Translations under genes and position numbers: made by a program | Notes under the pieces: generated by a model | Database searches by the model: none | Seen by the model: the letters and a program-made list of their open reading frames with translations, nothing else | Told to the model about the DNA's origin: nothing | In this document: positions 1-64,000 of the stretch, one piece after another | Position numbering within the stretch: the stretch's first letter is position 1 | Layout of the letters: each line of letters begins with the position of its first letter | DNA from: Squalus acanthias | Taxonomy: Eukaryota | NCBI GenBank assembly: GCA_030390025.1 | Contig: CM059453.1 | Location: 7,006,001-7,070,000 of the forward strand | Reading direction: 5' to 3' | DNA length: 64,000 nt

Positions 1-179
1 GGGGACCATACCGAGCAACTTAACCTTGATCCGAAATGGTGAGGAGATCAGCAAGTCTTCCACTGGTGAACTGAAGCACATATTCCACAACATTAGTTTT
101 GAATATAACGGTGAATATTGGTGCGTGGCTGATAATAACTTGGGCAAAGCGAACAGCTCCTCACAGATTTCTGTACAAT
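1..179 (+). CDS. Siglec-like gene A, C2-set Ig exon (C2b), 5'-truncated by window edge
   Basis: Frame 2 reads GTIPSNLTLIRNGEEISKSSTGELKHIFHNISFEYNGEYWCVADNNLGKANSSSQISVQ (Ig F-strand G.YWC). Phase-1 donor T|GTAAGT at 180. Paralogous to 49076-49333 and 24126-24383. Confidence 0.9.
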
Positions 180-435
180 GTAAGTGCTGTGTCAACCTAT
201 CAAATGTATATTGGGACATCAATCCGTCTTACAGTGATTAGGCTTCGGTGTTTTCCCCCCAGTGTTCACACAACTTTCTCAAAATCCGTAGTAATATTGC
301 CTGAAATGTCAGTAAAAGGAGAGTTGAACCAAATTCATTGAGTAAAAGACACTTTAAAAAAAAACTGGACACCCCGATACACAACTCCAGGTAAAATGTA
401 TCTCTGATTGGTTAAAACCAACTGAATGAATATGT

Positions 436-780
436 GGGATCTCCATATCCCTTGATTCCCCTAGAGTCCAAAAATCTGTCTATCTCAGCCTTGAATATAC
501 TCAATGACTCAGCATCCACAACCCTTTGGGGTAGAGAATTCCAAAGATTCACTACCCTCCGAGTGAAGAAATTCCTCCTTATCTCAGTCTCAAATGGCCG
601 TCCCCTTATCCTGATACTATGCCCCATAGTTTTCAGCTCTCCGGACAGGGGAAACAATCTTTCAGCATCTACCCTGACAATCCCCCTCAGAATATCATGT
701 TTCAATGAGATCATCTCTCATTCTTCTAAACTCCAGCGAGTATAGGCCCAAACTACTCAATCTCTACTCAAAGGACAACC
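436..780 (-). mobile_element. CR1 LINE 3' fragment
   Basis: ORF2 C-terminus GHS.RIRGRPF.TE.RRNFF..RVVNLWNSLP; shared with gene B (49795-50260). Confidence 0.85.
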
Positions 781-1042
781 GACAGATCCCACATGATTTA
801 CCAGGAAATATATGGATGAATTGACTGCTTGATGCAATTTTATATCTTATTAATTGCCTTGCTAGAAATAGGGGAAAGGAAAGTCTGATGAAGCATGAAA
901 TGAAAGTAACATTGAATGGTTCTAATTAAACTCGTTATGTGCAGTGACCTCTCTTCTTAATCTAATTGCCGAAATTGGTTCTATTTAGACACTGCAAACC
1001 GCTGCATGGAAACAATTTCAACATGAATTCACTTTTTTTTAG

Positions 1043-1330
1043 ATAAACCGACAGTAGTATCAGGCCCGACCTGCACCAGCTTTGACAGTGGGATTCATTG
1101 TACCTGCAGTATCAGAGCAAACCCCCCAGCAAACATCACCTGGGGCATCAATGGGAGGAACATCACTGCGAACAGTCCAGATATCAATATCCTCTCCTCG
1201 GAGTTGATTAGTTACCTGGAGCAGAGCTCCCTGACACTGACTCACCCAACTGGAACTGGACACCTGATCTCATGTTTTGGAGTAAACGTGCATGGCGTTA
1301 CTGTCGGAAAATACCAGCTCCAAACTGAAG
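1043..1330 (+). CDS. Gene A, membrane-proximal C2-set exon (C2c, MAG/Siglec-type C...CxC)
   Basis: tttttttag|ATAAACCG...GAAG|GT, 288 nt, open: KPTVVSGPTCTSFDSGIHCTCSIRANPPANITWGINGR...ISCFGVNVHGVTVGKYQLQTE. Confidence 0.9.
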
Positions 1331-1589
1331 GTATATATTACATTTTACTGTAAAATAAGTACGGCGCACGGTTTGGTCCATCACCTGTCAGTGACTAACT
1401 GAACGGTGTTAATGTCAGGAAATAACAGTTCCATTCGATAGCTGCATGCCAAATCCATTGGTAATTTAAGTCTGAATCCATGGATTTTTGGAGTAGTTTA
1501 TGGTCTGGCCAACATCTCGTTGAAAGTTGCGATGGGAATAATGAATGTATTTAAAATCTGTCTCTCATTTCCGGGTCTGTTTATATACT

Positions 1590-1947
1590 AATTAGGAGCA
1601 GGAGTAGGCCACTCGGCCCCTCGAGTCTGTTCCACCTTTCAATAAGATCATGGCTGATCTGATTACTCCACATTCCCTGCTAACCCCGATAACCTTTCAC
1701 CCCCTTGCTAATCAAGAATATATCTACCACTGCCTTAAAATATTCAAAGACTCTGCTTCCACCACCCTCTGAGGAAGAGATTTCCAAAGACTCACGACCC
1801 TCTCTGAGAAAAACATTCTCCTCATCTCAGTCTTAAATGGGCGACCCCTTATTTTTAAACAGTGACACCTAGTTCTAGATTCTCCCACAAGAGGGAACAT
1901 CCTCTCCACATCCACACTGTCAAGACTCCTCAGGATCTTATATGTTT
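1590..1947 (-). mobile_element. CR1 3' end (gene A-specific)
   Basis: ORF2 C-terminal motif plus 3' UTR; absent at the homologous site in gene B (~51045). Confidence 0.85.
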
Positions 1948-2129
1948 CTTGTCGCCTTGTTTTTGTCTCGAATGGAAAGGATTAATATAAAGCAATAGAA
2001 GCGGCCCGCAATCGTTAATAAAACAGAAACTTCTGAATTAATTAAACTCTTTAAGATGTCAGGTTTCCTCTCAGTCTACCGGTAGCCGGCAGCAGTCTAT
2101 CATTTAATTGAACTTGCAAAGTTTTAGTC

Positions 2130-2785
2130 TCGTTTTCTGAGGAAGGATATACTTAGAGGCGGTGCGAGGAAGCTTCAGTAAATTGATACCTGGAATGAGA
2201 GAGTTGACCTATGATGTGAGATTGAGCAGACTAGGCCTATACTCTCTGGAGTTTAGAAGAATGAGAGGTGATCTCAGTGAAATATATAAGCTTCTGAGGC
2301 GATTGACAGGGTAAGAACATAAGAAGTAGGAGCAGGAGCCGGCCATACGGCCCCTCGAGCCTGCTCCGCCATTCAATAAGTTCATGACTGATCATCGACC
2401 TCAACTCCACTTTACTGCCCGATCTCCAAATAGATGCGGAGCGGTTGTTTCCCCTGGTAGATGTGGAGAGGCTATTTAACCTGGTTTGAGTGCCCAGAAC
2501 TAGGGGGCATATTCTCAGGATAAGGCGTGGGCCATTAAAGACTGAGATGAGGAGGCATTTCTTCAGTCAGAGGATTGTGAAGTTTTGGAATTCTCTACCC
2601 CAGAGGGTTGTGGAGGCTGAGATCGATAGATTTTTGGACTGCAGGAGAATTAAGGGATATGGGGATCGGGCGGGAAAGTGGAGTTGTGGCCCAAGATCAG
2701 CCATGATCTTATTGAATGGCGGAGCAGGTTGGAGTGGCCGTAGCACCGACTCCTGCTCCTAATTCTTAAGTTATTTTGTTCTTAT
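2130..2785 (+). mobile_element. CR1 3' fragment with a nested antisense CR1 tail (~2314-2430)
   Basis: RRHFFSQRIVKFWNSLPQR motif; tail tcttatg. Confidence 0.8.
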
Positions 2786-3171
2786 GAACTTGGTAGTTTT
2801 GAACATTTAGTTCAACTGTTTCACCTCGCTCAATAAAACACTTTTTAGAGCTATTTCAGATAGCCCCTGGATAGTTGTCATGGAGATATTATGAGAAGAT
2901 AACATGAGATAATCCTGAAAATTGAGCGAAATATTTGGGATAATTGAAAGAGCAGAAACTAGATTGATTTGAAGTATTGGATAGCAGCCGAACAGATCCG
3001 AGTGTGCAGCGAGGATATCGGTAGGCTGTCGGGGTTATACCTTGAATCATATATTTAGTCTGATCATTAATCACATGTTTTCAAGGTGGATGGTCCCATG
3101 CAATTCAAACATCGTATCGTTTGAAGAGGAGTCGCGAGTTCTTTAAGGCCCAATTTTGCAAAACATCTCAG

Positions 3172-3540
3172 TTAGAATCATAGAAATTTACGGCACAGAA
3201 GCAGACCATTCGGCTATTCGTGTGTGTGGCGGCCGAAAAAGAACTATCCAGCCCAATCCCACTTTCCAGTTCTTGGTCCGTAGCTTTGCAGGGTACGGTG
3301 CATCAAGTGCATATCCAAGTACTTTTGAAATGCAATGAGGGTGTCTGCATCTATCATTCTTTCAGGCAGTGAGTTCAATTCGCCCAGAACCCTCTGGGTG
3401 AAATAGGTTCCACTCAAATCAACTCTAATCCTTCCACCAATTACTTTAAATCTATGCCCCCTTGTTTTTGACATCTCACCTAAGGGAAATAGATCCTTCC
3501 TATCCACTCTTTCTAGGATCCACATAATTTTATACACGAA
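3172..3540 (-). mobile_element. CR1 3' end
   Basis: ORF 3244..3543 TRGHRFKV...FTQRV; tail tctatgattct on the minus strand. Confidence 0.8.
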
Positions 3541-3639
3541 CAATTTGCATTAAATGAATCAACATGCCTTACCAATGCTGAGATGTGGACCGGGTATTGT
3601 TTATTTACATTTTCTTATTTTGTTTTCTTTTGAATTTAA

Positions 3640-5005
3640 CATAGGGGAGGTACCAGAGGACTGGAGGTCAGCTAACGTAGTATCATTATTCAAGAAGGGT
3701 AGTTGGGATAAACCAGGGAATTTACAGGCCAGTGAGCCTAACATCAGTGGTAGGGAAATTATTGGAAACAATTCTGAGGGACAGATTTATTCTCCAATTG
3801 GAGAGCCAAGGATTAATCAAGGATAATCAGCATGGCTTTGTCAGGGGGTGATCATGTCTAACCAATTTGATTGAATTTTTCGGGGGATGACTTGGTGTGT
3901 GTTTGAGGGTAGTGCAGTTGATGTAATCTACATGGACTTCAGTAAGGCTATGGACAAAGTCCAGCATGGGAGACTGGTCAAGAAGGTAAGAGCCCATGGG
4001 ATCCAGGGCAATTTGGCACATTGGATCCAAAAATTGTCTTATTGGCAGGAGGCAGAGGGTTATGGCTGAAGGTTGTTTTTGTGACTGGAAGCCTGTGTCC
4101 AATGGTGTACCGCAGGGATCGGTGCTGGGTCCCTTGCTGTTTGTAGTGTACATTCATGAATTAGATATGAAATTATGAGGTATGATCAGTAAGTTCGCAG
4201 ATGACACGAAAATTGGTGGTGTGGTAAATAGCGAGGTGTGAAGCCTCAGGCTACAGGACGATATAGACGGTTGGTCAGATGGGCAGAACATTGGCAAATT
4301 TAATTTAACCCTGAAAAGTGTGAGGTGATGTATTTTTGGAGGACTAAAAAGGCAAGGGAATAAACAATGAATGGTAGGACCCTATGAAGGACAGAGTATC
4401 AGTGGCACCTTGATGTGCTTGTTCATAGATCCCTGAAGGCAGCAGGACAGTTGGATAAGGTGGTTAAGAAGGCATATGGGATACTTGCCTTCATGTGCCG
4501 AGATATAGAATATTAGAGAGGGTGCAGAGGAGATTCACCAGGATGTTACCTGGGCTGGAGCGTTTCAGCTATGGAGAGACTGGACAGGCTGGGGTTGTTT
4601 TCCTTGGAGCAGAGAAGGCTGATTGAGGTGTCCAAATTATGAGGGGCATAGATAGCCTCGATAGAAAGTAACTTTTCCCCTTAGTAGAGGGATCACTAAC
4701 CAGGGGGCATAATTTCAAGGTAAGGGGCAGGAGGTTTAGAGGGGATTTGAGGAAAAACTTTTTAACCTAGAGGCTGATTGGAACCTGGAACTCACTGCCT
4801 GAAAGGGTGGTAGAGGCGGGAACCCTCACAACATTGAAGAAGCATTTAGATGAGCACTTGAAACGCCATAGCATACAAGGCTACGGACCAAGTGCTGGAA
4901 AATGGGTTTATAATAGACAGGGCTTGATGGCCGGTGCGGTCACGATGTGCCGAAGGGCCTCTTTCTGTGCTGTATAACTCGATGACTCTATGATTATGAC
5001 TCTAT
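3640..5005 (+). mobile_element. CR1 RT region and 3' end, decayed
   Basis: DVIYMDFSKA.DKV, GVPQGSVLGPLLF, KFADD motifs; (ATGACTCT)n tail. Confidence 0.9.
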
Positions 5006-5384
5006 ATGGGACAGCAATCTTAAGACAATTATTTCAAATTTACACAGGGGACAAATCCATTGCTGAAATTCAGTGTTAGTCTTTGGAAAGAGAAATCAGT
5101 TCAAATGATGCTCTCTCTGTGTTGAGGGAACACTGACCAATAAATGAATAAAATATAATAAGGATTTGTAGGGAGATTAGATTTGGGGTCATTTCCAAGT
5201 CCTCCATCTTCTGATAGTCGGGTCAGTGTCCTGTCTTTTTAGGAATGGATAGAAATACTGAACTCTTACTTTTAAGATGAGAATTTCGAGGAAACTTGCC
5301 TACACAAGCTGACAAAAGTTATCCTAAAACCATGATGTAATCTTAGAGCAATGATAAACAGCAAAGTCTTTTTGAATATTTTAG

Positions 5385-5469
5385 GAACATTTCCCTGGGA
5401 AATTGTCATCTCAGTCCTAGCAGCCGCGGCAGTTATTCTGTTGATCCTGATCGTGGTGATGGTGCACAG
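5385..5469 (+). CDS. Gene A transmembrane exon (uncharged TM core)
   Basis: ttttag|GAACATTT...CACAG|GTATGT, phase 1 to 2: GTFPWEIVISVLAAAAVILLILIVVMVHR. Confidence 0.9.
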
Positions 5470-5869
5470 GTATGTGTGATTCATAATTTCTTAAACTATT
5501 GTGTAAATCACAGATTTGATAGGGGCCATGACATCAGGATATCTGCCTGTGAGAAACTATTGTTTCAAATAATTAACCCATGAGAGCATTGACCCTGAAC
5601 CTCAGCTAAGATTTGTAAAGAGGAGGATTAAAGAGGTCAAGTGCTTCTGTGGTGCAAGTAGGGAAGTGTTAAAGGCTCACCTGCCCCTGGTCCCTCTATG
5701 GCCAGTCTATCGCTGGTCTATCGCCGGCCTATCGCTTTTCCCAGCTCCAATAATACCAGAATAGTGGTTCTCTAGCCTTTGCCCCAGTAGCTTTCGCTTC
5801 CATGTCCAAATCTTTTGGGTTCAAGCATTAAACCAAAACATGAGAACCACTTCTGGTCTGACATTGTGG

Positions 5870-6205
5870 TGGAGAGCGGCATTGTTGGAGATGCCGTCTT
5901 TCATACCAGACATTTAATCAGAAACACCATTTGCCTGCTCAAGTGGATATTAAAGATCCCATGACAATATTAGTGGAAGAGCAGTGAAGTTCTCCCTGTG
6001 TCACGGCAAACATATATTCCCCAATCACTCCAGGAAAGCAGATTAACTCTTCATTTGTCTTATTGTTGTTTGTGGGATATTGCTGTGCTCAAAATGACTT
6101 CCATGTTTGTCTATAAAACTAGTTTCAAATCATAATTCATTGGCTGCGGAATGCCTTGTGAAGATCCTAAGGTAAAGGCACTATATAATTGCAAGTTTAT
6201 TCTTC
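5870..6205 (+). mobile_element. Degenerate Deu-domain SINE
   Basis: gatgccgtctttc...aaagatcccatg...gaagagcag core. Confidence 0.6.
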
Positions 6206-6629
6206 TGGATTTGGCCTTCCACAGCTAACCAACAACTTGCATTCCTATAGCATCTTGTAAGAACAGTTGCAAAGGCTTCACAAGGGAACATAACTCGGAC
6301 ACCAATTCAAAGAAGCTGATGTAATGATCAGTGATTTAAATCTTGGTCAATGATGGGGTGTTTAAGTAGGGTCTGAATGGAGAAGAGGGAAGTGGAGCCG
6401 CGGTGGATTCCAAGGAGATAATTCCAGAGTGTGTGGGCTGAGTGATGGAAGGCACGGCCGCCAATGGAGGGTGATCGAAAGAGGGAACAAGAGGCTGGGA
6501 TCAGAACATCGGAGATTTGGAACCGGTGCCGATTGTTGTAGGAACAGAGGCCGTTACAGAGGCATGTGTGGGGGCCACGGATGGTTTTATAGAAATATTA
6601 ATCTCTCCAATATTAAGAAAGTAAAGAAA

Positions 6630-7315
6630 GAGTTGCATTTATACATCGCCTTTCACTGACTCAGGACGTCTGAAAGCGCTTTACAGCCAATTAAATCCTT
6701 TTGAAGTGTAGTCAATGATGTAATGCAGGAAACGCGGCAGGCAAATTGCGCACATTGAAACATAGAAGATTGGAGCAGGAGTAGGCCATTCGGCCCCTCG
6801 AGCCTGCTCCGCCATTCGATGAGATCATGTCTGATCATCCAAACTCATTACCCTGTACCTGCCTTCTCCCCATATCCCTTGATACCTTTAGCTTTAAGAA
6901 ATATATCTAACTCATTCTTGAATATATTTAATGACTTGGCCTCAACTACCTTCTGTCTTAGAGAATTCAACAGGTCACCACAGCAAGCTCCCACAAACAG
7001 CAATCTGACAATGACCAGATAATCTGCTTTAGTGATGTTGATTGAGGGATAAATATTGGCCCAGGACACTGGGGATAACGCCCCTGCTCTTCTTCGAAAT
7101 GGTGCCATGGGATCTTTCACGTCCACCTGAGAGAGCAGACGGGGCCTCGGTTTAACGTCTCTTCCGAAAGACGGCACTTCCGACAGTGCAGCGCTCCCTC
7201 AGTACTGCAGTGGAGTGTCAGCCATGATTTTGGTGCTCAAGTCCCTGGAGTGAGACTTTAACAGACAACCTTCTGACTCAGTGGCGAGGGTACTGTACAC
7301 TGTGACACGGCTGAC
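6630..7315 (-). mobile_element. SacSINE1-like (DeuSINE) with nested CR1 tail (~6757-6972)
   Basis: tRNA-like head, Deu core gtgccgtctttcggaagagacgttaaaccgaggcc and tail ataaatgcaa. An uninterrupted orthologous copy lies at 55720-56170. Confidence 0.8.
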
Positions 7316-8479
7316 AAGCTAACAGCCGAAAGCTGGTAGCAAGTTCTCAGAGTATATTTTTACATTAGTTATCAGGGTGTAATAGAAAAACAGCGGAATT
7401 TGGAGAAACGTGTTATTCTTATCTGTCACTCTTTCTTCTGAAGCTGTTTAGTTTCACTATGTATCTTCCAAGGGTATTGCCAGAATTTCTCAATTGAAGA
7501 AAGGTAGGTTGTGAAATGCCATCAGCAAAGTAACTGGAAGCAAGTGAATTTAAATAAATCGACAATTCAAAAGAAGCAGTTAATTTAAATATATTTTAAA
7601 TAATCACAGAAGAAGTCTGTGTTTGAAAAGAAAGACTCGGCTCTTTCCTCAGGCACATGCCTGACAACAACCATAGACTGTGCAGCAAGTGTATCTCCAT
7701 GAGCTCCAATCTTCCTGTTTGAGTGAAGCTGCTTGTTATCTACAATTTAACATGAGAGTATCAGAAAAAAACAATAACTAACTAAGTTTAAATACACAAT
7801 CATTCGTTTTAGTCACAGAATCAAGAACACAGAATCCAAGCTTTCAAACTAAATCAAAAAGGAAATTCCTTTCTCAATCATTTCACAACTCCAATGGACT
7901 AGAATTAAGCTGTGTAATATCAGGAATTAACGTGTTACCGCAACTACATGGCAGTCCTGTCTGCAATTATCAAATGTCGTTCGGATTTTGCATTAAACTC
8001 TTCCGTCTGCTCTTCAGATAGCGTGTTAAGCCAATGTGTGCAAATCGTGTCTATTTAACAAGGTGTGAACACATTGTATGAAACACTTGTCTGCTTAATA
8101 GGGTGTTAAGACAATGTGTGAAACTCATGCCTGCCGTTCAAACACAGTCTTAATAAACAGCAACACTCCCCTGTCAGATACTTACTCGTTGAGCACGCAC
8201 TTTACAAAACTCCTCTATTTGCTGTTTAAATAGTGTTATCTTAGTGTGCGGAATTCATGTGGCGTTATTTGAATAGGTGCGAACAAACTCTCTACAATTG
8301 TGATGAACCATTGTACAGGCTGAACATTCCTCTCAGTGCGGACTGCACCAAGTCATTAACCAGTTCCTTGAGATAGTGACGGCTGGGAATATGCAATGAC
8401 CTGAATTTCCGAACGGATTTATTAGAGATAATTTTAATCAATTATGTGATGTGACTTAATTGCATTTTTTTTGAATCAG

Positions 8480-8528
8480 GAAGAAGACAAGAGCTACCAC
8501 TGGTGTCCCCCTTACCAACAACGATTCG
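8480..8528 (+). CDS. Gene A cytoplasmic exon 1
   Basis: aatcag|GAAGAAG...GATTCG|GTGAGT, 49 nt, phase 2 to 0: (R)KKTRATTGVPLTNNDS. Confidence 0.8.
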
Positions 8529-9159
8529 GTGAGTTAAATTGTGGCGTAGACCCCGTTTAACACCGAGATAAGTGAGGGCATGGCAACGGCCCAGCATCCG
8601 ATGGAGTTACCCCTGCCTGATATTGGCACTGTTTGTAACCAGAGTGAGCCACATTAACCGTGCAGTTCAACGGGTCAACACGTGTTCTGGACACCTGTTT
8701 GACGGAGTTTATAAGGGATACAATGAGCACCTCACACGACTGACAGAAAAGGTCATGTCCTGATAAATGCATCATGCATTTTCTCTGTAGTGGATTTCTA
8801 TTGAATTCAAAGTGTGTCTGAGAAAACCGATTGACCGTGTCACTACATGTATTAAACAGAATAATGTTTACGCTCCCCTCTCACACCACATTACCACCGG
8901 TGGTTTAAATAATCAACAAGATCACGTAGTATGAGGGCTTTGAGAGGGTCAAATAGCATGGCATTTTTGCTGGGATTATTAACATTGTCCTCCCTGGATT
9001 TTATGGCTCTATTTTACCGCGAGGCGGCAACATTCCGTGCGAGGGGCCTGGGTGAGCAATAGGCTCGCATGACCAAGCCCGGACAGATTTTGAATCCGGG
9101 GTCTTAATTCAATATCCAGCCCCGACTCCCACCCGAACCAGACTGAAATCTTTGGCTAT

Positions 9160-9670
9160 AATAAAAACTGAAAATGCTGGAAATAGTCAGCAGTTCAGGC
9201 AGCGTCTGTGGAGAGAGAAACAGAGTTAACGTTTCAGGTCGATGACTTTTCGTCAGAACTGGAAACGATTCGAGAAGTAACAGATTTTAAGCAAGTGCAG
9301 ATGCAGGGAAAGGAGGATAGGACAAAAGGGAAGTTCTGTGATAGGGTGGAAGGCAGGAGATATTAAATGACAAAAGAGATGATGGTGCAAGGCAAAAGGA
9401 GATGGTATTGGGCAAGTAAAGCAACATAAATTGGGTCTAGAGGAGGTGTAAATGGCAACGGCAGAAACATTACCAACAACTACCGTCCGAAACAATAGGG
9501 CAGTGGTGACGATCGGAAATTGATGAACTCAATGTAGAGCCTGCAAGACTGATAAATGCCTAATCGGAAGAGGAGGTGCAGTTCCTCGAGTTTCTGTTGA
9601 GTTTCATTGGAACAGTGTAAGAGGCCGAGGTCAGAGAGGTCAGAGTGGGAGTGGAGCGGAGAACTAAAAT
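9160..9670 (-). mobile_element. Penelope-like element terminal fragment
   Basis: Minus strand ctgacgaa..gtc..gacctgaaacgttaactctg...ttccagcattttc; paralog at 59825-60340. Family assignment is from recognition, not a search. Confidence 0.55.
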
Positions 9671-9921
9671 CAAGCTGGCCCAGGGGGACACAGCGGGAAC
9701 TGCCCCCAGCAGTCGGGTAAGTGTTGAGGAGGGGGAATACTATCGGCGCGGCGGTTCTCGGGGCCAGGGGAAGCCCACGGTTTCCTTTTCGAGGAAGTAG
9801 GAGCTGAATAGGATAATTAGAATGGTGGCAGTGATGGAATAAAGCGGGTTATTCTGGTACAGTAAACACACTCTCACCCGGTTCAGGAGCTCCACATCTA
9901 ACGCACTGCTTTCTTTTACAG

Positions 9922-10089
9922 AGACAAGACAAGTATGGAAAAACTGGTGTAAGAGGGGCTCCATCAAACGAGTCAGCTCAAAGTGAAGAGGTCCTGTATG
10001 CAGCTGTCAGTGTTTCAAAGGTTCGAAAGCAGGAGAGATATCTCCAGAACGAGGAGTCCTGTGAATACGCCGCAATTAAATGCAATTGA
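9922..10089 (+). CDS. Gene A terminal exon with ITIM (VLYAAV) and distal tyrosine motif (CEYAAI)
   Basis: ttttacag|AGACAAGAC..., phase 0: RQDKYGKTGVRGAPSNESAQSEEVLYAAVSVSKVRKQERYLQNEESCEYAAIKCN*. Confidence 0.9.
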   Translation, partial: RQDKYGKTGVRGAPSNESAQSEEVLYAAVSVSKVRKQERYLQNEESCEYAAIKCN

Positions 10090-10311
10090 AAATCAGCGGC
10101 ATTCACCATATTCTGACAGATGGAACTGTTCCAGGAAGTGCTGTGATAATGGAGATCTCTCAGCGAGTGATAGCTAACATGTTAAAATCTCTTCCTGAGA
10201 GAGTTTGATTTACAATCCCAAAGATTGTCCACTACAAGAATACTTCCGAAACGGTGCAGGAAGGGGGCGGGAATGGTCAATGTAATTTTAAACTTTTTTA
10301 TCTGCTTTAAT

Positions 10312-10317
10312 AATAAA
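10312..10317 (+). terminator. Putative polyadenylation signal of gene A
   Basis: AATAAA ~220 nt after the stop; same context conserved in gene B (61008-61013). Confidence 0.55.
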
Positions 10318-10959
10318 ATTACTATTTCCGCGCACGCCATCTAACGGACAAAGGAAGCAAGTGCATCGCATCAAGCAGAGCACATTCTCCAGCCGCATCT
10401 GCTTCGGTCAACGCACCTGTACATACTTAAACAGTCTATGTTGGGTTGGGTGAGGTAAACTAGCAGTTTGTCTGCGCAAGATGCGGGATTTCTGCCCCTG
10501 TTGGACTCAGATGTGTCTGATGATACAGTGACAGATCGCCTATGTAATGCTGTCGGCCTGCCACTGTGTGGCGCTATTGGATTGCGAAGCCTTCATTCAC
10601 ACAGAACATGGAACAAGCAAAACCTCGGGCTGTAGGAGGAACCAGTGAAATTATAATAAACTGCAATTTAAATTGCAATTGTAGATTGTCCAACATTCTG
10701 AAAAACCAAGAACCAATACAGCAATTAGTCTGTCCGCTGTCTAGCTCAACTGGGCTTGGCACTTAAAGATCAGTCAGGGCTCCCGCTCCTGTTAAAAATC
10801 CCGCCGACACTCGCTTTGAGGCTTGCAAGCTAAGATCTGATCATTTGAGAGCTGCCGGCGGGAATCACATTTCAACAAGAAACGCGATGTTCAGAAGTGG
10901 GGCATAATTGGAAAATTGGCCGTGGAAAAATGCAGGGACATTTTTTAAATAGCTCTCGG

Positions 10960-11440
10960 CTGTGGGCGTCGCTGGCAAAGCCGGCATTTATTGCCCATCC
11001 CTAGTTTCCCTTGAGAAGGTGGTGCTGAGCCGCCTTCTTGAACAGATGCAATATATTGTTTTTATTCATTCACGGGATGTGGGCGTCGCTGTCAAGGCCA
11101 GCATTTATTTCCTATCCCTAATTGCCCAATCACTGAGTGACTCGCTCCGCCATTTCAGAGTGCAGTTAAGAGTTTAACACATTGCTGTGGTTCTGGTGTC
11201 ACATGTCGGCCAGACCGGGTAAGGACGTCAGATTTCTTTCCCTAAAAAACATTAGTGAACCAGTTGGGTTTTTACGACAATCCTGTACTTTCCTGGTCAG
11301 CATTACTGATACTAACTTTTTATTCCAGGCTCATTTGTTTAACTCAATTTAAATTCCCCCAGCATCCGTGGTGGGAGTTGAAAACATGTCTCTGGATCAT
11401 TAATCCAGGCCTCTGGTTTACTAAACCAGTAACATAACAA
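10960..11440 (-). mobile_element. LINE 3' tail plus a tRNA-headed SINE sharing that tail
   Basis: Two copies of gatgtgggcgtcgctg..aagcc.gcatttatt; tRNA-like head on the minus strand at ~11365-11435. Confidence 0.6.
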
Positions 11441-12350
11441 TAATATGGCCCTGCAAATTGCTAAACAAATATTTACTAACCAACCTTACAGTGAAAGCGC
11501 TTTAATAATCCGGTTGGCTCTCCTGTTTAATAGTCTATTAATACATTGCATAATATGTTTGAAAGCAGCTGAGAGTGATTCAATAACAGGCAATAGTCAA
11601 CACAAAGAAAGTAGCTTGAATTTTATTGTGTTCACAGGCCGGAACATGGGTCTGCACTGCACCGATTGGTCCAAGCCTTCAATCAGTGTACAGCTTGTTT
11701 AACATGTCTAATCAGATGAGAAGACTTTGAAGTGTCCGTCAGATTTCCTTTACACTCTATCTATCGGTGGGACAATCGGAAATGTAGCATTATGGAGATC
11801 AGAGTGCACGGTTTCCCGTTCCTCCCCATTCCTTCGTCCGCGGACGCTTCCTCCTTAGGTAATAAATCCGCTTTATGTTCCCCGGGGGGTTGGCAATGCG
11901 TTGCATCACACAATCGCTCACAATGGCTTTTACCGATGCACTTGAGCAATGCAGCTCCGAAAGTCATCAATTCGCACATTGATCAATCCTGGCTGAAGGA
12001 ATCCAAATGCACTCGGAGCCCCGGATTGGAGAGGGGCAATTCATCCATAGTCTTTATCGCTGTTCGGTGAACCCTGATGCAAGTAGCCTTTTCGATATCC
12101 AATGAGGACAGGAGCAGACACCGGGGTATTGGGCCTCGGGACAAACCTCATGGTGAAGGGAGGTATCTGCAAAAATAGCAGCTTAAGCGAGAGATTGGAG
12201 AAATCGAACTCCAGCAAGCGTTCAATTTGGAAGTGGAGAATATTGGGGCAAATACTGCAAGCAAGAACAACGAGTTTTTCAAATGTCTTGATTGTAAAAA
12301 CGTGTCGTATCTCTTCGTTGTTATAATTGGTTCATTTGGAAAAAGAAACA

Positions 12351-12554
12351 TTAGAGATTCAGAGAAGCGTCCTCTCTAAGTTCTGGTCCTTTTCTGGTAA
12401 ATTTAATAGCTGCATATTCGCTCATCTGCTTGCTATTTACATATCCGTGCCCTTCAGGAATATTTGAAAAGTGCACAGTGGTGTAAGTAATTTCTTCCTT
12501 CTGCTAAGTTGAGTTGGATATCACTTCCCAGCCGTCACTGTCTGGATGATCCCT
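12351..12554 (-). pseudogene. Gene C vestigial ITIM exon (ITYTTV, SEYAAI) with in-frame stop
   Basis: Minus strand ttgcag|AGGGAT...: RDHPDSDGWEVISNST*QKEEITYTTVHFSNIPEGHGYVNSKQMSEYAAIKFTRKGPELREDASLNL*. TAG at 12504-12506. Confidence 0.8.
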
Positions 12555-12645
12555 CTGCAACAGAAACAACACGTGCAGCGTATAAAAGACTACACGTGGT
12601 ACAGATACAGAAATAAAACGGGGTACAGGTAGACAAAGAAAACTT

Positions 12646-13366
12646 GGCACAGAATTACCGAGAACACGTACGCACTGTGTACTGTGTACTCACCCGCAAG
12701 GCCTCCTGAAGTGCCGGTTTCCTGCATGCACTGCGCATGCGTGGGAAACCGGCACTTCCGGTATGGCGAAGGGGGCGTTTCCTAGGTGAACCGCGTGCGC
12801 ACTAAAGGCTGCGCGCACGCAGCACATTTAGGTTTTTTTTCAGGTTTCAATGCGAGGGTAAGTATGGAAGATTCAACACAAGTAAAAAGGAGGCGTAAGA
12901 CCCCTTTTGAACAAGGTAAGTAGTTAATTAAGTATAATTTTAAAGAAAGGTAAGTTTATTATTATAACTTTTAAAAAGAATTCAAATTTTTTCAAAAATT
13001 TAAATTTTTGTTTAAAGTGCTTAATTTATTTAACTATAGTTATTTTATTAATGTGATGGATTTTTTAAAATTTATTTGAGGTTTAGCTGTTCTTTTGGGG
13101 CCGATTTCAATTCACAGATTTGACATCCTTTCAAATCTATGAATTAAAGATGGTCTGCTGCCATTGGCTCTCCATGGCCCACGTGATCCCAGGGATCGCA
13201 TCGCACTAACTGCGCCCCTGGGACACGCAAGCACTGCGCGCCGGCACTAGGGAAAGGCCCAGGACCCGAAGTTCCTGTGGGCCCGAAACACAACGGCAGG
13301 CGTGGTAGGTAAGAGCGCGCGCGATCCTTACCCCCGCGGCAAGCCGGCCACCCGAATTTCTAGGCC
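12646..13366 (+). mobile_element. MITE (non-autonomous DNA transposon), copy 1
   Basis: Ends GGCACAGAATT...AATTTCTAGGCC; GC-rich subtermini, AT-rich centre; no transposase ORF. Confidence 0.8.
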
Positions 13367-13378
13367 ATTGTTTTGGGC

Positions 13379-14040
13379 AGTTTATATGTAGAATAACGGA
13401 TACCCGGGAGTCAGATACAGGCTGTAATCTAATCGAGGAGTTCGGGTGAGGGCGGGGTTATATAAAGAATAACAGAAAACTGGGTGTGAGTTACAGCTCT
13501 GAATATAATCGAGGGGTTTCAGTGTGGTTTGTATATAGAATAACAGCTACCCGGGAGTGAGTTACAGGCTGGAATCGAATCGAGGGGTTTGGGGGAGGGT
13601 TTATATATAGAATAACAGTTACCCGGGAGTGATTTACAGGATGAAATCTAATCGAGGAGTTCGGGAGTGGGTCGGCGTTATATAAATAATTACAGATAAC
13701 TGGGAGTGAGTTACAGGCTGGAATCTAATCGAGGGGATTCAGTTTGGTCTGTATATAGAATAACAGATACCCAGGAGCGAGTTACAGGCTGGAATCTAAT
13801 CGAGGGGTTCGGGGGAGGGTTTATATATTGAATAACCGACAGTGGGGAATTAGTTCAAAATTGGAATCTAATCGAGGGTTTCGTGTGTTTTACATACAGA
13901 ATAACAGAAACCCGGGAGTGAGTTACAGGCTGGAATCTAATCGAGGGGTTCGGGTGGTTTATATATTGAATAACGGATACTCGGGGTGTGTGTTACAGGC
14001 AGGAATCTAATCGAGGGGTCCGGGCGGTTTATATATAGAA
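13379..14040. repeat. Minisatellite, ~9 units of 69-77 bp
   Basis: Core TATATAGAATAACAGATACCCGGGAGTGAGTTACAGGCTGGAATCTAATCGAGGGGTTCG. AATCGAGG occurs at 13431, 13507, 13578, 13650, 13727, 13798, 13870, 13939, 14009. Confidence 0.92.
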
Positions 14041-14370
14041 AGTGCTACGCAACCAATTGATTAATTATGTTCTAATTCCCTCGCTCGTTTATATCCGAGC
14101 TAACAAATGAGTTTCTGAGGGTGAAGTCTGGGCCAGGTGTAAGCTGGACCCATGCTTCAATCGCAGGTCTCTGCAAGGCTTGCAGCTGCCACACTATGAA
14201 TGACATCGACGCTAAATGGAATGAAACAGCCAGTGATCCAATTCCTGATCACTGCTGAGTGAGCCGTTCGCAACGCGTCACTGGGCCTGAATCTTAACTG
14301 GGTCAGCCCAGGGCCAGGCACAACTGTGTGCACGGAGCCCACTGGCAGTCAGTGCGCTTGAGTTAACAAT

Positions 14371-15130
14371 GGCCTAGAAATTCGCGTGACCGGCTTGCCG
14401 CGGTGGTAAGGATCGCGCGCGCTCTTACCCACCGCGCCTGCCGTTGTGTTTTGGGCCCACAGGAACTTCGGGTCCCGGGCCTCACCCAAGAGCCAGCGCG
14501 CAGTGCTTGCGTGTTCCAGGGGCGCAGTTAGTGCGATGCGACCCCTGGGATCATGTGGGCCATGGAGAGCCAATGGCAGCAGACGATCTTTCATTCATAG
14601 ATTTGACAGGAGAGCTGTCAAATCTGTGAATTGAAATCGGCCCCAAAAGAACAGCTAAACTTCAAATAAATTTAAAAAAAACATCACATTTATAAAATAA
14701 CTATATTTAAATAAATTAAACACTTTAAACAAAAATTTTAATTTTGAAAAAGTTAAAATACTTTTTTAAAGTTATGTAAATAAACTTACCTTTCATTAAA
14801 GTATCTTAAAAAGATAAACCTGTTGAAAAAAAATTAAAATTATCCTTAATTACCTACTTGCCTTGTACAAAAGAGGTCTTACGCCTCCTTTTTACTAGCG
14901 TAGAATCTTCAATACTTACCTTCGCATTGAAAGCTGAAAAAAAATTAAGTGTGCTGCGTGCGCGCAGCCTCTAGCGCGCACGCTGTTCACCTAGGAACCG
15001 CCCCCTTCACGCGACCGGATGTTCCGGTTTCCCGCGCATGCGCAGTGCATGCAGGAAACCGGCACTTCGGGAATGAATGCGGGTGAGTACGGACTGTGTA
15101 CTCACCCGGGAACGGACGAATTTTTGTGGC
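14371..15130 (-). mobile_element. MITE copy 2 (inverted relative to copy 1)
   Basis: aat|GGCCTAGAAATTCG...GAATTTTTGTGGC|aac. Confidence 0.8.
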
Positions 15131-15469
15131 AACTGGATCCAAGAGAACAATTGAACCGTGCGCAAGCCAAAGGAGAAATTATTCGCAGGCGCTAGCCTAA
15201 AACTGGCGTTATCGCATCGCAGGGAATTAAATAGTAAGATGGGCATAGAACAGGCGGCCGTTCCGTTTTGCGCTTCCGTCCAATACAAATCCCACTCCAA
15301 CGGTTCTGAAACGGAAGGATACATTGGGAACTGACAAGAACAGACAGTTAGTGAGAAGAAGCATTAGATCTCCCGTGTACTGACAGTGTGTCATGGGATT
15401 AAATACAGTGGCTACACCGCGCCACCTACTGGCCATAGCCAGAAACTGCACAATCATCCGAATTCGCCA

Positions 15470-17220
15470 GGGGCAGAAATTCGTCAGTTGTCGGGTGAGT
15501 CCGCACTGTGCACTCACCCCTGGACTGAACGAAAGTGCCGGTTTCTTTCATGCACTGCGCATGCGCGGGAAACCGGCACTTCCGTTCCCCTGAGCAAAGG
15601 GGTTTAGATGTCGAACGGCCACGCCGGAGGGCCAGCGCGTTCGCCTCGCATTTCGGGGTTTTTTTGCAGGTGCCTCCGTGAAGGTAAGCACGGAGAAGAT
15701 ACACATTGGCCTAGAAATTCGGGTGGCCGGTTTGCCGCGGGGGTAAGGATCGTGCGCGCTCTTACCTACCGCGCCTGCCGTTGTGTTTCGGGCCCACAGG
15801 AACTTCGGGTCCTGGGCCTTTCCCTAGTGCCGGCGCGCAGTGCTTGCGTGTCCCAGGGGCGCAGTTAGTGCGATGCGATCCCTGGGATCACGTGGGCCAT
15901 GGAGAGCCAATGGCAGCAGACCATCTTTCATAGATTTGACAGGATGTCAAATCTGTGAATTGCAATCGGCCCCAAAAGAACAGCTAAACCTGAAATAAAT
16001 TTAAAAAAATCCATCACATTAATAAAATAACTATAGTTAATTAAATTAATCACTTTAAACAAAAATTTAAATTTTTGAAAACATTTAAATTCTTTTTAAA
16101 AGTTATAAAAATAGGCCCAAAAATTCGGCCGAATACGGGAGAGTACCCGCTGCGTGCTCAATCGTATTAGTTCCCGAAGTGCCGGTTTCCTGCATGCACT
16201 GCTCATGCACGGGAAACCGGCACTTCCGGTATGGTGTGTGGGGCGGTTCCTAGGTGAACCGCGTGCGCACTAAAGGCTACGCGCACGCAGCACACATAGG
16301 TTTTTTTTCAGGTTTCAACGCGAGGGTAAGTATGGAAGATTCTACACAAGTAAAAAGGAGGCGTAAGACCCCTTTTGAACAAGGTAAGTAGTTAATTAAG
16401 TATAATTTTAAATTTTTTTAACAGAATTATCTTTTTTAGAGATTTTAAAGAAAGGTAAGTTTATGGCCCAGAAATTGAAGTTCGATGGTTGCCGCGGGGG
16501 TAAGGATCCCCCGCGATATCGCACTCCGCGCCTGCCTTTATAGTTTTGGCCCACACGAACTTCAGTTCCTGGGCCTCTCCCTGGTGCCGGCGCGCAGTGT
16601 GTGCGTGTCCCAGAGGCGCAGTTACTGCGATGCGACCTCTGGGATCACGTGGGCCAGTTAGAGCCAATGGCAGCACACCATCTTTCATTCATAGTTTTGA
16701 CAGGAAGAAAATTATGAATACAACAAGCCCCCAAAAGAACAGCTAAACCTCAGTTAAACTTTAAAAAAGCCATCACATTAATAAAATAACTATAGTTAAA
16801 TAAATTAACCACTTTAAACAAAAATTTAAATTTTTGAAAAAATTTAAATACTTTTTAAAAGTTATAAAAATAAACTTACCTTTCTTTAAAGTCTCTAAAA
16901 AAGATAAACCTGTTGAAAAAAATTTAAAATAATACTTAATTAAATACTTACCTTGTTAAAAGGGGGTTTTACGACTGCTTTCTTCATGTGTAAAATCTTC
17001 AACACTTACCTGCGCGTTCAAACCTGAAAAAAAACGAAGTGTGCTGCGTGCGCGCAACCTATAGCGCGCACACAGTTCACTGAGGAACCGCCCCCTTCGC
17101 AATATACGAAGTGCCGGTTTCCCACGCATGCGCAGTGCATGCAGGAAACCGCCACTTCGGGACCTAATACGCGAGAGTACACAGTGCGTAATCTCCCGTA
17201 TTAGGTCTAATTTTTGTGCC
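15470..17220. mobile_element. Nested MITE stack: 15470-15707 (+, partial), 15708-16113 (-, partial), 16114-16464 (+, partial), 16465-17220 (-, full)
   Basis: Four terminal inverted repeat (TIR) starts: GGGGCAGAAATTC, GGCCTAGAAATTC, GGCCCAAAAATTC, GGCCCAGAAATTG. The last copy is flanked by TAT/TAT. Confidence 0.8.
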
Positions 17221-17544
17221 TATGTGTTTAGAATTTTAACCGCAAGAGATAATATAGTCGGGGAGTATTCATTAGTCTGGTTAATGTGAATAATGACATT
17301 GGGAAGCTTTTATTTAGAACGACTCATTTCAAAATAAGTCCAGACCAGAGAAAATGTTCATGATGCCATTTACCCGATCATTGCACACAATGGCCACTGC
17401 AACATTTCCCTGTTCCTGAGGTGAAGAGGCCATTCAACCCTTTAAGAACACCGTCAAACCAGTTCCTATTACATCTGTTTAACTTTGGATGTGCCTGTAA
17501 TGTGATCCCAGACAATGATCTAAACATTCCATCTCCTCACTTAC

Positions 17545-17630
17545 CTTAGTTCAGTGGGTTGTGCAACACACAGTTAATCACTGCACCCTTGTCTGTAGGA
17601 GAGACCCCAACAGGGACATTTACCTTCTTC
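17545..17630 (-). CDS. Gene C cytoplasmic exon, short tyrosine-free tail
   Basis: tttctgtttcag|GAAGAAG...: (R)KKVNVPVGVSPTDKGAVINCVLHNPLN*, then G|GTAAGT. Homologous to cytoplasmic exon 1 of A/B. Confidence 0.7.
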
Positions 17631-18426
17631 CTGAAACAGAAAATACAAATGATTCACGTCTCCTAATTACAGTTAATTCGCTTCACTACAGCGCCCAGTG
17701 TCCCTTTGTTGAACAACAGGGGGCGCACTATACTAAATCGTTCTTGTTACTGTTTCCTGATTGGCTGCGACCAGATTAAATTCCCGTTTCTTTTCTATCT
17801 CTACACTTTCCTAATTCCAAAGCAAGCATTCTCTCTATCTGATGAAGCTGGTTATATCTATCTTGACCTGTTTGACAAATTCAGTGTTCACGAAACATTT
17901 TATGGATGGTAAGCGAGCGGCGTCTACTATTGCAGAATAACCAAAGCAATTTCCGCCAAGTCTTAAAAATGCACCGGATTTGCCCTTTCGTGTCCAGCAA
18001 TGGTTCTGTGGAGCATTTTATGACCTCCTGAGTCGTGAGGTCTTCCGCCAATATGGCCACGGGAGCTTTGAGCTGCCAAACCGTGTTCAGCTTAAATTGT
18101 CTGGTATGAAATACGGCGCCTCCGCTCAAGTGACAGGCTAGATTCTGCACCCAAGTTCTGCACTGGCCCTTGATGTACAATCTTTGAACTAAGAAGTGAA
18201 AGGCCAGACATGGGACGCTGAACTTCTGACATTCCCCTACTTTCCCCTCACAAGACACCTGAACTCCAGCAAGCCTTCCCTTTACAACTCTTAGCTGAGT
18301 TTCAGGGTCAATGATATCTGGGGTTAATTACATTAAGCAATATTTGCTCATGGGCGGAAATCCTAAAGTCACGTCCTTTTGAAATCTGTCTTATTAAAGC
18401 ACGAGTATAAGTAATATGAACCATAC

Positions 18427-18521
18427 CTGTGTGAATCAATCTCTATCGTCACCAAGACAATGATGCCAATCAGAATTAGAACTGAGACGGCGGCTCTGAT
18501 TGACAATTCTCCGAAATGATC
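18427..18521 (-). CDS. Gene C TM exon with Arg (activating type); 95 nt, out of phase by +1 with the upstream exon
   Basis: atattttag|GATCATTTC...CACAG|GTATGG. The hydrophobic frame reads DHFGELSIRAAVSVLILIGIIVLVTIEIDSHR. In phase 1 it reads GSFRRIVNQSRRLSSNSDWHHCLGDDRD* (stop 18436-18438). Confidence 0.7.
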
Positions 18522-18614
18522 CTAAAATATTTTAAAACACCGTGCTCTTCATTATTGCTCTAATATTATACCAAGAGTGAAGATGGCATCTAACAGCATG
18601 TAGGGGAAGCTGTT

Positions 18615-18860
18615 AAGAACAAAATGAACTTGTTTTTATATAGCGCTTTTGCCAACGTCTCAAAGCACTTTACAGCCAATGAAGTACTTTTGAAGTGTAG
18701 TCACCGTTGTAATATAGGGAACGTGGCCGCAAAATTGCGCACAGCAAGCTCCCACAAACAGCCATAAGGTAAATCAGCAGATAAATCTGTTTCTGTGTTA
18801 TTGGTTGAGGGATAAATATTGGTCAGGGCACCAGAGAGAACTCCCCTGCTCTACTTCAAA
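18615..18860 (-). mobile_element. SacSINE1-like 3' fragment
   Basis: Matches the tail portion of 55720-55960. Confidence 0.7.
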
Positions 18861-19500
18861 AGATTAAATATCACAGTCTCCCTGAGAGACTTCATCAATA
18901 CACGCCGCATACTCGGATCTGCTCGCTTGCTATCCGATATTTTACTTCAGTCTATAATTTGCTCTTTCAGTTATCGAAGTTATCCTGGCTCCATTGTCAG
19001 TGTTATTGCACTGTATAGTTCTTTCAGAATATCTTCAGGACAACAAAACCGGCAGTCGGCTGAAATATCTGTGAAAAAATGTTGAACTGATCGACTGTAC
19101 CCCAGTAACGTTACAATGAGAGGAAACATGATTTCAAGAAGTGTGTCAGTAAGTCAGAAGGGTCTATTTTATTAAAGATCACACGCTGCTTCTAGTGTTT
19201 TATATTATCCCTCCTATCTTCACAAAAACAAGGCGACAATAATCAAATTCAGATACCGAAGTATAAACTTTACATGAATTATTCCCATCGTAACTTTCCG
19301 TGAGTTAGCGCTCAGTCATGAACCTGTCCCAAACACTACTGAAAATAAAATTGGATTAATTCCTACTTTAGAGATAAGAATGTTTTTTTCAGGTCAGTGG
19401 AACTGGTACTTGCTGACACTAACACCGTTCAGTTAGTCACTTACAGGTGATGGACCGAACCGTCTGCAGTAATTAAATTACAGGAAAATGCAATATATAC

Positions 19501-19788
19501 CTTCAGATTGGAGCTGGTATTTTCCGACAGTAACGCCATGCTCGCTTACTCCAAAACATAAGATCAGGTGTCCAGTTCCAGTCGGGTGAGTCAGTGTCAG
19601 GGAGCTCTGCACCAGGTGACTATTCCACTCCGAGGAGGGGATATTGATTTCTGAACTGTTCGCTGTGATGTTTCCCCCATTGATGCCCCAGGTGATGTTT
19701 GCTGGGGGGTTGGCTCTGACACTGCAGGTACAATGAATCCCATTGTCGGGACTGGTGCAGGTCAGACCTGATACTATTGTGGGTTTAT
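19501..19788 (-). CDS. Gene C C2c exon
   Basis: 288 nt, AG/GT intact: KPTIVSGLTCTSPDNGIHCTCSVRANPPANITW...LILCFGVSEHGVTVGKYQLQSE (ORF 19478..19825). Confidence 0.88.
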
Positions 19789-20254
19789 CTAAAAAAAAGT
19801 GAAGCCAGCTTGAGATAGTTTCCATACAGCAGTTTGCAGTGTCTAAATAGAACCAAATCGGCGTTTAGATTAAGCAGAGAGACCACTGCACATAACGAGT
19901 TTGATTAGAACCAGTTCATGTTGTATTCATTTAATGCTTCATCAGACTTTCCTTTCCCCTAATTTCTAGCAAGGCAATAACTCAGGTATGAAATTGCATC
20001 GAGCCAATGAGGAGTCAATTAATCCATATATTTCCTGGAGCAACATGTCTGATGAGAGGGTTGTCCTATGTTAAGAGATGGAGTAGATTGGGCCTATACA
20101 CTCCGCAGTTTCGAAGAATGAATGATTATCTCATTGACACATTTAAGATTCTGAGGGGGATTGACAGGGTAGATGCTGAGAGGCTGTTTTCCCTCGTGGG
20201 TGAATCTAGAACTAGGGGGCATAGTCTCAGGATGAGGGATCGGCCATTTAGAAC

Positions 20255-21930
20255 AGCGGCAGCGGCGAGCCTCCGATTCCAAAACAACAATAAAATCAGA
20301 GTGACGTCACAGGAGAGCAGGTAGTTGATTGGTTGGTGAATATTTCAGCTCTTTTTTGCTCTCGAAGTTTGGGAAGGCATTAAATTAAGAGCTGAGAAAC
20401 TCTAACTTCCAATACTTATTAAATTGTTAACTTATACTCGATCAAATAATCAAACAATAAAACTAAAATATCGATTGAATAAAAGCTTTCACTAATGAAT
20501 TAATGAACAAAACAAGGTCAGAGATGACGGGGCAGCTTGTGTGTCGCAACTGCAGCATGTGGGCTTCTCTGGAGTGCATCGCGATTCTGACCAACCACAT
20601 CTGCAGTATGTGTCTGCAACTCGAGGAACTTTATCTCAGAGTTGTTGAGCTGGAGTACGAGCTGCAGACATTGCAATGCATCAGGGAGGGGTAGAGTTAA
20701 CTTGGCACTTTGTTCCAGATGGCAGCAACACCCTTTCGGTTTAGTACTACTTTAGAGTTCGTCAGTGGTCAGGGAAAGGAAGTTATGACTGCGAGTCAGG
20801 AAGGTATGGGGACCCAGCATGTAGTGGTGGATGAGCCTCAGCCCTGGACCTTGTCCAATAGGTACGAGGTACTTGCTACCTGTATGGATGAGGAAAAGGA
20901 CTGCGGGGAGAATGGGCAAACTGACCACGGACTGTGGTACAGGGGGCCATCCAAGTGGGGGGAGAAGGAAGGAATGTGGTAGTATTAGGGGACAATATAG
21001 TCAGGGGGATAGATACTGTTCCCTGCAGCTGTGAAAGGGAGTCCCGAAGGCTGTGTTGCCTGCCTGATACCAGGGTTAAGGATATCTCCACGCGGCTGGA
21101 GAACAATTAGGAGTGGGAGGGGGAGGATCCAGTTGTCGTGGTCCATGTAGGAAACAGCGACATAGGTAGAACAAAGAATTAGTTTCTGCTGAAGGAATTC
21201 GAGGTGCTGGGGTCTAAGTTGTTAAGCACATCCTCAAGGGTAATAATGTCTGGTTTACTACCTGAGCCACGTTCAAATTGGCATAGGGTCAAGCAGATCG
21301 GAAACGTAAATGCTTGACTCAGAATGTGGTGTGGGAAGAAGGGATATCAATTCATGGGGCACTGGCATCAGTACTGGGGAAAGAGGGAGCTGTTCCCTCG
21401 GGAAGGGCTCCATCTAAACCGGGCTGGGAGAAGCGTCTTGACTAGGGCTGTAGATAGGGCTTTAAACTCAATAAGGGGGAGGGGTCAGGTGAAGGGAAAT
21501 TTAGAAATCTAAAAAGAAACGTCAAGGCAATAGAGCAGTGTAGTGATTTGGGTAAATATAAGCAGAGTGTGACAGGAAGGGACAGAGAGTTTAACCGGAG
21601 AAGTGCAGCAGAGAATAAGGTCAAAGCAGGGAATAATGTAAAAAAAAATTAAAGGCTCTTTATCTGAAAGCACGAAGCATTCGTAACAAGATGGACGAAC
21701 TAGTGGCACAAATAGAGATAAATGGGTTTGATCTAATAGCCATTACAGAGACGTGGTTGCAAGGTGATCAAGGTTGGGAACTAAATATTCCAGGATACTT
21801 GACGTTTCAAAAAGACTGATGGAATGGGAAAGGAGGGGGAGTAGCCCTGATTATAAAGGATAACATATGGACAGTAGAGAAAAATGATCTCGGCTCGGAA
21901 GATGAGGAAATAGAATCAGTATGCGTGGAG
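20255..21930 (+). mobile_element. CR1 5' region: decayed ORF1 (Zn-finger/coiled coil plus SGNH esterase) and start of ORF2 endonuclease
   Basis: CxxC..CxxC-LQLEEL.LRV.ELE; VLGDNIVRGID; CCLP..RVKDI; VVVHVG; GLHLN; then ARSIRNK.DEL, IAITETW, GGGVAL. Confidence 0.85.
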
Positions 21931-21949
21931 AAAGGAGTTTAGAAAAATA

Positions 21950-22620
21950 ACAGGTGATCTAATTGAAATAAAGAAGTATCTGAAGGGGAAAGACAGGGCA
22001 GAAGCTGAGAGGATGTTTCGCCCAGGCTGGTGTGTCTAGAACCGGGGGTCATAGTCTCAGGATAAGGGGTAGGCGATTTACGACTTAGATGAGGAGACAT
22101 TTCTTCACTCAGAGGGTTGTGAATCTTTGGAATTCCCTGCCCTAGAGGGCTGTGAATGCTTAGTCTTTGAGTATGTATAAAAGGCAGAGACAGGTAGATT
22201 TTTGTACTCTAGGGGAATCAAGGGATATGGAGATCGGGCGGGAAAGTGGAGTTGAGGTCTATGATCAGCCATGATTTATTTAATGGTTGAGCAGGCTCGA
22301 GGGGCTGTATAACCTACTCCTGCTGCTATTTCTCATGTTCATATCTTCTTCTGACTGAGATGAGGAAGAATCTCATCACTCAGAGGGTTGTTAATATATT
22401 GAATTTTCCACCCCAAAGCGCTGTGGATGCTGAGTCGTTGATTATAGTCAAGGATGAGATAGATAGATTTTTGGACTCCAGGGAGAGTAAGGGATATGGG
22501 GATCGGGCGGGAACGTGGAGTTGATGTCAAAGGTCAGCCATGACCTGAATGAATGGCGGAGCAGGCTCGAGGAGCCGAATGGCCTACTCCTGCTCCTAAT
22601 TCTTATGTTCTTATGCTGTT
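21950..22620 (+). mobile_element. Two tandem CR1 3' ends
   Basis: Repeated ttcactcagagggttgtg...ggctcgaggg...ttcttatg. Confidence 0.8.
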
Positions 22621-22764
22621 ATGTTGTGAGGATTTCCGACTTACAATCTTGTAAACAAACCTGGCTAAATACTCCAAAATGTAATTTCTGCTAAACATTT
22701 CCAGAACTTCTGATCAGTTTTTTCTTTATCTATTTTTGTGATGGACTGAAATGTTCCTGCACTT

Positions 22765-23810
22765 CAGTGTTTTTGTGACTGGAAGGCTGTTTCCAGTGGG
22801 ATTCCGCAAGGCTCAGTACTGGGTCCTTTGCTTTTTGTGATATGTATCAATGATTTGGACTTGTATGTAGGAAGTATGACTAAGAAGTTTGCAGATGATA
22901 CAAAAACTGGCCGTGTGGTTGAGAATGAAGAAGAAAGCGGTGGACTGCAAGAAGATATCAATGGACTGGTCAGGTGGGCAGATCAGTGGCAAATGGACTT
23001 CATTCTGGAGAAGTGTGAGATAATGCATTTGGGGAGGGCTAACAAGGCAAGGGAATACACTATAAATGGTAGGACACTGAGACGTGCAGATGATCAGACG
23101 GACCTTGGAGTGCATGTCCACAGATCCCTGAAGGCAGCAGGGCAGTTTGATTAGGTGGTTAAGAATGCATACGGGATACTTGCCTTTATTAGCCGAGGCA
23201 TAGAATATAATTGCAGGGAGGTAATGCTTGAACTGTATAAAACACTAGTTAGGCCGCAGCTAGAATATTGCATGCAGTTCTGGTCACCACATTACAGGAA
23301 GGATGTGACTGCACTGGAGGGGATGCAGAGGAGATTTACGAGGATTTTGCCTGGGCTGGCGAATTTTAGCTATGAGGAAAGATTGGATAGGCTGGGGTTG
23401 TTTTCTTTGGAACAGAGGAGGCTGAGTGGAGACCTAATTGAGGTATATAAACTTATGAGGGTGCTAAATAAAGTGGATAGGAAGGACCCATTTCCCTTAG
23501 CAGTAGGGTCAATAACCAAGGGCGTAGATTTAAAGTAATTGGTCGGAGATTGAGAGGGGATTTGAGGAGATTTTTTCCCCCTAGAGGGTGGTGGGGTTCT
23601 AGAGCTCACTGCCTGAAAAGATGTTCGAAGCAGAGACACTCATCACATTTAAAAAGTACTTGGATATGCAATTGAAGTGCTGTAACCTACAAGGCTACGG
23701 ACCAAGAGCTGGAAAGTGGGATTAGGCTGGATAGCTCTTTGTCGGCCTGCACGGACTAGATGGGCCGAATGGTTTCCTTTTGTGCTGTAAATTTATATCA
23801 TTCTATGATT
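22765..23810 (+). mobile_element. CR1 RT C-half and 3' end
   Basis: IPQGSVLGP, KFADDTK, LYKTLVRPQLEYC.QFWSP. Confidence 0.9.
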
Positions 23811-24125
23811 CAGCGCCACTGGGATCAGTCCGCCAGACAGAAAATCTGGCGTTGCACATCTCACATATTTATTCAGTTGGTTTTAGCCAATCAGAGATGC
23901 ATTCTACCTGGAGTTGTGTATCGGGGTCTCCAGTTGGTTTTTAACATTGTCTTTTAATCAATGAATTTGGTTCAAGAACCCTTCTTCTACTGACATTTCT
24001 GGCAATATTACTGACGGATTTTGAGACAGTTGTATAAACACTGGGGGAAAAAAACACCGATTCCTAATCACTGTAAGATGGATTTATGTCCCAATATACA
24101 TTTGATAGGTTGGCACAGCAGTTAC

Positions 24126-24383
24126 ATTCTACAGAAATCTGTGTGAAGCTGTTCGCTTTGCCAAAGTTATTGTCAGCGACGCACCAATATTCACCGTTAT
24201 AATCAGAACTAATGTTGTGGAATATCTGCTTCAGTTCAACAGTGGAAGACCTGCTGATCTCTTCACCATTTCGGACCAAGATTATGTTGCCCCGTATGGT
24301 CCCCCGGGCCGTGCAGTATAATAATAAAAAGCTCCCTTCCACTGCCGCTATAGAGGAATTGATGTCTGTTTTTTGTGGGCCAT
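24126..24383 (-). CDS. Gene C C2b exon
   Basis: 258 nt, AG/GT intact: GPQKTDINSSIAAVEGSFLLLYCTARG...GEYWCVADNNFGKANSFTQISVE. Confidence 0.88.
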
Positions 24384-24744
24384 CTGGCAGAGATGATGCC
24401 ATTGGTTCTAAATGTGGTTATCAGTGCGGATGAGGAAAATAAAACAATTTAGGTGACTACTAAAGAAGAATATTTTATTAAGGTATGGTGGCTAGCTTGC
24501 AAACTTCAAAATCCAGTTCATGATTTTTATGGCCCAGATCTTAAGCTTATGTCAAACATAAGCATTCTTTACCCTCTTCTCTTAAATGATTTGAAGAATT
24601 GGTATGCTTTCCCACGTAAGATTCTATTCCTCCGGTACATCAACCAAGTGGCCATTCCTCCCACAATACGTACGGTGGTCTTTCCCATCTCTTACACGTG
24701 TTTGCTGAGGGAAATTGTAGAATCCTGACCACTGCCCCAGTTTA

Positions 24745-25405
24745 GTTGCGACACAGGTTAGCAAGGCCAATAAAAAAGCAAACCAAGCTCTCGGGTTTAT
24801 TTCTAGAGGGAAAGAATTGAACAGTAGGGAATTTATGCTAAACCTGTGTCGAACTTCAGTTAGCCCACACTTAGAGTATTGCTTGCAGTTCTGGCCGCCA
24901 TATTACAAAATTATATAGAAGCACTGGAGAAGGCGCAGCGAAGATTTACAAGGATGATATACATATCAGGAGAAGGTGAATTGGCTGGGTCTCATTTCTC
25001 TTGAAAAAAAAGGCTGTGGAGTGAACTAATAGAGGTCTTTAAAATTATGAAAGGTTTTGATAGAGTGGAAACAGAGAGAATGTTTCGACTTGTGGGAAGA
25101 GCATAATTAGAGGACATAAATATAAGATCGTCAGCAAGAAATCCAATAGGGAATTCAGAAGAAACTTCTTTACCCAGAGAGTGGTGAGAATGTGGAACTC
25201 GCTACCACAGGGAGTGGTTGAGGCGAATAGTATAGATGCATTTAAGGGGAGGGTGGACAAGCATATGAGGGAGAAGGGAATAGAGGGTTATGTTGATAGC
25301 TTTAGATGAGGAAAGACGGGAGTTGGGTCGAGTGGAGCATAAACGCCGGCATGGACTGGTTGGGCCGAATGGCCTGTTTCTGTGCAGTATTTCCTATGTA
25401 TGTAA
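24745..25405 (+). mobile_element. CR1 3' end, shared with gene B (46800-47470)
   Basis: Same insertion position in the intron after C2a in B and C. Confidence 0.85.
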
Positions 25406-25694
25406 GTTAGCTCAAACCATGAATGGACTACCCCTGGCCTGTATGTATCAGTTACTCTGTGGCTGAAACGACATTAGACATTGGGAGCCTTTGCAATAAT
25501 ATTTCAGATAAACCACACCACTGGAGTATCCAATATTATTCCATGGGTCTGGGGCAAATGTCAAATAATGTGACTTACAAGAAGCTTCGATTACTTGATT
25601 ATCCAGGCGAGCTATCATTATATTCAGCATACAGACATCTATTGAACCGGTCCATCAACAAGTTGGTTGAATGTTGCTTAGAGCAGGCACTGAC

Positions 25695-26006
25695 ATTTAA
25701 CATCCAGTGTAAGAGTTTCTTGAACAGTAGCCGAGGCACCGTCGACTATAAGTTTACCTCCCAGCTTCTTCCCATGATGGTCCAGTGATGGGCTGAAGTT
25801 GAAAGTGGATGAAACCTTCTGAGAACCCTCCTTACTGTTATCATGTTTTTTTGAAGTTTTAATCTCTGGCAGTAATTGAGGTACGACATTGTCCTTGGTC
25901 CACCTCAATTCAAGGTTGGCGGACGGGCAACTGTGGGTGACTGAGCAGGTCAGATGTGCTGGCTTTCCTGCAATCAATTCCCCAGAGACTGATATCCGTG
26001 GTTTAT
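25695..26006 (-). CDS. Gene C C2a exon (Siglec domain-2 type; F-strand Cys replaced by Gly)
   Basis: 312 nt, open: KPRISVSGELIAGKPAHLTCSVTHSCPSANLELRW...DHHGKKLGGKL...LDVK. Paralogs have KKLGC. Confidence 0.82.
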
Positions 26007-26254
26007 CTGTAAGAAGAAAAGGACATTCGTGTTACCGTACATTTTAATTTAAAAATGGCCAATGGTGTGCAAGGCGATTCAGCCCAAAGTTTTTGAAACA
26101 TGAGCCTACGACATGGGGCCTGTGTGTGATCTGATTGAAGAAATCCCTCCTACGCATTGACCATTTCCTTTGACCTGTCCATTAGAAGTACAAACCTTGA
26201 TTGATTTTTCCACAACCTTGAGGGATTGGATTTTCAAAAACCGATCTTTCCTTT

Positions 26255-26905
26255 TATTCATTCATGGAATGTGAGCGTCGCTGACGAGGCCAGCATTTAT
26301 TGTTAATCCCTAACTGCCCTTGAGAAGGTGTTCTTGAACCGCTGCAGTCCGTCTGGTGAAGGTACTCCCACAGTGCTGTTATGGAGGGAGTTCGCGGATT
26401 TTGACACAGCGACGATGAAGGATCAGCGATATATATCCAAGTCAGGATGGTGTGTGACTTGGAGGGGAACTTGGAAGTGGCGGTGTTCCCATGCGCCTGC
26501 TGCCCTTGTTATTCTAGGTGGAAGATGTCGCAGGTATGGGAGATGCTGCTGAAGAAGCCTTGGCGAGTTGCTGCAGTGCATCTTGTAGATGGTACACACT
26601 GCAGCCACGGTGCGCCGGTGGTGGAGGGAGTGAATGTTTAAGGTGGTGGATGGGGTGCCAATCAAGCGTGCTGCTTTGTCCCGGATTTTGTCGAGCTTCA
26701 TGAGTGTTGTTGAAGCTGCACGCATCCAGGCAAGTGGAGAGTATTCCATCACATTCCTTACTTGTGCCTTGTCGATGGTGGAAAGTCTTTTGGGAGTCAG
26801 GAGTATCTGCTCTGGTGGCCACATTATTTATGTGGCTGGTCCAGTTAAGTTTCTGGTCAATGGTAACCCCCAGGATGTTGATGGTGGGGGATTCGGCGAT
26901 GGCAA
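26255..26905 (-). mobile_element. Non-LTR retrotransposon 3' part (second LINE family)
   Basis: LSTI.KAQVR.VMEYSPLAW...DKAARLIG...IHSLHHRRTVAAVCTIYKMHC. Related pieces at 30750-30925, 35325-35500, 39600-40030, 41380-41645. Confidence 0.75.
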
Positions 26906-27019
26906 TGCAATCTAGCTTTGCACTTACTCACTGAACTTCTGGGGGCTTCTGTAAGTTACTAAGAAGGCCGGCGCCCCATTTCAGTTCAAGACAAAACATA
27001 ACATATACCTGGGCTTTTG

Positions 27020-27608
27020 AAAATGTAACTGGTAGAATAGATAAGGGAGAACCAGTGGTTGTCATCTTCCAAATTGGTTGTCTCTTCCAAATTCTATTAT
27101 GGAACAGTTTCTTCAGATTGGAGGGTGGCAAATGTAACCCCAGTATTTCAAAAAGGAGCGAGAAAGAAAACCGTGAACTACAGACCGGTTAGCCTAACCT
27201 TAGTAGCAGGGGAAATGGTAGAGTATGTGATAACAGGACACTTAGAAAATATCAACGGGATTAGACAAAGTCAACATGGATTTATGAAAGGGAAATCGTG
27301 TTTGGCAAACCTACAGGAGTTTTTTGTGGATTTAACTCGTCGAATAGATAAGGGAGAACTAGTGGATGTGATGTAGTTGGAGTTTCAGAAGGACTTTGAT
27401 AAAGTCCCACATAAGAGGTTATTTTGCAAAATTAAAGCACATGGGATTGGGGGTAATATACTGGCATGGATTGAAAATTGGTTAACAGACAGGAAACAGA
27501 GAGTAGGAATAAATGCGTCTTTTTCGGTGTGGCAGTCGGTGACTATTGGGGTACCGCAGGGGCCCCAGCTATTCACAATATATATCAATGATTTGGATGA
27601 GGGAATAT
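27020..27608 (+). mobile_element. CR1 RT fragment
   Basis: NYRPVSLT, QHGFMKGKSCL.NL, FDKVPH, GVPQG. Confidence 0.85.
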
Positions 27609-27609
27609 T

Positions 27610-27940
27610 TCACACTTCATCGAGAGCCATCCTTTGTTCATTAACCTGTCACATTAACACCTCCTCTTGTCTTGAATATCTCAATGTCTCTCAATCTCTC
27701 CTGCTTTCAATCCTATCACTGACCTTCCCTTTTGTTCTTGCATCCCATTCCCCATTTTCCTGCCCCTAAACCTGCTTTAAAATCTATTCAATTTCCTGCT
27801 TTTTTCCAGTTCTGACGAAAGGTCTCCGACCTGAAACGTTAACTCTGTTTCTCACTCCACGGATGCTGCCTGGCCTGCTGAGTTTTTACAGCGTTTTCTG
27901 TTGTTATTTCCGATTTCCAGCATCTGCAGTATGTTGCTAT
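27610..27940 (+). mobile_element. Penelope-like terminal fragment
   Basis: Same family as 9160-9670; carries a hammerhead-like motif at 27808-27844. Confidence 0.55.
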
Positions 27941-28582
27941 TCTAGAATCCCGATCACCGCTCCAGCTCAATTGCGCCACAGGTTAGCAAGACCATAACTA
28001 AAGCAAACCAAGCACTAGGGTTTATTCCGAGACAGATAGAATTGAAAAGTAGGGCCTGATAATCTACATCCTAGGGTACTTAAGGAAGTGGTCCCAGAAA
28101 CAGTAGCTGCATTGCTGGTCATCTTCCAAAATTCTATAGACTCCGGAACAGTTCCCTTGGAATGGAGGGTAGCTAATGTAACCCCACTATTTAAAAAAGG
28201 TGGTAGAGAGATAACGGGGAATTATAGATCTGTAAGTCTGACATCGGTCGTGGGGAATCCATTCATGGTCTGAGCTAACTTACATACATACATAGTACAT
28301 ACGGCACAGAAACAGATCATTGGGCCCAACCAGTCCATGCCGGCGTTTATGCTCCACTCGAGCCTCCTCCCTTCTTAACCCATCTAAATCTATCAGCGTA
28401 ACCCGCTATTCCCTTCTCCCTCATATGCTTGTCCAGCCTCCCCTTAAATGCATCTATACTATTCGCTTTAACCACTCCCTGGCTGCAAAAAAATCAGACA
28501 TTGGAAGCCTTTGCAATTATTTTTCATATAAACCACATCCCTGGAGTAACAAATATTACTCCATTCGTCTGGGACAAATAGT

Positions 28583-29322
28583 GGCCCAAAAATTAGTCCC
28601 GCGACGCGAGAGTACGCACTGTGTACTCTCGCGTATTCTGTCTCCAAATGCCGGTTTACTGCATGCCCTGCGCATGCGCTGAAAACCGGCACTTTTTGAA
28701 TGGGAAAGGGGGCGGGTCCTCGGTGCACCGCGTGCGCGCTACAGGCTGCGCGCACACTGTGCACTTAGTGCTTTGGACGCGCAGGTAAGTACAGAAGATT
28801 TTAGAAATGAAAAAAGGAGTAAGACCCACTTTTAACAAGGTAAGTAGTGAATTAAGAATTATTTTGAATTTTTTTTAACAGGTATATCTTTTTTAGAGAC
28901 TTTAAAGACAGGTAAATTTATTTTTATAACTTTTTAAAAGTTTTTAAATTTTTTCAAAAATTAAATTTTTTATTTAAAATGGTTAATTTATTTAACTATA
29001 CTTATTTTATTAATGTGAAGGTTTTTTTTTTAATTTAATTGAGGTTTAGCTGTTATTTTGGGGGTGTGTAAGATTCATAGCTTTCACAGCACGTCTGTTA
29101 AACTTATGAATGGAAGATGGTGTGCTGTCATTGGCTCTAACTGAGTCACGTGATCCCACAGCTCGCACGAATTCACTACGCCGGTGGGATACGAAAGCAC
29201 TGCACAGCAGCTGTCCAGAACATGAAGTTCGTGCGAGCTGGAACTGAAAAAGCCAACGCGGAGTGAGAGAGCGCGGGGAAGCCTTACCCCCGCGTCAACA
29301 CTCAGTCTTTAATTTCTGGGCG
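28583..29322 (+). mobile_element. MITE with 3-bp target-site duplication (TSD) AGT
   Basis: caaat-AGT-[GGCCCAAAAATT...AATTTCTGGGCG]-AGT-gtgac. The paralogous empty site caaat-aat-gtgac is at ~25562-25574. Confidence 0.88.
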
Positions 29323-29369
29323 AGTGTGACTTACAAGAAGCTTCGATTATCCAGGCGAGCTATCACTAT

Positions 29370-30115
29370 GGGCCAAAAATTCGGCACTTGCGCTGTGCCC
29401 TCACCTGCAAGGCCTCCCGAAGTGCCGGTTTCCTGCATGCACTGCGCATGCACGGGAAACCGGAACTTCCGGTCTCGTGAAGGGAGGGGGTTAAAAGTGA
29501 AACGCGTGCACGGGAGAGGCCGTGCGCACGCAGCGAACTCAGGTTTTTTTCAGGTTTCTCCTGGAAGGTAATTATGGAAGAAGCTGAGCTTTTAAAAAGG
29601 AGGCGCAGGACCCGTTTTTAACAAGGCAAGGGGTTAATAAATACAATTTAAAAAAGTTTTCAACAGGTTTATCTTTTTCAGATACTTTAAAGAAAGGCAA
29701 GTTTATTTTTAGCACTGTTAAAAAGTATTTTAATTTTTTCAAAAATTTAAATTTTTGTTTAAAGAAGTTAATTTATTTAACTTAAAGTTATTTTAAAAAT
29801 GTGATGTTTTTTTAATTTATTGGAAGTTTAGGTGTTGTTTTGGGCCGATTTCTATTCATAGATTTGACAGGTCTTCCTGTCAAATCTATGACTGAAAGAT
29901 GGTCTGCTGCCATTGTCTCACCTTGCCCCACGTGATCCCAGGGGACACATGGCACTAACTACGCCGCTGGGATACACAAGCACTGCGCGCCAGCAGTTGG
30001 GACAGGCCCAGGAGCTGAAGTCCATGTGGGCCAGGAAGTTAACTGCAGGCGCGGTAGGTAGGTGCGCGTAGGATCATTGCACCCGCGGGAAGCCAGGGTG
30101 CCGAATTTCTGGGCC
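29370..30115 (+). mobile_element. MITE
   Basis: GGGCCAAAAATTCGGCAC...GTGCCGAATTTCTGGGCC; absent from the paralogous intron of gene C. Confidence 0.85.
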
Positions 30116-30183
30116 ACATACAAACATTTATTGAACCAGTTCATCACTAAGTTGGTTGAATGAAGCGTAGAGCAGCCACTTAT

Positions 30184-30495
30184 ATTTAACATCCAGTTTA
30201 AGAGTTTCTTCAACAGTAGCCGAGGCACCGTCGACTATAAGTTTACATCCCAGCTTCTTCCCATGATGGTCCAGTGATGGGCTGAAGTTGAAAGTGGATG
30301 AAACCTTCTGGGAATCATCGAAACTGTTATCATGTTCTTATGAAGTTTTAATCTCTTGCAGAAATGGAGGTACAACATTGTCCTTGGTCCACATCAATTC
30401 ATGGTTGGCGGACGGGCAACTGTGGGTGACTGAGCAGATCAGGTGTGCTGGTTTTCCTGCAATCAATTCCCCCGAGACTGATATCCCTGGTTTAT
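30184..30495 (-). pseudogene. Orphan C2a exon copy D (stop codon and lost donor)
   Basis: 312-nt paralog of 25695-26006; TAA at 30338-30340; donor GT changed to AT. Confidence 0.85.
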
Positions 30496-31609
30496 CTGTA
30501 AGGAGAGAAGAACATTCGTGTTACCGTAGATTTTAATTTAAAAAATGGCCAATGTTGTGCAAGTTGATTTAGCCCAAAGACTTTGAAACATGACCCTATG
30601 ATATGGGGCCTGTAAATGATCTGATTGAAGAAATCACTCCTAAGTATTGACCATGTCCTCTGACCTGTTAATTAGAAGTACAACTCTTGATTTATTTTTC
30701 CACATCCTTGAGGGATTGGATTTTGACACACCGGTCTTTACTTTTATTGAATCATGGAATGTGAGCGTCGCTGACAAGGCCAACATTTATTGCCCATCCC
30801 TAATTACCCTTGAGAAGGTGGTGGTGAGCTACCTTCTTGAACCGCTGCAGTCCGTGTGCTGAAGGTACTCCCACAGTGCTGTTAGGGAGGGAGTTCCATG
30901 ATTTTGACACAGTGACGATGAAAGTTTGGCGAATAGTGTGAGGCCAGAGCAGGGACAAATCGCATCGCATTTCTACAGCATTTTTGCACCTTCCTCCATG
31001 TGTCTTGGTGTCAGTTTGGCTGATTTGCTAGCGCGCACTCTCTGAAGCTGAAGGTTGTGGGTTGCAACCTCACGTCACGATTTGAGGCTTTCAGCTTTCG
31101 CGTGACTCCGGTGTCATACTCTGGGCGCGTCGCATTGTTGGAGGTGCGGCATTTCAGATATACCGAGGCTCTGGCTCCAGCTCGATACTCTCAATGGCAT
31201 GCACTGTGAGAAGGAGAGGACAGACTCTTAATCCCAGGCCCAGGCTGCCTGTTCCAGTGGTTCAGGTGGATGTTAGCATTCCCATGCACTACTGCAAGAA
31301 GAACAGAGATTGCACCACACGTGGTGTTTAGATCTCCTCCAAAGCCAGCAAATTGTGACTGCTTAGCCAATGATCTCATTTGCTGTTTGCAGTCGCTGGT
31401 TGTAAGCAGGTTTACAGTAGCACGTCCATTGTAATGCACTGGGTACAAGGCATTGCTGTCCTGATAATTCGCTGTACGAAAACCTAAAACTATTTTAGAT
31501 GTCTGGTGATTGTTATTTACCATGGGGCTCATCGACACTTGTAATAAGTTATCGGCTCTTGTGATGAGTGCGAATTCGCTGCAACAATTCAAAAAGAAAC
31601 TGGACCAAC

Positions 31610-32057
31610 ATAAGAACATAAGAAACAGGGGCAGGAATAGGCCAATTGGCCCCTCGAGCCTGCTCCGCCATTCAATAAGATCATGGCTGATCTTGGGCTC
31701 AAAGCCACTTCCCCACCCGTTCCCCATAACCCTTCAATCACTTATCTTGCAAAAATCTGTCTATCTCCACCTTAAATGTATTTAATGACCCAGCCTCCAC
31801 AGCTCTCTGGAGCATAGAATTCCACAGATTTACGACCCTCTGAGAGAAGAAATTCCTCCTCATCTCAGTTCTAAAAGGGCGACCCTTTATTCTGAAACTA
31901 TGCCCCCGAGTTCCAGATTTCCCCACGAGGGGTACATCCTCTCTGTATCTGCCTTGTCGAATCCCCTCGATATCATATATGTTTCAATAGGATCACCTCT
32001 CATTCTTCTAAATTCAAATGAGTATAGGCCCAACCTGCTCAACCTTTCTTCATAAGT
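31610..32057 (-). mobile_element. CR1 3' end (duplicate at 36185-36632)
   Basis: TRGHSFRIKGRPFRTEMRRNFFSQRVVNLWNS. Confidence 0.85.
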
Positions 32058-32509
32058 CTAAAAGGACGAATTCCTTAATTGGGCTAATATCAGTGTACAC
32101 TAATCTTAGGTGGGATGCTTGGTGATCTACCTCATGGACACTGTTGTCCCCTTGGAACTCGTTTTGTTAATCTTCGGGGTCGTAGAATAATTTTGCGGAT
32201 TCCTGAATTGGCCGAGTGCTATTTACATATTTTTGCCTCCCGCGAGAGGTTGCATGGTGGTGAGAGGGAATACTGCCGTCATGATGCATTGTTGCGTACT
32301 GACTGTTTTGGATAGACTCATTGGCCAGTCGATTATTTCCTGTTCGTCTTTTCAGACGTCTGTATTTTCCAAAGCTCAGAATGTGTCCCTCTCTGAGTGA
32401 GAACAATGGAAAATGATCAGAGAAGCGAGAAAGAGGGTTATTCTGGTACAGGAAACGCCCTCACGCCATATCTCTTGCTCCCTATCTAACCCATTCCTTT
32501 CTGTTACAG

Positions 32510-32689
32510 AGCCAAGACCAGTACAGAAATATTGCTATCAGATGGTCTACATTCAACAATCATCGCAAAGTCTAGAGGGTCTGCACGCAATCCATGAATG
32601 TTTGAAGTCTTCACAGATATGAAAGATATCTCCAGAAGGAGGAGTCCAGTGAATACACCACGATTAAGTTTAAATCAAATCCAGTTTGA
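32510..32689 (+). pseudogene. Degenerate terminal ITIM exon of another + strand paralog
   Basis: ctgttacag|AGCCAAGACCAG...; frameshifted, ends YLQKEESSEYTTIKFKSNPV*; first ITIM Tyr codon changed to CAC. Confidence 0.75.
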
Positions 32690-33578
32690 TTTAATCCATT
32701 TGGACTGTTGGAGCTCGTCAATATCTCAACACAACTGGTTCATCAGATAGAAAAGAACGTCACATTACAGGGATTGCTGAGAAAATGCGCATATTTCGCA
32801 GATTAATTGTTAACATTTTTCAATTCTGCTTGTTGCTTTTTAAATTTACAATCCCGCACATGTTTTCATTCAAACCACATGTCTGAAATGCTGTGGGCTT
32901 TAAAGGTCAGAGTAACTTTGAAACTGCTTTTGATGTGCTTTAATAGAATAGCAGTCTTCATGAGTAATATTAACAGTGTTTCCATTGCAGAGCTCCCTCT
33001 GTTACATTCATAGACAACCCTGCTGGTCATCGATGAACCTCTCTATCGTCAGCTGGATTAGTTTGTCAGCCTCTGTCAGCCTAGTATAATATACCTTCAC
33101 ATCGCAGTATCAGTTCCCAAGAGTTTCCTTTACAGCACCCGGACTTTTATCAACCTCTTGTCAATTCCAGAAGAGACATTCAGAATCAGGGTACAATGTA
33201 AGCAAAATCATTATAAAGAATGGATCTGGGTATTTTGTCAAGTATTGCTGCTCGCATTAGATTCCGCTCGTTATCAAACTGTACAGAACATAGAACATAA
33301 AAAAATAGGAGCAGGAGCAAACCATTCGGCCCCTCGAGCCTGCTCCGCCATTCAATAAAATCATGGTTGATCTGATCTTGGTCTCAACTCCACTTTCCTT
33401 TCCGCTCCCCGTAATCCTTGACTCCCGATAGGTCAACAATCGATCCATTTCCACCTTAAATATATTCAATGACTCCGCCTCCATAGCTCTCTGGGGAAGA
33501 GAATTTCAAGATTCACGACCTTCTAAGAGAAGAACTTCCTCCTCATCTCAGTTTTAAATGTGCGACCCCTTATTCTGA

Positions 33579-34690
33579 ATTTTATTAATGTGAAGGTTTT
33601 TTTTTAAATTTAATTGAGGTTTAGCTGTTATTTTGGGGGTGTGTAAGATTCATAGCTTTCACAGCACGTCTGTTAAACTTATGAATGGAAGATGGTGTGC
33701 TGTCATTGGCTCTAACTGAGTCACGTGATCCCACAGCTCGCACGAATTCACTACGCCGGTGGGATACGAAAGCACTGCACAGCAGCTGTCCAGAACATGA
33801 AGTTCGTGCGAGCTGGAACTGAAAAAGCCAACGCGGAGTGAGAGAGCGCGGGGAAGCCTTACCCCCGCGTCAACACTCAGTCTTTAATTTCTGGGCCAGT
33901 GTGACTTACAAGAAGCTTCGATTATCCAGGCGAGCTATCACTATGGGCCAAAAATTCGGCACTTGCGCTGTGCCCTCACCTGCAAGGCCTCCCGAAGTGC
34001 CGGTTTCCTGCATGCACTGCGCATGCACGGGAAACCGGAACTTCCGGTCTCGTGAATGGAGGGGGTTAAAAGTGAAACGCGTGCACGGGAGAGGCCGTGC
34101 GCACACAGCGAACTCAGGTTTTTTTCAGGTTTCTCCTGGAAGGTAATTATGGAAGAAGCTGAGCTTTTAAAAAGGAGGCGCAGGACCCGTTTTTAACAAG
34201 GCAAGGGGTTAATAAATACAATTTAAAAAAGTTTTCAACAGGTTTATCTTTTTCAGATACTTTAAAGAAAGGCAAGTTTATTTTTAGCACTGTTAAAAAG
34301 TATTTTAATTTTTTCAAAAATTTAAATTTTTGTTTAAAGAAGTTAATTTATTTAACTTAAAGTTATTTTAAAAATGTGATGTTTTTTTAATTTATTGGAA
34401 GTTTAGGTGTTGTTTTGGGCCGATTTCTATTCATAGATTTGACAGGTCTTCCTGTCAAATCTATGACTGAAAGATGGTCTGCTGCCATTGTCTCACCTTG
34501 CCCCACGTGATCCCAGGGGACACATGGCACTAACTACGCCGCTGGGATACACAAGCACTGCGCGCCAGCAGTTGGGACAGGCCCAGGAGCTGAAGTCCAT
34601 GTGGGCCAGGAAGTTAACTGCAGGCGCGGTAGGTAGGTGCGCGTAGGATCATTGCACCCGCGGGAAGCCAGGGTGCCGAATTTCTGGGCC
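33579..34690 (+). mobile_element. Duplicated MITEs (right half 33579-33897; full copy 33945-34690)
   Basis: Copies generated by the 4575-bp duplication. Confidence 0.85.
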
Positions 34691-34758
34691 ACATACAAAC
34701 ATTTATTGAACCAGTTCATCACTAAGTTGGTTGAATGAAGCGTAGAGCAGCCACTTAT

Positions 34759-35070
34759 ATTTAACATCCAGTTTAAGAGTTTCTTCAACAGTAGCCGAGG
34801 CACCGTCGACTATAAGTTTACATCCCAGCTTCTTCCCATGATGGTCCAGTGATGGGCTGAAGTTGAAAGTGGATGAAACCTTCTGGGAATCATCGAAACT
34901 GTTATCATGTTCTTATGAAGTTTTAATCTCTTGCAGAAATGGAGGTACAACATTGTCCTTGGTCCACATCAATTCATGGTTGGCGGACGGGCAACTGTGG
35001 GTGACTGAGCAGATCAGGTGTGCTGGTTTTCCTGCAATCAATTCCCCCGAGACTGATATCCCTGGTTTAT
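34759..35070 (-). pseudogene. Orphan C2a exon copy D' (tandem duplicate of D)
   Basis: Same lesions at offset +4575 (TAA 34913-34915). Confidence 0.85.
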
Positions 35071-37084
35071 CTGTAAGGAGAGAAGAACATTCGTGTTACC
35101 GTAGATTTTAATTTAAAAAATGGCCAATGTTGTGCAAGTTGATTTAGCCCAAAGACTTTGAAACATGACCCTATGATATGGGGCCTGTAAATGATCTGAT
35201 TGAAGAAATCACTCCTAAGTATTGACCATGTCCTCTGACCTGTTAATTAGAAGTACAACTCTTGATTTATTTTTCCACATCCTTGAGGGATTGGATTTTG
35301 ACACACCGGTCTTTACTTTTATTGAATCATGGAATGTGAGCGTCGCTGACAAGGCCAACATTTATTGCCCATCCCTAATTACCCTTGAGAAGGTGGTGGT
35401 GAGCTACCTTCTTGAACCGCTGCAGTCCGTGTGCTGAAGGTACTCCCACAGTGCTGTTAGGGAGGGAGTTCCATGATTTTGACACAGTGACGATGAAAGT
35501 TTGGCGAATAGTGTGAGGCCAGAGCAGGGACAAATCGCATCGCATTTCTACAGCATTTTTGCACCTTCCTCCATGTGTCTTGGTGTCAGTTTGGCTGATT
35601 TGCTAGCGCGCACTCTCTGAAGCTGAAGGTTGTGGGTTGCAACCTCACGTCACGATTTGAGGCTTTCAGCTTTCGCGTGACTCCGGTGTCATACTCTGGG
35701 CGCGTCGCATTGTTGGAGGTGCGGCATTTCAGATATACCGAGGCTCTGGCTCCAGCTCGATACTCTCAATGGCATGCACTGTGAGAAGGAGAGGACAGAC
35801 TCTTAATCCCAGGCCCAGGCTGCCTGTTCCAGTGGTTCAGGTGGATGTTAGCATTCCCATGCACTACTGCAAGAAGAACAGAGATTGCACCACACGTGGT
35901 GTTTAGATCTCCTCCAAAGCCAGCAAATTGTGACTGCTTAGCCAATGATCTCATTTGCTGTTTGCAGTCGCTGGTTGTAAGCAGGTTTACAGTAGCACGT
36001 CCATTGTAATGCACTGGGTACAAGGCATTGCTGTCCTGATAATTCGCTGTACGAAAACCTAAAACTATTTTAGATGTCTGGTGATTGTTATTTACCATGG
36101 GGCTCATCGACACTTGTAATAAGTTATCGGCTCTTGTGATGAGTGCGAATTCGCTGCAACAATTCAAAAAGAAACTGGACCAACATAAGAACATAAGAAA
36201 CAGGGGCAGGAATAGGCCAATTGGCCCCTCGAGCCTGCTCCGCCATTCAATAAGATCATGGCTGATCTTGGGCTCAAAGCCACTTCCCCACCCGTTCCCC
36301 ATAACCCTTCAATCACTTATCTTGCAAAAATCTGTCTATCTCCACCTTAAATGTATTTAATGACCCAGCCTCCACAGCTCTCTGGAGCAGAGAATTCCAC
36401 AGATTTACGACCCTCTGAGAGAAGAAATTCCTCCTCATCTCAGTTCTAAAAGGGCGACCCTTTATTCTGAAACTATGCCCCCGAGTTCCAGATTTCCCCA
36501 CGAGGGGTACATCCTCTCTGTATCTGCCTTGTCGAATCCCCTCGATATCATATATGTTTCAATAGGATCACCTCTCATTCTTCTAAATTCAAATGAGTAT
36601 AGGCCCAACCTGCTCAACCTTTCTTCATAAGTCTAAAAGGACGAATTCCTTAATTGGGCTAATATCAGTGTACACTAATCTTAGGTGGGATGCTTGGTGA
36701 TCTACCTCATGGACACTGTTGTCCCCTTGGAACTCGTTTTGTTAATCTTCGGGGTCGTAGAATAATTTTGCGGATTCCTGAATTGGCCGAGTGCTATTTA
36801 CATATTTTTGCCTCCCGCGAGAGGTTGCATGGTGGTGAGAGGGAATACTGCCGTCATGATGCATTGTTGCGTACTGACTGTTTTGGATAGACTCATTGGC
36901 CAGTCGATTATTTCCTGTTCGTCTTTTCAGACGTCTGTATTTTCCAAAGCTCAGAATGTGTCCCTCTCTGAGTGAGAACAATGGAAAATGATCAGAGAAG
37001 CGAGAAAGAGGGTTATTCTGGTACAGGAAACGCCCTCACGCCATATCTCTTGCTCCCTATCTAACCCATTCCTTTCTGTTACAG

Positions 37085-37264
37085 AGCCAAGACCAGTACA
37101 GAAATATTGCTATCAGATGGTCTACATTAAACAATCATCGCAAAGTCTAGAGGGTCTGCACGCAATCCATGAATGTTTGAAGTCTTCACAGATATGAAAG
37201 ATATCTCCAGAAGGAGGAGTCCAGTGAATACACCACGATTAAGTTTAAATCAAATCCAGTTTGA
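37085..37264 (+). pseudogene. Duplicate of the degenerate terminal ITIM exon
   Basis: Copy of 32510-32689 at offset +4575. Confidence 0.75.
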
Positions 37265-37859
37265 TTTAATCCATTTGGACTGTTGGAGCTCGTCAATATC
37301 TCAACACAACTGGTTCATCAGATAGAAAAGAACGTCACATTACAGGGATTGCTGAGAAAATGCGCATATTTCGCAGATTAATTGTTAACATTTTTCAATT
37401 CTGCTTGTTGCTTTTTAAATTTACAATCCCGCACATGTTTTCATTCAAACCACATGTCTGAAATGCTGTGGGCTTTAAAGGTCAGAGTAACTTTGAAACA
37501 GTTTTTGATGTGCTTTAATAGAATAGCAGTCTTCATGAGTAATATTAACAGTGTTTCCATTGCAGAGCACCCTCTGTTACATTCATAGACAACCCTGCTG
37601 GTCATCGATGAACCTCTCTATCGTCAGCTGGATTAGTTTGTCAGCCTCTGTCAGCCTAGTATAATAAACCTTCACATCGCAGTATCAGTTCCCAAGAGTT
37701 TCCTTTACAGCACCCGGACTTTTATCAACCTCTTGTCAATTCCAGAAGCGACATTCAGAATCAGGGTACAATGTAAGCAAAATCATTATAAAGAATGGAT
37801 CTGGGTATTTTGTCAAGTATTGCTGCTCGCATTAGATTCCGCTCGTTATCAAACTGTAA

Positions 37860-38230
37860 AGAACATAAGATCATAAGAAATAGGAGCAGGAGCAAATTAT
37901 TCGGCCCCTCGAGCCTGCTCCGCCATACAATAAAATCATGGTTGATCTGATCTTGGTCTCAACTCCACTTTCCTCTCCGCTCCCCGTAATCCTTGACTCC
38001 CGATAGGTCAACAATCGATCCATTTCCACCTTAAATATATTCAATGACTCCGCCTCCATAGCTCTCTGGGGAAGAGAATTTCAAGATTCACGACCTTCTA
38101 AGAGAAGAACTTCCTCCTCATCTCAGTTTTAAATGTGCGACCCCTTATTCTGAATCAATGCCCCCTAGTTCTAGATTACACCTAGAGGGGAAACACCCTC
38201 TCTGCATCTACACTGACAAGCCCCCTCAGA
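37860..38230 (-). mobile_element. CR1 3' end (truncated duplicate at 33285-33578)
   Basis: CR1 tail and ORF2 end; the duplication breakpoint lies within it. Confidence 0.8.
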
Positions 38231-39599
38231 AAATTGATTCTTGCTCAAAAATGGTGAGGCCAGTGTTAGAAGAGGATCACGATGTAACGCATAATTTGTC
38301 ATTGTTTCGTGTATCCGATGCTTTATTAAAAACTCATAAATCATTTACCTTGTTATCTGTTACTTGAGCTCAGTGGAGCTGAGAGTGGAACACTTTACAT
38401 TCATTCAAAAGAAGCATCCACCTTTCCCGGCCAGGCTCAGTGCAGTCAATGGAAGGAATAGGCTCCTGTTAAGGCTTCTCTCCAACAACTGCAAAACATC
38501 CCCTTTTACCTGTTTGTGGTGCTGACAATGTGAATATTTCTGGGGGATTCCATTTAATTAGTGACATTGCAAATGCACATCGTGAACACTTCCCTTCTTC
38601 AGTATCTCCACTGAAATCGCAAACGTTCCCTGGGTGTTATGATTGCAATATAAATAAACCTTACCATGAGGGTCACACTGTGACTAAAACACAGCCACCG
38701 GAGAAATATTCCGACAATCTGCTTCATCTGAGTCTCTACTTCAGGTCAAGAGAGGCCAAACGAAAAACTAAGATTATAAAATATGTTATAATAATAGGAC
38801 TCTGGTGATTTCTACCTCTTTATCAGTGGTGCAATATCAGCTCACTTTTCACTATTGTCTGTCAGGTCAGTGGTACTTAGCATATATATTAGATTATGTA
38901 TTTACTCTGTTGTAGATTAGAACAATAAGTCGGCTAGATTTCGGAGCATGGATATATGAGCGGATACCAAACCAGCATCCACAGCTCCCAGTGCGGGATA
39001 CAATGAGCAATCGTCATCTCCCCACCGTTATTAATTAGTCAACAATAATGTGAGATTCAATGGATGAGCCACTGGGCTTCAGGGATAATCAATATCTGCT
39101 CCCACTGTACGACACATTAGGTACATTACACATCGCCACAGGTAGTCCATTCAGACCACCCACTCTGAGATACAATGTGTGATCCAGGTGCCCTCAGGAA
39201 AGTTCCTTTGATAGTCCCATCTGCAATATTCAATGGGAAATCTACATGTGTCCATTGCCAATCCACTAACCACCGCCAATGTGAGATATATTGGGTGAGG
39301 TAAAACCTCATAGGAAAATCAACTTTAACAAAGTGCCTGGAAGTACAAAACGTCCTGAAGCACTTACAAAGTTTATAGCAAGAGAAGTACACACCAAGAC
39401 AGTGGAGAAAATTTAAGAGATTTAGAGAGAGAGTAAATTGAAGGCTAGGACAAGAAGATGGCGATGAAGAATGATAGAGACATAGAGAGGGGATGTGGAT
39501 ATAATGGGGTGTTCCACAAGGCCTAGGCAACAGTATGTCCTGGGAAACAATGGTGGGATGCATGGAATGGGGAAATGCACAGGACGCCACTGTTTTTTT

Positions 39600-40030
39600 A
39601 TTTTTTTCAAGAGATGTGGGCGTCGCTGACAAGGCCAGGACTGATTGCCCATCCCTAATTACCCTTGAGAAGGTGGTGCTGAGCCGCCTTCTTGAACTGC
39701 TGCAGTCCGTACTGTGAAGGCTCTCCCACAGTGCTGTTAGGGAGGGAGTTCCAGGATTTTGACTAAGCGACGATGAAGGAAAGGCGATATAATTCCAATC
39801 AGGATGGTGTGTGAATTGGAGGGGACCTTGGAGGTTGTGGTGTTCCATTGCGCCTGCTGCCCTTGTCCTTCTAGGTGGAAGGGGCCTCTGGTTTGGGAGG
39901 TGCTGCCAAAGAAGCCTTGGCGAGTTGCTGCAGTGCATCTTGTAGCTGGTACACACTGCAGCCACGATACGCCGGTGGTGGAGGGAGTGAATGTTTAAGG
40001 TGGTGGATGGGGTGACGATCAAACATGCAT
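39600..40030 (-). mobile_element. Second-family LINE 3' end
   Basis: IHSLHHRRIVAAVCT.YKMHCSNSPRLL. Confidence 0.75.
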
Positions 40031-42289
40031 AACACTGAAAGGTGCTGGAAAGTAAATTTGGAAAAAATTGCAGAGTATAAACGGAGAATTGCTGTGACAT
40101 GGAATGCACTGCCTGAAGCTGTGATAATAGGAAATGCAATAGTAACTTTCTAAAGTGAACTGGAGTTATACTTTAAAAGGAATAATTTGCAAGGTCATGG
40201 AGAAAGAACAGGCGCGTGGGACTAATTGCATAGCTCTTTCAAATAGCCGGCAAAAGCACGATGGGGTGAAGAATTACTTTCTGTATTGTATTATTCTATG
40301 ATTCTACCAATAAACAATAGAACAGGAATGTTGGAGAGACGGGTCAGTCGGGTTTCCTGAAACTCAGTGCAAAAATCAACAGTAACTTATTTGCCATCAC
40401 AGTCTAACAGATTGCAATGTTCCAATTCAATTTAAAAACCACGTTGATGTCCATACAATCACTCTGTGTTCCAAGCATCAAACAGAATGATTTGCATGAA
40501 ATGTCGCAACGAGTCACCTAATTAAAACGCCACACTTGACTATAATTCAACTTAATACACCCAGGCTCTGTGTGCCAGTCAGAGCAGAAGGCCTTAACAA
40601 GAGGAATGTAGCTAGCTTTAAAAATTGTTCCGGATGCGTTTAGCTTGGATAACAGAAGATTCATGGGCCTGGTCTCCAAAGTGATTGAAATGGCAGTTCG
40701 AGCGCTTCCTTCTATTGAGAGGATGTTTGGAAAACGACCAGATCACAGCACACGTCACATCTGTTGGACAATGGTGGAAAGTGCATTGCATCAGGAAGAA
40801 GACATTATCCGGCCACAGCTGCTTCGTTCTGCACACGCTGCAACAACTTTCGATAGTCTATGTTGGGGAGGGGGAGGTGGACTCGGAGTTTATCTTGGCA
40901 TGATACAGGATGTCTGCCTCAGTTGGACTCAAATGTGTCTGATGATATAGTGACAAATAGCCCATGTAATAACGGCGGTCGGCCACTGTGTGGCGCTGTT
41001 GGATTTAGACGCTTTTCTCAATCACACTGAGCACAAGGAACAAACATGACTTCAGGCTGCAGAAGGAATCAGAGAAATTGCAATAAATAGCAATTCAAAA
41101 TGCAATTGCAGATATTCCAGCACTGTGAAAATCCAAGGAACAATTCTGCAATTAGTATTTCTCTATCCCAGCTAACCTGGGCCAGGCACTTAAAGATCAG
41201 TCAGTGCTCCCGCTCTGGTCTAAAACCCCACAGACACTCTTTGTTAGACTTACAAGTTAAAAATGGGCAATTTTTTGAGGTACTGGCGGGAATGTATTTT
41301 AATAACAGGCAAGCATTTCAGAACAGGGGCAAAATTGCAACATGGGAGAAGCGTGGAAAAATACAGGGGCATAATTTTTAATTCATTCTTGGGATGTGGG
41401 CGTCGCTGGCATGGCCTCGTTTATTGCTGATTCCTAGTTGCCCTTGAGAAGGTGGTGGTGGGCCTTCTTCTTCAACCGCTGCAGTCCGTGTGTCGAAGCT
41501 GTTCCCACAGTGCTGTTAGGGAGGGAGTTCCAGGATTTTGACCCAGCGATGTTGATGAGGTGGTCATATATTTCCAAGTCAGGGTGGGTTGTGATTGGAG
41601 GGGAAATTGGAGGTGATGGAGTTCCCATGCACCTATTGTCCTGAAATGGAGGCAGTGACATCTTCCTTGTATCTTACTTTCTGATTGTAGGGATAAATGC
41701 ACAATCCCATTCTCCAAGCAGTGGGCCGAACATGCAGCGATGGTTGTTCAAAGAATCGCGCACAGTGCTGCAGCCTTTCTCCGACCCGTGCTTCCTGTAA
41801 TTCACTGTCAACTCTGAGCTCTCACTTTGCAGTACAGTTTAAACACTGAGCTGCAAACACAACAGGTCCTTTCAAGATGCAGCATAGAGTATAAGACGGA
41901 TGGTGCCTGACCACAGATAAACTCATTCTGGTTCGATTGTCCAGAATGATTCACAGCCAAGAACGTCACAGATAGCAGCGGACTGACGGCTGTTGTGACC
42001 ACATACAGGGGCTCTAAATAGAACCCAGCACTTCACACCTCCGCTTTGGTGCTATACTGGCACACGGTGTAAATAAACCCACCTCGGTGCAGCCACACTG
42101 AATAAGGCACAGAGCAAGCACCATAGCAACATTCTGTGTTAAACCCAAACTGTGCCCCGAAGTTGACCACACCTCACATCACCTGACATTCTCAAAGTAA
42201 ACTGGGCCTTGTGTGGAGCATAATTGAGCAGAGTGCATTGCACAAACCTTCATTCTGGGATTGACCAGGCATACGGCATCACTTGTTGT

Positions 42290-42930
42290 TTATACAAAAC
42301 TGGGCCTTGGAGATGAACACATCTCCCTAAATGAATCCCTGAAACCCAACTGGGCCCTGGATCTGTTAAGACATTTCTAATCTAGACAGTCAAACCAAGC
42401 AGACGCCTGGATTGAACACACATTAAAAAAAAATAGTCAAGAAAGAAACAAAAGATATCAAAGAAAAAACAATTTCAGTCCTCAATCTGAACACACATCC
42501 CTAAATGTGTCCAGAAAACCCAACTGGTCTCTCGGCCTGAACATATATTTTTATACTGGTCACTAAAGCCAAGCTGTGACCTGGGTCTGAAAACACATCC
42601 CTGAACTAGTCAGTAAAGCCAAGCTGAGACCTGGGTCTGAACATACATATTTAAACTAGTCAGTAAAGCCAAGCTGAGACCTGGGTATGAACACACACCC
42701 CTAAACTAGTCAGTCAAACCAAACTGGGCCCGCAAACTGGATAGAAAAACAAACAAACTGTGCACTGGATCTGAACCCAAGCCCACCAACACACAGACAA
42801 TGCAACGGGTGTCCCCACTTATGATTTTATCATCTTATTTGTTTTACAAGAAAAACTGGGCCCTGGAACTGAACTCACATCCCTAAAATAGCCTGTAAGT
42901 CCAAAGTGTGACATGGTTCTGAGCACGCAT
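42290..42930. repeat. Degenerate 50-bp minisatellite
   Basis: AAGCTGAGACCTGGGTCTGAACACACATCCCTAAACTAGTCAGTAAAGCC at 42571, 42621, 42671 (next unit start 42721), with decayed flanking units. Confidence 0.8.
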
Positions 42931-44379
42931 TCCCTGTCTCCCTCTTTCTCTGTCATATTCTCGCTCACAGGCTTTCTCTCTCTCACTCTTTATTCGGTAG
43001 AAAACCTAATAGGTAGCATGAAAATTTGATCTTAAGAAGCTGAGATTCTTGATGTAAATAGTGGCCTAATATTTATGTTATTAAATAGAGTGCAAGAACT
43101 CTATTTAATAGTTACAGCAACAGGTGGTACTAGGAAGTTACCAGGTGCAGCAAATACTGTGAGAGTAATTATGTGGTGTAGAATTTGACATTGTCAGTGT
43201 CATAAAGAAATTAAGGGAACTGCTTAACTCAACAACAGGGTCGTGCTTAAGAAAACCAGCAAAAAGCACATAGCATACCTTCAAGGAGATAATAAAGATA
43301 AATACATAACAAGAAATAGAAAATGCAAACTAATAATACAGTGTGAATGAAATCATTGCAATGTGGAATATCTTAGGTGTTGTTGGATGTAGGTTTGGGC
43401 GGAGAGGTGGGGGTGGAAATTATTCCCGAGACAGCAGAAAAATAAGCAATTTGCTCAGGAAACTGTAACGGATTTCAGATTTAGAACTGTGCAAATGGAA
43501 AAGAGTGAGTTGTTCAAACTGCACGAGGCTCATCCGAGGTGCTTTACTGAGATCTATAAGGTAATGTAGCGATTGATCACTGACCCCTTCATGGTAGCAG
43601 TGATACGGTCCTCTTATCTTCCAACTAATCTGAACTGATTCTGCTTCTTAATCAGGTGCGAAATGGGCCCAGTTTGAAGCTGGACTGTGTTCGAATGAGA
43701 TGCCCGTTTGGATCCAGGATTTGATCCCACTGATCAATTTGCAGGGTTTTTTCCTGTAGATATAAATATCCACATTGTTTCCAGCAGCATTGACCCTCCA
43801 ATCTAAATGCTCACGTCACACCTCACAGTTCTAGCACTAAAATCAGAATCTTCATAAACCCGTCATTGTAGCAACTCGGATCTCAATGAGTTAATTTCAG
43901 CAGATTTCATCTCGCTGCAGTGTCAGTATAAACAGCTGAAGTCACTTCTATAAATGGCACTTTACCCACTGGAAACTTTTTACTGATACACTTCTTTGTA
44001 TCTTTTGGCATTTCAGATACGTGTTGTGTCCCCGAACTACTGAAGGTGAGCAACCCACACGTCTGTAGACAACGGCTACAGGAATAACCACAGCTTCACA
44101 CTTCAAACACTCACAGTGCAAGGGCTGATAAATAGCTCAGTGTGTGGGAGTTGTGAGTCGGGGCTTCTAAAGCTGGTGGAGAGGCGATTTTAGATTTTGC
44201 AATCTAAAGTGTCACCGCCTGTCCTGTAACTGTACAGATGATGAGGGGTTCATCTCTGCTCAGGGTTAATCAGCAGTAACCGGGCCTCATCATATCGTGT
44301 AACTGAGGGCCAATCACTGATGCACACTGTCATATTCGAAGTGGCCCCAGATTTCCAGCAGTTTTGATCATCAACATTT

Positions 44380-44576
44380 GAGGAGTGGCGAAAGCTGTGT
44401 GAGCTACCGTGGCTCTCAATGATTGGTGGGTGGCGAACAGCTGACGCCCTAATACTCTGATTCGATTCGCTATGGACTCCAGTCTATTACCGGCGAATGG
44501 AATCTAGAAACTTGATTAATTATATCTGAGATAAAAACAATTTCTGCCATTTTGACATCGTCAACCGCCTCCAGTC
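44380..44576 (+). promoter_or_regulatory. Proximal promoter/5' region of gene B
   Basis: Immediately upstream of the leader ATG; inverted CCAAT box (ATTGG 44422-44426); homologous to 63870-64000. Confidence 0.45.
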
Positions 44577-44619
44577 ATGAAGAGTATTACATTGATCTCC
44601 ATTCTGATATTTAGCGAAG
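44577..44619 (+). CDS. Gene B leader exon
   Basis: gtcATG...GAAG|GTAAAA: MKSITLISILIFSE, phase 1, continuing into VVHS of the next exon (signal peptide). Confidence 0.8.
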
Positions 44620-45013
44620 GTAAAATATTCATTTTAATAATTAATGTCAGAAGCGATTTCCATTCTGTGGCAAATTAATACGTTTATTGTTTGTGGAGAT
44701 AGTACATGTTTAGTTGATAATGTGCAAATTCCCGATTTGCGCATTTAATGTATATTTCATTCGAAAAATTATCTTATATTTTATAAGATTGATTTAATAT
44801 TTACTCTCTGATTTATCGACTTTCAATGGAATACTTAATGGAATATGAAGAGTTTTAATGAAACTTTCTCGAGTTTTAATGGATGTATTATTGAATATGT
44901 TAGTGGATGTTTAAAGATTAAATGAATAGTATTCAACTTGACGGTCAGGGTATGTTTTAATTGCGATATTATTGCGGATTTCAATGGGTGTTTAATTTCT
45001 GTTTTTTCACCAG

Positions 45014-45394
45014 TTGTCCATAGTTCACGATGGTCTGTGAAGGTGCCGTGGAAGGTGTCGGCGGTGAGCGGATCATGTGCTGAGATCCCGTGTACATTTG
45101 ATTATCCCGCCTCTGGCCGCAATCCAGGGTGTATGTGGTTAAAGGGGGGTCCTAAACCTGGTACCTCAGGGGTCTCGATTGTCTATGATTCCAGTGATGC
45201 AAACAATAAAGACTATAACGATAGAGGACGAATTGAATTCACCGGCGATTTTCTAAAGAAACAATGTTCCTTACAGATTAATGTCACCAGGAAGAGCGAT
45301 GCAGGTGACTATTACTTCAGAGTGAAGATCACCACCGCCTGGAATATAACAGATCAATACGTTTCCAAATCTCCTGTCTCTCTTTCTATTTTAG
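45014..45394 (+). CDS. Gene B Siglec V-set exon
   Basis: ttttttcaccag|TTGTCC...TTAG|GTAAGT, 381 nt: WSVKVPWKVSAVSGSCAEIPCTFDYP...KQCSLQINVTRKSDAGDYYFRV. Siglec B-E strand cysteines, no F-strand Cys, essential Arg at 45319-45321. Confidence 0.93.
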
Positions 45395-46199
45395 GTAAGT
45401 GTTTTTATTTGCTCCTGTTGTATTTTATATTCCATCTCCTCAGTGCCATTGAACTTACGACTAACATACCAATATCCCGAGTAATTGTTGGCCCATGTCA
45501 CATGATACAGCGGCAGGACTGCTCCGCTGACTCTCACCCAGGTGTGTGTTATGTTTTGACTTGAACTGTAATAGGGCGCAGGCCTTCTTAATAACTTACA
45601 GAAGCTCCCTGGCAAGGCAAGAAGAATACTTTATCATACGAATATATTAAACTGCAGGTGGAGGAAATATACAGGTAGATGTGAAATTCTATGCAAAGGA
45701 AGCAGGTGGACCATTTCTGTAAATAGACTGCTTGATGTGGTGCCGAAGCGTTACGCCAACAGTGTCCCAGATTCTATCCCATGTCTGTGCTTGGGATAGA
45801 ATCAAGGACACGCTTAGTCTAATGACTCAGTGTCAGATCAAACAATTAATTTACCCAAAGCGGCATGGGCGGGTTGAATTGCTGCTGATATTTGAAAGGT
45901 TAATTTTGCGTTGTGAGCAATGCAGTGAGTGAGTGGACAATAAATCACCTGACAATAATGTGAATAATTCACGTGATAAAGCGACTGACTATTAATTGAA
46001 CGAATACATAAAAGCTCCGATTGATTCTTTAACTATAAGAACTTTTGGCATATTTCGATGCACCATAGCGCGGGAGGAAAACAGTAGAATTAATTCTTAA
46101 GGGGATATTTTCTCAGACTTTGGGCTGAATCACCTTGCACACCATTGGCTATTTTAAAATTGAAATCTACTGTAACGCGAATGTCCTTCTCTCCTTATT

Positions 46200-46511
46200 A
46201 TAAACCACGGATATCAGTCTCTGGGGAATTGATTGCTGGAAAACCAGTACACCTGACCTGCTCAGTCACCCACAGTTGCCCGTCCACCAACCTTGAACTG
46301 ATGTGGACTCATGACTAAGTTGTCCCTCCTTTTCTGCCAGAGAGTAAAACTTCAAAAGGAAATGGCGACAATGTCGAGGGTTCCCAGAAGGTTTCATCCA
46401 CTTTTAACTTCAGCCCATCACCGGACCATCATGGGAAGAAACTGGGATGTAAACCTATAGCCGACGGTGTCACAGCTACCGTTCAACCAACTCTTGCACC
46501 GGATGTTAAAT
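46200..46511 (+). pseudogene. Gene B C2a exon, inactivated
   Basis: Acceptor ttacag replaced by ttatt; TAA at 46316-46318; donor T|GTAAGT still present. Confidence 0.85.
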
Positions 46512-46799
46512 GTAAGTGCCTGCTCTAAGCTTCATTCAACCAAATTGTGGATAAACCGGTTCAATAGATGTCTTTATATTGAATATAGTGATAGCGCGCC
46601 TGGATAAACAAGTAATCGAAGCTTCATGGAAGGCACATTATTTGACATTTACCCCAGACCCATGGAGTAATATTGGTCGCTCCAGGGTTTATCTGAAATT
46701 TTATTGCAAAGGCTCCCAATGTTTGATGTCGTTTCAGCCACAGAGTAACTCAAACATACAGGCAAGGGAGAGTCCATTCATGGTCTGAGCTAACTCACA

Positions 46800-47470
46800 T
46801 ACATACATAGGACATACGGCACAGAAACAGATCATTGGGCCCAACCAGTCCATGCTGGCGTTTATGCTCCACTCGAGCCTCCTCCCATCTTTCCTCATCA
46901 AAATCTATCAGCGTAACCCTCTATTCCCTTCTCCCTCATATGCTTATCCAGCCTCCCCTTAAATGCATCTTTACTATTCGCTTGAACCACTCCCTGTGGT
47001 AGCGAGTTCCACATTCTCGCCACACTCTGGGTAAAGAGGTTTCTTCTGAATTCCCAATTGGATCTCTTGCTGACCATCTTATATTGATAACCTCCAGTTA
47101 TGCTCTTCCCCACAAGTGGGAACATTCTCTCTGCATCGACTCTATCAAAGCCTGCCACAATTTTAAAGCCCACTATTTGGTCACCATTCAGCCTTCTTTT
47201 TTCAAGAGAAAAGAGACCCAGCCTGTTCATACTTTCCTGATATGTATACCCTCGCATTTCTGGTATCATCCTTGTAAATCTCTGCACCCTCTCCAGTGCC
47301 TCTATATTCTTTTTATAATATGGTGACCAGAACTGTACGCAGTACTCCAAGTGTGGCCTAACCAATGTTCGATACAGGTTTAGCATAACTTCCCTACCTT
47401 TCAATTCTATCCCACTCGAAATAAACTCTAGTGCTTGTTTTTTTTTATGGCCTTGCTAACCTGTGGCACA
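46800..47470 (-). mobile_element. CR1 3' end
   Basis: ORF 46898..47404 LYRTLVRPHLEYCVQFWSP...MWNSLP. Confidence 0.9.
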
Positions 47471-47814
47471 ATTTAGCTGGGGCGGTAGTCTGGATTCTAT
47501 AATTGGCCTCAGCAGCCCTGTGTAAGACATGGGAAAGTGCACCGTACTTAATCTGGTAGGAATTGCCACTAGGTTGATGTACCGGTGGAATAGAACGTTA
47601 TGCGGGCAAACATATAACTCTTCAAATCGCTGAAGAGAAGAGGAGAAGGAATGCGTATGTTTGACATAAGCGTAAGATCGAGGGCATAAAAATCATGAAA
47701 TAGATTTTGAATTTATAGATTGCAAGATAGCCATCATATCTTACTTCAATATTCTTCTTTAGTTATCACATATATTGTTTTATATTCCTCATCCGCACTG
47801 ATAACTACATTTCA

Positions 47815-49045
47815 TAACATAAGAATATAAAAAGTAGGAGCAGGGGTAGGCCATACGGCCCCTCGAGCCTGCTCCGACATTCAATAAAATCTTGGCTGAT
47901 CATCGACATCAACTCCACTTTCCCACCTGATCTCCATATCCCTTGATTCACCTCAGCCTTGAAACTCAGCATTCACAGCACTCTGGAGCAGAGAATTCCA
48001 AAGATTCACAGCACTCTGAGTGAAGAATTCCTGCTCATCTTCAACTTATATGGCCTACCCCTTATCCTGAGACTATGCCCCCTAATTCTAAGCAATCCAG
48101 CCAGGGGGAACAAACTCTCAGCATCAACCCTGTCAATCCCCTTCAGATCTTGCATGTTTCAATGAGATCACCTCTCATTCTTCTAAACGCCAGAGAGAAT
48201 AGGCCTATTCTACAGAACCTATCATCATAGGGCAGACCTGTCATCCCAGGAATCAATCTAGTGAACCTTCGTTGCACCGCCTCCAAGGCAAGTATATCCT
48301 TCCTTATTTTAGGAGACCAAAACTGTGCACAGTACTCCAGGTGTGGTCTCACCAAGGCCCTGTACAATTGTAGCAAGACTTCTTTATTCTTATACTCCAA
48401 TGCCCTTGCAATAAAGTACAACATGCCATTTGCCTTCATTATTGTTTGCTGTACCTGCATGCTAGCTTTCTGTGTTTCTTGCACGAGTCCACCAAAATCT
48501 CTCTGAAGACCAGCATTTGAAATTTTTTCTCCACTTAAAAAATATTCTGCTTTTATATTCTTCCTACCAAAGGGAATAACCTCACATTTCCCGACATTAT
48601 ACTCCATCTGCCACATTACTGCCCACTCACTTAGTCTATCTATATCTCTTTGCAGACCCTTTGAGTTCTCCTCACAGCTTACTGTCCCAACTAGCTTTGT
48701 ATCATCAGCAAACTTGGATACATTACACTCGGACCTTTCCTCTTGGTCATTAATATAGATTGTAAATAGCTGAGGCCCCAACACTGATCCTTGTGGCACC
48801 ACACTAGTTACAGCCTGCCAACCTGAAAAAGATCCGTTTATCCCTACTCTCTGTTTTCCGTTCGTTTACCACTCCTCTAGCCATGCTATTATATTACCCC
48901 CAATCCCGTGAGCCCTAATCTTGTGTAATAACCTTTTATGTGGCACCTTATCGAATGCCTTTTGGAAATCCAAATATACTAAATCCACTGCTTCCCCTTA
49001 TCTATCCTGCTAGTTACATCCTCAAAAAACTCGAATAAATTTGTC
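47815..49045 (-). mobile_element. CR1 RT and 3' end, inserted ~30 nt upstream of the C2b acceptor of gene B
   Basis: ORF 48143..48802 VPQGSVLGP, KFADDTKL; absent from gene C. Confidence 0.9.
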
Positions 49046-49075
49046 ATTCAGAACCAATGACCTCATCTCTTGCAG

Positions 49076-49333
49076 ATGCCCCACAAAAACCGTTCATCAA
49101 TTCCTCTATAGCGGCAGTGGAAGGGAGTTTGTTATGGTTATACTGCACGGCCCGGGGGATCATAGCGGGCAACTTAACGTTGGTCCGAAATGGTGAAGAG
49201 ATCATTAGGACTTCCACAGGTGAACTGAAGCACATATTCCATAACATTAGTTCTGAAGATAACGGTGAATATTGGTGCGTGGCTGACAATAACTTGGGCA
49301 AAGCGAACAGCTCCACACAGATTTCTGTACAAT
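49076..49333 (+). CDS. Gene B C2b exon
   Basis: ttgcag|ATGCC...CAAT|GTAAGT, 258 nt: APQKPFINSSIAAVEGSLLWLYCTARG...GEYWCVADNNLGKANSSTQISVQ. Confidence 0.9.
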
Positions 49334-49794
49334 GTAAGTGCTGTGTCAACCTATCAAATGTATATTGGGACATTAATCCGTCTTACAGTAATTAGGCATC
49401 GGTGTTGTTTTCCCCCTGTGTTCAAATAACTGTCTCAAAATCCGTCAGTTAGATTGTCAGAATAGTCAGTAAAAGAAGGAGAGTTGAACCCAATTCTTGG
49501 AGTAAACGACACTGTTAAAAAAAACAACTGGAGACCCCAATACACAACACAAGTTGAATGTATCTCTGATTGGCTAAAACCAACTGAATGATTAATTGGG
49601 AAGATTTTCTGCTCGGCGGACTGAACCCAGTGGCCAGGATGTATCGGAACATTTTAGTCCATCACAAAGGTAGAAATTTGTAACGTTAACTAAAGACAAA
49701 AACTGAGCAGAAGTTATTGAGCTGTTTACCTGAAATGGCATGTTGAAGGAGTTAGTCGGGTTTATTTCTAAGATTGTAAATCGGGAGGCCTCAC

Positions 49795-50260
49795 AACATA
49801 GGAACATAAGAATTAGCATCAGCAGTTGGCAATTCGGCTCCACGAGCCTGCTCCGCCATTCAATAAGATCATGGCTGATTTTCGAAATCAACTCCACTTT
49901 CCTGCACTATCCCCATATCGCCAGATTACCCTCGAGTCCAAAAATCTAAGAGGTCTCACCTTTAAAATACTCAACGATTCAGCATCCACAGCCATCTGGG
50001 GTAGAGAATGCCAAAAATTCACAATCCTCTGAATGAAGAAGTTCCTCCTCATCTCAGTCTTAAATGGCTTCCACTTATCCTGAGATGTGCCCCCTGGTTC
50101 TGGACTCTCCAGCCAGGGGAAGCACACTCTCAGCATCTAACCTGTCAATCCCCCTCAGAATAACTTGTTTCAATGCGATCACCTCACATTCTTCTAATAC
50201 TCCAGCTCGTATAGGCTCATTCTACTCAATCTCTCCTCAAAGGACAACCGTCTCATCCCA
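49795..50260 (-). mobile_element. CR1 3' end
   Basis: FKTEMRRNFFIQRIVNFW. Confidence 0.8.
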
Positions 50261-50511
50261 CATGTTGTTCCAGGAAACATAGCGATCAATTGACTGCTTG
50301 ACGCAATGTTAAACCTGATTTATTGCCTTGCCAGAGACTAGGGGAAAAGAAAGTCTGATGAAGCCTTAAATTAATGTAACATTGAATGGTTCTGATCGAG
50401 CTCATTATGTGCAGTGACCTCTCTTCTTAATCTAAACGCCGAAATTGGTTCTATTTAGAAACTGCAAACTGCTTGATGGAAACTATCTCAATTTGACTTC
50501 ACTTTTTTTAG

Positions 50512-50799
50512 ATAAACCCAAAATAGTATCAGGCCCGACCTGCACCAGCTCTGACAGTGGGATTCATTGTACCTGCAGTGTCAGAGCCAACCCTCCAGCA
50601 AACATCACCTGGGGCATCAATGGGAGAAACATCACTGCGAACAGTTCAGATATCAATATCCTCTGCTCGGAGTTGAAAAGTCACCTGGTGCAGAGCTCCC
50701 TGACACTGACTCACCCAAATGGAACTGGACACCGGATCTCATGCTTTGGAGTAAATGAGGATGGCGTTACTGTCGGCAAATACCAGTTCCAATCTGGAG
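50512..50799 (+). CDS. Gene B C2c exon
   Basis: 288 nt, open, AG/GT intact: KPKIVSGPTCTSSDSGIHCTCSVRANPPANITW...RISCFGVNEDGVTVGKYQFQSG. Confidence 0.9.
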
Positions 50800-51239
50800 G
50801 TAAATATTAAATGTTCCTGTAATATAAGTACTGCAGACGGTTTGATCCATCACCTGTCAGTGACTAACTGAACGGTGTTAATGTCAGCAAATAACAGTTC
50901 CATTCGACAGCTGCATGCCAAATCCAAGTACTTTAAGTCTGATCCATTGGATATTTTAAGCAGTGTATGGTCTGGCCAAAAACTCATTGAATGTTGCGAT
51001 GGGAATATTGAATACATTTTAAATCTGTCTCTCATTTCCGGGTGTGTTTCTTGTCGCCTTGTTTTTGTCACGATTGTAAGGGATTAATATATAACATTAG
51101 AAGTAGCGCGCAATCGTTAATACAACAGAACCTTCTGAATCAATTGAACCCTTTGCGAATTCAGGTGTCCTCTCACTCTAACGGAAGCCGGCAGCAGTCT
51201 ATCATTTAATTGAACTTTGCACAGTTTTAGTACCGATTT

Positions 51240-54098
51240 CTGATGTAGGATACACTTGTCTTAGAGGCGGCTCACGAGATTGATTCCTGACATGAGAGGG
51301 CTGTCAATTGAGGAGAGATTGAGTAGATTGGCCCTATACTCTCTGGAGATTAGAAGAATGATAGGTGATTACATTGAAACATATAAGGTTCTGAGGGGAT
51401 TGACAGGGTAGATGCTTAGAGGTTGTTTCCCCTTGCTTGAGAGTCCAGAACTAGCGTGCATAGTCTCAGGATATGCCGTGAGACATTTAAGACTGAGATG
51501 AGGAGGAATTTCTTCACTCAGAGGGTTGTGAATCTTTGGAATTCTCTACCTCAGTCGGTTGTGGATGCTGAGTCGTTGAGTATATTCAAGGCTGGGATCG
51601 ATAGATTTTTGGACTGCAGATGAATTGAGGGATATGGAGTTTGGGGAGGGAGTGGAGCTGCGATCGAAAGTCAGCCATGATCTTATTGAATGGCAGAGCA
51701 GGTTGGAGGGACCGTCGCACCGATTCCTGCTCCTAATTCATATGGTCTTTTGTTCTCATGAACTTGCTAGTTTTGAATATTTAGTCCAATGTGTCCACCT
51801 CGCTCAATAAAACACATTTTGGAGCTAGTTCAGATTGCCCCTGGATGGTTGTCATGGAGATATTATGAGAAGATAACATGAGATAATCCTGAAAATTGAA
51901 CCAGCATATTTGGGATAATTGAAAGTGCAGATGCTAGATTGATTTGAAGTATTGGATAGCAGGCGAACAGATCCGAATGTGTAGCGAGGATATAGGCAGG
52001 CTGTCGGGGTTATACCTGGAAACATATATTTAGTCAGATCATTAATCACAAGCTTTCAAGGTGGATGGTCCCATGCAATTCAAACACTGTATCGTATGAA
52101 GAGGAATCGCTAGTTCTTTAAGGCCCAATTTTGCAAAACTTCTCAGTTAGAATCATAGAAATTTACGGCACAGAAGGAGACCATTCGGCCAATCGTATCT
52201 GTGGCGGACGAAAAAGAGCTATCCAGCCCAATCCCGCTTTCCAGTTCTTGGCCTGCAGCTTTGCAGGTTGCGGTGCTTCAAGTGTATTTCCAAGTACTTT
52301 TTAAATGCAATTAGGGTTTTTGCCTCTATCACTCTTTCAGGCAGTGAGTTTCATTCCCCCAGAACCCTCTGGGTGAAATAGCTTCCATTAAATTCCCTCT
52401 AATCCTTCTACCAATTACTTTAAATCTATGCCCCCTGGTTAATGAACTCTCACCTAAGGGAAATAGGTCCTTCCTATCCATTCACTCTAGGATCCACATA
52501 ATTTTATACACGAAAAATTTGCATTAACTGAATCAACATGTGTTACTAATTCTGAGATGTGTACCGGTTATTGTTTATTTACATTTTCTTATTTTGATTT
52601 CTTTTGAACTTAACATCGGGGAGGTACCAGAGGACTGGAGAACAGCTAACGCAGTACCATTATTTAATAAGGGTAGTAGGAATAAACCAGGGAATTTACA
52701 GGCCAGTGAGCCTACCATCAGTGGTAGGGAAATTATTGAAAAAAATTCTGAGCGACAGAATTAGTCTACACTTGGAGAGGCAAAGATTAATCCATGATAG
52801 TCAGCATGGCCTTTTCAGGGGCAGATCATGTCTAACCAATTTGATTGAATTTTTCGAGTGGGTGACTCGGTGTGTGGATGAGGGTAGTGCAGTTGATGTA
52901 GTCTATATGGACTTCAGTAAGGCTTTTGACAAAGTCCCACATGGGAGACTGGTCAAGAAGGTAAGAGCCCATGGGATCCAGGGCAATTTGGCACATTTGA
53001 TCTAAAATTGGCTTAGTGGCAGGAGGCAGAAGGTGATGGTCGAAGGTTGTTTTTGTGACTGGAAGCCTGTGTCCAGTGGTGTACCGCAGGGATCGGTGTT
53101 GGGTCCCTTTCTGTTTGTAGTGTACATTAATAAATTAGATTTGAATTCATGAGGTATGATCAGTAAGTTCGCAGATGACACGAACATTGCTGGTGTGGTT
53201 AATAGCGAGGAGGGAAGCCTCAGGCTACAGGACGATATAGACGAGTTGGTCAGATGGGCAGAACATTGGCAACTTGAATTTAACCCTGAAAAGTGCGAGG
53301 TGATGTATTTTGGGAGGACTAACAAGGCAAAAGAATAAACAATGAATGGTAGCACCCTAGGAAGGACAGAGGATCAGAGGGACCTTGGTGTGCTTGTACA
53401 TAGATTCCTGAAAGCAGCAGGACAGTTAGATAAGGTGGTTAAGAAGGCATATGGGATAATTGCCTTCATTAGCTGAGCCATAGAATATAAGAGGAGGGAG
53501 GCATGATGGAGCTGTAAAAAACGTTAGTTGGGCCGCAGCTGGAATATTGTGTGCAGTTCTGGTCGCCTCACTACAGGAAGGATATGATGGCATTAGAGAG
53601 GGTGCAGAGGAGATTCACCAGGATGTTACCTGGGCTGGAGCGTTTCAGCTATGGAGAGACTGGACAGGCTGGGGTTGTTTTCCTTAGAGCAGTAAAGGCT
53701 GAAGGCGGACTGATTGAGGTGTCCAAAATTATGAGGGGCATAGATAGCGTAGATAGAAAGTAACTTTCCCCCTTAGTAGAGGGGTCACTAACCAGGGGGC
53801 ATAGTTTCAAGGTCAGGGGCAGGAGGATTAGAGGGGATTTGAGGAAAAACTTTTTCACCCAGGGGCTGGTTGGAACCTGGAACTCACTGCCTGAAAGGGT
53901 GGTAGAGGCAGGAACCCTCACAACATTCAAGAAGCATTTAGACGAGCACTTGAAACGCCATAGCATACAAGGCTGCGGACCAAGTGCTGGAAAATGGGAT
54001 TAGAATAGACAGGGCTTGATGGCCGGCACGGACACTATGGGCCGAAGGGTCCCTTTCTGTGCTGCATAACTCTATGACTCTATGACTATGACTCTATA
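51240..54098. mobile_element. CR1 fragments: 51240-51750 (+), 52150-52510 (-), 52615-54098 (+); shared with gene A
   Basis: RT motifs YRPVSL, QHG, DFSKAFDKVPH, KFADD; collinear with 2130-5005. Confidence 0.88.
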
Positions 54099-54476
54099 TA
54101 GGACAGCAATCATAAGACAATTATTTCAAATTTACACAGGGGACAAAACCATTGCTGAAATTCAGTGTCAGTCTGTGGAAGGAGAAATCATTTCAAATGA
54201 TGCCCTCTCTGTGTTCAGTGAACATTGCCCATTAAATGAATAAAATACAATAAGGATTTGTAGGGAGATTAGATTTGGGGTCATTTCCAAGTCGTCCATC
54301 TTCTGATTGCCGGGTCAGAGTCCTGTCTGTTTAGGAATAGATAGAAATACTGAACTTTTACTTTTAAGTAGAGAATTTTTAGAAAACTTGCCTGCACAAG
54401 CTGACAAAAGTTATCCTAAAACCATGATGTAATCTTACAGCAATAATAAACAGCAAAGTCTTTTTGAATATTTTAG

Positions 54477-54561
54477 GAACATTTCCCTGGGAAATTGTCA
54501 TCCCAGTATTAGCAGCCGCCGGAGTTATCCTGCTGATCCTGATCGTGGTGATGGTGCACAA
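54477..54561 (+). CDS. Gene B TM exon (uncharged core)
   Basis: GTFPWEIVIPVLAAAGVILLILIVVMVHK; 85 nt, AG/GT intact. Confidence 0.9.
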
Positions 54562-55719
54562 GTATGTGTGGTTCATAATTACTTAAACTATTGTGTCAAT
54601 CACAGATTTGATAGGGGCCATGACATCAGGATATCTGCCTGTGAGAAACTATTGTTTCAAATAATTAACCCATGAGAGTATTGACCCTGAAACTCAGCTA
54701 AGATTTGTAAAGGTGAGGATTAAAGAGGACAAGTGCTTTGTGGTGCAAGTAGGGAAGTGTGAAAGGCTCATCTGCCCCTGGTCGCTCTATGGCCAGTCTA
54801 TCGCTGGTCTATCGCCGGCCTATCGCTTCTCCCAGCACCAGTAACAGATCAGAATAATCGTTCTCTTGCCTTTGCCCCAGTAGCTTACGCTTCCATGTCC
54901 AAAGCTTTTGGGTTCAAGCATCAAACCAAAGCATGAGCACCACATCTGTTCTGACATTGTGGTGGAGTGCGGCATTGTTGGAGATGCCGTCTTTCATACC
55001 AGACATTTAATCAGAAACACTATTTGACTGCTCAAGTGGATATGAAAGATCCCATGATACTATTGGTGGAAGAGCAGTGAAGTTCTCCCTGTGTCACGGC
55101 AAACAAATGTTCCCCAATCAATCCAGGAAAGCAGATTAACTCTTCAATTGCCTTTTTGCTGTTTATGGATTTTGCTGTGCTGAAAATGGCTTCCATGTTT
55201 GGATACAAAACTAGTTTCAAATAATAATTCATTGGCTGTGGAATGCTTTAGGGAGATCCTGATGTAAAGGCACTATTTAATTGCAAGTTCATTATTCGGG
55301 ATTTGGGAATTGAAAGCCAACCAACAAATTGCCTTCCTTTAGCATCTTGTAAGAATAGTTGCAAGGGCTTCACAAGGAAACATAACTCGGGCACCAATTC
55401 AAAGAGGCTGATGTAATGAGCAGTGATTAAAATCTTGGTCAGAGACGTGGGGTTTAAGGAGGGTGTAAATGGAGAAGATGGAAGTGGAGTCGCGGTGGAG
55501 TCCAAGGACATGATTCCAGAGTGTGTGGGCTGAGTGATTGAAGGCACGGCCGCCAATGGAGGGTGATCATAAGGAGCAAAAAGAGGCTGCAATTACAACA
55601 TCGGAGATTTGGAACCGGTGCCGATTGTTGTAGGACCAGAGGCCGTTACAGAGGCAGTGTGGGGGCCATTGATAGATTTATAAAAATATTAATCTCTTCA
55701 ATGGTAAGAAAGTAATGAA

Positions 55720-56172
55720 ATGAAGACTTGCATTTATATAGCGCCTTTCACTACCTCAGCACGTCTGAAAGCGCTTTACAGCCAATGAAGTTCTTTTGAA
55801 GTGTAGTCACTGTTGTAATGTAGGAAACGCGGCAGTCTATCCATGCACAGCGAGCTCCCACAAACAGCAACGTGATAATGACCAGATCATCTGTTAATTG
55901 AGGGATAAATATTGGACAAACCACTCGTGTAGAACTCCCCTGCTCTTCCTCGAAATAGTGCCATAGGATCTTTTACGTCTGCCCGAGAAAGCATATGTAA
56001 CCTCGGTCGAACGTCTCATTCGAAAGACGGCACATCCGACAGTGCAGCGCTCCCTCAGTACTGCAGTGGAGGTTCAGCCTGGATTTTAGTGCTCAAGTCC
56101 CTGGAGCGGGACTTTGAACCCACAAACTACTTGACTCAGAGGCGAGAGTGCTATCCACTGATCCACGGCTGA
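55720..56172 (-). mobile_element. SacSINE1-like DeuSINE
   Basis: tRNA-like head (cagccgtggatcagtggatagcactctcgcctctgagtca), Deu core, tail gcgctatataaatgcaagt. Confidence 0.8.
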
Positions 56173-56494
56173 AAAGCTACCAGCGGGTAGCCGTTAGCAG
56201 GAATGCAGTATATGTTTACGTTAGTTGTTAGGGTGTAATAGAAAAACAACGGTATTTGGAGAAACGTGTTATTCTTATCTTTCATTCCTCCTTCTGAAGC
56301 TGTTTAGTTTCACTATGTTTCTTCCAAGGCTACTGTCAGAATTTCTCAATTGAAGAAAGGTAGGTTGTTGAATACCATCAACAAAGTAACTGGAAGCAAG
56401 TGAATTTAAATAAATCGTTAATTAAAAAGAAGCAGCTAATTTAAATATTATTTAAATAATCACAGAAGATGTTTGTGTTTGGAAAGCCAGAATA

Positions 56495-57225
56495 GGGAAT
56501 TGTTGAGGTTCAGTGGGACCTGAGTGTCCTTCTACACGGATCAATTAAAGTTAACATGCAGGTACAGCAAGCAAATGGTATGTTGATCTTTTTTACAAGA
56601 GGATTTGAGTATAAGAGTAAAGACGTCTTACTGCAATTATATCGGGCCCTGGTGAGACTACACCTGGAGTATTGTGTACAGTTTTGTTCTCCTTACCTAA
56701 GGAAGGAGATACTTGCCATGGAGGGAGTGCAACGAAGGTTCACCAGACTGGTTCCTGGGATGGGGGGATTGTCCTATGAGGAGAGATTGAGTAGACTAGG
56801 TCTATAATCTCTAGAGTTCAGAAGAATGAGAGTTGATCACTTTGAAACATAGAAAATTCTTACAGGACTTGACAGGGTAGATGCAGAAAGGTAGTTTCCC
56901 CTGGCTGGGCAGTCTGGAACCAGGGGTCACAGTCTCAGCATAATAGGTCGGCCATTTAGGACTGAGATGAGGAGAAATTTCTTCACTCAGGGGGTGATGA
57001 ATCTTTGGAATTCTGTACCCCACAGGGCTAGGGAGGCTCAGTCGTTGAATATATTTAAGACAGAGATCGATAGATTTTTTGGATATTAAGGGAATCAAGG
57101 GATATGGGGATAGTGCAGGAAAGTGGAGATGAGGTAGAAGATCAGCCATGATCTTATTGAATGGCGGAGCAGGCTCGAGGGGCCGAAAGGCCGACTCCTG
57201 CTCCTATATCTTATGTTCTTATGTT
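56495..57225 (+). mobile_element. CR1 3' end (gene B-specific)
   Basis: LYRALVRLHLEYCVQF; (ttatgttc)n tail. Confidence 0.85.
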
Positions 57226-58029
57226 CTCTTTCCTCAGGCCCATGCCTGATATCAACCTCAGACTGGGCAGCAAGTGTATCTCAGTGAAGTACAACAGTCC
57301 TGTTTGAGTGAAGCTGGTTTTTTAAACTGCAATTTCCCATAACAGAATCAGAAAAAAACAATAACAAGCTAAATTTGAAGATAAATTGATTCGTTTTATT
57401 CACAGGAATAAGAAAACAGAATCCAGGTTTTCAAACTGATTCAAAAAGGACATTCCTTTCTCTCGCAGTTGATAACTCCAATGGACTGGAATTAAACTAT
57501 GTAAAATGAGGAATGAATGTGTTACCGCACTTTCTCAAAGTCCTGTCTGTAATTATAAAATGTTGTTCGGATTTTGCATTAAACCCTTCCGTCTGCTCTT
57601 TAGACAGTTTGTCAAGACAATGTGTAAAATCGTGTCTATTGAACAAGGCGTGTAACACTTGTCTGCTACTTAATAGGGTGTTAAGACAATGTGTGAAACT
57701 CATGCATGCCGTTCAAGCACAGTCTTAACAAACAGCAAAACTCCCCCGTCTGATACTTACTCGGTGTGCACGCACTTTACAAAACTACTCTATTTGCTCT
57801 TTAAACAGTATTAACTTAATGTGCGTAATTCCTGTCTACAATGCTAAAGGAACACTGTGCAGGCTGATCATTCCTCCCAGTGCGGACTGCAACATATCAT
57901 TAACCAGCTTCATTAGATAGGGAGAAATCTTAATTTATAAATTTGGAAGTGTAAGGATAGAAAAGTAACGGGAATCAAATCCTGTCTATGCTAATCAGGA
58001 AATGCCAGACACTCAAGTCACTGATGATT

Positions 58030-59045
58030 ACATAGGATTACAAAGGATATACGGCACAGAAACAAGCCATTCGGCCCAACCAGTCCATGCCGGCGTTTAT
58101 GCTCCACACGAGCCTCCTCCCGTCTTTCCATTTCTAAATCTATCAGCATGACCCTCTATTCACGTCTCCATCACATGGTTGTCCAGACTCCCCTTAAATG
58201 CATTTATACTGTTCGATTCAACCACTCCCTGTGGTAGCGAGTTCCACATTCTCACCACTCTCTGGGTAAATAAGTTTCTTCCGAATTCCCTATTGGATTT
58301 CTTGGTGACAATCTTAAGTTGACTCCCTCTAGTTATGCTCTTCCCCACAAGTGGAAACATTCTCTCTGTATCCACTCTATCAAAACCTTTCATAATTTTA
58401 AAGACCTCAAGAAAAAAGAGACCCAGCCTGTTCATCCTTTCCTGATATGTTTAACCTCGCATTTCTGGTATCATCCTTGCAGATCTCCTCTGGACCCTTT
58501 CCAGTGCCTCTATATCTTTTTAATAATATTGTGGCCAGAACTGCACGCAATACTCCAAGTGTGGTCTAACCAAGGTTCGATACAGGTTTAGCATAACTTC
58601 CCTACTTTTCAATTCTATCCCTCTAGGAATAAACCCTAGTGCTTGGTTTGCATTTGTAATGGCCTTGCTAACCTATTGCGCAACTTTTAGTGATTTGTGT
58701 AATTGTAATCCGAGATCCCTTTGTTCCTCTGCCCCACCTAGACTCGCCCCCTTCAATTGATAAGTGACCTCCCTATTCTTTCTACCAAAATGTAATACCT
58801 CACATTTGTCTGTGTTGCAATTATTTTATCAATTATTTGCCCATTCTTCGAATTTATTAATGTCCTCCTATATTTTGTTGCAGTCCTCCTCAGTGTTGAC
58901 TATCCCACCAATTTGGTATCATCCTCAAATTTAGAAGTTGTTTTTGATTCCAAAATCCAAATCCTTAATGTAAATTGTGAGCAGTCTTGGTCCCAGCACT
59001 GATCCTTGTTGAACACCACTACCCACCTTCTGCCACTGTGAATGT
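58030..59045 (-). mobile_element. CR1 RT C-half and 3' end (gene B-specific)
   Basis: FTQRVVRMWNSLPQG; QGSVLGP-like motif near 58990-59010. Confidence 0.85.
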
Positions 59046-59145
59046 AGTATGCAACCGTGTTTCAAAACACGAGCACTGCAAGATTTATTGAATTAAATTT
59101 TAATCTCTTGTGAAATGTGCCTTATTTTTATTTTTTAACACTCAG

Positions 59146-59194
59146 GAGGAAGACAAGAGGTACCACTGGTGTCCCCTTAACCAACAACGATTCG
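59146..59194 (+). CDS. Gene B cytoplasmic exon 1
   Basis: ctcag|GAGGAAG...TCG|GTGAGT: (K)RKTRGTTGVPLTNNDS. A second donor GAG|GTAAGT lies at 59234. Confidence 0.8.
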
Positions 59195-59824
59195 GTGAGT
59201 TACATTGTACTGTAGACCCCGTTTAACACGGAGGTAAGTGAGTGCATGGCAACTGCCCAACATTCGATGGAGTTACCCCTGTCTGATATTGGCACTGTTT
59301 GCAACCACAGTGAGTCACATTAACCATGCAGCTCAACGGGTCAACAGGTTTTCCAGAAAATTGTTTGACTGTGTTTTTAAAGGGTGGAATGAACAGCTTA
59401 CACTACCAACAGAAAGTGATGTGCTTGTCATGTCCTGGTCAATGCATCGTGCATTTTCTCTGTCGTGGATTTCTATTGAATTCAAAGTGGGTCTAAGGGT
59501 ATCGATTGACCGTGTCATGACATATATTAATCAGAGTAATATTTACACTCACCTCACCCATGGCAGTACATCCGGTGCTTTAAATTATCAACAAGATCAC
59601 ATAGTAAGAGGGGTTTGAGAGGGTGAAATAGAATGGTATTTCTCTGGGATTATCTACATTGTCCTAACTGGTTTTTATGGCGCTATTTTACCGCGCGGCG
59701 GCAACAATCTGTGCGCGGGTCCTGGGTGAGCAAAAGGCTCGCATGGGACAGGTTTTAAATCCGGGGTCTTAATTTAATGTCCAGCCCCGACTCCCACCCG
59801 AACCCGACTGCAATCATTGGCTAT

Positions 59825-60340
59825 AATAAAAGCTGAAAATGCTGGAAATACTCAGCAAGTCGGGCAGCATCTGTGGAGAGAGAAACAGATGTAAAGTTTC
59901 AGGTCGATGACCTTTCATCAGAACTGGAAAAAAGTTGAAGATGGAACCGGTTTTAAGCAAGTGCAGGGGCAGAGAAAGGGGGGAGGGGAGGAAGCGATAA
60001 AAAGTGTAGGTCTGCGATAGGGTGGAAGGCAGGAGAGATTAAATGACAAAAGAGATGATGGTGCGAGGCGAAATGAGATGGTAATAGGACAAGTAAAGGA
60101 ACATAAGTTGTGCCGAGAGGAGGTGTAAATGGCAGCAGCAGAACCATTACCAAAAACTGCTGTCCGAAACAATGGGGGCAGTGGTGATGATCTGAAATTG
60201 TTAAACTCGGTGTTGTGTCCAGAAGGCTATAAAGTGCCTATTCGAAAGATGAGGTGCTGTTCCTCGAGTTTCCATTGAGTTTCATTGGAACCGTGTAGGA
60301 TGCTGAGGACAGAGAGGTCAGAGTGGGAGTGGAGCAGAGA
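59825..60340 (-). mobile_element. Penelope-like terminal fragment
   Basis: Paralog of 9160-9670. Confidence 0.55.
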
Positions 60341-60588
60341 ATTATACTCAGGCTCTCTCTCGCAACTGCCCCCAGCAGTCGGGTAAATGTTGAGGAGTGG
60401 TGAATACTATCGGCGCGGCAGTACTCAGGGTCAGGGGAAGCCCAAGGTTTCCTTTTAGGGACAGAAGGAGCTCAATAGGACAATTAGAACGGTGGCAGAG
60501 TCGGAATAAAGCGGATTAATCTGGTACAGGAAGCGCACTGTCACCCGTTTCAGTATCTCCACATCTAATGCACTACTTTCTGTTATAG

Positions 60589-60756
60589 AGACAAGACATG
60601 TATGGAGACACTGGTGTGAAAGGGGCTACATCAAACCGGTCAGCTCAAAGTGAAGAGGTCCTGTATGCAGCTGTCAGTTTTTCAAAAGTTCACAAGCAAG
60701 AGCAATATCTCCAGATCGAGGAGACAAGTGAATACGCCGCAATTAAATTTAAATGA
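60589..60756 (+). CDS. Gene B terminal exon, ITIM VLYAAV and ITIM-like SEYAAI
   Basis: ttatag|AGACAAGAC...: RQDMYGDTGVKGATSNRSAQSEEVLYAAVSFSKVHKQEQYLQIEETSEYAAIKFK*. Confidence 0.9.
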   Translation, partial: RQDMYGDTGVKGATSNRSAQSEEVLYAAVSFSKVHKQEQYLQIEETSEYAAIKFK

Positions 60757-61007
60757 AATCTACTATTCTGACAGATGGAATCTATCAATATCAACACGAC
60801 TGTTGTTATGACTTAGAATAGGAATTTCACATTCCAGGAAGTAGTGTGAATGGACATTTATAAGAGATTAATTGCTATGATTTCAATTCTCTTTGTGAGA
60901 AGATTTGATTTCCAATCCCAAACGAGTTTCTGTTGCAAGCCTCTGTCTGAAATTGAGCGATAAGCACGCTTTAACTCAATGTAACTTTAAACTATTTTAT
61001 CTGCTTT

Positions 61008-61013
61008 AATAAA
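61008..61013 (+). terminator. Putative polyadenylation signal of gene B
   Basis: AATAAA in context homologous to gene A. Confidence 0.55.
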
Positions 61014-61014
61014 A

Positions 61015-61692
61015 CAACCTCTCAGCATCTATCCTGTCAATCCCCTTCGGAATCCTTTTTTTCAATGAGTTCACCTCTCAATCTTCTAAACTCCAGAGTG
61101 TCTAGTCCCATTCGACACAATCTCTCCTCATAAGACAGCCCTCTCATCCCAGGAATCAATCTTTCAAACCTTCGTTGCACCACCTCCAAGGCAAGTATAT
61201 CCTTCCTTAGATAAGGAGACCAAAAATGTTCACAGTACTCCAGTTGTGGTCTCAGCAAGGCGCTGTACAATTGTAGCAGGACTTCCTTACTCTTACACAC
61301 CAACCCCTTGCAATAAAGGCCAACATGCCATTTGCCTTCCTTATTGCTTGCTGTACCTGCATGGTATATTTCTGTGTTTCTTGAACGAGGACACCCAAAT
61401 CTCTCTGAACACCAGTATTTAAAAAGTTTGCAGCATTTAAAAAATATTCTGTTCTTCGATTCTTCCCACCAAAGTGAATAACCTCACATTTCATGACATT
61501 ATACTCCATCTGCCACCTTACTGCCCACTCACTTAGACTATCTATACCCCTTTGCCGACTCTTTGATTTCTCCTCACAGCTAAATGCCCCACCTAGCTTT
61601 GTATCGTCAGCAAACTTGGATACATTACACTCATTCCCTTCATGTAGGTCGTTAATATAGATTGTAAATAGCTGAGGCCCCAACACTGATCT
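61015..61692 (-). mobile_element. CR1 RT fragment
   Basis: ORFs 61037..61303 and 61252..61686 (KFADDTKL). Confidence 0.88.
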
Positions 61693-62444
61693 GGATTAAG
61701 CAAACTTTACGAGGCTCCTTTGATTAAGTCACTTTGATCAGTACTGGAAGACAGCAGTTGACCCTTAACCTCAGCTGTATGCCAACAATTGCACAAGCCT
61801 CTAATGTCCTGCAGGCAGATCTCATCTGAACTGATTCTGTTGATCAATCTAATGATTAAGGTCGACTTGGCTTACTTGAGATCCCGATTGCGTCCAGAAT
61901 TGGTTCAAACAGATCAAATTAAAGGGACTTGTTCATGTAGATAAAACATGGCAATATTGTTTCATGCAGCATTGACACTCGAATGTAAAAGCTGAAGCCA
62001 CCCTTCCCAGATCCAGCATTGAAATAAGAAAACAATCATAAAAGGGTCACTGTGGCAACTGGGATATGAATGAGTTAATTTCACCAAATGTCATATCGCT
62101 GAAGTGTGAATATAAACAGTTGAGGTCACATCGAAAAATGGAAGTTTACCGTGTGAAACTGTCAAACTATTTTGACCCTTTGACATTTCAGCCTGCTGAA
62201 GGTGATAAACCCACATGTCTGCATAGAGCGGCTACAGAACAAACCACAGCATCTCGTTCACAGCACATTGGCAGCCAAGTACCTAAACATGTGAGAGATA
62301 TGAGGCTAAAGTGTGAGCACAAGGCTATTTTAGATATTCGAATCATAAAAGTTAGTTCCTGTCCTGTAACTGTGTAGCTGATGGGGAGGGGGAGGAGGGG
62401 TAATTCTCTGTTCGGGAGTCTTTGGCATTATGTTGATATCATCA

Positions 62445-63810
62445 TAGCAAACGTAATAACGATATCTAAGAAGGGGGATAGAACATTTCAAGTTAATTAT
62501 AGACCAGTCAGCTTATCATCGGTGGGAGAAAAATTAATGGAATCCCTATTTAAGGAGAAAATGGAAGAACATCTGGAAACCAAAAATCTAATAATGAATG
62601 GTCAGCATGGATTTCAACAGGGAAAGTCTTGCTTGACCAACTTTATTGAATTGTTTGAAGAGGTAACTGCGAGAGTAGACAATTGCAATGCAGTAGATGT
62701 AATTTATCTGGATTTTCAAAAGGCCTTCGATAAGGTACCACATAATAGACAGATGAACAAGGTCAGCGAAACTGGAGTCAGGGGACAAGTAGCAGATGGG
62801 ATTGCTAGCTGGATTCAGAACAAACAGCAGAGAGTAGGAGTAAGGGGCAGCTATTCACAGTGGCAGCAGGTGGGTAGTGGTGTGCCACAAGGATCAGTGC
62901 TGCGACCACTGCTGTTCAAAATTTGCATTAACGATTTAGACTTTGGAATCAAAAACAATTTCAGATGACACCAAATTGGGGGGGATAGTCAATACTGAGG
63001 AGGACTGCAACAAATTACAGGAGGACATTAATAAACTTACAGAATGGGCAAATAATTGGCAAATGAAGTTCAAAATAGATAAACGTGAGGTATTACATTT
63101 TGTTAGGAAGAATAGGGAGGTCACTTATTACTTGGATGGTGTGAGTCTAGGAGGGGTAGAGGAACAAAGGGATCTCGGAGTATAAATACACAAATCACTA
63201 AAAGTTGCGCCACAGGTTAGCAAGGCCATAAAAAGCAATTCAAGCACAACGCTTTAAGGATTGTTTCTAGAGGGATAGAATTGAAAAGTAGGGAAGTTAT
63301 GCTAAATCTGTAGGTGCAGAGAAGATTTACAAGTATGATACCAGAAATGCAAGGGTATACCTATCAGGAAAAGATGAAAAGGCTGGGTCTCTTTTCTCTT
63401 GAAAAAAGAAGGCTGAGGGATGACCTAAGAGAGGACTTTAAAAATATGAAAGGTTTTGATGAAGTGGATACAGAGAGAATGTTTCCACTTGTGGGGAAGA
63501 GCATATCTAGAGGCCATCAATATCAGATAGTCACCAAGAAATCCAATAGGGAATTCAGAAGAAACTTCTTTACCTAAAGCGTGGTGAGAATGTGGAACTC
63601 ACTACCACAGGGAGTGGTTGAAGCGAATAGTATGGATGCATTTAAGGGGAGGCTGGACAAGCATATGAGGGAGAACGGAACAGAGGGTTTTGCTGACAGA
63701 TTGAGGTGAGTAAAGATGGGAGGAGTCTGGAGTGGAACATAAACGCCGGCAGGGTCTGGTTGGGCCGGTTGGCCTGTTTCTGTGCCGTATATCCTATGTG
63801 ATCCTATGTA
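62445..63810 (+). mobile_element. CR1 RT and 3' end inserted in the upstream region of the next paralog
   Basis: NYRPVSL, DFQKAFDKVPH, GVPQGSVL; (atcctatgt)n tail. Confidence 0.9.
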
Positions 63811-63869
63811 ATCATCAGTAAATCTGAACATGTTCACAGACATATTCGAACTGTCCGAGAGTGACAACA

Positions 63870-64000
63870 GTTATGTTCACTAACAGTGAAGGAGTTTCAC
63901 AACCTATGTGAGGTAACACGGTTGCCAATGATTGGTGGATTTCCAACAGTTGATATCCCGATGCTCTTATACAATAGATTACTGGCGAGCTGAATCCAGC
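63870..64000 (+). promoter_or_regulatory. Paralogous promoter of the next cluster gene (beyond the window)
   Basis: Aligns by eye to 44380-44510 and contains the palindrome CCAATGATTGG (63925-63935). 61820-62400 aligns to 43620-44250. Confidence 0.5.

Follow-up and report, generated by a model that had tools for sequence, protein, structure and literature searches.

The window, a stretch of 64,000 nucleotides of Squalus acanthias DNA (contig CM059453.1), holds three related immunoglobulin (Ig)-superfamily genes, here called A (plus strand), C (minus strand) and B (plus strand), with the 5′ end of gene A lying beyond the window edge. When the membrane-proximal Ig exon of gene C was used as a query, 13 of 88 candidates were matched, 12 of them from sharks, with Siglec-, MAG- or hemicentin-like annotations (56–66% identity), and one a weakly matching amphioxus protein; the best match came from Heptranchias perlo. 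On the strength of the 12 shark proteins we assign the locus to a cartilaginous-fish Siglec/MAG-like cluster. Pfam matches and the names of the homologs show the C2 domains to be homologous to those of MAG/CD22/CD33-type Siglecs. A lead from the Atlas pointed to a SIGLECL1-like cluster (0.95), a search of Rfam gave no matches, and the repeats around the three genes we take to be LINE- and SINE-like. The features to which we refer are the following, TM denoting transmembrane.

5385–5469, plus strand: TM exon of paralog A, uncharged, 85 nt, phase 1 to phase 2
12351–12554, minus strand: ITIM/ITSM-type terminal exon with an in-frame TAG (12506–12504)
17545–17630, minus strand: cytoplasmic exon 1 of gene C, continuing the hydrophobic frame of the TM exon, without Tyr, TAA at 17548–17546, 2 nt shorter than in A/B
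18427–18521, minus strand: Arg-bearing TM exon of gene C, frameshifted, 95 nt long, acceptor TTTTAG/, donor AG/GTATGG
18436–18438, minus strand: TGA stop in the reading that follows from splicing of the TM exon at the conserved phase-1 junction
18495–18497, minus strand: Arg codon AGA, in the alignment column of the P-I-R Arg conserved in the orthologs P0019 and P0023
18500–18502, minus strand: approximate site of a 5-nt deletion, inferred from ortholog length, where the ortholog-like reading changes frame
19501–19788, minus strand: membrane-proximal C2-type Ig exon of gene C, phase-1 end, 91% DNA identity to A and B
24126–24383, minus strand: gene C, second C2-type Ig exon, with an open frame and intact AG/GT
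25695–26006, minus strand: gene C, first C2-type Ig exon, in which Gly (GGT, 25758–25756) takes the place of the second Cys
45014–45394, plus strand: V-set exon of gene B, the sole V-set in the window, with an Arg in its F-strand YYFRV motif
54477–54561, plus strand: TM exon of paralog B, uncharged, 85 nt, phase 1 to phase 2

Genes A and B carry stops as well. Both have a TAG at the identical codon of cytoplasmic exon 1 (8547–8549 and 59213–59215), which severs the ITIM exons, and in gene A a TAA at 8535–8537 replaces Tyr and the donor is broken (GAG/ATAAGT). The whole cluster may be decaying, or A and B may be tail-truncated receptors. The first C2 exon of gene B (46200–46511, plus strand) has lost its acceptor AG and contains a TAA at 46316–46318; skipping this exon would leave a V-C2-C2-TM frame. 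A 4.6-kb segment is present as a tandem duplicate at 99.6% identity (29004–33580 and 33579–38155), each copy holding, on the minus strand, a C2 exon with a stop (30495–30184, 35070–34759) and, on the plus strand, an ITIM-type exon with a frameshift (about 32510–32680, 37085–37255). The segment was either duplicated very recently or doubled in assembly, and the assembly of the window is therefore possibly imperfect. A minisatellite (unit of ~71 bp, 9 copies, 13380–14040) lies between the tails of genes A and C, and related interspersed repeats in both orientations are clustered at 12672–17220, with more copies at 28580–30135 and 33580–34710.

An earlier sequence-only reading had placed a TM exon with an N-terminal Arg at 18427–18521, and the exon is indeed there, on the minus strand, flanked by the acceptor and donor listed above. 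Its likeness at the start to the neutral TM exons of A and B was also correctly seen, the acceptor TTTTAG/GA being identical in all three genes. The peptide quoted from it fared less well: one frame of the exon does give that peptide, with its Arg at AGA 18497–18495, but it is not the spliced product, and over its first seven residues it is out of frame. In A, B and C alike the proximal Ig exon has 288 nt and a phase-1 end, the 3′ end in gene C reading GAA G/GTATAT. Since the hydrophobic frame would need a phase-0 junction, splicing does not reach it. Joined at the conserved sites, the gene C TM exon encodes 28 polar residues and then a stop, without a TM segment, whereas the 85-nt TM exons of A and B splice in frame.

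The frame history of the exon can be read against two intact orthologs, P0019 from Cetorhinus maximus (basking shark; annotated 'Siglec 13') and P0023 from Mustelus asterias (annotated 'MAG-like'). These were the only two intact orthologs found, both are computer gene models, and their tails are uncertain. Each has a 34-residue TM of the form W-x5-P-I-R ... S-H-R, which would correspond to a 100-nt exon (against 95 nt in gene C and 85 nt in A/B) and hence to a loss of 5 nt in gene C. Over the first seven residues the spliced frame of gene C is identical to P0019 at 5/7 and to P0023 at 2/7 positions, and the frame of the sequence-only reading at 1/7 in each case; the hydrophobic frame is thus ancestral only from about 18500 onward. 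The 25-residue part of that frame, aligned without gaps, matches P0019 at 11 and P0023 at 10 residues. Its score against these two was reached by none of 2000 shuffles, which places the likeness above chance, whereas its scores against A and B were reached by 10/2000 and 19/2000, respectively. A search of the PDB with the 25-residue TM returned no match at E up to 10. That the Arg codon had been created by the deletion in a decaying copy, as the DNA alignment with A/B had made conceivable, was rejected in view of the identical Arg of the orthologs.

The same exon bears on whether gene C might still function, the frameshift and missing V exon being assembly errors or a cryptic acceptor restoring the frame, a reading that we regard as improbable. 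The near-perfect 4.6-kb duplicate just upstream lends it some credit, as do the intact splice sites of the remaining exons and a GAG acceptor at 18508 that would restore the frame with the Arg kept. However, among 17 AG sites scanned between 18700 and 18440 only three restore the hydrophobic frame, and this GAG, 13 nt behind the conserved TAG, is the sole one that also keeps the Arg. GAG acceptors are rare. Rescue by an alternative donor was rejected, since each of the four frame-restoring donors would truncate the Ig domain, and the filter let no micro-exon candidate through. Losing 5 nt away from a homopolymer would, moreover, be an unusual sequencing error, and the lost Ig Cys and the missing leader and V exon are independent lesions.

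No leader or V-set exon for gene C was found on its strand in the window with V-set and leader profiles or with the full-length family profile; the V-set and leader profiles matched exons of gene B only. A candidate decayed V exon at about 38700–38580 (tblastn E 0.19) was not recovered by a V-set profile built from 13 homologs. At TM position 4 gene C has Arg where both orthologs have Trp. The Tyr-less, stop-ended cytoplasmic exon 1 may reflect decay or may be the normal short tail of an activating receptor. The terminal exon at 12351–12554, 5 kb downstream, is a candidate part of gene C and is 65% identical to the C-terminal part of P0005, a receptor of another type. The idea that the gene C tail is wholly of this type holds for that exon and fails for cytoplasmic exon 1, which scores 6 against it and 55 against P0001, and a search with the tail region gave no matches among 870 candidates. 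Pairwise dN/dS over the Ig exon does not set gene C apart (0.69 and 0.56 for its pairs, versus 0.66 for A–B). From the TM frameshift, the missing leader and V exon and the lost Ig Cys, we conclude that gene C is most likely a pseudogene, which would itself signal through nothing.

A profile search matched 1199 proteins at E up to 0.001, of which the best 150 were used; the profile spans 371 positions and so extends beyond the proximal Ig domain. A filter of at least 45% identity to the gene C Ig domain kept 26 of 159 proteins. The TM count covers 32 of 161 proteins, four of which lack a TM in their models (P0004, P0007, P0022 and P0026); outside it stand the amphioxus protein P0013 and 128 profile matches that are at most 37% identical to the proximal Ig or have no 70-residue match. 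The resulting set of 34 TM segments comprises 31 from 28 proteins together with the three window exons. In the TM tree (34 TMs, 31 columns) P0019, P0023 and gene C form a clade with support 99/89, the composition of P0023 being flagged as odd, and an AU test against grouping gene C with A/B gave no more than p=0.042. Scored against the gene C TM, P0019 and P0023 reach 76 and 71, and the other 31 TMs at most 43. The Arg column reads G in 24, R in three, A, V and L in two each and E in one of the 34 TMs, and all three lineages have the Arg, an Ile before it and S-H-R at the end. Conservation of the Arg, on which the sequence-only reading had staked its proposal, was borne out by its retention in P0019 and P0023, which belong to two shark orders. 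Gene C resembles these two in its TM type (34 residues in full), Arg column and S-H-R end; it differs in being 5 nt shorter and frameshifted, with no V exon in the window. We therefore consider it probable, on the alignments at hand, that the gene C exon is a frameshifted remnant of a conserved second TM module in a shark Siglec/MAG-like receptor family.

P0019 and P0023 are open through the TM and have a V-set domain with an F-strand Arg. The modelled tail of P0019 contains no Tyr, and the P0023 model ends three residues past S-H-R, as if the donor had been read through. Against the PDB, P0019 gave 15 matches, all MAG or Siglecs; the ectodomain matches were to MAG, CD33, CD22, sialoadhesin and Siglec-5, and a fold search with the P0019 model (mean pLDDT 64) ranked MAG and CD22 on top. 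P0014 from Scyliorhinus torazame, whose Arg lies two columns earlier and whose TM ends in S-H-H (83/64), may be a fourth Arg-type member. A basic residue occupies this earlier column in P0011 (Lys) and P0015 (Arg) also; separately, P0006 has Glu in the Arg column itself and P0017 has Lys one column later. Changes in adaptor binding may thus be concentrated in the outer TM turn. Several of the family's public gene models look faulty: in P0001, P0005 and P0014 adjacent genes are joined, with a GPCR included in P0005, and the P0007 model skips the TM exon and reads the tail out of frame. Arg-type genes may be under-annotated.

The Arg-type TM and the Ig domain to which it is attached have different relatives. 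In the Ig tree, P0023 groups with P0024 of the same species (100/99; 95% identity over the proximal Ig) and P0019 with P0003 of Carcharodon (99/99; 85% identity), while gene C is nearest A/B (82%, no starred support), and a single clade of the three Arg-type Ig domains was rejected by an AU test (p=0.00017). The Arg-type Ig domains thus sit with uncharged-TM, ITIM-bearing paralogs of their own lineage, and no ITIM was linked to an Arg-type TM in any model examined. Within the window the same division is seen along the gene: DNA identity of C to A/B is 86–91% over the Ig exons, 71–80% over the TM exon and 57–59% over cytoplasmic exon 1, versus 87–97% between A and B along the same exons, with a step in identity near 19400. 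As far as sequence can tell, this discordance of Ig and TM has the pattern of paired receptors, and gene conversion or exon exchange may be the cause of the ectodomain matching.

The origin of the Arg was examined in the DNA around the exon. The intron flanks of the gene C TM exon are 74–78% identical to those of A/B, and flanks and exon start together match the A/B TM locus at ~70% across some 350 nt. The family-wide Gly in 24/34 TMs and the A/B-like flanking introns imply that the Arg arose on a Siglec exon, without borrowing from LILRA/FCAR, which upholds the independent origin on a Siglec scaffold suggested by the sequence-only reading. These alignments demonstrate that the Arg-type module, which closes with a longer segment ending in S-H-R, descends from the ordinary TM exon of the family, and a single base change could convert a Gly codon to AGA. 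By the same token, capture of the exon from an LRC/FcR-like gene, which would make the likeness to FcRγ partners one of homology, is very remote: NxxR TMs are common to unrelated Xenopus families in the accessible text of PMC6557307 (as in Xenopus XFL), but flanks and exon start here belong to the A/B TM locus, and gene C has an intact phase-2 donor followed by a cytoplasmic exon rather than the single TM-plus-short-tail exon of NxxR genes, which opens with a DYT consensus (available portions of PMC2413239, PMC6557307).

Shark and mammalian TM residues were compared through published descriptions, cited here in their accessible portions. The FcRγ-coupling signature is given there as NxxR (PMC2413239, PMC6557307, PMC4536121), and the earlier assignment of a LILRA/FCAR-type signature to gene C did not survive the comparison: Asn is absent from position −3 in all 34 TMs, where P0019 has Leu and P0023 has Phe, and the DYT-like D-H-F start stems from the wrong frame, the true one giving G-S/P-F. 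Of the C-terminal E..SH, cited in support of the same assignment, the acidic residue near the TM C-terminal end occurs in gene C and P0023 and is absent from P0019, and the His, which also ends the neutral exons of A and B, is not specific. What did stand is the placement of the Arg: like that of FcRγ partners, it lies within the N-terminal third of the TM (PMC1440944, accessible part). In P0019 and P0023 it occupies position 5–6 of the best 20-residue hydropathy window, with hydrophobic residues on either side; in gene C it does so only in the frame unreached by splicing. A structure model has a helix at 348–366 with Arg349 near its start, with pLDDT <50 at 338–352.

Siglec-14 uses an N-terminally placed Arg for DAP12, and shark annotations later than the 2014 data discussed below list an FcRγ chain. 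According to the available sections of PMC1440944, the Arg of FcαRI is at TM position 3, the basic residue of DAP12 partners lies at 7–12, and DAP12 prefers Lys, a KIR K9R mutant assembling at 15%. The accessible part of PMC13107469 adds that in CD89 an Arg placed one turn lower is tolerated, and that the Arg-Asp-Asp contact of zeta dimers is the same. Taken together, the Arg position and these contact data modestly favour the zeta/gamma family, and by position alone FcRγ coupling would be plausible. For the intact Arg-type receptors we rate an adaptor of this family (FcRγ or CD3ζ) at about an even prospect, with the other outcomes behind it.

Coupling to DAP12 (or DAP10), in the manner of mammalian activating Siglecs and not through FcRγ, we judge the less likely course. 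In the accessible text of PMC6890642 Siglecs pair with DAP12 via a TM 'lysine or arginine', and a screen of 2014 (PMC4016189, in the portion available) found no FcRγ chain in sharks; these two points weaken the contrast of FcRγ rather than DAP12 that the sequence-only reading had drawn. NxxR is absent, and the shark Arg comes 7 residues after the interfacial Trp, near the 7–12 range of DAP12 partners (PMC1440944, same sections). The accessible portions of PMC13233462, PMC6288428, PMC13262535 and PMC8198044 do not name the residue used by Siglec-14. Against DAP12 stand its disfavour of Arg in type I proteins, as in the KIR mutant, and the Pro two residues before the Arg, which in a low-confidence model region is probably the helix start and would bring the Arg near position 3.

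Unlikelier than DAP12 pairing is an Arg that serves as an interfacial anchor without any adaptor, the receptor being a tailless decoy. An Arg just past a helix-starting Pro could reach the head groups, and basic residues near the Arg column occur in P0011 (Lys) and P0015 (Arg), which have Tyr-bearing tails, as does P0006 with its Glu. A basic residue at the Arg column is thus not necessarily activating. However, the Arg, Ile and S-H-R are kept in three lineages while the ectodomains turn over, and the Arg is flanked on both sides by hydrophobic residues.

Leaving the choice of adaptor aside, we propose that intact members such as P0019 and P0023 would be the activating halves of paired receptors. 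Their V-set domain would bind a sialylated ligand, the TM Arg would contact the paired Asp residues in a dimer of an ITAM adaptor to give a signal, and gene conversion or exon exchange would keep the ectodomain matched to that of the inhibitory partner. We offer only tentatively, as somewhat doubtful in its entirety, the scenario in which a Gly-to-Arg change, arising independently in sharks, made an inhibitory Siglec-like TM activating through FcRγ, or through CD3ζ if sharks lack FcRγ, without DAP12, the module being kept across orders by repeated re-fitting to the local inhibitory ectodomain and the window copy being dead.

The nearest known systems are the Siglec-5/14 and 11/16 pairs, in which, in the accessible parts of PMC13358205 and PMC4042635, a near-identical ectodomain is shared with an ITIM-bearing neighbour, TM and tail diverge, the TM has a basic residue and gene conversion is described. 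The shark family likewise shares its ectodomain with an ITIM-bearing paralog and has a divergent TM and tail with a basic TM residue; unlike these pairs, it is lineage-specific, is set beside CD33-related Siglecs by likeness, and includes a broken member in gene C. To the extent that the published descriptions permit comparison, it also resembles the NxxR FcRγ partners (LILRA, FCAR/CD89, GPVI, OSCAR, NCR1 and Xenopus XFL TM1) in its type I TM with the Arg in the N-terminal third and in a short or Tyr-less tail; an acidic residue near the C-terminal end is present in two of three members. It differs from them in having P-I-R, no true-frame DYT, a separate cytoplasmic exon in gene C, a Siglec-like rather than LRC ectodomain and a TM descended within its own family.

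In the open-access literature, as far as its accessible text extends and with subscription journals mostly outside the scope of the search, we found no description of a shark or fish Siglec with an Arg-type TM. Such a TM bears on which ITAM adaptor sharks use, FcRγ not having been found in the published screen (PMC4016189, available portion). Most descriptions of paired activating and inhibitory Siglecs concern primates, and these receptors use DAP12 for signalling; if sharks have a conserved Arg-type TM, the paired design would seem to have arisen separately in cartilaginous fish.
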